This document shows, in pieces, positions 1 through 53,240 of a stretch of DNA of 53,240 nt. The translations under genes were made by a program, and so were the position numbers. The notes beneath the pieces were generated by a model, which made no database searches, had not been told where the DNA came from, and was given only the letters and a program-made list of their open reading frames with translations. The first letter of the stretch is position 1. Every line of letters begins with the position of its first letter. Origin of the DNA: Octopus bimaculoides (taxonomy: Eukaryota); assembly GCF_001194135.2 (NCBI RefSeq), contig NC_068986.1:114525398-114578637 (forward strand), written 5' to 3'.

Positions 1-149
1 ATATATATATATATATATATATATATACATGCACATATATATATATATACACACACTTACAAACATACTCACACACATACAAAGTTACGCACACACGCAC
101 ACACACACACACACACACAAAGCTATCATCACACGCGCCTATCACTGAG

Positions 150-501
150 TTTCCGATTGCTCCAACTGGAGGAAATGCTCACTCGATATGGCTGAGGACC
201 ATGTATTTAGTGCTGTCCATGTTAGGACCCTGAGTGTACCATTTTAAAGGAGCCAAGTTGCTACTTGAACTCAGAACGGATGCTACAAAAATATCTCACG
301 GCGCTTATGCAATTCGCCACAGCACACACATACATACGCACGTGTTTCTGTGTGCGTTTGCGGGTGTATATAAGCGTACACGCGTGCTTATATACACACG
401 TATTTGTATCGTTTGCCTTGTGTTCTCCTGAGACCATGTTTTCTCGTATCTTAGCACACGGCGCTCCGCTCCAGTATGGCCTTAGCCGTGGTGGCTGAAA
501 C
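150..501 (+). mobile_element. Diverged SINE-like element ending in the CR1-type 3' tail
   Basis: 460-501 GGCGCTCCGCTCCAGTATGGCCTTAGCCGTGGTGGCTGAAAC resembles the tail at 36013-36051 and 39053-39090. It has an internal CA/TA-rich tract. The 5' boundary is approximate. Confidence 0.45.
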
Positions 502-866
502 TGAACCCAAAAGTCGCGCGTGCGCACCCACCTACTCACATAAATTAACACACACAGACACGTGCACAGACACACCTGTTTAAACAGGTTTCTATTTATG
601 TATATACATATATACACATATGAGCACGTGCGCCCGTGTGGGTGTAAGTGTGTGTGTGTGTGTGTGTGTGCACGCGTGCATATATTCACAGATTTAGATT
701 CAGCTATAAACATACTGGTCAACCATCAACTCACACACGTGGATAACTATTTACACACACTCACACACACACACACACACACATACACACACACACACAC
801 CCAGCCTATCATCAATTAACATACACATACCTACCTACAACCCTGAATATTCAAACATAGACAGCC

Positions 867-921
<55 letters not shown>

Positions 922-931
922 NNNNNNNNNN

Positions 932-982
<51 letters not shown>

Positions 983-1223
983 CATGCATACACACACACT
1001 ATTAGGCAGAACGTTTAAAGATGAAATTGGCCCATATTTGTTGCTGTCTTTGTGGGAAACAGGAAGTTTTCATTTATGGTAGAATCAATACAGTGTCCTA
1101 CAAAATACATTGTCGCATTCAGTTACCTCTTTTTATGTTCTGAGGTCAAATCCCTTCAAAGACAACTGTATTCTTTACATTTTCTGGGACCAAGGAGACA
1201 AGTACAACTCAATATGTGTGAAC

Positions 1224-1270
<47 letters not shown>

Positions 1271-1662
1271 CGTGCGTGCGTGAGAGAGAGAGAGAGAGAG
1301 ATGAATCTGTCTTTCTTCCATGAAGTTTCAGGTGGTCGACTAACTAATTTACCTGCTCCTGAAGTAGCATATAAGTGGTTGAGTATTTTAGTCAAGTGTC
1401 CCGTTAACATAATTCTCAGACAGAAGCAATATGACAGAATGTCTGTGTGTGACAAGATAAACCATCCGAAGGGCTTCAGTACAGTTTCTGACAATTCAGT
1501 TATTTTAATAGAGTATGGGTCGATCTGATGCTACCGCTGAGATACTTGCTTAATGTTCCATTCAGTGGGATGCGATCGAACCCAGAATTATGTATTAGCG
1601 ATACGAACTTCTAAATCACACAGTCATGTCTCCTACTCTAAAACTCTAAAAANNNNNNNNNN

Positions 1663-1695
<33 letters not shown>

Positions 1696-1708
1696 ATGTA
1701 TGTATAAA

Positions 1709-2028
1709 TGGCCCTCTGTCTTATCCGACGTCGAGAGTGTTCCAATTGATCCAACGGAACAGCTTGCTCGTGAAATTAACGTGCAAGTGACTGAACACTC
1801 CACAGTCACGTGTACTCTTAACGTAGTTCTCAGGGTGACTCAGCGTGAAACAGAGAGTGACAAGGCCGGTCCTTTGAAATACAGGTACTACTCATTTTCG
1901 CCAGATGAGTGAACTGGAGCAACGTAAAATAGAATGTCTTGCTCAAGGACACGACGCGTCGCTTGGAATTAAACTCACAACCTTACGATCGAGAGTCGAA
2001 TACCCTAACCACGAAGCCACGCGCCTAC
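1709..2028 (-). mobile_element. tRNA-derived SINE (family C), near full length
   Basis: Minus strand starts GTAGGCGCGTGGCTTCGTGGTTAGGGTATTCGACTC (A-box-like), followed by a B-box-like GAGTTTAATTCC and GTGTCCTTGAGCAAGACA. Segment 1727-1888 is homologous to 21745-21897. Confidence 0.8.
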
Positions 2029-2043
2029 ACAGACATATATGTT

Positions 2044-2430
2044 ATCATCATCATCGTTTAACGTCCGCTTTCTATGCTGGTATGGGATGGACGGTTTGAT
2101 ATGGAGCTGACCAGACTCCAAATGTTGTGGCATGGTTTTTACGGTTGGATGCCTTTGCTAATGCCAACCACTTAACAGAGTGCGCTGAGTACTTTTTCCG
2201 TACCACTGGCACGGTTGCATCTACGCAGCACCGGCACAGGTGCGTTTATGCAGCACCGGTACGGACGCTTTTTATGTGGCACCGGCACTGAAAGGGAAGG
2301 CCTGTATTTGTGGAAGACAACGATTGTACATAGCTCGATGCGTCTAATCAAGCACAACAAATCGTCACATCTCCCGGCCCCTTCTCATTTCCTCCGTGAG
2401 GCCCAGCGTCCGAAGATCCTTTGTCACCAG
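2044..2430 (-). mobile_element. RTE-clade LINE 3' end (ORF C-terminus, 3' UTR, (GAT)n tail)
   Basis: Minus translation near 2350-2428 gives VTKDLRTLGLTEEMRRGREM*RFVVL, RTE C-terminus-like. The UTR has ~27-bp GCACCGGCAC-containing repeats and the terminus reads (CAT)n-CGTTTAACGTCCGCTTTC on the + strand. Confidence 0.75.
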
Positions 2431-2443
2431 TATGCCTTTTTGG

Positions 2444-2512
<69 letters not shown>

Positions 2513-2569
2513 CTTCAACTTATGTAGGAAAACACTACTACTACTGCCACCTCTACCACTACTACTAGT

Positions 2570-2770
2570 AGATGAATGGCGGAATCGAGAGTGCATCGAA
2601 CAAAATAGCTTGCGATATTTATCTACTTGATTGTGACGTTTACGATCTGGGTTCAAAAATCTCGACCGAGGTCGTCTTTACCTTTCGTCCTCTTGGGGAT
2701 CAATAAATAAAGTACCAGTCAAGTATTAGGATGGACATAATCGACTAATCCTTCTGGTAATATTTCTTGA
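2570..2770 (+). mobile_element. Degenerate tRNA-derived SINE (family D)
   Basis: GGCGGAATCG...GGTTCAAAAATCTCGACCGAGGTCGTCTTTACCTTTCGTCCTCTTGGGGATCAATAAATAAAGTACCAG, the same body as at 6514, 10270 and 27405. Confidence 0.65.
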
Positions 2771-2994
2771 CTATTGCATGTTGTATCAAGTGCAAGTGGT
2801 TGTTGCTGTTGTAGCTGTTGGTATCACGCTGATGGTGTTTAACCTCGGTTGGGCCAAATCAAGCAGATCTACGATCAAATGCGATTCAGTCATGACCCTC
2901 CCGTCTGGACTTTTGCCCCATACACTTGACAACTACAACATTCTAGGTACTTTAAAGAGAATCTGGCTGCTGTTTCTCACACCCACTTAATTGG

Positions 2995-3100
2995 CTTACA
3001 ATCATCTTCATAATCATTATAATTATCAACATCGTCATCATGATCATCACAATTATCATCGTCAGCAGCAGCAGTAGCAGCAGCAGTTGAAGGAGCAACT

Positions 3101-3163
<63 letters not shown>

Positions 3164-3660
3164 ATCTGTTAATTACCACTGTTCAGAGACAACCCGGCTG
3201 GTAAGGTGGGTGTGTCCACTTTCATTTAGTAAATCGCCTTGATTGAATTGCTTCGTCTTTCGGCTAATGTTAATGAGAATGATGGTGCTGGTGGTAATGG
3301 TGGTGATGGGTGTAATGGTGGTGGTAGTAGTTGTAAGGAGAGTGGTGGTGATGGTAAATAGGAAGAGTGTGGTGGTTAGGATAATGATGATGATGATGAC
3401 GGAGATGACGATTTTGTTGAAGTTGATGGAGCTGATAGTAATCATGATGATTATGATGATGACGACGACAACGACATGATGATGGTCATGATGATCATGA
3501 TGATACTGCTTGTGGTGTTAGTAGTGGTAGTGTGGTAGTGGTTGGTGGTGACGGTGGTAGCGATGATGTTATTGATTGTGTTGGTCATGATGATGATTCT
3601 GGTTGACCGTGATGATGATGATGATGATAGTAGTTATGATTATTATAACAGTGATGGCGG
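2995..3660. repeat. Mosaic trinucleotide low-complexity block (CAT/CAG/TAG, then GTG/GAT)
   Basis: Visible directly; it produces the poly-L, poly-T and poly-M/V ORFs in the track. Confidence 0.9.
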
Positions 3661-4306
3661 CCATTTTAGAATTATAATCTAGGAAACAACATCCCTGCGC
3701 GGGGCGACTTGATGAGAAAGTCCCTCAGCATAGGAATGAACGTCGCAATATCTACTTAACCTTCTCTTTCATACACTAAACATCACACTCAAATCTTAGA
3801 CCATGAATTCAATTATGTCCTGAGTTGGCAAACCACCTTCATCTTTTCCATTTGATCGATAAAAATACCGGTAATTTTCTGAGTCAAATACCCCCTCCCC
3901 CATCATCATCATATTTGAGCAAACGAAAGAGAGATACACGTGGCCGCTTGGCCTGCTAGTAATGACAGCCGAACCTTCAAACAAATCACACACCGTCGAG
4001 AGGCTGGTCGCATGACATGGTTCATCGTCAGGCGGACTGAACTACTAAATACAGTCAAGGTAATCGTAATAAACGTTATTCTCCTCTCGAAGTTTAGGTG
4101 TGCCGTTCAGAAAGTTCCGCGGGTCGCAGTTTGCCCATGACTGGTCTAAAACAATGTAAGATACATCGGATAATGTAACCATAGTCAAGAGGGTCGTGGC
4201 TGGAATTGACTACTGTGATCCTTGATCTGCTAGAAACAGTAGCCAAAAATAAACACGCTTATTATTAGATTAGTGTTTCTGATGATAGGGTTATTTATTA
4301 TTACTA

Positions 4307-4347
<41 letters not shown>

Positions 4348-4689
4348 CATGACACATTAATTATGAAAACACTGGAGCACTTAGTAGAGGCATTTTACTT
4401 AAGTTATGTTTTAAAGTTTGAAATTTAGGGAAGAAATAGGAAGAGTAACTATTGCTTACCTTATCTTATTATTATGAGTCTTGTGTTTCGAATCACTCGA
4501 GCTAAGTACGGATCTTTTAAAAACTTTAAATCTGCGGCACTGTTGGATACCAGTTGCGAGGCACCTGGTTATTCTTTGAGACGTACCTAGATATCCCTTG
4601 TAACATACCTGGCCCTTTGCGTCGTACTGATTGAGAGCTGCTCCAATTGATAATATGAGTGTTGGCTACATTATTTAAAATCTTACACA

Positions 4690-4960
4690 GAACGGTCATA
4701 GATGGAACACTTTGATCATAAATTTTGTTGGATTTGAGATGACTTGGAGGTTAAAGAGCTACAATTGTAATAAATGTTCGACATGCTAGAAACAGCAGCC
4801 AAATCTCTCTCAAAGCACATGCGATCGTCTTTTATAGCGAAAAGACACATTAGGTAATATAGTCATAGAGTGATGGGATGAACATAGCTGGAATGCCTCC
4901 CGAGCTTAACTTCAGATCAACCCCTGCTCGAAGAGGGTTGCTATGGATTTAAACAACAAC
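4690..4960 (-). repeat. Old unclassified interspersed repeat (family E; motif GCTAGAAA(C/T)AGCAGCCAAAT)
   Basis: Related degenerate copies lie at about 4150-4260 (-), 5650-5870 (+), 11185-11370 (+), 14840-15340, 17520-17935 (+), 18900-19090 (+) and 32275-32420 (-). They share GATTTGAGGGAGATTT..CTGCTATTTCTAGCA and ATCAAAGGCATTCCAGC-like motifs. Confidence 0.55.
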
Positions 4961-6513
4961 CATGACTGCGACATCATGATTACCGTTTATGTAAACGCCG
5001 GACTAAAATTAAGAAGTACCATCTATGTTTATAAGTTCAAATATGGACACGGTACACTTTGCCTTTCATCATTCTGGGATCGTTACAGTTCTAAACATGT
5101 AATAAGAGACGATTTAATTAAATGAAGCTCCTTCCGAACAATGTTGCTTTGCTGTGCCAGTTCAAAAGACAATACTTTGTCCCTGTCTTCTCCGATAGTC
5201 AAAATCAGCAAACAATCGGATAAAAATATCCTATAGTGCTTAGTCAAGTCTTTTTACTCCCTGAGTCTATCAAGATGAATTCAACCTTTCGTTATTTCTT
5301 CGAAGTGTGGTGGTGCTAGACAAAGTTGTATGTCTGTATGTTATGTATGCTCGCATGTATGCACGCACACACACACATACATACACACACACACACACAA
5401 TATCTATATGCTTCTGGTGCCCATAATAAGTAATTCTCATATTCAAGGGTCGCTCTAATCCACCACTCCCACTGCTACTTCTCATCAAAAGGATTAATGT
5501 TGGTGGTGGAGAAAAGTGTAAAGAGCTGGACTTAAAATGTCTCGTTACGTAGTTGAGATGGTGTTGTTATTGTATATTTTGTTGTTGTAATGATAGTATA
5601 ATTATTACTGCTGCTGTTGTTATTAGTTATTTTACTGCTGTTGTAGTAGTTGTTATTGTTTAACTCCACATCAACTCTGACCTGGCAGAACCGCGCTCAA
5701 GGATTTTAACGGAGACCATCCCGTTTATTTTTTTTTAGAGACAATTAGCATTACATTATGTATTGTACCGTTTCCTTTTTATATAAGATAGTATAATGGG
5801 ATTTGAGGGAGATTTAACTGCTCTATTTTCCAGCACGGTGAGCAACAGCGTTGAGGTTCTCTCATTGAATAATCAAATCTAAACAGTTATATCGGCGGGC
5901 GTGAGGTAGGTAGATCAATGAAAAAAGCACCTGGAACATATTCAGATCAATATATGTGCTTATCTATTACGAAATAGCTCTCATATCTTGGATAAAAGAA
6001 GGAAAGAAATATCAAAAAATGAAAATAATAATAATAATGTGGAGTATTTTCATGATCCGGTTTCGTTTCACACTACAAATGTATATCGTTTATTATTGTT
6101 AATGGCTCTTGGTTGGGCGGGGTAAAGTAATGAAGCCTTACAGTCGTCCATTTTCTTCAACGTTAACAAATATATAAAACCTTGTTACCTAAGCCAGAAC
6201 TGACAATTAAGAAAACATTGATGATGTACCGGAGTAATATAGGGTTGTATGGTAATCCCAAATCACCTTATGTGATTGTTCCTATCTCCATTTCATGGGC
6301 TCCTATTTTTGTCTAATACTGTTAGCATTATTATCTATTTATTAATGTGTCTTTATTGGTATTGTTGATCTCACATTTTTACTCCATGTTAATTCCTCCT
6401 AGTGTTTCTTTCACTGATTTTTTTTCCTTCGTGTTTCACCGTTATAACCATCCCCAACGTTTAAGGACTTTGTAGACAATAAAAGAAATTATTATTATTA
6501 TTATTATTATTAT

Positions 6514-6760
6514 GAAGGTGGCGACCAGGCAGAGTCGTTAGTGCGTCGGGCAAAACGCCTAGCGTCTATTCTTCTGGTTCTTTATTTTGTGACCAACTTC
6601 ATCTTTCCGTTGTCTTCTGGTTCTATGTTTTGTGGTTAACTTTATCTTTCGTCTTTCTGTAGTCGCTAAAATAAAGTACCAGTCAAGAACTGGGGTCGAT
6701 GTAAGCGACTGGCCTCCTCTCCCTAGAATTGCTAGCCTTTTACCGGAAGTTGAAACGTTA
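6514..6760 (+). mobile_element. tRNA-derived SINE (family D) with internal tandem duplication
   Basis: GAAGGTGGCGACCAGGCAGAGTCGTTAG head and AAATAAAGTACCAGTCAAGAACTGGGGTCGATGTAAGCGACT body. TCTTCTGGTTCT..TTTTGTG..AACTT.ATCTTTC occurs twice in tandem. Confidence 0.7.
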
Positions 6761-7190
6761 TATATATAAACGATATATATATAATAATTTTCCCAGAGGA
6801 TGTAGCAACCGTTACCAATATAGCATAAGAACTTACCTTAGGAGAACNNNNNNNNNNNNNNNNNNNNNNNNNNNNNNNNNNNNNNNNNNNNNNNNNNNNN
6901 NNNNNNNNNNNNNNNNNNNNNNNNNNNNNNNNNNNNNNNNNNNNNNNNNNNNNNNNNNNNNNNNNNNNNNNNNNNNNNNNNNNNNNNNNNNNNNNNNNNN
7001 NNNNNNNNNNNNNNNNNNNNNNNNNNNNNNNNNNNNNNNNNNNNNNNNNNNNNNNNNNNNNNNNNNNNNNNNNNNNNNNNNNNNNNNNNNNNNNNNNNNN
7101 NNNNNNNNNNNNNNNNNNNNNNNNNNNNNNNNNNNNNNNNNNNNNNNNNNNNNNNNNNNNNNNNNNNNNNNNNNNNNNNNNNNNNNNNNN

Positions 7191-7254
<64 letters not shown>

Positions 7255-7335
7255 TATGTGTGTATATGTTTGTGTCTATGTGTAGGCTTGTATGCATATA
7301 TGTATACAAGTGTGTCTATAAATATATATGCACCT

Positions 7336-7369
<34 letters not shown>

Positions 7370-7479
7370 GTGTATGCGAGAGAGGGGAAGAAACAGAGAG
7401 ACACCTGAAAACTCCTGGTGAACAATTTGGTTGAACGGTGAACAGAGACCAAAAACAAAAAGAAAAAAAGAAAAGAAAA

Positions 7480-7860
7480 TATGTTATTATTATTATTATA
7501 ATGGTGGTGCTTGTAAGTCAATGCCGCTGTTATTGTTACTCTTGTCGCCGCCATTGTTAATTGTTGCTTCTGTTACTGCTGTTGCTAATGTAACTGTTGC
7601 TGTTGCTATTGTCATTGTTGCTGTTGCTACTGTTGTAGCACTTGTGATTGTTGCTACCGGTGGCTGTTGCTGGGCTGTTGTTGTTGTTGTTGCTACTGTT
7701 CTTACCGTTGTCGTCAATGTGATATCTGTTTTGTCTTAACTACTGCTGTTGCCATTGTTAAGCATCGCGACATTAATTGATGTTGTTCTTAATTCTACGA
7801 CTGTTGTTGTCACCGTGATTGTTGCTCTTTAAAATATTTATTACTGATTAGCGATGTGGT
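7480..7860. repeat. (GTT/GCT)-rich cryptic trinucleotide repeat
   Basis: Visible directly; source of the poly-V and poly-T ORFs. Confidence 0.85.
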
Positions 7861-8058
7861 TGTGGTGATCTAATTAATAGTAGTTGTCAGGGCGCAAGGT
7901 GGTAGGTGAGATAGCCAAATTTTTTGACAAGCTGTGACCAACAGAGAAACTGACACACGGACACAAACACAAGATGAATTGCTTTCGTACACATATTAAT
8001 AGAAAATGAGATTTTTACATAGCTACATACACACGCGTACGCACGTTCACACACGCAC

Positions 8059-8108
<50 letters not shown>

Positions 8109-8488
8109 ACACCAACTGGTAAACGTAACCAACACACGAACACAGAGACGCGTAGTTACATACATGTGTATTTGTACGTGTACTATATTCAATTTTACAT
8201 ACATACACACGCACACGTCATTGTACACATGTTGCTGTGTGTATAACAGTATTTCCATTTGAACATTTGCGTGCATGTGCAGGTATGTCATTGCGTATTT
8301 GTGTGTATGTACGTTTATGTAGGAAACTATATGTGCCGGTCTCATGTATAAATGTGTATTGTCTGTATGTACGTGCTGTATACATACAAACATGCATACA
8401 TATCTGTGTGTATACATTATATATATGTGTGTGTATATGTATGTGTATGTCTATACACACATTCTTTTCTTCTTTTATTCATTTACTT

Positions 8489-8659
8489 GTTTCAGTCATT
8501 TGACTGCAGCCATGCTGGAGCACCGCCTTTAGTCGAACTTATTCTTTGTAAGCCCAGTGCTTATTTTAACAGTCTCTTTTGCCGAACGGCTAAGTTACGG
8601 GAACAGGGAACATAAACACACCAACAACAGTTGTCAAGCGATGAGGGTGGGCAAACACA

Positions 8660-8700
<41 letters not shown>
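8489..8700 (-). mobile_element. SINE family A, 3' half
   Basis: GTTTCAGTCATTTGACTGCAGCCATGCTGGAGCACCGCC tail and body match 26788-27000 and 51681-51870; the copy ends in the internal (CA)n. Confidence 0.85.
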
Positions 8701-8731
<31 letters not shown>

Positions 8732-9278
8732 TGAAACGTTAAAGACTTTCTGTATTCCCGAGCGTCAAACTAATACATCCTTTTGTTGTTTACACCACCT
8801 GTCCTCGTCTGTNNNNNNNNNNNNNNNNNNNNNNNNNNNNNNNNNNNNNNNNNNNNNNNNNNNNNNNNNNNNNNNNNNNNNNNNNNNNNNNNNNNNNNNN
8901 NNNNNNNNNNNNNNNNNNNNNNNNNNNNNNNNNNNNNNNNNNNNNNNNNNNNNNNNNNNNNNNNNNNNNNNNNNNNNNNNNNNNNNNNNNNNNNNNNNNN
9001 NNNNNNNNNNNNNNNNNNNNNNNNNNNNNNNNNNNNNNNNNNNNNNNNNNNNNNNNNNNNNNNNNNNNNNNNNNNNNNNNNNNNNNNNNNNNNNNNNNNN
9101 NNNNNNNNNNNNNNNNNNNNNNNNNNNNNNNNNNNNNNNNNNNNNNNNNNNNNNNNNNNNNNNNNNNNNNNNNNNNNNNNNNNNNNNNNNNNNNNNNNNN
9201 NNNNNNNNNNNNNNNNNNNNNNNNNNNNNNNNNNNNNNNNNNNNNNNNNNNNNNNNNNNNNNNNNNNNNNNNNNNNNN

Positions 9279-9329
<51 letters not shown>

Positions 9330-9596
9330 ATATTTATAATATATATATGTATTTATATATTATATGCATATATATATATATATATTTATACTCGCACACA
9401 CACACACATACGTTACATACGTACATACATCAGAGTGTTTCTGTGTATACATGTTTTTAGCATGTGTACGCGTAAAATATTGTTTATGTAATTGCTTTAA
9501 GTATATTTATGTGCATTATTCTTTTTTATTTTCTTCCCATTAATGCTTTTCTTTGACATGTTATTATTATGGGGAAAAATATTTTTATCATTATCA

Positions 9597-9648
<52 letters not shown>

Positions 9649-9679
9649 CATTACTATCATTATTATTGTTGTTGTTATT

Positions 9680-10241
9680 GAGCGAGGGAGCAGCGCATGC
9701 CATCCAAGTGACACTGGAGTAGAAATATACGAAGCCCAATATACCCATCAAGACTACCCGTCTGATATGGGTACACCAGGCACATGCATGAGAACCATAT
9801 ATGCGTGACATGGTCATTTCATATCAAGATAAACAGCGCATGACCTTGCAGGTGGAGCCCAGTTAGAATTTTCTTCAAGTCGAGTAGCCTATCCCGCTCA
9901 AAAGGTCCCTGAATAAGGATCGTTTAAGTATGTTAAACGAAACACCCATGTTTCCAGAGGTGAATTATTCAAACCTTTAAGAATTCCTCTGAACACATGG
10001 TTATGATGTTCCCCCACTACTTCTGCTCGTGATCAGAGATGCACATATTTTCAGCCACCAAGGGATATGCTCACCTAGTTAAGGTCAGTCGTTTAACTGA
10101 CATGCATTTCAGTGGTATTTAGCAGAATACTTGCTATAGCCCATCTTTTATACGAAGACAAAACATGTACATGATAACACTTTTAATCAATGAAGATCAA
10201 AAACCATGGGAGCCAGTGTCTGGTATTGTATCAGGGCATTT
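9680..10241 (+). repeat. ~560-bp unclassified interspersed repeat (family F), copy 1; strand arbitrary
   Basis: Homologous to 21957-22362 in the opposite orientation (for example TATACCCATCA.GACTACCCGTCTGATATGGGTACACCAGGCA). Flanked by (ATT)n on both sides. Confidence 0.8.
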
Positions 10242-10269
10242 ACTATTATTATTGTTATTGTTGTTGTTG

Positions 10270-10430
10270 TGGTCGGCTTTGCTTTCATCCTTTCGGGGTT
10301 GATAAATAAAGTACCAGTGAAACACTGGGGTCGACGTAATCCCCCAAAATGACTTCCCTTGTGGCAAAATTTGAAACCATTATTATTATTATTATTATTA
10401 CTATTATTATTATTATTATTATCATTATTA

Positions 10431-10502
<72 letters not shown>

Positions 10503-10600
10503 GTGACCAATAGAATAAGTACCAGCTGAGTAGTGAAGGTCGATGTAATCGACTATCTTCCCCTCCCAAATTTCAGGCCTTGTGACTATAGTAGAAAGGA
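10270..10600 (+). mobile_element. Two 5'-truncated SINE family D bodies separated by an (ATT)n microsatellite (10378-10501)
   Basis: CTTTCATCCTTTCGGGGTTGATAAATAAAGTACCAG at about 10283-10318 and AATAAGTACCAGCTGAGTAGTGAAGGTCGATGTAATCGACT at about 10513-10553. Confidence 0.7.
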
Positions 10601-10975
10601 TTACAACTACTACAGCTACTAATATTACTACTACTATCTCTATCAAACTCATCGCCATTATTAGGTATTCTAACTAGTAAAAGGAATTATTCAGAGTATA
10701 AATTATATACCACAAGTACTACATAGTGTGTGTGAGCGAGAGTGTGTGCATATATATAATACATATATACATATATTTCATATACATATTATTATACACA
10801 TATATATTATGTGTGTGTATCGTTTATGAGTCTATATATGTGTATGCATGCATGTATACCCATACGAACATTTATAAACATATACATAGATAATAACGAT
10901 TATATGTGTAAACACACACATACACACACACACGTGTATTCTCTCTTTCTCTCCCTTTCTTTCTCTCTCTCTCTC

Positions 10976-11020
<45 letters not shown>

Positions 11021-12153
11021 GTCACACACACACTCTCTCGTATATATGCATGTGTTTATGCATATGCAGATGTGCGTGTGTAAGCACATTCTCATTCATA
11101 CACACACACACGCACAAACAAACAAACAAACAAACACACACACACACACACAAACACACACAAGATCGTAATCCATGTAATATTTTGCCCTTGATTAACC
11201 CAAGGTCTGGCTTGCTCTAACAAATCTATGACAAGAAACACTCCAGTTGTTATCCTTCTGTCCTTATTTTCGTAAATACTTTGTGCAGCCTTTTTTTCTA
11301 AGACAATAGGATGTGATTTGAGGTAGATATGCTGCTACTTTTAACAGGCTGCCCGCACAACATACAGGCTCCCAAAACGACAATAATACATGTGCGTATT
11401 GATATACATAAGAATGTACGAACATTTATGCACCTGTTTGTGTGTGTATGTTTATGTGTGTTTGTGTGTGTTCGTGCGTGTGTGAGTGCATGAATGTATG
11501 TTGTTAATTAGTTTTATTTCTATATTTCTTACCTATGGAGAAAGAGCCGGTTTCTAACCTAGATTCAAAGCTCCTTCACTGAAATTTCAACATCAACCAG
11601 GTTATTGAGCATGTATGTTTTTATATGTGCAAGTATTTGAAGTCAATGCATGTGATGGATACTTCATGTATGTATGTATGTATGTATGTATGTATGTATG
11701 TATGTATGTATGTATAGGCATTACTAGGCCGAATGTTCAAGACGATGGTTTTGCAATCACTAGGTCCCGTGTTCAATCCCATTGTCTACGTAGTCTCATG
11801 TGACACAAGTTTTGTTGGTAAAATTGGGGAAACTACGTCCCACGCTGATTCTACTCGAGAATTGCATTCATAGTACACTTCCCTGTGGATTATTCAATGG
11901 CTTACACGTTAATTGAATAAAAAAGTAGTTCAGTGGATCGTACAGTTGAATACCCTTCCTCGAAACAGGTGGAACATTTTTCTGTGTATGCATGAGCTTA
12001 TATGCATGTAAGTGTATAGATTAACAATTTGAATTCTTCCTTACGAAGAGGCAAATGGACAAAGAAACAAAGCTCCGTCGCAGGAATTTAAATAGCAACA
12101 ATGAAAAGTTGCATGTAGAACCTTTGTTGCACATTTTATTGTTCCACTTACAG

Positions 12154-12197
12154 AATGTATATGAATTTTGTGAATTTAGAATCTGGATAGAGAAAAT
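12154..12197 (+). other. Candidate 44-nt internal exon of an unidentified host gene
   Basis: Acceptor TTTTATTGTTCCACTTACAG, donor AAT|GTAGGT, one open frame (NVYEFCEFRIWIEK). No homology recognised. Confidence 0.2.
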
Positions 12198-12511
12198 GTA
12201 GGTCTCCAAGTAGTTGTCCGTCAATATTCTCCTACTTTCCGATTTTCAAAGAAATGTTCATATATGCAGATCAGCTGACCTCGCTAACTGCGAAATTAGG
12301 CGATCGAACGCAGAGATATGGCGTGGTCTATCCATTTGGCACGATCTTTTTGGCGCCAACCTATTTGGCGACAGACATTTTGACGCTATGATATAATTTG
12401 TTTGATTAATTCATCATGATTCAAAGATACAAATGTAAAGAAATAATATACGTAAAACAAAAAAAAACATAATTTACCTGTATATATTTATATATATACA
12501 CACACACACAC

Positions 12512-12556
<45 letters not shown>

Positions 12557-12566
12557 NNNNNNNNNN

Positions 12567-12600
<34 letters not shown>

Positions 12601-13038
12601 ACACACACATATATATATATATATATGTATCTACGCTTATATATATAAACAAAAATGTAGTTTTATTTATTCATATACACCTGGTTGAGGGATGTATATA
12701 TTTTGTTACGTTCTGACAACTAATTTTTGTAAATCGGTTGGATTAATGGGGGGCGTTGATAACTGTATCACGCTCTCCACATATCACATTTCTCTCGGCA
12801 GACACATCAAGAATGGCGACGAGATAGGCTTGCGATAGGGTTTGTCAAACTTCTAATAACTTGCTACAGCCGGGGCCCAGGTTTGCTCGCTCTCTCTCTC
12901 TCTCTATCTCTCTCTCTCCCACTCTCTCTCTCTCTCTCTCTCGCTCCCTCTATCTATNNNNNNNNNNCTCTATCTATCAATCTATATACATACATACATA
13001 CATACATACATACATACATACATGCATACATTTATACA

Positions 13039-13073
<35 letters not shown>

Positions 13074-13469
13074 GTATATATATATTCAACTTGTAGTTGT
13101 GCGCCAAAAGCTCCCCACAAACGGTTGCTTAACAATCTAACTATCCTACCACCAACCTAGCTTTAGATTGCAGAATTGCTTAAGATGGGTATTTTTGGTT
13201 GTTTGTTTTTTTTTTTCTTTTTGCACGCACCAACTATGATTTAGATGTCACCTATTGACAGGAACAGTAATCACCAAACGGGTTTCTGTAGCCGTTGAAC
13301 CATTTGGTAATATCAACTCTCGTATTTAAAAATAGTCGGAATGAAACCAGTTTTCTGCATAGAAATATTTTCTTTGTGCCAAAACGTCCGTCTTAAGAAG
13401 TGTCCTCATAGAATAGATTCTGCTCCCAAATTAGGCGACAAGGTGTACCTAATCTCTTCCTTTTGCTTT

Positions 13470-13950
13470 TGCTGGTTTCAACCAAAAACTGCAGCCATGT
13501 TGGGGCACCGTCTTTTGTATAACTGGTTTTACAATTCACATTCACTTCTGAAAAGTTGTTGGACAGAACTGCTCTCCTTTTTGTTTCCTGCCGCAATGTG
13601 GGTTCATCAAGTACTTCAGATAAAAATTTCTCCAAATGTTCTTTGAAAACATTCACATCTACACCTCGTAGATCTCTGAGGTTCTTCGGTAGAATGTTGA
13701 AAGGTTGTGGGCACTTGAAACCTAAGTTGTTTGAATACTGGGTTCTTATTCTAGATGGAGAAGGCGAGATATTTGGTACTATACAAAGGCGTCCGGTTCT
13801 GTGGTTTGTAAATGTTTCAATTCCAAAGTTGGAAGCTGGACCTTTCGGGATCTTTCATATAAATGTACATCACTACATATCTTTCGCGTCTTCTCTCTTG
13901 GGAGTAGAAACTCAATTCTTTTCTCAGTTCACACTCTATAACGGTACATA
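13470..13950 (-). mobile_element. CR1-clade LINE 3' fragment
   Basis: Minus translation with frameshifts: ELSFYSQERRRERYVVMYI..FGIETFTNHRTGRLCIVP..NLGFKCPQPFNILPKNLRDLRGVDVNVFKEHLEKFLSEVLDEP. It parallels ORF 39106-39672 and ends in the shared tail at 13475-13512. Confidence 0.85.
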
Positions 13951-14234
13951 GTTTTTCTTTTTTTTTTTCTTTTCTGCCCCAAACAACCATACCAGGCCTG
14001 TTATGTTTGCATTTGGCGGATGATTTTATAGTGATGTCCCCCCAATATATCTAATGTATGTATGTTTAAAATAACAAGCGTGTTTTTCTGTATCTATCCT
14101 AGTGCAGTCTTTCCTACGGATGGCATTGTATATTGTTTTAGAAACAACAACATGCTGTATTGGAAAGGAGTTCTCTAATAATATTTTTGGGCAGCAGTTA
14201 AAATGTCAGTTATCTTTCACATAACCGGCATTTT

Positions 14235-14287
14235 CAGTGAAGCCCTTAAACCCCCAATAACATCTTCGGGGTTTTAGGACTTCACTG
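14235..14287. other. Imperfect inverted repeat (20-bp stem, 18/20 paired, 13-nt loop)
   Basis: CAGTGAAGCCCTTAAACCCC versus GGGGTTTTAGGACTTCACTG. Confidence 0.9.
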
Positions 14288-15469
14288 GTTCTTTTGTTTA
14301 TTAGATATTTTGAAACGATCTCTTAGATTTCAAAAGCATAACCATCGAAAAGTAACGTACTGTAACGGTTAGAAGTTCAAACGAAGTTACATGTCAGTAT
14401 CAGCCCCAAGTTTATGAGAGGTATAGCCATACATAACCTTCGTTGAGATGCCGACTGTTTCTCATTCAGGCGTTGTTGACGTAAACTGTCAGGCAGTTTG
14501 GAGTTCGTGTATTTATGTGTATACATTAGTATAGATGTGAGATGCGTATACGCATTTGTATATTTATGTGTATATGTCTATATATATGTATACCTGTGAG
14601 TATGTATATGTGTGTGCGTACGTGCGCGTGTACGCTATGTATGTTTAAGCCCTTAAGTATGCTTGTATGGACGTTTGTATAAATCTCTTCACATACACAC
14701 ATACACACACAATTATTCATATTAACATAAACACTAAATATCAGCTGATGGCATTCACGTAGTTTATTGGTGAGTTATTGTTAAGCCCGTATTCTACTCT
14801 GTTTGAGCTAACTTTTTCATAGTCATATCATCATTTCTAAGACCATATTATATCCAAAACTGTAGAGTGTAATTTGACTGTGACCTGACTGCTATTTGTA
14901 GCACATTAACTGACCACGTAACTGATATCTCTTCATTTCATTCTTTATCTCATTGTCTTATACAGCTAAATGATGGAGTGTTCTTGTTTAGCTCCTGGTC
15001 AACTTCTAATCCAACAACCGTTTATCAAAAAACGTTGCAGCTGTAACTATCCTGCCTTTTCTTAATATACTGTACAAGCAGAACTGTATTGTTCAATATA
15101 ACCTCCTATACGGTAGAATGCGAACTGAGGGGGATTTTGTTGATATTTCAAACAAGTCGATTTCGTATGTGGAGGTTGCCTCTCCGAAGTGCCGGACTGG
15201 CTGTTGTCAGACAAATTACTGATTAGAGTCTAACTGAAGTCTAACTTTATATTCTGTTATGACTTGGTTGTACAACAGAGGTTATTGTTGTTTAGATCCA
15301 GTTCAGATCTGATCCAGGAAACAAAATTATTAAAAGCGTTCTTCCCATCCTATACATTCTTCCTATTTATGGAGAGATTTTACTACAATTTTTAGTAGGT
15401 CAATCAACCACATAAACTCCTTTCTCGCTGAAATTAGCAGTTATAGCTGTGTAATTATTTCTTGATGAT

Positions 15470-15710
15470 ATCTAGTGATATGATAGTATGGCGGAAACAG
15501 TTTTATGATGGTATGTTGTTAGCATAACCAGTTCTAACACTGATATATTTCAACACTGTACAGTGGTATAATGGTATATTGAAAGCATGCTGACATTGTA
15601 ACCAATAGTAACACACATTATATATTTATCAACAGTATTCAATGGTATAGTGATACGACAAAAAGCGCTATGATGGTATGTTGATATGTCATCACATCTG
15701 GTAGTGCTAG
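15470..15710 (+). repeat. Degenerate ~73-bp minisatellite, array 1
   Basis: Recurrent TGGTATAATGGTAT..ATTGTAACCAATAGTAACAC motifs shared with 19270-20045. Confidence 0.6.
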
Positions 15711-16631
15711 TGGACATGACCGGATAAAAAAAAGCCATGTAGCGGATTGACAAAGAACTCACTCACCAATATACTCTCAAAAGTTACAATAGTTTCTGCT
15801 CCTCGTAAATAACTACTTGTGCACAACTTCTACCCAAGTCCATCAAATACACATCTGTATCCTTAGTCTTATCACTCTTTCTGTATCTTACCCAATCCTT
15901 CTCCCCAGAACGCTCCCCACACAATCTTCAAGAGTTCCTTTCTTGCTTACATTTTCATAGATATTGAGTTTTTTTTTTTTTTTTTTTTTTTTTTCTGTCT
16001 GATCAAACTGAACTTCAATCACTTTTGTCTAACTAATCATAGAGAAATCCTGATATCAAGGGTACAGACATTTTTTTCTATGACTAACACCATTAAAGAA
16101 GTAATAACAAAGCTGTATAGGGTTTCTCTTCAATAGAAAGTGGTATGATGTATATAGCAGCGGTTGATACTATTTGCAACAAACAACTGTACCTTTTTCG
16201 CTACCATTCACTGCAACATACTGGCTAAGCAGACACGTGGACAAAGCAGTTCTACCATGCCTATTTCTCCTTTTTTTGATCGAAGACCTAGTTAAATATT
16301 TTTTTTTTTTTACAAAAGTAATATGTGGTCTGAGAGAGATACGGCTGTTATTTCTAGGAAGTCAAGCTATCCAAGTAAACATGCTCGATAATATACAATG
16401 GTGTAAAACGCTTGTTGTTCTTAAACTACTTTGTTGAAATACCATCTGAGGATTGCCTTTTGGCAAGATGTCTAAAGTGATGGAAAAACAGCCAACTATA
16501 ACTAGCGTATACTTAGATAACTTCTGTACTTCACGAGTTGAATTTCCTTTTATTTGATCTTCATTTACACAACTTACAAATACAATGAGTACGCTTGTGT
16601 GTGTTTGTATGTTTTCAGATAAACAGATAGT

Positions 16632-16689
<58 letters not shown>

Positions 16690-16751
16690 TACGTACTTAT
16701 GCATGTATATGTGTGTGTGTATGGTATATATGTATGTGCGTATGTATCTCC

Positions 16752-16792
<41 letters not shown>

Positions 16793-16835
16793 TGTATATA
16801 TATGTATATGATCGACAGACAGACAGGCAGATCGG

Positions 16836-16882
<47 letters not shown>

Positions 16883-17988
16883 TATAACTTGCATGTAGNN
16901 NNNNNNNNCATGTAGTATAGCATATTTTGTATATATATATATATATTATATCAGTTAAGAAGTTTGCTTCGCATTCGATAGATCCTAGATTCGATCGCAC
17001 TATGTGCAGATTAGGTAAATGGCTTCTATTACGGCCTCGTGTTAACCCAGGTTTGTGAAAGAAATTAGATAAATAGAAACTATGCAGAAGTTTGAAGGAT
17101 GCACTTTACCAGTGTGACTTGCTTTGTCACATATTCAACATGAGAATTAAATTAAAGCAGAATACTTCCGTCATGTAGACTGAAGAACAAGATGAATTGA
17201 AACAGCAAAGGACAAACTTTATATCACAACTGAATCTGCACGGGGGTCGATTTAAGGATAGAAATACTTGTGAAGTACTCAATAACTCTATAACAAACGA
17301 TGAACTGTAACTGTAATTAAAAGGGTCAGTCAACCATGCCATACTCTATCACAGTGGTTCTATCAAAGGGTTACATTAAAGGTACCAGTGTTTGTGGGAT
17401 ACTCAGACACACGATAATTCAGTGATAAGGAAGTGCAACTGTACCACGAAATTCCTCATCGAAACCTACGGAGATTGATTTAACTTTACTTTTTACGTCT
17501 GTATGGTGTATTTCTATAGTTCCCCATTAAACCCAGGTTAGCTTTGGGGAAGCACACCTTTGACCAAAGGAATTCAAGGTTGGTTTCAGACACAATGTGT
17601 CTAGGATTACACTACTCAGTATATCTTTCCTGTAATACAGTAGGATATAACTTAAATTATATTCGGTTGTTATTTCCAGCAGGTCGACTGACAATGTGAA
17701 TGCTTACTCTTGGGCAAGTATTATGCTATATATGTTGCTGTTATTGTTTAGTCTAGAGTCAGCTGTAATAGAACAGACCTCTTCTGATCAAAAGCATTCC
17801 AGCTTTAATTATCATGTCGTTCATTTCAATGGATAGTGAACACCAGTATCCAAGTGTGTTTTTTAAGACGGTAGAGTGGAATTTCAAAGATATTTGTTTG
17901 TTATTTCTAGCATATCGAGCGACTTGGTGGTTTTTTCCCTTTGGCTAACTAAATATTATAAATTGCTACCAATGGCACCATCAGTATT

Positions 17989-18497
17989 CATCGTCGTCGT
18001 CATCATCATCATCATCATCATCATCAAATTCCTTTAACTAATGCAGCTAGTCATTGTAGTGCCACTCAAGGGGTGCTTTTGCAGTCAGCCCAGCCCACTG
18101 GTCTCTCTTCTTTGTCATGCGTAGCGGGGTCACCGTGTTGTAACCTGCCTTTTTCGCCCTCTCTCAATTGCGTCCCGAAAGAAGGTTTTGGACAAGACGT
18201 TGTGACGGGATGTGTGACCGCCCTACCCAAGCTTTCGTCTTTTTTACCTGCGCAAGGAGTGGTTCATGTCTGCCAGCGTATTTGTTGACCTGCTGCCGGA
18301 CAAAGCTCTTCATTTTCTTTTCTGTGCACTGGATGCTTAGCAGTCTTCTTAAGCACTTGTACCCAAATGTCTGGATTATTCGCTCCATGTCATTTATAAC
18401 AGTCCACCGCTCACACCGGTGCAGTAGGAACGAAGTCACCAGAGACGTGTACATTCGGAGTCTCGTTGGAAATATAATGGGGTTGGCAGCACGCAGC
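17989..18497 (-). mobile_element. RTE-clade LINE 3' end
   Basis: ORF 18164-18454: MYTSLVTSFLLHRCERWTV..ERIIQTFGYKCLRRLLSI..EPLLAQVK resembles the RTE motif LYKSLVLSILLYGCETWT..IQAFENKCLRKLL. (GAT)n tail at 17989-18026. Confidence 0.85.
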
Positions 18498-18524
18498 TAA
18501 ACTGCTCTTTATATATAATTCTTC

Positions 18525-18715
18525 TCAATAACTCTCTATAATATTCAATGGTATAACGGATATGTAGAAACTGCTACTAACAGTATCATACAGCAGTATA
18601 GTTTATATGTCTACGATATACGATGGTATAACGGTTTGGTAGAAACTGTTACCAATAGTAACACACAGCTGTATGATTTATTTCTTTACAATATACAATA
18701 GTAGAACGATAATGT
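18525..18715 (+). repeat. Degenerate ~73-75-bp minisatellite, array 2
   Basis: ATGGTATAACGG..GTAGAAACTG.TAC.AA.AGTA.CA.ACAGC repeated with ~75-bp spacing. Confidence 0.7.
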
Positions 18716-19269
18716 TGTTCAGGATATGAAGAAAATGAGATGGTCATTTCTTTAACCATATAGATGAGTTGGAGTTAAAGTGCAACAAAACACAAGCTAT
18801 ACACACACGCATATGTTTACACCACATACATACACATAAACACAAAACACAGGCAAACATACAACACACACACATTATTGTATGATGGTATATTTTAAGC
18901 TGATAATGTTGTGTAAACCTTGAGTCAATCCTAACCGAGCAGACCTTTCATGAAAGTTATTCCGGTCTTAACCATGCTGTCTGTTAAGAGTTATGTCTAG
19001 GACTTAATTTTCAGTTAAGTCCATGCCTAGTTTTTATGTTAGGGTGAGATCAGAAGGATAAATTGTAACTGTTTCTCATAGGTTAAATGATCACACAGAG
19101 GCTTCCCCATCGGATCGTTTATTATGTTGCATTTTTTTTTCTATCTGAGGCGGTGTTTGAAACCCACAGAGGGACAGAAATTTCATACCCTCTCGACACT
19201 CAAAAAGTGACGAGTGTAACAACAAACTCTATGCAATCTTATCCCGAATACCTACAATATTACAACACT

Positions 19270-20045
19270 GTAATATAGATTAGTGGTATAATGGTATGAA
19301 TGATCTGGTTACCAAGCGTTAATCTCGGTAGTATATCAATGACCCTTCAATATTTGTGGTACACTAGTATAGAAAATATTATTACCAACAGTTGCACATT
19401 AAAAGTATTTCAATGTCTCAATAATATTAGTGATGTAGTGGTACGAAAAATGTTGCCCATGGTTACACATCACTGTTTCTGCAATATTTGCGGTGTGAAG
19501 ATATGAAAAACGTTACCGATGGTTACATTACAACAGGTGATGATCTTACAATACTCCAAGTACGATGGGATGTTACACATCAGCAGTATATCAATATCTC
19601 TATGGTATGATGGTATGAAAAATATTGTAACCAGTGGTTACATAGAAGCAGCATATTATAGTCTGTACAATATTAGCGGAACGATAGTATGGAAAATATT
19701 GTAGCCAATGATTACACATATATGAATATTGGTGGCTCAGTAATATGCTAACTATTGCTTCCAGTGGTTACACCCCAAGAAAATAATGTCTTAGTGGTAA
19801 GCTGGAATGAAAAATATTATTACACAACAGCAGTAGAAAATGACGCCGCTATATTTGTAGTTTAATGGTATAGAAAGTATGGCGTTCAATGCTTGTCCAT
19901 CAGAAGTATACCAATGTTTTTACAATATTAGTAGTATAATGGTACGAAGAATATTGTTATCAGTCTCTACAGAGCAGTATTTATATCTTCATAACATTCG
20001 ATGGTATGATGGTGGTATGAGAAGATAATCTTATCAATAGCTACA
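19270..20045 (+). repeat. Degenerate ~73-bp minisatellite, main array (~10 units)
   Basis: Anchors TAGTGGT (19281), TTGTGGT (19354) and TAGTGAT (19428) are spaced 73-74 bp. Approximate consensus CAATATTAGTGGTATAATGGTATGAAAAATATTGTTACCAATGGTTACACATCAGCAGTATATCAATATCTCTA. Confidence 0.85.
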
Positions 20046-20304
20046 CTGAAAGAACTGGGATCGTTCATTATCAGTCCTATATCATTCATACTGAGACACC
20101 GAAGATTTTGTTTGGTCCGCAGGTTATTGGGAACGTTTGCTTGAGTTTGGTATAAAAACTGCTCAGATTAAAGTATTAAGAGAACACAAATATCGGCGTC
20201 GATAGCGTGCCCTGAAATCATGTGTTCGCGTCATGTTACTAACATTGTGCTGCGCTCGAGGCCAAGACACTTCATTCTCAACAAGATGATGTTCCACAAT
20301 GAAT

Positions 20305-20860
20305 TACAGTTTACCTAGCTCTAACCAGGCTCTACACTGAAATATAATCTACCTAGCTTTAAATAGGAACACAGTGGTGTATTCTCCCTGGCTGCAAATA
20401 GGTATTGCAGTGAAGTACAGTTTTACCTAGCTTTAATTAGGTATCAGGTGGAGGTACAGTTCACCTATTTGTAGACACATGTCACTGAAGTATAAACCAT
20501 CAAGCTGTAAGTAGGTATCACAATGGTGTACAGTCTACCTAGTTGCATGTAGGTTCTGCTATGAGCAACAATCCACCTGTTAAGTTGTAAGTCAGTGCCG
20601 CAATGAGATACAAGTCACCTAGCTGTAAGTATCACAGTGAGGCACAGTCCACTTAGATGAATTGGTTCCACAGATGAGTTGGTGTCACAATGGAGTGCAG
20701 CTGTAATTAACTCCCATATAATCGCCCACAGTTCACTTAACTGAAAGTAAGTACCACTATGGAGTATAGTCCATTTTGTAAACTGCTTGTAGGTACTATA
20801 GTGAGGTACAGTTTATTTACCGTTAAGTACAATCCTACTGTGAAACTGTAAGTAGTTACT
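20305..20860 (+). repeat. Degenerate ~38-bp minisatellite, array 1
   Basis: Units of 36-39 bp close to GTACAGTCTACCTAGCTGTAAGTAGGTATCACAGTGGAG. Confidence 0.8.
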
Positions 20861-20864
20861 TTAT

Positions 20865-20995
20865 CACTCCAAGAACGATTAAAAGCATAATTAACGTCAG
20901 GTTTTGAGCTTGGGGACATAACTAAATAGTGAAAGACATTTTATTCAGCACTCTACCGATTCTGTCGTCCACCATTTTAACACTAACAGTTATTT
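20865..20995 (-). mobile_element. Degenerate SINE family D copy
   Basis: + strand ACTTTATCACTCCAAGAACGATTAAAAGC...CTCTACCGATTCTGTCGTCCCACC is the reverse complement of the family D head and body. Confidence 0.5.
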
Positions 20996-21545
20996 CTTTA
21001 TTTGCCACAAGGGTGACAGTTGATGATACACTACAAGAACAAATTACAATGAAAAAAAAAACATTACAGATTCACACAGTGTTGATTATGAGAAAATAGA
21101 CGTGTTAGACAACAGTGTAAAAGATAACGAAATGAAAAACATCCCAATAAAGGAGACTCCACAGATCCTGGATTATCATCGTTACTGCAAGAGCAACTGC
21201 CCTCGCCCAATGGTGTTTTCCAAACTAGAACCACATACTAAGAATAAACCCGTTCATTTAGACCGTGTTCATCCTTATCCCTCACCTTCATACAAATCTA
21301 CTGGAGGACAGCAATAGACAGAAGAATATTGCTTGCCTTACTCGACGGATAATAATGACAATGATTGTACAAGATTAGCTCAAGACGACACAATTTGTGT
21401 TAGAGGTACAGTCGATCAGGTCAACGCAGTACATAGTAAGTACTGTATTTTATCGACTCCAAAGGATCTAAGTCAATAAGAAAGCCATAAGGAAATACAG
21501 TAAAGCATTTTGTCTATTACTACAAAGATCCTACCAATCCCTATT

Positions 21546-21925
21546 GTGGAGGCGCAATGGCCCAGTGGTTAGGGCAGCGGACTCGTGGTCTTAGGATCGC
21601 GGTTTCGATTCCCAGACCGGGCGTTGTGAGTGTTTATTGAGCGAAAACACCTAAAGCTCCACGAGGCTCCGGTAGGGGATGGTGGCGAACCCTGCTGTAC
21701 TCTTTCACCAAAACTTTCTCTCCCTCTTTCTTCCTGTTTCTGTTGTACCTGTAATTCAAAGGGTCAGCCTTGTCACACTGTGTCACGCTGAATATCCCCC
21801 GAGAACTACGTGTCTGTGGAGTGCTCAGCCACTTGCACGTTAATTTCACGAGCAGGCTATTCCGTTGATCAGATCAACTGGAACCCTCGACGTCGTAAGC
21901 GACGGAGTGCCAACTGACTGACTGA
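21546..21925 (+). mobile_element. Full-length tRNA-derived SINE (family B) with a perfect 16-bp target-site duplication
   Basis: A box TGGCCCAGTGG, B box GGTTTCGATTCCC, (ACTG)n tail. TSD CCTACCAATCCCTATT at 21530-21545 and 21926-21941. Confidence 0.92.
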
Positions 21926-21956
21926 CCTACCAATCCCTATTACTTATGATAGTAAT

Positions 21957-22362
21957 TGGTATAGAAGATGGGCTACAGCAAATATTCTGCTCAATACCTC
22001 AGAAATGATAGTCAGTTATTTGACCTTAATCAGTTGAGCATGTCCCTTAATGGCTGGCAATATGTGCATCTCTCATCACGAGCAGTAGTGGTGGGGGCAT
22101 CATGAGCATGTGTTGAGAGGAATTCTTTGGATTTTGGATAATTCACCGCTGGAAACATTGGCGTTTTGTCCAACACCCTTAAACAACCCATATTCAGGGA
22201 CCTTTGTTAATCTTGGTATGAGATTACCATGTCGCGCACACATATGGTCGTGATGCATATGCCTGGTGTACCCATATCAGACGGGTAGTCATGATGGGTA
22301 TGCTAGGCTTCGAATATTTTAGCTCAGTGTCAATTTGATGGCACTCACTGCTCCCTCGCTCA
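21957..22362 (-). repeat. Family F repeat, copy 2 (3'-truncated)
   Basis: Reverse complement of about 9680-10150. It begins ATTGAGCGAGGGAGCAG next to (TAG)n/(ATT)n, as copy 1 does. Confidence 0.8.
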
Positions 22363-22378
22363 ATACTACTACTACTAC

Positions 22379-22416
<38 letters not shown>

Positions 22417-22424
22417 GTAATAAT

Positions 22425-22560
22425 AATCGTTTCTAGCATAAGATCAGTGGGAAGCGTTAATCGATTAAATCGACCCTAGTACTTGACTGGCACTTTATTT
22501 TATCGACCTCAGTAAGATTAAAAGTCATAAGTCAACACAGGCAAGTTTTAAACTCAGCAA
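22425..22560 (-). mobile_element. SINE family D 3' fragment
   Basis: + strand ATCGATTAAATCGACCCTAGTACTTGACTGGCACTTTATTTTATCGACC. Confidence 0.65.
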
Positions 22561-22744
22561 ATAAAGAGACGAAATTATACTAATGAATGCATTTATATAG
22601 CTGGGCGCTGTTGTTCTATGTTGGCTAACACATCATAAGCAATTGATAGCCTCTTGGACTTCAAGCTGAAGTGATGAAGGTCAACAAATAATGTGTAAGA
22701 TAGTACACTTTAGCATGTGAGTCAAGACACTTAACTATCAACAA

Positions 22745-23190
22745 CCTGATCCACATAGTTGTAAGTAGGTACCACAATTCATTGCTGTAACCTGTAGCTA
22801 AGCCTTTAACACTTAACTGTACAACCTACCTAGATATAAATGCATATCATATGATGCATAGACCACCAAGCTTTAAATATGCTCCATGTGGAAGTAGAGA
22901 CTATCTATTTGCAAAAAGGTATCGTATAGAGATACAAACCGTGCAAATAGGCATAATATGGAATCAAAGACTATCTGGATATAAAAAGGTATCATAAATA
23001 AGTACAGACCATTAGAATACAAACAAATAACATAGAGAGATACAGGCCATGAACTATAAATCGGCACCAGTTGGAGCGACAGATCATCTCGTTGTTAATA
23101 AGTACAATGTAGAAGTAGAGTTCATCTGGCTGTAAATAGACACCACGCAAATGTACATTCAAGTCTGCTCAGCTGAAAACGAGTTCCAGC
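22745..23190 (+). repeat. Degenerate ~38-bp minisatellite, array 2
   Basis: CCACATAGTTGTAAGTAGGTACCACAAT, GTACAACCTACCTAGATATAAATGCATATC and TCATCTGGCTGTAAATAGACACCAC match the 20305-20860 unit. Confidence 0.65.
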
Positions 23191-23284
23191 GGCAGCTAGA
23201 GGTTAATACTGCGATTGACTGGTCTCCTGTTCAGGAAGGCATCTTGTGATATCAGTCGTTGAAAACCAGGAAAGGTTCCGGGTT

Positions 23285-23740
23285 AACAGGACTATATATA
23301 TCACTTGATTGACTGAAAGATATGTTTTCAGTTTTCTTGACATTTGTATGCAATCCAAATTTAGCATCTGCAAACATATTGCTGGGCCACTGATATTCAT
23401 ATACTGTATATGTATAACTATTGGCTACAATATTTTCCATACTATCGTTTCACTAATATTGTACAGACTATAATATACTGTTCCTACGTAACCATTGGTT
23501 ACAATATTTCTTATACCATCATACCATAGTATATTGTAGAGATATTAATATACTGCTGATGTGCAACATCCCATCGTACTTGAAGTATAGTAAGATCATC
23601 AACTGTTGTAAAATGATGTAATGCAATTGCAAACAGGTAAGGTGCAAGCGTATCTCCTTGTAGCACCCCAGCTAGTATTTGAAAGAATTCTGTTTCTCCG
23701 TCACATGACAACACACGACTTCTGGTCACCTCGTAGGTCC
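23285..23740 (-). mobile_element. RTE reverse-transcriptase fragment in inverted orientation, interrupted at 23375-23620
   Basis: 23740 to 23621 translates YEVTRSRVLSCDGETEFFQILAGVLQGDTLAPYLFAIAL. 23374 to 23285 translates ADAKFGLHTNVKKTENISFSQSSDI, the post-catalytic RTE motif GLxxNxKKTE. Confidence 0.85.
23375..23620 (-). repeat. Inverted copy of 19522-19747 (part of the 73-bp minisatellite array)
   Basis: The reverse complement reads GATGATCTTACTATACTTCAAGTACGATGGGATGTTGCACATCAGCAGTATAT...TGAATATCAGTGGCCCAGCAATATG and is colinear with 19522-19747. Confidence 0.92.
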
Positions 23741-23742
23741 TT

Positions 23743-24000
23743 TTAGGTAGTTGGATGAGCAGTTTGGAAGCAGACATCAAGATCAGGAAGGCACAAGCAT
23801 GGACAGCCTGTCACAAACTAAAGAAGGGCTGGAACTCCAAGTTGCCCCAGCAAATCAAAATCAAGCTGTTCACTGCAACTGTCGAATTGATGCTGTGTGA
23901 CAGTGAAACATGGACTCTGACAAAGAAATTATCAAACTGGTTAAATGGATGCTACGGATGGCCCTAAATGTGAAATGGCAACAGCATATGACAAATGACA
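23743..24000 (+). mobile_element. RTE ORF fragment downstream of the RT core
   Basis: LGSWMSSLEADIKIRKAQAWTACHKLKKGWNSKLPQQIKIKLFTATVE..CDSETWTLTKK..RMALNVKWQQHMTN. Confidence 0.88.
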
Positions 24001-24540
24001 AATTTTTGAAAATTTATGAATCTCCCCTCCCCACTTCCAGACCGATTTTCTCCTCTCTTTTTTTCCACAACGCACTTAAAAACAACGGGAGACGCGTTTT
24101 TTTGTACGGACTTTGGCCCTCTTTTTATGCACTACACGCTTAAAATCGATGGAAGAAGCCTTGAAGATTAATAAAATAATCTTGGAAAATCAGCGATCAC
24201 CATTACAATCACCACTTCCTTTATTTTCAATCAGAAAATGAAACATAATTTTAATACAATNNNNNNNNNNNNNNNNNNNNNNNNNNNNNNNNNNNNNNNN
24301 NNNNNNNNNNNNNNNNNNNNNNNNNNNNNNNNNNNNNNNNNNNNNNNNNNNNNNNNNNNNNNNNNNNNNNNNNNNNNNNNNNNNNNNNNNNNNNNNNNNN
24401 NNNNNNNNNNNNNNNNNNNNNNNNNNNNNNNNNNNNNNNNNNNNNNNNNNNNNNATTATGCGGTGGTCCATTGTTGATTTAAGCAACAACAACAAAATTC
24501 TGCAATTTAAATTTTTAACTCCTACTCCGCACCAAGCGAG

Positions 24541-24611
<71 letters not shown>

Positions 24612-25066
24612 AAGAAAAAACATATTTACTAACAGTAAAGTATGCTATTAAAATAAATTATCTTTTTAAAATCACTCTCTCACCATACTGAAATTGCTTA
24701 CACACATGCATATACACATACACAAGCACACACATTTACAGAAATTGAAAGAGAGTCTGGTAACTATTTAGAGAAGTGGGGGAAATCCACAATGAATAAA
24801 GCGAAAACGCAAAGCGATAGACAAATTAGAGAAGCAGAAGTCTTTTCTGTTGCTGTCACAGATTTTGAAATTCCAAAATTAAGTGAATTTTTCAAATTTA
24901 GCATATTGATGTACTTTTTCATGGTGAATCCAATTTTGTGATTCAATTGTTCCAGAAAAATTTTACAAAAATGTTACAGAGGTTTTAAGTTTGATAATTT
25001 TTACACAATCAGAAAACAGGATTTGGAAGCTAGCATTTTGTGCGTAATTAGCTGTGTATCATAAAA

Positions 25067-25268
25067 TGGAGTCCAGTCAGTCAGCTTTTACACCTTCTTG
25101 GACGGATTTGTGACGGACAGATCCATCTCAGTTCCTTTTCAACTGAATGACCATGTCATGCAGTTTTCTTTGTTTTTTTTTTTCATATGAATATCATAGT
25201 GTTACAGACGAAAATTTAAACACAATGAAAGCAATGCATGAGAGATAATACATATACAGAGAGAGAGA

Positions 25269-25313
<45 letters not shown>

Positions 25314-25780
25314 NNNNNNNNNNNNNNNNNNNNNNNNNNNNNNNNNNNNNNNNNNNNNNNNNNNNNNNNNNNNNNNNNNNNNNNNNNNNNNNNNNNNNNN
25401 NNNNNNNNNNNNNNNNNNNNNNNNNNNNNNNNNNNNNNNNNNNNNNNNNNNNNNNNNNNNNNNNNNNNNNNNNNNNNNNNNNNNNNNNNNNNNNNNNNNN
25501 NNNNNNNNNNNNNNNNNNNNNNNNNNNNNNNNNNNNNNNNNNNNNNNNNNNNNNNNNNNNNNNNNNNNNNNNNNNNNNNNNNNNNNNNNNNNNNNNNNNN
25601 NNNNNNNNNNNNNNNNNNNNNNNNNNNNNNNNNNNNNNNNNNNNNNNNNNNNNNNNNNNNNNNNNNNNNNNNNNNNNNNNNNNNNNNNNNNNNNNNNNNN
25701 NNNNNNNNNNNNNNNNNNNNNNNNNNNNNNNNNNNNNNNNNNNNNNNNNNNNNNNNNNNNNNNNNNNNNNNNNNNNNNNN

Positions 25781-25830
<50 letters not shown>

Positions 25831-26072
25831 CACTTTCTAATACAGTATAAAGGATTTCATTGTATTTTTCCATAGCTTTCTATTTTGCATTTCCTATCCA
25901 GTTGTTATTTCTATCCTGTTCCTTTTCGCGGCCGTTTGGAGTCCAGTCAGTCAGCTTTTATACCTTCTTGGACGGATTTGTGACGGACAGATCCATCTCA
26001 ATTCCTTTTCAACTGAATGACCATGTCATGCAGTTTTCTTTGTTTTCATATGAATATTATAGTGTTACAGAC
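25067..26072 (+). repeat. ~140-bp direct duplication (25067-25209 and 25937-26072) bracketing (GA)n-gap-(TG)n
   Basis: Near-identical copies that differ by three substitutions and by poly-T length. Confidence 0.92.
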
Positions 26073-26787
26073 TTTCTATAATATTTCATGTCCAAAGTCT
26101 TCGTGGCATGCTCATGCATAGAGCATGTTATTTAGCTCCATATTTCTGCATGCAATTCGTATTATTTTCTCGTTTCTAGAGTGATGAATATTTCACTATT
26201 AAAAATGGAACTTATGCTTCTTTAGGCTCACCAGCCAAAGTACTTTACCTTCTCGTTTCATTTTGTACCTTACTTAGTTGTGTTATTAATGAACTGGCCA
26301 TGGTACACATTGGTTACGGGATATTTTTCTGGTAATATGCCTTATGTATACTTTTTTTGTTTTATATACTAATCCATGAAGACTAGGTTCGTTGGCAACA
26401 GGTTTCCAGCGGTCCAGCCACGAGTTCATACCATTTTTGATGCTGCCAGTAACAAGGGAATCTTCACCTTTCAGTGGGAAACAAATATCACAGGCAGAAT
26501 GGCCAAGAAGCACAGACTTTTCAATTTATTTCCCAATGTTTCGATGATTATATGCATATATATATATATATATANNNNNNNNNNNNNNNNNNNNNNNNNN
26601 NNNNNNNNNNNNNNNNNNNNNNNNNNNNNNNNNNNNNNNNNNNNNNNNNNNNNNNNNNNNNNNNNNNNNNNNNNNNNNNNNNNNNNNNNNNNNNNNNNNN
26701 NNNNNNNNNNNNNNNNNNNNNNNNNNNNNNNNNNNNNNNNNNNNNNNNNNNNNNNNNNNNNNNNNNNNNNNNNNNNNNNNNNNNNNN

Positions 26788-27178
26788 GTTTCAGTCTTTT
26801 GACTGCGGCCATGCTGGAGCACCGCCTTTAGTCGAAGAAATCGACCCCAGGACTTATTCTTTGGAAGCCTAGTACTTATTCTATCGGTCTCTTTTGCCGA
26901 ACCACTGAGTTACGGGGACATAAACACACCAGCATCGGTTGTCAAGCGATGTTGGGGGGACAAACACAGACATACAAACACACACACACACACACACATA
27001 TATATACACATATACGACGGGCTTCTTTCAGTTTCCGTCTACCAAATCCACTCACAAGGCATTGGTCGGCCCGAGGCTATAGTAGAAGGCACTTGCCCAA
27101 GATGCCACGCAGTGGGACTGAACCCGGGACCATGTGGTTGGTAAGCAAGCTACTTACCACACAGCCACTCCTACGCCT
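26788..27178 (-). mobile_element. SINE family A (tRNA head, CORE-like segment, internal microsatellite, CR1-type tail), near full length
   Basis: Minus head GGCGTAGGAGTGGCTGTGTGGTAAG..GGTTCAGTCCC, then ATCTTGGGCAAGTGCCTT, and tail GGCGGTGCTCCAGCATGGCCGCAGTCAAAAGACTGAAAC. Confidence 0.9.
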
Positions 27179-27201
27179 ATACAGCCACTCCCACGCCTAT
27201 G

Positions 27202-27240
<39 letters not shown>

Positions 27241-27404
27241 GTATGCATATACATATATATATGTATGCATGTATATGCATGATCATCGTTTAACGCCCAC
27301 TTTCCATGCTGGCAATATATATATATAATATACATATTTCTTTTTTTTTTTCATTTATATCAAAGAAATCGTTATTATTATTATTGTTATTATTATTTTT
27401 CAGA

Positions 27405-27630
27405 GCAGGGGATAAGCAGAATCGTTAGAACGTGGGAAGAAACGCCTTAAGCAATGGCTTGCGGCATTTCTTTTGGCTCTTTCCTATCAGAATTCAAGTC
27501 AGGCTAATCTCAGCATTGCTTTTATTCTTTCGGGGACGATGAAATAAAGTACCAGTCAAATAGTAGGGGCCCAAGATAACAACCAACTCCTCTACTCAAA
27601 GATTACTGATCATTTGGTTAAACTAGAAAG
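27405..27630 (+). mobile_element. Degenerate SINE family D copy
   Basis: AAGCAGAATCGTTAG head and TTCTTTCGGGGACGATGAAATAAAGTACCAGTC body. Confidence 0.65.
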
Positions 27631-27975
27631 AATTACTGTTATGCACGCACAAACACACACACACTCACGCACAGACATATATATATATATATATATATAT
27701 ATTTTATTTTATTTAAAAGAGTTCCAACTCTGTCTGTTCTTTATGTTTTTTATTTATATTCTTGTAAAATTTATGTGGGATATAGAATATGGAATATATA
27801 ATATATAATATAAAAAAAGATGGATGGTACAATGAAATGAAGTATTGAATGTCTTATTGAATATATGGAATATGTCTTATTGAATATATGAAATATTGAG
27901 TGTTCAATATAAAGGATTAAATATATAAATATATAAAGGCGAATACGTATTTTCTATACCTTGTGGTATTTCATC

Positions 27976-28042
27976 ATGGCCGGTATGACAGACTGTAACA
28001 GACTGCTTGTTACAGTCTGTTACAGTCTGTCATACCGGCCAT
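27976..28042. other. Perfect 30-bp inverted repeat with a 7-nt loop
   Basis: ATGGCCGGTATGACAGACTGTAACAGACTG-CTTGTTA-CAGTCTGTTACAGTCTGTCATACCGGCCAT; 30/30 pairs checked by hand. Confidence 0.97.
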
Positions 28043-28104
28043 ATATATATGTGTGTGTGTGTGATATGTATACATGGTAGACATGTACAGATAGATAGAT
28101 ATAA

Positions 28105-28430
28105 TGGTGTAGAAAAGCATGGCTTAGTGGTTGGGGTGTTGCACTTATCGCAAGATTGTGGTTTCCATTCCGGGTATGGGCGATACATTATATTCTTATG
28201 CAAAACACTTCATTTAATGCTGCTCTTGTCCCGTTCAATGTGAGGAATATATAAGCAACAGAATGCGGGAAAGCTGGCCTCGTGAGTCTATGACTCAGCA
28301 GGGACTCTGATCCTCTGATATAGAAGGGCACAGCTTACATACACTGACTCGCATCCGCGCATACGACGAAGTATTTGTTTTGTGGATTATGTAGTGGACT
28401 ACCCAACAGGCGTGTAAGAAGACGCATATC
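28105..28430 (+). mobile_element. Old tRNA-derived SINE
   Basis: GCATGGCTTAGTGGTT (A-box-like), GGTTTCCATTCC (B-box-like) and ATTCTTATGCAAAACACTT, similar to the family C head. Confidence 0.5.
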
Positions 28431-28490
28431 TAAGTATGCATGTAAGTGTTGTGTGTTTGTGTATGTCTGTGTACATGTATAGACGTATAC

Positions 28491-28526
<36 letters not shown>

Positions 28527-28971
28527 ATATATATACGTATTTATATATATATGCATATATATTCATATATATATATTCATATATATGCATTTCTGACATT
28601 TGCTTAGTAACTACAAGTCCCGCCTCTAACAACAGCTTCACCACACTATACCCATTGTACTGTTGTCTCTCTACTCTAGATACCTTCCACCTACCACCAA
28701 CACAACCAGGTGTCTTGCATCATTCTACTCCATACAAGTCATACTGCCTCAATTAATAACTGGTATTAGTAGCAGAGGTGATTATGGTGGTGGGATACTT
28801 GTTATGGTTTATGGCGACGGTGGTGCTGAGGCGGCAGAGGTGATGATAATGTGGTGATGATCATGATGATGCTAGTTATTGTGGTGAAGGTGGCGGTGGT
28901 GGTAGTGATGGAGGTGGTGGTGGTAGGGAGTGCTTTGTAAAATTTAATTACGTCATTTTACGTCATTACTC

Positions 28972-29190
28972 ATTGCTGGCCACTGCTTAAACTAGCCAAT
29001 CAGAATTTATACTTTGGAGATTTATGCACACCAAAAGAGGATGAGGGCCACTAACTACATAGACGTGATCGGCAGACACACAACTTGAAACTGAGGACGA
29101 ATCAAAGTTAATGGGGGACAGAAAATCATGGTTCGATGTGGTGAAATGGATCTTGATTTCGGCCGCTTCAAGAAAACTGTATTAGTAGTC
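28972..29190 (+). mobile_element. RTE ORF C-terminal fragment
   Basis: With frameshifts: IAGHC..ILWRFMHT..DTQLETEDESKLMGDRKSWFDVVK, resembling the RTE end FAGHC.R..LWEP.HG..GRP..YID.L..DTGL...M.DR..W. Confidence 0.65.
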
Positions 29191-29702
29191 GTGAGCTTAA
29201 TGGTGGCGGCGGTGGTGGCGGTGGTGGTGACGTCTGCAGCGGCAGCAGTGTTGTAGAGTGGTAGAGTTATTTACAAAACAAAAAAAAAAACAGTATTGTT
29301 ATTGATATAATTATCCACCTCTACACAGCCCTTATCAACATTGCCGCCACCACCACCACCCTTAATCTACCCACTCCCTATGCCCTCCCACCCTCACCTT
29401 ACTACACACAATGTCTTTCCTGTGCAAGACATTTTGCTCACAGCTCTCAGAACAATGGTCAGTGTCTCGAGAAATGATGTGACGTCGACAGCGCTGGTCG
29501 GTGGTAATGGTGGAGGCGATGATGTCGTAGTTGACATCAGGATTATAGTGACGTCGGCAGTGGTGATGGCAATGGTGCTGATGCTGATGACAGAGTTGAA
29601 TGGTCGTGGTGGTAGATGTGATGGATGTGGTCATTATAGTGGTGAGGTGGTGATTGTGACTATAGTGGTGTTGTTGGCAAGGTTGATTACGTGTACTAAG
29701 TG

Positions 29703-29754
<52 letters not shown>

Positions 29755-29946
29755 AACACACTCACACACACACATGTATATACTTATACACACACATACA
29801 TATGCAGTGACTTCGCTATATACACTAGTTAGTACATATCACCTACACATACACATTACCGATTATAACAATCTCTCATTCACTATTTAAATGTGAGACG
29901 CAAATAGTGTCAAAAACATAAAAATACATATATAGATACATACACT

Positions 29947-29990
<44 letters not shown>

Positions 29991-30257
29991 CACACACACA
30001 CACACACATACGCAGAAAGTCGATTTTCCAACATGGCCTTGGCTGAAAAGACAAAAATAAACGAAAGAACTTAAGAACAAAGAACATACACACACACATA
30101 TATGACATAGGTATATAAACATGAACACACGCACACACAAGCACACACCCATACAAGCACACACACACACACACACACACATACATACATACATACATAC
30201 ATACATACATACATACATACATAAATATATGCATACATATAGACATAGATACACATA

Positions 30258-30399
30258 GGCGTGGTTGTGTTTTAAGAGGTTTGCTTCACAACTATACGGT
30301 TCTAGGTTCAGTTCCACTGCCTGTCTTCTACTATAGCCTTACGCCGACAAAAGCCTTGTGAGCGGATCTGGTTGACAGGAACTGAAAGAACCCTGTCAT

Positions 30400-30473
<74 letters not shown>

Positions 30474-30890
30474 ACACACACACACACACTCACACACACA
30501 CACACACACACACATGTATATACATATAGACATATACATATATATTTGCCTCTATGTACATGCATACATGTGTGAGTGTGTGTATACATATAGATGTATG
30601 CACGTGTGTGCATACATATATATATATGTGTGTGTGTGTGTGTGCGTGTGTGTGTGTGTGCGCGTGTGTGTGTGCTCGCGTGCGTGTGTGTGTGTATGTC
30701 TGTGTATGTCTGTATTTGTCCCCCACCAACGTTTGATAACTTGTGTTGGTTTGTTTATGTCCCCGTAACTTAGCGGTTCTGCAAAAAGTCCCAATAGAAC
30801 AAGTATCAGGTTTAAAAACATAAGGTCGATTGATTCAACTAAATTTCCTCAAGGCGATGCACCAGCATGGCCGAAGTCTAATGACTGAAA
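30258..30890 (+). mobile_element. SINE family A with an internal (CA)/(TG) tract expanded to ~300 bp
   Basis: Head GGCGTGGTTGTG..GGTTCAGTTCC, body GTCCCCGTAACTTAGCGGTTC, tail CCAGCATGGCCGAAGTCTAATGACTGAAA. Confidence 0.85.
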
Positions 30891-31319
30891 AAAAAAGATA
30901 AAATATAAAAGGTACATATTACATATACTACATATACATAGATACTCATATACATACATAAATATATGTATACACATACATACACACACATACACAAATA
31001 GACACATTCATACACTAACATACACACAGACAGCGCACTCATGCACGCGTGTTTACGTGGTGGAAGTCGACTGATGTCCGAATACCACAACTTCTTAAAT
31101 ACAGTTGGCATCTCTTAGGGAACAGCAACAACGGAACAAGTCTTTGCGCGTGTAACTGAAACATGTAAATATATAGACAAATGGACATATATATATGCAT
31201 ACATACACATATGCAAATATACTATACACATACACATACTGATATCCACACACAAGTGCACATATATGAACGTATAAAACCTACCTATCTGCCTACACAC
31301 GCACACACATACACACATA

Positions 31320-31432
31320 TACATACATACATACGTACATACATACATACATACATACATACATACATACATACGTACATACATACATACATACATACAT
31401 ACATACATACATACATACATACATACATACAT
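31320..31432. repeat. (ACAT)n tetranucleotide microsatellite
   Basis: Visible directly. Confidence 0.95.
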
Positions 31433-31499
31433 AGGCCTGGATATGTCCTGAAAATTTTAGTATAAAGTGTTGCCTATGTTAGACTGATGACCATTGTCA

Positions 31500-32105
31500 C
31501 GTCCTTTCTCTCAGATTATGCTTCTGCTACCCGAGGACAAGGGATTGCTAACAAATTGCCAAATGATCACAAGAGACAGCGAATCCCTTTAACACCCAAA
31601 ATGCAGTCGAAAATGTCTTCTGTGGAAGATATAATACATGTGATCGGTAGCTGCCTCTAAACATTATGATGTTCCCTTTTAATGTGAAATGATGTTGCCA
31701 AAACAATAAACAGTAATATTGAGAAAGTCTACAATGGGATAAATATAGAGAATAACTCTGCCATTGAATATACCATGTATTAACGCAATTGCTATTACCA
31801 TCGAGACTTCCATGAGTTGCGAACCAATTGCAAATATATAAAGGTCAACTTCCTGTACAGGTGAATATTTCTTTCGAAATCAGTGAGAGAGAATATTTAC
31901 ATACAACTGCTTCAAAGCCTATTGTTTCTTTATTTAAACTTTAAAAATCCCATAATTATAATTATTCATGCACTCGGCTATGATAGCAAATGTTTCAGTA
32001 GTAAGCACAAACAATAGAGCTTTCAAAGAAAGTTACCACTTAATGGTCATTTTATAAATATAATTTGTAAGCGGAACTGTAAATATACGCAAGAATTCTA
32101 AAATT
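31500..32105 (+). mobile_element. Degenerate RLE-type non-LTR retrotransposon (R4/Dong-like) C-terminus
   Basis: Frameshifted motifs in the expected order: SSVEDIIHVIGSC..NDVAKTI (CCHC knuckle region), FPVQVNISFEISE, PIIIIIHALGY, VSGTVNIRK. The catalytic PD motif was not recognisable. Confidence 0.65.
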
Positions 32106-34567
32106 CAACATGGTACACTTATACATAACTTCTTAAATTCAGCAAAGTTTTTTTTTTTCATGAGAGGAAGCATTGAAATATTTAGACAATATATATTCAC
32201 ACATTCATTCGTTCATCCATGCACAAATGATGATTATCTACTCATATCCAAAGAACATAAGTATGTAAGCAACGGTCTATCCAGAACTATGTTTTGATTA
32301 TCGGGCAGGTCATTCAGCATGCTAGAAACAAAAGGTAGGACCTCTCACGAATAACACATTACGCTATCAAGAAGTAAAGAAATGTCTAAGATGAGATTTA
32401 GAGACATTACAGCTAAAACATTAAAGAAAAAAACGATAATCAGAGAATATCTTCCGTTATAGCTCTCTCCTGTTATGGTTCACATAGAGCTAAACAACAA
32501 GACCGACAACATATGTGTGCTTCGTTTACCCGTGTGCACCATATGCAGAAAGGAGCGTATATATGGTAATAGTTTTAGGTTATGAATATATGAGAAGTAT
32601 GTTCACTGATGTATGCTTCCTTGCAATGTGTTTGTGATTGTGACCTAGTGTGCATGAGTGTATTTAAGCGACTTTGTATATACTCACGCGTGTATATATA
32701 TAAATATATACACACATACATACATGTATACACACACACATATATATATATATATATACATATAGTATACATACACATAACATATACACACATACGCATG
32801 TGTAATTAAATGTATTGGTGTGTGTGTGTATACATACATACACATGCATATTTGTATGTGTACAAATGTATATAGAGGTATATAACTTTATCGATGTCTA
32901 TTTTAGTGTTCACAACCGCTTGTGAGTCACCAATAAAATCATTCTGTACTTCTTGGAGTATTGAGTAATTAATTCTGAAGGTGAAAGCTTTTTGTTACAA
33001 ACAACCACACACTATATATACAAGTATGCATAGAAACATACATACTTGCATACACACACATACNNNNNNNNNNNNNNNNNNNNNNNNNNNNNNNNNNNNN
33101 NNNNNNNNNNNNNNNNNNNNNNNNNNNNNNNNNNNNNNNNNNNNNNNNNNNNNNNNNNNNNNNNNNNNNNNNNNNNNNNNNNNNNNNNNNNNNNNNNNNN
33201 NNNNNNNNNNNNNNNNNNNNNNNNNNNNNNNNNNNNNNNNNNNNNNNNNNNNNNNNNNNNNNNNNNNNNNNNNNNNNNNNNNNNNNNNNNNNNNNNNNNN
33301 NNNNNNNNNNNNNNNNNNNNNNNNNNNNNNNNNNNNNNNNNNNNNNNNNNNNNNNNNNNNNNNNNNNNNNNNNNNNNNNNNNNNNNNNNNNNNNNNNNNN
33401 NNNNNNNNNNNNNNNNNNNNNNNNNNNNNNNNNNNNNNNNNNNNNNNNNNNNNNNNNNNNNNNNNNNNNNNNNNNNNNNNNNNNNNNNNNNNNNNNNNNN
33501 NNNNNNNNNNNNNNNNNNNNNNNNNNNNNNNNNNNNNNNNNNNNNNNNNNNNNNNNNNNNNNNNNNNNNNNNNNNNNNNNNNNNNNNNNNNNNNNNNNNN
33601 NNNNNNNNNNNNNNNNNNNNNNNNNNNNNNNNNNNNNNNNNNNNNNNNNNNNNNNNNNNNNNNNNNNNNNNNNNNNNNNNNNNNNNNNNNNNNNNNNNNN
33701 NNNNNNNNNNNNNNNNNNNNNNNNNNNNNNNNNNNNNNNNNNNNNNNNNNNNNNNNNNNNNNNNNNNNNNNNNNNNNNNNNNNNNNNNNNNNNNNNNNNN
33801 NNNNNNNNNNNNNNNNATAATAGTATGCTAATTCTTCCTAAAATCCTCTTTCTGCCCTCCTGTCGTGTGCAGCTCCTCAATTTCTGTCTTTTCAATCCTT
33901 ATCAACATCTCTCTCTCTCTCTCTCTCTCTCTTATTCTTTCACTCTTCTGAAACCTCTCACTCTACTCTCTATCCCTTTCTTCAACCACTTGTAAGATTA
34001 ACAAGAAATATATGCCTGTTGTTCGTGCTTTATTGCCGCATACCGCACACCTCCTCTCCACCACCACCATCACATAACACCACATACCACCACACACAGT
34101 CACTATTTGCCACCATCACCACATATGACCGCCATGTGCATACCACTACATATCACGATCACCACTACATCATGAAACCACCACGACATACCACCACCAC
34201 TACTCAACGTACTAGAGAAAACAGCCAAATATTCTTCATATCTCATCTTGCCACGTTAAAAAAAAAAAAGAAACTAGATTTCTTGCACATTAGAAAGGGT
34301 GGGTGGTCACGACTGGAATGTCTGTTTGATCGGTGTTGACCTGAGTAGTTGTGGTAGCTGTGATAGTGGTGGCAGCCGTGCCACAAACAACCATCATCAC
34401 TACCACACCACCACTACGCCACCACTTTCACAACAACCATCACTACCACACTACGAGACAACCATGACTACTGCCATCATCGTCAGCTCTCCTTTAAAAG
34501 GTCACTCGCTTCTTATTCCAAAGAAAATCTTCATGTTATACAAAACAGGTGCGTGTGAAAGTGTACC

Positions 34568-34611
<44 letters not shown>

Positions 34612-35745
34612 NNNNNNNNNNNNNNNNNNNNNNNNNNNNNNNNNNNNNNNNNNNNNNNNNNNNNNNNNNNNNNNNNNNNNNNNNNNNNNNNNNNNNNNNN
34701 NNNNNNNNNNNNNNNNNNNNNNNNNNNNNNNNNNNNNNNNNNNNNNNNNNNNNNNNNNNNNNNNNNNNNNNNNNNNNNNNNNNNNNNNNNNNNNNNNNNN
34801 NNNNNNNNNNNNNNNNNNNNNNNNNNNNNNNNNNNNNNNNNNNNNNNNNNNNNNNNNNNNNNNNNNNNNNNNNNNNNNNNNNNNNNNNNNNNNNNNNNNN
34901 NNNNNNNNNNNNNNNNNNNNNNNNNNNNNNNNNNNNNNNNNNNNNNNNNNNNNNNNNNNNNNNNNNNNNNNNNNNNNNNNNNNNNNNNNNNNNNNNNNNN
35001 NNNNNNNNNNNNNNNNNNNNNNNNNNNNNNNNNNNNNNNNNNNNNNNNNNNNNNNNNNNNNNNNNNNNNNNGATAGATAATGTGTGTGCGCGCGCGTGTG
35101 TGTGTGTATGTATGTTTGTGTATGTGTGTACATGTGTTGGAGTAATGAAAAAAGCAAAACGATTTAAAGCACACATACACGCAAACACACACAAGTGCGT
35201 GCACACGTATGCACCCGCTCATGCGTATTTTGATATATGCTTTTGTGTGTGCGTGAGTGCGTTTTAAATCGTTTTGCTTTTTTCAGTACTTCAACACATG
35301 TACACACACATACACAAACATCGAGATTGCTTCTTAGTATCAATAATGCTTCTGTCGTTATTTTTTAATATGCCCACTGGCTATATATATATATATATAT
35401 ATGTCCTCATCATCATCATTTAATGCACGTTTTCCATGCTGGCACGGGCTGGACGTTTGTTATTCCGCTGGTGACTAATAAGCTCAACTCTTAATAGACA
35501 TACACGTCCGTGGATATTGCAGGCGAAACTCACCCCATTCGCTACAACGGCAGCGCGTTTTCGAGCAACTCACTTAAGCTTGGCATGGAAAATGCATGTT
35601 TCTTCATAAACACCTATTTCTTTCTTTACTTGTTTCTTCCATTGACCTGCCATATCTCACACGCCTTCAACGAGAATTCTCTACAATCCTTAAACCGTAG
35701 TCTTCTTACACACACAAACACACACACAGTCACCCTTTTTATTAT

Positions 35746-36052
35746 GAGTGGCTGTGTGGTAAGTAGCTTGCTTACCAAGCACATGTTTCCGGGTTCAGTC
35801 CCACTGCGTGACACCTTGGGCAAGTGTCTTCTACTATAGCCTCGGACCGACCAGTATATATATATATGTATATGTTTGTGTGTCCGTGTTTGTCCCTCCA
35901 CTATCGCTTGGTGTGTTGACGTCCCCGTAACTTAGCGGTTCAGCAAAAGAGATCGATAGAATAAGTACCAGGCTTACAAAGAATAAGTCCTGGGTCGATT
36001 TGTTCGACAAAAGGCGGTGCTCCAGCATGGCCGCAGTCAAATGACTGAAACA
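35746..36052 (+). mobile_element. SINE family A, with a deletion after the CORE-like segment
   Basis: A box TGGCTGTGTGG (35749-35759), B box GGTTCAGTCCC (35792-35802), ACCTTGGGCAAGTGTCTT (35813-35830), tail 36013-36051. Confidence 0.9.
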
Positions 36053-36070
36053 TAAGGATGTATATATATA

Positions 36071-36545
36071 CAGGGTGCGGTGAATAAACTGCTGTCTAAA
36101 TTACGCAAAAATGAAAATAACACTGACACCTCATTTTAACAGATATATCAATATTACATTAAAATATCTTGAAATACTAAAGAGTAAAATTATTCCATAA
36201 AATCGCCATTGGCTTCAACCACGGCTTCCAGACGACTTCGGGATGTCCTGTAACTCTCCTGGGCTGTCTCCTTGTTTAAGTTGGCAAATGCTGCCATAAT
36301 CCTTGCCTTCAGTTCATCTTATGGTATTACAAGGAGTTTTGTTGGTCTCTCGCTAAATTGCGCCCCACACATAATAATCAAGGAGTTTGCAGTTTGGGGA
36401 GTTAGGTAGCCAGATGTTAGAGGTGATGTGGTAGCAGAAATTGTCTGACAGACATGACTGGTTGCTCCTGCTTGTGTGACATGGTGCAGAGTCCTGTTCC
36501 CAGACATAGGGTCTTCCACGATTCTTTGCAATGAACAAGTTAAAT
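36071..36545 (-). mobile_element. Tc1/mariner-superfamily transposon 3' end (transposase C-terminus plus TIR)
   Basis: YVWEQDSAPCHTS..WLPNSPNCKLLDYYVWGAI..DELKARIMAAFANLNKE..RLEAVVEANGDFME* matches QQDSAPCH / WPPNSPDxNPLDY. The terminus TA|CAGGGTG lies at 36071. Confidence 0.85.
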
Positions 36546-36999
36546 AACAGCTATTTAAAAATCTTTACACACACACACACACAAGCACACACAGAGGCGT
36601 GCGTGTGTATGTGCGTGCTAAAAAATCTTCACCTTTTATAAAATAGTTACTTACTATTCATATCGTAGAGTTGCTCTAACTCATAAATATAGAAGAATGG
36701 CTGCCTAACATATCCCTGTAATGGAGGACTGAGACGCTAACTGGGGTAGCGTATCGTATGGTGGTTAAGTAGCTGCCAAATTGCCAGCGATTCTCTTGAG
36801 ACATAACAGGAGATTAGTGTGTCAAGCTTATCCAACAAAATGACATTATATTTGTTAATTAGTTTAATTCATTCAGAGGCCACTATTTTGTAAACCGTAA
36901 CAGGGTAGCCCGGTAATCGATAGATACGAGGTGGACACCAGTAGTCGGATGCTTTGTTTTTTCTCAGCTGCACTTGCAGGAGTCTTGGAATTCTCTGTT

Positions 37000-37133
37000 T
37001 TGTTTAGTCAATGGATCGTAGCCATGCTGGGGTCCTGCATAAAGGCTTTTCGTAATCGATCAAATCGACCCCCAGTACTTATTTTTAAACGTCTACTGAT
37101 CATTCTATCATACTTTTATTGCCGAATTCTAAG

Positions 37134-37135
<2 letters not shown>
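37000..37135 (-). mobile_element. Diverged SINE family A 3' half
   Basis: TTTAGTCAATGGATCGTAGCCATGCTGGGG...ATCAAATCGACCCCCAGTACTT...TTGCCGAATTCTAAGTTAC. Confidence 0.65.
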
Positions 37136-37176
<41 letters not shown>

Positions 37177-37186
37177 NNNNNNNNNN

Positions 37187-37230
<44 letters not shown>

Positions 37231-37444
37231 ATGTGCCTGTATTAGTGTATGTATTGAGTTTGTATGTATGTATGTGTATAATATGTATACTGAAAACAAC
37301 ATTTCCTTCAATTACTTTTGATTGTTTTCGTTTTCTTATTCTCAAGTGTACGTATGAATTCACCAACATTTCTAGACTTCCATCATCTCCAGACAGAAAT
37401 GATACTAGCGTTTTTTACTACCTCTTTATAGTTGGCTGAGCCAA

Positions 37445-37980
37445 TGTGATTGATGCAAAAATTACAGCTGCGATTTGAAGTTTTGACTATTTGATTTATA
37501 TAATACTGACCACGTGTTTATTTTTGCCTGTAATAGGTGTTATACTGTTTGTGTGTTTATTTTAGTCATGTGCTGTGCTATGAGTATTTATTCCTTCATT
37601 AATGACTTTTTCTGTTGGAAATTTTGTTGAGTATAAATGTGATATTTACTAAAGTTTGCCTATCAGTAGTTTCGCTTTGTTATTTAGTGTAGTGCTTTCC
37701 TTGTTGTAGGGCGCATTGCAAGCCGGTGGAAAAGTGCTATATTACAACTGGAATTGTCAAGCTAGAGACTTGCACCTTTGCAATCGAATTTATAGATCAC
37801 GTTGACCATTAATAGCTTGCAAGCAGATGTACGTTTGTTTGTTATTGATAAGAAGCTTTATAATAAATTTTAGTGGTTTTGCTGTATAAAATTAGTGTTT
37901 AGAATAAGGTCACTCGAAATGGAGAATGACTTGTAAGTAGGTAACCATGCCTCCGCTGCATTTTTTAAGTATTTAGTCGC
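37445..37980 (-). mobile_element. Penelope-like element GIY-YIG endonuclease remnant
   Basis: NVIYKFDC at 37778-37803, then frameshifted LQQG..H..DRQTLVNITFILNKISNRK..ILIAQH, typical of the Penelope EN C-terminal half. Heavily decayed. Confidence 0.55.
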
Positions 37981-39051
37981 AAGCAAATATAAAAACTTGC
38001 TCGGCTCTCCCACACTTGTGACAGCCGGAGGAAGAGAAAGCTAAAACAGCAGCACTCGATTGGTACTCATTTCCCCTATATAGGAACAAGCAACGTGAAA
38101 TGAAATGCCTTGTTTAAGGACACAACGTGCCACTTTAACCACCAGGTCACGCACCTTAGGTCACGCATCTTTACTCTTAGTGTTAACTTATGATTCAATG
38201 TTATGCCGCTTGTGTTGTTTTATTAGGATATGGTATGCTAACTAATTTATAGTTAACATGCGTTTGATTCATTTATCATATCCTGTGTTGTTTGTCTAGT
38301 TTTAATAGGTGTAGTGTTGGTGTATTAATTTGTGTACTATGTCCTGTGGCTTCTTATTTGTTGAAAATCTGAAGGCTCTTCGAACTAGGTAATTCACTAC
38401 TGAAACTTTGTGTTTCCGTGGACATTTGTTGTCTTCTTGTCTGTATATGCATTTTATACGTATCATTGGTGTAAATCAGGGGTACTCAACCATTTTTTAC
38501 CTTTGATTACTATTTTTTTCTGGTGGACCCCATTCGATGTTTAAAAATCTAGTTTTATAGAAAATTCTTATAGAAAATATGAATGTNNNNNNNNNNNNNN
38601 NNNNNNNNNNNNNNNNNNNNNNNNNNNNNNNNNNNNNNNNNNNNNNNNNNNNNNNNNNNNNNNNNNNNNNNNNNNNNNNNNNNNNNNNNNNNNNNNNNNN
38701 NNNNNNNNNNNNNNNNNNNNNNNNNNNNNNNNNNNNNNNNNNNNNNNNNNNNNNNNNNNNNNNNNNNNNNNNNNNNNNNNNNNNNNNNNNNNNNNNNNNN
38801 NNNNNNNNNNNNNNNNNNNNNNNNNNNNNNNNNNNNNNNNNNNNNNNNNNNNNNNNNNNNNNNNNNNNNNNNNNNNNNNNNNNNNNNNNNNNNNNNNNNN
38901 NNNNNNNNNNNNNNNNNNNNNNNNNNNNNNNNNNNNNNNNNNNNNNNNNNNNNNNNNNNNTATATATATATATAGTCATATATATATATATTTATATGTA
39001 TGTGTATTAAATATCTATATATAAATGTATATAATGTACATATTTTTTCCT

Positions 39052-40849
39052 AGTTTCAGCTTAGAGCTGTGGCCATGCTGGAGCACCGCCGTTTTGCTAC
39101 AGTTTTTACTGAGATCCTCCTCTAATATGTGGCACTTGGAGAAGAATGGAGTTTGTTGTAGCTACTCTTATTTGCACCTCTTGCTGTGAGGTAGGTTCAT
39201 CTGGGACTCGCAACAGGAAGAGCTCCAGCCTTGATTTGAAAATGCCTAAATCCACATTGTTCAGGACCATCAGTCTGTTTGGGAGAATATTAAAAAGCAG
39301 TGGGCCCCTGAAACCCAGGCTGTTGCAGTAACTGGTCCTGAAGTGCGATGGCATTGCTGGGATCTTTGGGACTGTGCAGTGGCGACCCGTTTTGGCATTG
39401 CTGTAGCTTTCAATGCCAAAATTTGGCACAATTCCTTCTAGGATCCTCCAGACGTATACTACTGCATACCTCTCTCGCCTTCGCTCCAGGGTGTGAAGAC
39501 TCAGCTCTTTCAGCATTTCCCAGTAGCTGAGCTGTTGCAATGAGACGATCTTTTTTGTGAAGCTTCGTTGGATTGCTTCAAGGTCTGCTGTTAATTTTGC
39601 ACTGTTGGGTGACCATAGTTGGGAGCAGTAATCCAGGTGGCTGAGAACGAATGTCTTCCAGGGGATCATCATGTTTCATTTTCTCTGGTTCTGAATGCTC
39701 TCAGTATCCAGCCAGCCAGTCGTGTGCACGTTGTCGCTATTTTGTTAATGTGCACTTGGAAAGAGGTATCACCACTCATGTCGATACCTAGGTCCCTCAC
39801 TGATTTAGGCTCTGGGATTGTAACTCCCTGTGGACCAGTGGACCCTGTAAGTTTCATGTTCAGTTTTGGACACTGATAGCGCAGGGCTTGGAATTTTTGA
39901 GCATTAAACTGCATATTATTATCCTCAGCCCATCTGTATTCCATCGTAACTGCCTCGCTGGTTATAGGTAAGGCGGCAAAGAAATCCACTGCTTCGTTCA
40001 TTTGTCTGTGTTCCAACGGGGTGGTGAAGACACTTTTGAACTGTTCATTCAGTACCTCACTGATCTTGGTTGGACTATCTGTGAGGGAGCCATCCTTTTC
40101 GAAGAGGGCTCCTATCTTGCAGCGTACTAAAGCTGTTTCTTTCGCATAATGAAAGAAGGCTTTTCGGTTTGACTTAATGTTTTTTTATAAGTGAGGCTTC
40201 TTTGTCTGCTCTCTCCCTCACATAGGATTGTTGCAGGCTTTTTTCAATCTCCATCAGTGTTGTTTTAGGCGGGATCTTTCACTACTTTTGGAACGTTGGT
40301 TGAGGCGATTTGCCACCTTCGTCCGTCGTCTCATGACGATCTTCCCCTCCCTTGGAATCGTGTTCCTTTTTGTGTTGGCCTTGTGCTCTGGGACATATTT
40401 CTGGCAAATGGTTTGCATAACAGATATGAAATAGTCTAGTTTCATGCCAATGTCTGGTGTGGAGAGACATTTCGGCCAGTCCTGTCTGCGGATCTCTTTT
40501 TCATCGATTCCGAGTCTGCTTTGTGGAAGTACAGATTGGAGAGATTTTGGATGCTTCCTTTAGGCTGTATGTCTTTGGCTACTATCGGCCCAAACATAGA
40601 CAGCTCTATTATGTTGTGATCCGAGACTAATGTCGGTGTCACTTTCGCATCATGAACGATGTCCATAGTGTTTGTGAAGCAGAGATCCAAAATGTTATTC
40701 GCCCTAGTTGGTCTGAGCACAACTTGCTCCATGAATAGGGCATTGGTGAGTTTGAACAGGAACTCCACCTGTGCTTGTTTGCAATGAGTCATACCTGAGA
40801 GTATGAGGCCTTCGGGCCATTTGACGTTGGGGAAATTGAAATCACCCAT
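39052..40849 (-). mobile_element. CR1-clade LINE ORF2 remnant: APE C-terminus, linker and post-RT domain, with the RT core deleted; 5' part lost in a gap
   Basis: GDFNFPNVKW..LDLCFTN..SDHNII (APE motifs), KAFFHYAK, NEQFKSVFT, then RWAEDNNMQFNAQKF..RDLGI..SHLDYCSQLWSP..LERRRER..FLLRVPDEP. The 3' tail is at 39053-39090. Confidence 0.93.
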
Positions 40850-41874
40850 ATATATATATATATATATATANNNNNNNNNNNNNNNNNNNNNNNNNNNNNN
40901 NNNNNNNNNNNNNNNNNNNNNNNNNNNNNNNNNNNNNNNNNNNNNNNNNNNNNNNNNNNNNNNNNNNNNNNNNNNNNNNNNNNNNNNNNNNNNNNNNNNN
41001 NNNNNNNNNNNNNNNNNNNNNNNNNNNNNNNNNNNNNNNNNNNNNNNNNNNNNNNNNNNNNNNNNNNNNNNNNNNNNNNNNNNNNNNNNNNNNNNNNNNN
41101 NNNNNNNNNNNNNNNNNNNNNNNNNNNNNNNNNNNNNNNNNNNNNNNNNNNNNNNNNNNNNNNNNNNNNNNNNNNNNNNNNNNNNNNNNNNNNNNNNNNN
41201 NNNNNNNNNNNNNNNNNNNNNNNNNNNNNNNNNNNNNNNNNNNNNNNNNNNNNNNNNNNNNNNNNNNNNNNNNNNNNNNNNNNNNNNNNNNNNNNNNNNN
41301 NNNNNNNNNNNNNNNNNNNNNNNNNNNNNNNNNNNNNNNNNNNNNNNNNNNNNNNNNNNNNNNNNNNNNNNNNNNNNNNNNNNNNNNNNNNNNNNNNNNN
41401 NNNNNNNNNNNNNNNNNNNNNNNNNNNNNNNNNNNNNNNNNNNNNNNNNNNNNNNNNNNNNNNNNNNNNNNNNNNNNNNNNNNNNNNNNNNNNNNNNNNN
41501 NNNNNNNNNNNNNNNNNNNNNNNNNNNNNNNNNNNNNNNNNNNNNNNNNNNNNNNNNNNNNNNNNNNNNNNNNNNNNNNNNNNNNNNNNNNNNNNNNNNN
41601 NNNNNNNNNNNNNNNNNNNNNNNNNNNNNNNNNNNNNNNNNNNNNNNNNNNNNNNNNNNNNNNNNNNNNNNNNNNNNNNNNNNNNNNNNNNNNNNNNNNN
41701 NNNNNNNNNNNNNNNNNNNNNNNNNNNNNNNNNNNNNNNNNNNNNNNNNNNNNNNNNNNNNNNNNNNNNNNNNNNNNNNNNNNNNNNNNNNNNNNNNNNN
41801 NNNNNNNNNNNNNNNNNNNNNNNNNNNNNNNNNNNNNNATATATATAAATGTATATACATAAATGTGTGTGTGT

Positions 41875-42653
41875 ATGATGGCTGCAAATGCCATATATTA
41901 TGTGCCCGATCTGTCTGAACTCAAATGTCTGAACTCATAAGGCATCTATCGTGATGCCCACTTGTCAGGTCGAGATTGTAGCCAAAGGATGCTAATCGCC
42001 ACTCTTCACGAGTAAAATGCCTGCAGTCCAATCTGACTTGTCGTAGCTCCTATGTTTCATGTTCTCCGGAGCGGACGTTTGGCTGCGTTACTTTGAAGCT
42101 CTTAAATGGTCTTTTCTATCGGCTTGAGACTCCAGCCTTTCTCGTTTCTCTTTTGGAGTCTCGTGTTTCGTCAACCGTCGTTTCTGCTTTAGTGTCTCTT
42201 GCTCCCTCAACTGGATGATTGCCTGTTTATTTCAAACTGAAGCTTTAATCTCGTTGCTTTGTGTCTCCACGGCATTTCATTGTCTCCGAGATTGGAGCCT
42301 GTCCTACATTTCTGCTTGTGTTTCCCTAGCCCTTCGACTTCTGGGGCACCGGGCTTCAGATGGTTGAAAAGTATTATATTGTCTTCTATGCATCATATTG
42401 AATGTTCTAAAGTAAAATATCTAAAAAATCAAAAATAAATCTCGTAACATTCAATTCAGTCATTGTTATTTCTAGATTCAATCAGGTGGCTTTATTTCAT
42501 CCAACTACGAAACTTCATAAAAATCGGTGCGGTATGACAATTACACCTTTTATAGATATCACCAAACTTCACTTCACAAACCGAAAAATGCGATTGCCTC
42601 AAATCATAGCACATTTAACACAAGCGATATTCAAATTACGATATAGTAGAAGA
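41875..42653 (-). mobile_element. Helitron 5' fragment (RepHel N-terminus)
   Basis: Start TCTTCTACTATATC at 42653, a charged repeat EQETLKQKRRLTKHETPKEKRERLE, then WRLASFGYNLD..QIGHIIYGICSHH. This resembles the Helitron N-terminal ETPEEREARL / AFxYxP / IGxMxxxCxHC region. Confidence 0.6.
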
Positions 42654-43599
42654 CTTCATATATATATATATATANNNNNNNNNNNNNNNNNNNNNNNNNN
42701 NNNNNNNNNNNNNNNNNNNNNNNNNNNNNNNNNNNNNNNNNNNNNNNNNNNNNNNNNNNNNNNNNNNNNNNNNNNNNNNNNNNNNNNNNNNNNNNNNNNN
42801 NNNNNNNNNNNNNNNNNNNNNNNNNNNNNNNNNNNNNNNNNNNNNNNNNNNNNNNNNNNNNNNNNNNNNNNNNNNNNNNNNNNNNNNNNNNNNNNNNNNN
42901 NNNNNNNNNNNNNNNNNNNNNNNNNNNNNNNNNNNNNNNNNNNNNNNNNNNNNNNNNNNNNNNNNNNNNNNNNNNNNNNNNNNNNNNNNNNNNNNNNNNN
43001 NNNNNNNNNNNNNNNNNNNNNNNNNNNNNNNNNNNNNNNNNNNNNNNNNNNNNNNNNNNNNNNNNNNNNNNNNNNNNNNNNNNNNNNNNNNNNNNNNNNN
43101 NNNNNNNNNNNNNNNNNNNNNNNNNNNNNNNNNNNNNNNNNNNNNNNNNNNNNNNNNNNNNNNNNNNNNNNNNNNNNNNNNNNNNNNNNNNNNNNNNNNN
43201 NNNNNNNNNNNNNNNNNNNNNNNNNNNNNNNNNNNNNNNNNNNNNNNNNNNNNNNNNNNNNNNNNNNNNNNNNNNNNNNNNNNNNNNNNNNNNNNNNNNN
43301 NNNNNNNNNNNNNNNNNNNNNNNNNNNNNNNNNNNNNNNNNNNNNNNNNNNNNNNNNNNNNNNNNNNNNNNNNNNNNNNNNNNNNNNNNNNNNNNNNNNN
43401 NNNNNNNNNNNNNNNNNNNNNNNNNNNNNNNNNNNNNNNNNNNNNNNNNNNNNNNNNNNNNNNNNNNNNNNNNNNNNNNNNNNNNNNNNNNNNNNNNNNN
43501 NNNNNNNNNNNNNNNNNNNNNNNNNNNNNNNNNNNNNNNNNNNNNNNNNNNNNNNNNNNNNNNNNNNNNNNNNNNNNNNNNNNNNNNNNNNNNNNNNNN

Positions 43600-43633
<34 letters not shown>

Positions 43634-44072
43634 AGTGTGTATATGTAAGTGTATGTATCATTGGCAGACTGTTCATTTGGGATGGATCAACGGAATGAAT
43701 CAAAGAACGAACCGCTGTAACAAAGATTACGCTTCCAGATAAATGCGCGCGCGTGTGCGCACTCGAATATAAAAACACACTTTGAACATTAAAATTATAT
43801 ACATACACACGATTCTGACACTTGTATGTGTAATTGTATGTTCATCCTTACATGTATTCTGCTGAATGTATGCATTTTTGAAGTGTATGTCTATGTGTGC
43901 GTGTGTGTATGTTTCTGTTTGTTAGTTATCTTAAGATTACGTCATTAAAATACACTTTGAAGATCAAAAAAATCTGCTTGGTAAAACATCTAATTTCAAT
44001 GATGATGGTGGTGGTTATAGTGGCGTTGGTGGAGGAGACGATGATGATTGTGGGTGTAGATGAGTATACGAA

Positions 44073-44103
<31 letters not shown>

Positions 44104-44206
44104 GCATGTGCGTGTATGTGTGTGAATGTATAAATATATATATGACAGATGTATATATGATTATGTATGTATACATATAAACATGTCTGTGTGCATATAT
44201 ATATAT

Positions 44207-44257
<51 letters not shown>

Positions 44258-44489
44258 TATAGATAGATAGATAGATATATGCACACATATGTACATATCC
44301 TTACACGTGTGGTGATGGGGTTGTGGGTGGATGGTTGTGTTTATATTGTATTAAATATACTATTGAAACACGAAAAAAGTGATAAAAATCTAGAAAACTA
44401 GAACACGGTCGTGTTTAAGAACAAAGTGCTCTCCCATCCCACATTTATATTCATGCGCATCTCTGTGTGTGTATATGAGCCGCACAGAC

Positions 44490-44650
44490 AGGGAGGGAAG
44501 CGACATTGGATTGGCAGAATAGTTAAAGCGTCAAAAAAAAAGAGCATTAAGAAGTATGTTCCGGCTCATTGTTTTATACTCAAATCTGACCAAAGTCAAC
44601 TTTGCCTTCCGTCCTTCAGTGGAGTTCTTTAATCGAATAAATACAATCAA
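44490..44650 (+). mobile_element. Degenerate SINE family D copy
   Basis: TTGGCAGAATAGTTAAAGCGTC...AAGTCAACTTTGCCTTCCGTCCTTC. Confidence 0.55.
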
Positions 44651-44822
44651 CTAGGACTCCTCAATAACTTCAATGGCAAACAGTTTCATGCTGGATTAAC
44701 GGTATCAATTCAACAACCAACCACGGTAACTAAGGTTATGCATACTCCAAGGGCTACTGGCCACATTCCAAGTATATGCATGTTTGTGTGTGTATGTGTG
44801 CATGTATGTGTATATGTATGCA

Positions 44823-44871
<49 letters not shown>

Positions 44872-45049
44872 GAGAGCGAGAGACAGACAGGAAAAGAGAT
44901 TTCAAGCTCATCGAAGAAAACACATGGCTAACGTCGACTGCACGAAACCTTTAAAAAATAACCCGAAATCGTATGTTTGTAAGCACAGCTTTTGTCACTC
45001 TGTGAACAGAAAAAGCCGGACAGATGTGACTAATTTCTATTCTTTTTAG

Positions 45050-45445
45050 ATCCTCATCAAAGAACACCTATTGTCTGACCATGAGCGATTCGTGTTTATT
45101 TTCCATTGTGAGGATACAATTGCATTTATTAAATACTAAAAGGTATATCTTACAATACATTTCGAATTACCCACAAAATGTTGTGCAGTGCATTATTAAT
45201 TATCAACATTGTCAGAGCTTGCACGAGTTTGCAAATTAAACGGGCTTGTGTTACTGTCTCTGAATTTGTATAAACAATAATTATAAACTACGGATCACTC
45301 GTATATAAATGGAAGTGTTTTTGTTTTTTGTTTTTTTTTTTGTAACCCACTGATGGAAATTTAAGAAAATTTAAAACTTCTTTTCCGTTCAAAGAGAAAT
45401 CAATTGTTTAGATTTTACCGAAAATAAACATCCAATTAACATTTG
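45050..45445 (+). other. Candidate terminal exon with 3' UTR (or a 93-nt internal exon, 45050-45142)
   Basis: Branch-like GACTAAT plus TTCTATTCTTTTTAG acceptor; phase-1 frame (D)PHQRTPIV* with stop at 45076-45078; non-repetitive AT-rich sequence downstream; AATAAA at 45423-45428. An alternative donor is AAAG|GTATAT at 45143. Confidence 0.3.
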
Positions 45446-45447
45446 TA

Positions 45448-46950
45448 TCATCATCGCTGCTTTTATACGTTCGCTCTATCTGCTGGCGTAGTCGGACAGG
45501 CCATCATACCCTAAGTTGGATTGTATTCAGGATGATTCCCGTACGAGATAAATCTGAGAACCACGTCTCGCTTACAGATCCCGATTTTCGCCACGCACTT
45601 TAAGGTTAGACAGCCTCCCTAACGCCAGACATTTTACAAAATGTACCGGGTGCATTGTATCACCACATCACTACTAGAGAGGTTGTCGTATCCTCAGCAA
45701 AGCATACAGGTCTTCGAGACCCTGCGTTGTTTCAGCTCGTTCTCCAGCCACATACCGTGGCACCAGCACTAATGATGTTGAATTGTTCCCCAGAAGACTA
45801 AACAGACCCCACTACTCCACTCTGGCTTTATTCAGGGCAGCAAGTCTAAGAGGCTGAATAGAAGAAAAGGTGATAATAGCTGAACTTGGGTGAGATGGTG
45901 TAAGAAGCAATGCTTTATGATAGGAGAAATAGAGATATTGGAGGGAAAAGGTGATAGAAGAGGAATTACTAGAATGGACAGTTGTACGGAAGAGACACAG
46001 TATGATTAGGAGTTAATAGGAAAGAAGCAGTAATGACAATGACATGTTTGGTAGTAAAAAAGTGTGACTTATTGATGGATAATTGCAGACATGAGCGATG
46101 GTAAAAAAAAAAGAGTGATGTATGTCAATCAAGAGAAATTAGGTGGAGAGGAAGTGATGGTTAGCCGTAAAGAAGAGCAATCGTGGGGTGAATTGGATAG
46201 AACAGTCGTAATGGAATAGTACCTCGTTTCATAGGTATCATGGTGGGAGAGAAAGAATGGTACAAATGTTGGTGAGAGTGAATAGGGAGAGATTCAATGC
46301 TGCCCCACGTTAGATGAATAGTATGGTACATCAAAAAAAGGGAAAGAGATGAAGAAATTAGATGGTATCGAAGAGGCGGAGTGGAGAGGGTAAGATAGGC
46401 AAAGAGACAAAGATAAATATATTAAGTCTTCCAGTCTCTATCACGGTCTTCGTTTTGGCGTTCTTTTCGCCTCAGCGCTGCGAGTTGCCAATCATCGCAG
46501 TCACTTGTCATCTGCTTCGTTAACCTCAGCATCTTGAAACCAGAACCAGCATCTCCAGATAAATCTTTACCTTTCAGCTCCGCGTCATACCTTTTTTGTA
46601 GCTTATATCGACTTTGAGGGCTCGACATCTCAAGCTCGTTTCCATGAAGTCCCATCTCTTGTACACTACATCTGACTCTTCTTGTCCACTTTTTCTCACA
46701 CTTGATTTGTATTCAAACTAACACTCCACATCCAGTGGAGAATGTTCCCTTCATACATTCCCACTCGTCAAAAATCCCCTGCATTCAAAACCTATGGTTC
46801 ACGACCATGCAGCAATACATTCAGTAGATAAGCATCATACTGTCTACTGTTCTCTTCGAGGCAGAAACGTTTTGTTGACAGGTAATAGCTGCTGGATCTT
46901 TTCTGACCCTGTTCTTCTTACTCTGATTACTTCGGTACACCCACGTCCAC
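45448..46950 (-). mobile_element. Degenerate RTE LINE 3' part with a ~1-kb 3' UTR
   Basis: IQQLLP..KSRQYDAYLLNVLLHG..ILHWMWSVS..VRCSVQE..MLRLTKQMTSDCDDWQLAALRRK. A purine-rich (+ strand) tract spans 45800-46420 and the (CAT)n terminus is at about 45449. Confidence 0.65.
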
Positions 46951-47075
46951 CCAAGCAGTTAGGTAACTAAGGTAGCGAAAGCTAACAACTACGCTTGTAA
47001 TGAGGCTTCTGAGTATTTGAATACATTTCGCAGGTATTCATAACTACTATACATACACACGTGTATATATGTGTG

Positions 47076-47107
<32 letters not shown>

Positions 47108-47579
47108 TNNNNNNNNNNNNNNNNNNNNNNNNNNNNNNNNNNNNNNNNNNNNNNNNNNNNNNNNNNNNNNNNNNNNNNNNNNNNNNNNNNNNNNNNNNNN
47201 NNNNNNNNNNNNNNNNNNNNNNNNNNNNNNNNNNNNNNNNNNNNNNNNNNNNNNNNNNNNNNNNNNNNNNNNNNNNNNNNNNNNNNNNNNNNNNNNNNNN
47301 NNNNNNNNNNNNNNNNNNNNNNNNNNNNNNNNNNNNNNNNNNNNNNNNNNNNNNNNNNNNNNNNNNNNNNNNNNNNNNNNNNNNNNNNNNNNNNNNNNNN
47401 NNNNNNNNNNNNNNNNNNNNNNNNNNNNNNNNNNNNNNNNNNNNNNNNNNNNNNNNNNNNNNNNNNNNNNNNNNNNNNNNNNNNNNNNNNNNNNNNNNNN
47501 CACACACGGCTTACTAAGGATGAAAGGACTGATTATTTAAGCTTTATTGCTTAGTGTTTATTTTCTATCACCCACACAA

Positions 47580-48140
47580 AAACCATCACAGCTACAACTA
47601 CTACCACTACAACTACTACACTACAACTACTACACTACAACTACTAATCTACTTATATCATTACCACTATCACGACTATAGTTACCAGTCCTACCAGCTA
47701 GTATTAAGAATACTATATCTACCCTCACCACCAACACATAACAACTACCATCATCATCACCAACATTACGACATATACTATTACTGCCAGTACCGTTGCC
47801 ATAACTATAGATAGTGTCCCTATCCCACGACCACCATCCCTACAGATACCACTATACGAGACTACGACTATAGCTGTGTTTGCCACTACTACCGACACCA
47901 TTACAACTACTAACTCCACTATAAGCACCACAGTCACAACTATAGCTATCATCAAATCCATCATTGGTGTCACTAACACCACCGTCACCAACTCATCCAC
48001 TACAACCTCTAGTAAGTACTGTTACATGTCACCACTACAGCTACTATAGCTATTATCATTTTGATTAATACAGCCACAGCCACAACCACTACAGCTACTA
48101 TAACCACCATCCACACAACTACAGAGTCCACCACCTAGTA
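47580..48140. repeat. (CTA/CAC)-rich cryptic trinucleotide repeat
   Basis: Visible directly. Confidence 0.85.
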
Positions 48141-48559
48141 CCACACACATTCAGCAATCTTGAGATTTATCAAATAAAAGTAAAAGAAAAAATCAATGAG
48201 AAAAAGAAAAGAAAACCTGATGAAAAATTAGCGTGTTGTATACATATGTTCCAGTATGTGTGTGTGCGCGCGCATGTTGACTTTCGAGTTATTTTAAAAG
48301 AATTTTAATGAATAACAACAGAACATTTCAGGATGGGGCGACTCACTGCTAAAAGTAGAAACAAATTTATTACAAAATTAGTTTTTGCCTGGGAGTTCTA
48401 GTTTCGCCTGACGGTTTAATCAACTAGTGCTTACATACTCACACACACAAACACACATATTAAACAAACGTCAAGAAATATAGAATATTTACCATTAGTT
48501 CACCTACAGGCCATCTAGATGCTTTAGTGACTATTTACTTTGTCAGCCACTGTTGAATT

Positions 48560-48650
48560 AAAGATATTCACTCGTTTGGGCACACAACACATGGCATTTG
48601 CAGCCATCATTAACGGTTATGTATAAACTGACCAGGAATGGACAAGGGAA
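48560..48650 (+). mobile_element. Short Helitron-related fragment
   Basis: About 34 bp with 4 mismatches to the reverse complement of 41877-41910; translates GHTTHGICSHH*RLCIN*PGM, similar to Helitron CxHC...PGMCC. Confidence 0.5.
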
Positions 48651-48892
48651 CTAAGCTAACACATTATATCTGACGGAATCTAACTGTGTTAGAAATGTGA
48701 ACAGAGTGCACTTATAGGCTAATATGACAAATAAGCAAACTTAAATACATATCAGAAATTGAAAACTAGCTGCACGTACGTGAACATAAGCAATGCGATT
48801 TTAGTGCATCTATAGATAAATATTTATTGAATGAATGCAAAGCGTAATTGAATGTGTATGTGAATGTTTGTGCATATGCAATATATATTATA

Positions 48893-48947
<55 letters not shown>

Positions 48948-48963
48948 ACTTGTATGTATATAT

Positions 48964-49615
48964 ATCATCATCATCCTTTAACGTTCCCTTTTCCACGTTG
49001 GCATGGCCAGACGAGCCAAAAGGCCCCTATAGGTTCTGCATTTTACGGGGCACCAGCACCGGTGAGGTCGCCTTGTACCCACAAGATAAGACCCCTCAAC
49101 TGAGTGGGGTAGAGACAAGAGGAATAAGAATTTATGATAGAAGGACAGGATCAGGTATCATGCTGAAGACTTGAATACATAGCTTGCCTACTTGGAAAGT
49201 AAGAGAGAGAGAGAGAGGAAGGGAGAAAAAAGAGATGTATGGTTCAGGTACAACATGAATATGAGACAGAATAGAAGAGAAGAAAAAGTGGGTGTGTAGA
49301 GCGCACTGAGAGAAAATAGCGTGAGAGATGTTTAAAGCTAGGGAATGAGTTGAACGCTGAGGAAATCAGTTCAGTGTAGGGGGAAGTAAAAGAAACCGGG
49401 TAACATAGAAGATTGATAGAAGAGTGCGCGTCAGAAGATGAGTTGTTGGGGAAGGCTTAGCAGAAACTCAGATCTGCTGAGATGGATGGGTCTTCTCAAG
49501 CACAGCATATCGCCTTTTATCTCGATCTGCCCTCATCTCATCTGAGAGACTTAACATCTAGATCAGTTTTCACCACTTCGTCCCAAGTCTTCCTAGGTCT
49601 CCCTCTTCCACATGC
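48964..49615 (-). mobile_element. RTE LINE 3' end
   Basis: CGRGRPRKTWDEVVKTDL..DEMRADRDKRRYAVLEK at 49490-49612; purine-rich UTR tract 49200-49460; (CAT)n-CCTTTAACGTTCC terminus. Confidence 0.8.
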
Positions 49616-49747
49616 ACACTGGCATTGCTTGTCCATCGGAGCATATTAGTTTCATTAAAGATTAGTGGTTATGAGGGTAAGTAAAGGGAAATGTCTATGA
49701 GGGCAGGGGGGGAGTTAGGGAAGAACGCGAGGGTGGGAGGTTGTAGT

Positions 49748-50640
49748 TATTTGTATTTTGAAAATAGATTACGTAATTTATGGCGGCATGTAAAAATTGT
49801 GCTATTGCATTCATTCAGATGATCAGTGGATTGCATAATGGCGATGACTTCAACTGCGCAAAGATCGCACTTGTTGTTTATAGCCAGTAGACGGTTTAGC
49901 ATGGGTGACTATGGACCACTTTAAAGTGTAAGAAATTGATTCGTTCTTGAGTTAGTGCATAAGCTGAAATAAAAACGTACGGTTGGATTTTGTTTCAAGA
50001 CTTGAAGCTGGAGTAGAGGTTGCCCACTCTGGCATTGAAGGCGGTGTTGCACGATCCGATATATAAAGCTGAGTTGGCAGCTGATGCTGTGCATGTATAA
50101 ATGATGGTTTTAGTAAGACATCGATTATCTAAAAGGCAACAGATTGGGCATCGACAGCTGCAGAGAGTCATAGGGAGTGTTGTGGATGAATTTGCGGAGT
50201 GACTGTTATTTAGTGAAGGTCCAATTTTAGTGATTACTGGTGATGGTGCTAAAATTGGTATTTATTAGGGGGTTGAGGGAGACCTCAAGGGTTGTATATT
50301 ATGATAGTTTTCGTGTCAGATGATACCGTCTATATCGTTCTTTATTTCTGTATGAGGTATAGTTAGGTTGTGAGGTAGGTTTAAGGATTATTGCAGGAGA
50401 TTTGAGGGATAATGTTGGTAAGGGGGTTTATTGGTGTTCTGGATTTATATGTATGGAGCTGGGGGTTAGGATCAGTTATTAGGGTGAACGTTGGCTAGTT
50501 GTGGGTTTCTAAGTTTCTTATTGTTAAGATGTCGGATTACTCCGGCAATGTTAGTGGTGGTGGAGTAAGACAATTTTATAGATCGGGAGTTTTATATTCC
50601 TAATTTCTCTTCACAATTATAATCTCCACTCAAACTATGC
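49748..50640 (-). mobile_element. Penelope-like element: end of RT, long linker and GIY-YIG endonuclease
   Basis: EIRNINSRSIKLSYSTTTNIAGVIRHLNNKKL; CSCRCPICCLLDNRCLTKTIIYTCTASAANSALYIGSCNTAFNAR (IIY at 50096-50104, YIG at 50056-50064); KWSIV; CDLCAVE..LN..CRHK; stop at 49748-49750. Confidence 0.88.
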
Positions 50641-50995
50641 TTTCCTCCGTGTGTTAACATGGGCCGACTAATACCAAGTCAAAAGTTCATGTAGAGGTTA
50701 TTTTCAAAACCAGCGATATGCATTGGAATAACTTATGAGTAATTGTTTAAAACAACAACTTGAATATATCTAATTTTGATTGGAAGACTAAGATTCGCCA
50801 ACTATCTATATGGCATCTATCCTAGTTTGACTGAAAAAAATTTCACGTGCGTGAAGCCAGCAGGTTGCAGATTGCGTTTTAATGGTTATCGTGAAATCGA
50901 CCAAATATGCACTTATACCAGTTTTGAAAGTAAGCTCCTCATATAATCAAGATAACCTGGGCCTGAAGTGTAACCTGTGGTATACACCTCGCTTG

Positions 50996-51037
<42 letters not shown>

Positions 51038-51675
51038 TACATATATAAAAATAAACAGATAAACAGACATCTGTCTCTGGGACGTCTTCAGTGAGAAGAA
51101 TAACGCTTTTTTAATACCATCTTCGCTGGAATAGTTTATGTTGATCAAATTCTATAAGAGTTGTTTTAGTTTTCTTACACATTTTTATCAGGATCGGAAG
51201 GGCACTATTCTTGACCCTTAGGGTTTCCGAGAAGGCTGAAAGAAAGAAGGTTATTCTTAGAGAAGTGACCTGCTCCGAAAGCTTCAACAGAGTTGGGCTC
51301 TGTTAAAGTCTACAACCATCATCCCCAAAAAATGCTTCAAAATTTGGTGGCGGGGAGTTGCCTGCTGCGATCCTATGGATATTTCACATTGAAACATCAC
51401 AGGTTTATACTGAGTAACCTTATTTTACACGCACACACACACATACACTTGTACGTTTCGTTTTATAAGCGAAAGGAAAGAATTTTCTTATTAGTTGAGA
51501 CTGCACAAGAGTGTCTCGAGCGCCGATTATTTCGTGCCAAGGCATTTGTCAAAGATTTGTCATGTGCCTTGACACAAAGTTCTAAGACCTTGACTCATAT
51601 ACACGCATATATACTAAACAACCACATTATACATACATATATATATACACATACAGACATACACACTTTTACTTT

Positions 51676-52046
51676 TACTTGTTTCAGTCATTTGACAGCA
51701 GCCATGTTGGAGCACCGCCTTTAGTCGAACAGATCGACCTCGGGAGTTATTCTTTGTAAGCCTAGAACTTACTCTATCGGTCTCTTTTGCCGAACCGCTA
51801 GCTTACGGGGACGTAATCACGCCAACATCGGTTGTCAAGCGATGGTGGAGGGAACAAACACAGACACAGACACACAAATACATACATATACACGACGGGC
51901 TTCTTTTAGACTCCGTCTACCAAATCCATACACAAAGCTTTCGTCGGCCTGAGGCGATAGTAGAAGACATTTGCCCAAGGTGCCACGCAGTGGGACTGAA
52001 CACGGAACCATGTGGTTCGGAAGGAAGCTTCTTACCACACAGCCAC
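51676..52046 (-). mobile_element. SINE family A, near full length
   Basis: Same head, CORE-like ACCTTGGGCAAATGTCTT, body and tail as 26788-27178. Confidence 0.9.
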
Positions 52047-52380
52047 ATACATACATACACACACACACATATATATATATATACACATATATATATATAC
52101 ATACATACATACATACATACATACATACATACATACATACATACTATATATATTAACACTCCACATCCGGTGCAGCATGTTTACTTCATATATTCCTAGT
52201 TGTCGAAAATCCATTGCGTTCAAGGCCCTGTTTCGCTACCAAGCAGCAACTCATTTAGTAGATAAGCATCATACAACTACACTTTTAATCAGCCATCTGG
52301 GGCATTTAGAAGAGAATACATCGCATTTATCCTTAACTGCTACGCATACACACGTATATATGTGTGTGAATACATGTATA

Positions 52381-52422
<42 letters not shown>

Positions 52423-52423
<1 letters not shown>

Positions 52424-52600
52424 TAGCTTAAAAGTCGCCCTGCTGGGCGGAATTTAAGCTAGCTCCTACAGAGGGCTCTTCATTAGGACTTGGGCTCTTC
52501 ATTGGGACTTGGGCCCAACAATGACACTTCATGAGTACATGTCAAATTTTATTAAACTTGAACAATCTTTTTAAAGCAATGAGCAATCTTCTTCAAAGCT
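52423..52600 (-). mobile_element. Helitron-type 3' terminus (right boundary uncertain)
   Basis: Minus strand reads CGCCC-AGCA-GGGCG hairpin, 9 nt, then CTAG|T, which is the canonical Helitron 3' end. It abuts (TA)n. Confidence 0.6.
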
Positions 52601-52984
52601 GATATGATCTGTCGAGTTGGAACTTATTGCAAAACTGCATGATAAACCACAGTATCACCATCGTCGCCACCACATCTGCCATACACACACCATTCAGACT
52701 TCTGACACCACCACCATCAACACCTTTCACTTCGCCGCCTTCCCTTCCACCACCATCACCACTGTCTTTCACATCACTTCCTCTCAGCGTCATCCATGAC
52801 CGCCTCGGCTACCACCATCATCACCGCCGCCTCCGCCTCTATCACAACTACAGCTCATACTATTACTGTCACCCCATTGCCATCGTTCAGCATGTTAGTT
52901 CAGTGTTTAGTCTCTCTTTTTCTCACATAGTCCCTCTTTCTATGCGTTGGATATACGGTATTGTTCCTGTGGTCTTCCACCCTT

Positions 52985-53200
52985 ATGTAGCCATTCTTAC
53001 CATAATTTATATATATATATATATCTATATATAGCTCATATATATCTAAATATATATATAATATTTATATATATATCTATATAGATATTATATGCAATTT
53101 ATATCTATATGTATATTATATTTATATCTATATATATATATATATATGTAATAATAATATCTATATCTATATTTATATAATATTTATATATATATATATT

Positions 53201-53240
<40 letters not shown>
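52985..53240. repeat. Complex (TA)n-rich microsatellite
   Basis: Visible directly. Confidence 0.95.

What the first reader, a model, noticed from the sequence alone, without database searches (positions are those of the whole stretch)
27976..28042. Perfect 30-bp hairpin with internal 10-bp repeats
Seen: a 67-nt palindrome with 30/30 pairs and a 7-nt loop, GC-rich relative to its AT-rich flanks. The arms contain the 10-mer TTACAGTCTG (two full copies on the right, one full and one partial complement on the left), so slipped alternative folds are possible. It is bounded by AT on both sides. Perfect symmetry in an otherwise decayed region implies recent origin, arm-to-arm correction or selection. 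Inference: a Dicer/Drosha or ADAR substrate, a transposon collapsed to its TIRs, or the terminal palindrome of an unrecognised element that includes the AT-rich 27760-27975 segment.
Basis: partly seen in the sequence, partly recalled or inferred. Interest (0 to 1): 0.7.

Follow-up and report, generated by a model that had tools for sequence, protein, structure and literature searches.

The report
Perfect 30-bp hairpin in octopus DNA
A flawless 67-base inverted repeat sits in repeat-filled non-coding octopus DNA; it is real in the sequence, but it is most likely a young one-off copying accident rather than a gene or a mobile element.

Summary
Window 27976-28005 and 28013-28042 are exact reverse complements (30/30) around the 7-nt loop CTTGTTA. 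No other non-microsatellite perfect hairpin in the 53 kb has arms longer than 12 bp.

The window is a gap-ridden octopod scaffold full of SINEs, LINE fragments and (CA)n/(TA)n microsatellites. The arm occurs nowhere else in the window or in the one 20-kb Octopus vulgaris locus I could fetch. It has no target-site duplication, no Rfam match at threshold, and complementarity stops abruptly at both ends.

A 10-bp tandem (TGTTACAGTC x2) runs from the right arm into the loop. This marks loop plus right arm as the source and the left arm as its reverse-complement copy.

My best explanation is a single template-switch or fold-back copying event (confidence 0.55), younger than most surrounding repeats and probably without function. 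The rivals are a transposon-related palindrome, a small-RNA or ADAR hairpin, and an assembly artefact.

A new detail: the AT-rich left flank ends, 3 nt inside the palindrome, in CATGATGAAATACCACAAGG. That is 18/20 identical to the Drosophila P-element terminus.

Copy number, orthologous state and expression could not be tested, because no octopus whole-genome or read data were reachable.

The parts
27976..28005 (+). Left arm of the palindrome (ATGGCCGGTATGACAGACTGTAACAGACTG). Inferred to be the reverse-complement copy.
   Evidence: It lacks the continuation of the 10-bp tandem into the loop (read).
28006..28012 (+). Loop CTTGTTA, asymmetric. Its last 5 nt (TGTTA) belong to the first TGTTACAGTC unit.
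28013..28042 (+). Right arm, the exact reverse complement of the left arm. With the loop it is inferred to be the ancestral source block.
28008..28032 (+). 10-bp tandem (TGTTACAGTC)x2 followed by TGTCA. It spans the loop/arm boundary.
   Evidence: Read. TTACAGTCTG copies are at 28010 and 28020.
27959..27978 (-). Transposon-like terminus CATGATGAAATACCACAAGG, 18/20 identical to the Drosophila P-element head. It overlaps the palindrome by 3 nt.
   Evidence: The P head sequence is as printed in PMC9682801.
27703..27958 (.). AT-rich segment (GC 0.22) with a 23-bp tandem at 27849-27896. It may be the interior of the element that ends at 27978, or degenerate AT-rich DNA.
   Evidence: No other copy in the window.
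27640..27702 (.). (CA)n(TA)n compound microsatellite on the left.
28043..28062 (.). (TA)n(TG)n microsatellite starting immediately after the right arm. It is the mirror image of the left microsatellite.

Best explanation
The hairpin is a young, single-event inverted duplication made by template switching (fold-back copying) during DNA replication or repair.

The ancestral DNA held the block CTTGTTACAGTCTGTTACAGTCTGTCATACCGGCCAT (loop plus right arm), lying next to an (AT)n microsatellite. A nascent strand left its template, copied 25-30 nt of this block in reverse complement, and then returned to its template. The fold-back was possibly primed by the short self-complementarity GACTG/CAGTC around the present loop. 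The return was at or near the ATG of the neighbouring CATG terminus.

The product is a perfect 30-bp stem with a 7-nt loop. The stem is perfect because it is recent, not because it is maintained. It most likely has no function; it can extrude as a cruciform in DNA, or form dsRNA if it is ever transcribed.

Shown: the perfect symmetry, the uniqueness, the sharp edges, and the asymmetry of the 10-bp tandem. Inferred: the direction of copying, the microhomologies, and the lack of function.
For: (1) 30/30 pairs with abrupt loss of complementarity outside (1 of the next 6 positions pairs). The next best non-repetitive perfect hairpin in 53 kb has 12 bp.

(2) The 10-bp tandem TGTTACAGTC is present twice on the right only if 5 nt of the loop are included. 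The left arm lacks the matching extension. A 5-nt continuation by chance is about 1 in 1000. So loop plus right arm is one contiguous older block, and the left arm is a copy that starts exactly at the stem.

(3) The arm is single-copy in the window at up to 3 mismatches and by low-stringency BLAST. It is absent at up to 8 mismatches from a 20-kb O. vulgaris locus.

(4) There is no target-site duplication (read).

(5) Zero changes in 60 paired sites bound divergence since origin to under about 0.05 per site (95%, my arithmetic). SINE copies in the window and in O. vulgaris differ by 5-25%.

(6) The mechanism and scale are documented. Single template switches create perfect stems, for example a 28-base event, and more than 6000 hairpins in primates (PMC10710096).

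(7) The hairpin is inside a gap-free block 1.2 kb from the nearest gap. Its arms are well below usual short-read lengths (read length is my general knowledge; the assembly's reads are not known here), so reads could span it.
Against: The ancestral (hairpin-free) state was not seen. No orthologous or allelic sequence could be fetched, so the event is inferred from one sequence.

Genome-wide copy number is unknown. A low-copy element family would look identical in a 53-kb window.

The left arm abuts a transposon-like terminus (27959-27978). This could mean the palindrome is tied to transposon activity rather than to ordinary replication.

The argument from the 10-bp tandem rests on 5 nucleotides.
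Confidence: 0.55

Rival explanations
1. The palindrome is transposon-derived. It could be a minimal non-autonomous element reduced to two 30-bp terminal inverted repeats. It could be the terminal or subterminal hairpin of an unrecognised element that includes the AT-rich segment. It could also be a fold-back repair product made when the neighbouring P/hAT-like element end was cut.
For: The structure is by definition a pair of 30-bp inverted repeats.

The adjacent minus-strand sequence CATGATGAAATACCACAAGG is 18/20 identical to the P-element head printed in PMC9682801. It ends 3 nt inside the palindrome.

The hairpin is compositionally foreign to the AT-rich segment.

The window carries LINE endonuclease and RT fragments (for LINE relatives). 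From memory only, it also carries a mariner-like transposase remnant at 36356-36550.
Against: No direct repeat of 2, 3, 4 or 8 bp flanks the palindrome apart from the self-complementary AT.

There is no second copy of the arm in the window or in L011.

There is no partner for the P-like terminus within the window at up to 5 mismatches, and the 8-mer next to it (GCCGGTAT) recurs only inside the hairpin itself.

Exact searches for the arm and for the terminus found nothing in the JGI metagenome collection. The arm was also absent from the viral collection. These collections probably hold no octopus DNA.

A palindrome made by opening a flank hairpin would have no asymmetric loop (established hAT/V(D)J chemistry).
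Confidence: 0.22
2. The hairpin is a functional RNA element: a young miRNA or endogenous short-hairpin siRNA precursor, or an ADAR editing substrate inside a transcript. This concerns function and could coexist with a template-switch origin.
For: The RNA hairpin is very stable (-57.4 kcal/mol).

Template-switch hairpins are known raw material for new miRNAs (PMC10710096).

Octopods have expanded miRNA sets and heavy A-to-I editing (my general knowledge, not tested).
Against: No Rfam family reaches its gathering score. The sub-threshold matches go to several unrelated miRNA models on both strands, as expected for any long stem.

The 30-bp stem and 7-nt loop, with no basal extension, fall outside the preferred pri-miRNA geometry (flank pairing).

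There is no sign of an exon or an annotated gene within 10 kb (both searches were insensitive).

No expression data are available.
Confidence: 0.07
3. The palindrome is an assembly or gap-closing artefact of a short-read scaffold next to a microsatellite and does not exist in the animal.
For: The window is a draft scaffold with 17 N runs, most of them flanked by microsatellites. The right arm abuts an (AT)n(TG)n tract. No independent assembly or read set could be consulted.
Against: The hairpin lies 1.2 kb from the nearest gap inside a 6.3-kb gap-free block. The whole structure (67 nt) is shorter than a typical read and the arms (30 nt) are shorter than usual assembly k-mers (general knowledge). 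The loop is a non-palindromic 7-mer that continues the tandem repeat of the right arm, which an arbitrary mis-join would not produce.
Confidence: 0.07

Closest known systems
Template-switch mutations (short-range intrastrand or interstrand switches; quasi-palindrome to palindrome conversion), as in PMC10710096 and PMC7954356
   Same: A reverse-complement copy sits right next to its source. The stem is perfect, made in one step. The size matches documented events (for example 28 nt). Boundaries are sharp, microhomology at the switch points is possible, and no target-site duplication is present.
   Different: In the published cases the event is inferred from parent and child sequences on a phylogeny. 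Here no ancestral sequence is available, so direction and extent rest on the asymmetry of a 10-bp tandem.
MITEs and foldback elements (non-autonomous DNA transposons made mostly of inverted repeats)
   Same: Two long inverted repeats with a very short interior, and short tandem repeats within the arms, as in foldback elements.
   Different: No target-site duplication, no further copy found, and arm ends without a recognisable superfamily signature. At 67 bp it would be unusually small.
Animal pre-miRNA / endogenous short-hairpin RNA
   Same: A stable stem-loop of roughly the right order of size.
   Different: The stem is fully perfect, the loop is only 7 nt, there is no basal stem, no family match at threshold, and no evidence of transcription.
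P-element (P superfamily) terminal inverted repeat
   Same: The 20 nt ending at 27978 on the minus strand match the P head CATGATGAAATAACATAAGG at 18 positions.
   Different: This is a solo terminus. There is no partner repeat, no 8-bp duplication and no transposase nearby. Similarity stops after about 21 nt, the host is a cephalopod, and the hairpin itself is not P-like.

Membership tests
Template-switch-derived inverted repeat | Reverse-complement copy lying next to its source, with identity at or near 100% | tested here: met
   30/30, 7-nt spacer
Template-switch-derived inverted repeat | Complementarity ends abruptly at the switch points and is not a decayed longer palindrome | tested here: met
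   1 of the next 6 outward positions can pair. The flanks fold on their own.
Template-switch-derived inverted repeat | Ancestral or outgroup sequence lacks the copy and is explained by a four-point switch | not testable with these tools
   No octopus genome or read collection was reachable. Protein-based routes failed.
MITE / TIR-only DNA transposon | Terminal inverted repeats | tested here: met
   Trivially met by the palindrome
MITE / TIR-only DNA transposon | Target-site duplication flanking the repeats | tested here: not met
   The flanks are ...TTTCATC | and | ATATATAT.... The only match is the self-complementary AT, which is also part of the stem.
MITE / TIR-only DNA transposon | Multiple dispersed copies in the genome | tested here: inconclusive
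   No second copy in the 53-kb window or 20 kb of O. vulgaris. This sample is far too small to bound genome copy number.
Animal miRNA precursor | Match to a curated family at its gathering score | tested here: not met
   0 matches at gathering. The best sub-threshold match is mir-192, 31.8 against 54 bits.
Animal miRNA precursor | About 35-bp stem with an apical loop of >=10 nt and single-stranded basal flanks | tested here: not met
   30-bp stem, 7-nt loop. The criterion is from PMC10710096.
Animal miRNA precursor | Phased ~22-nt reads from both arms | not testable with these tools
   No small-RNA data available
P-superfamily transposon (for the left-flank element) | Terminus resembling known P termini | tested here: met
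   18/20 to the P head printed in PMC9682801
P-superfamily transposon (for the left-flank element) | Second, inverted terminus and a 7-8-bp target-site duplication | tested here: not met
   No partner at up to 5 mismatches in the window. GCCGGTAT occurs only inside the hairpin.
P-superfamily transposon (for the left-flank element) | Multiple copies, or an autonomous partner encoding a THAP/P transposase | not testable with these tools
   No octopus genome search was possible. No such ORF was seen in the window (by eye only).
Helitron 3' end | Short hairpin about 10 nt upstream of a CTRR end, inserted between A and T | tested here: not met
   No CTRR follows the hairpin on either strand

The most novel reading that the evidence does not exclude
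The hairpin is the working end of an undescribed cephalopod mobile element, or a template-switch-born hairpin already expressed as a lineage-specific small RNA. In the first case, the P-like terminus plus an adjacent 30-bp perfect hairpin would form a conserved terminal module used in transposition or strand transfer.
Probability: 0.06. Interest if true: 0.55.

Novelty: new member of a known kind. Interest (0 to 1): 0.25.

Why it matters
If the main reading holds, this is one more example, in a mollusc, of template switching producing a ready-made perfect hairpin in one step. That is the raw material proposed for new miRNA genes, so it is useful as a data point but not surprising.

It would matter more in two cases. 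The first is if the hairpin is transcribed in a lineage known for miRNA expansion and RNA editing. The second is if the P-like terminus next to it marks a real P/hAT-like family in cephalopods whose ends carry or induce such palindromes.

Tried and rejected
(1) Resemblance of loop plus right arm to the 3' end of the abundant SINE (ATGGCCG ... GACTGNAACAAG). A local-alignment score of 20 is reached by 12% of shuffles, so I dropped it.

(2) Exact scans of public collections with the arm. Metagenomes gave 0 and viral contigs gave 0. Prokaryotic genomes gave 2 hits for a 20-mer, about the number I estimate by chance (my arithmetic from the collection size and a 20-mer), neither of them a hairpin. 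The P-like terminus gave 0 in metagenomes. A degenerate 18-base version gave 8 hits in viral contigs, which I take to be chance matches of an AT-rich pattern (not inspected).

(3) A six-frame composite protein query over the hairpin and its flank found no hit. The database holds no ORFs from octopus non-coding DNA, so this negative says nothing about copy number.

(4) I tried to reach the orthologous O. vulgaris locus with a 4353-aa composite of all non-repetitive ORF segments within 10 kb. No hit at E <= 1e-6.

(5) Literature search for the arm sequence found no paper.

(6) Rfam at gathering and at E <= 10 gave nothing above threshold. ARAGORN found no tRNA.

(7) Helitron end, hAT flank-hairpin footprint and P excision footprint models were each considered. 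I rejected them because of the missing CTRR, the asymmetric 7-nt loop, and the absence of a second TIR remnant.

(8) Slipped alternative folds are real but about 39 kcal/mol less stable.

Full report
**What is there.** The sequence at 27976-28042 reads ATGGCCGGTATGACAGACTGTAACAGACTG / CTTGTTA / CAGTCTGTTACAGTCTGTCATACCGGCCAT.
- The two 30-nt arms are exact reverse complements. They are the only matches to the arm in the window at up to 3 mismatches, and no shuffle gave a match.
- The 67-mer folds at -57.4 kcal/mol as RNA and -37.1 kcal/mol as DNA (z = -17).
- An exhaustive scan for perfect stems with loops up to 20 nt ranks it first. Everything else of 13 bp or more is (TA)n microsatellite, and the best non-repetitive stems have 11-12 bp.
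- Complementarity stops at once outside the arms. The flanks do not pair with each other in the predicted fold.

**Context.** The window is a draft eukaryotic scaffold.
- It has 17 N runs, most of them flanked by microsatellite tracts, and a very heavy (CA)n/(TA)n load.
- It has several copies of one SINE (26788-27195, about 35640-36060, about 8470-8800, about 51670-52060, about 30850).
- It has LINE fragments, including an endonuclease domain (Pfam Exo_endo_phos_2).
- A LINE ORF finds a protein of Octopus vulgaris. The O. vulgaris locus around that protein carries the same SINE at 75-88% identity. The source is therefore an octopod; I had also recognised the SINE from memory.
- The hairpin lies in a gap-free block (26788-33063), 1.2 kb from the nearest gap.
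- Its neighbours, left to right, are a (CA)n(TA)n tract (27640-27702), an AT-rich segment (27703-27975, GC 0.22) with a 23-bp tandem, the hairpin (GC 0.48), then (TA)n(TG)n (28043-28062), and about 50 nt further a sequence that looks like a degenerate tRNA-derived SINE head. The last identification is from memory; ARAGORN finds no tRNA.

**Internal anatomy.**
- On the plus strand the unit TGTTACAGTC occurs twice in perfect tandem at 28008-28027, followed by TGTCA. The first unit begins 5 nt inside the loop.
- The left arm carries the complement of only the part that lies in the stem.
- Loop plus right arm is therefore one contiguous older block, and the left arm is a reverse-complement copy that begins exactly where the stem begins.
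- A 5-nt continuation by chance is about 1 in 1000.
- The slipped registers that the tandem allows are about 39 kcal/mol less stable than the full stem.

**Tests of the transposon reading.**
- No direct repeat of standard length flanks the palindrome.
- No other copy exists in the window at low stringency or in the 20-kb O. vulgaris locus at up to 8 mismatches.
- A possible relation to the SINE 3' end did not survive a shuffle test.
- One new feature did turn up. On the minus strand, the AT-rich segment ends in CATGATGAAATACCACAAGG (27978 to 27959). This matches the Drosophila P-element head CATGATGAAATAACATAAGG, as printed in PMC9682801, at 18 of 20 positions.
- That terminus has no inverted partner in the window. 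The 8-mer next to it recurs only inside the hairpin.
- It overlaps the palindrome by 3 nt, so the hairpin is essentially outside that putative element. The hairpin is also compositionally distinct from it.

**Tests of the RNA-gene reading.**
- No Rfam family reaches threshold.
- With permissive settings the stem attracts weak matches to several unrelated miRNA models on both strands. The best is 31.8 bits against a threshold of 54, which is what any long stem would do.
- The geometry (30 bp, 7-nt loop, no basal stem) is short of the preferred pri-miRNA form (PMC10710096).
- Expression cannot be tested here.

**External searches.**
- Exact-pattern scans of viral, metagenome and prokaryote collections gave nothing beyond two prokaryotic hits, about the number I estimate by chance, neither of them a hairpin.
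- The protein collection contains annotated O. vulgaris genes and metagenome ORFs, but no ORFs from octopus non-coding DNA.
- My composite six-frame queries over the hairpin and over everything within 10 kb returned nothing. These negatives say nothing about copy number.
- The orthologous locus could not be reached.

**Interpretation.** Five facts together point one way.
- The stem is perfect with sharp edges.
- There is no target-site duplication.
- No second copy was found.
- The source/copy asymmetry is clear.
- The arm length is typical of documented events.

Together these fit a single template-switch (fold-back) copying event, the mechanism shown to create perfect stems in one step (PMC10710096).

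Zero changes at 60 paired sites imply less than about 0.05 substitutions per site since the event (95%, my arithmetic). That is younger than most neighbouring SINE copies, which differ by 5-25%.

The short GACTG/CAGTC complementarity around the loop, and the ATG shared with the neighbouring CATG terminus, are plausible microhomologies for the two switches. This is inference.

I put this reading at 0.55. A transposon-linked origin gets 0.22, a functional RNA hairpin 0.07 (not exclusive of the origin), and an assembly artefact 0.07; the rest is unassigned.

**Verdict.** This is a real and locally unique structure with an ordinary most-likely explanation. It is a new instance of a known kind, of low to moderate interest unless genome-wide copies, conservation or expression are found.

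Noticed in passing
window 27959-27978 (minus strand): CATGATGAAATACCACAAGG is 18/20 identical to the Drosophila P-element terminus. It is a solo end with no partner or duplication in the window. It may mark a P/hAT-like element in an octopod, or it may be coincidence in AT-rich DNA.
   Followed up: partly
window 27640-27702 and 28043-28062; also 30402-30713: There are mirror-image compound microsatellites, (CA)n(TA)n ... (TA)n(TG)n. The hairpin and the AT-rich segment sit at the centre of one. A similar (AC)n...(TG)n pair lies 2.4 kb downstream. Such palindromic microsatellites might favour fold-back events.
   Followed up: no
window 26788-27195(-), ~35640-36060(+), ~8470-8800(-), ~51670-52060(-), ~30850(+): There are at least five copies of one SINE, with an internal (TG)n(TA)n tract and the 3' end ...CATGGCCGCAGTCAAATGACTGAAACAAG(TAAAAG)n. 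The same family is present in O. vulgaris chromosome OX597824.1 (L011) at 75-88% identity.
   Followed up: partly
window 28118-28190 (+): The sequence has tRNA-like A and B box motifs (TGGCTTAGTGG ... GGTTTCCATTCC) and looks like the head of a second, tRNA-derived SINE. ARAGORN calls no tRNA, and no other copy is in the window.
   Followed up: no
window 39106-41887 (-), 13400-13951, 18167-18496 (-), 23514-24140: These are LINE fragments. An endonuclease domain has a Pfam hit at threshold, and C-terminal ORFs have relatives (up to 64% identity) in marine metagenome contigs and in O. vulgaris. One element is interrupted by a 968-nt N run.
   Followed up: partly
window 36356-36550 (-): An ORF segment reads ...WEQDSAPCHTS...NSPNCKLLDYYVWG. 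From memory it looks like the C-terminal catalytic region of a mariner/Tc1 transposase. Pfam gave no significant hit.
   Followed up: partly
window, 17 N runs (e.g. 6848-7190, 8813-9278, 40871-41838, 42675-43599): Most assembly gaps are bordered by microsatellites such as (TA)n. This shows a short-read scaffold that breaks at microsatellites. Seven gaps are exactly 10 N.
   Followed up: no
window 27849-27896: A 23-bp unit, ATGTCTTATTGAATATATGGAAT, is repeated twice in tandem (96% identity) inside the AT-rich segment left of the hairpin.
   Followed up: no
L001 1640-1659 and L002 6968-6987: The 20-mer GGTATGACAGACTGTAACAG occurs once each in a Pirellulales and a SAR202 genome, in non-hairpin sequence. 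Read in the frame in which the shared 20-mer translates as GMTDCN (not tested as a gene), the two flanks look alike. Two hits is about what I estimate by chance for 596 Gb.
   Followed up: partly
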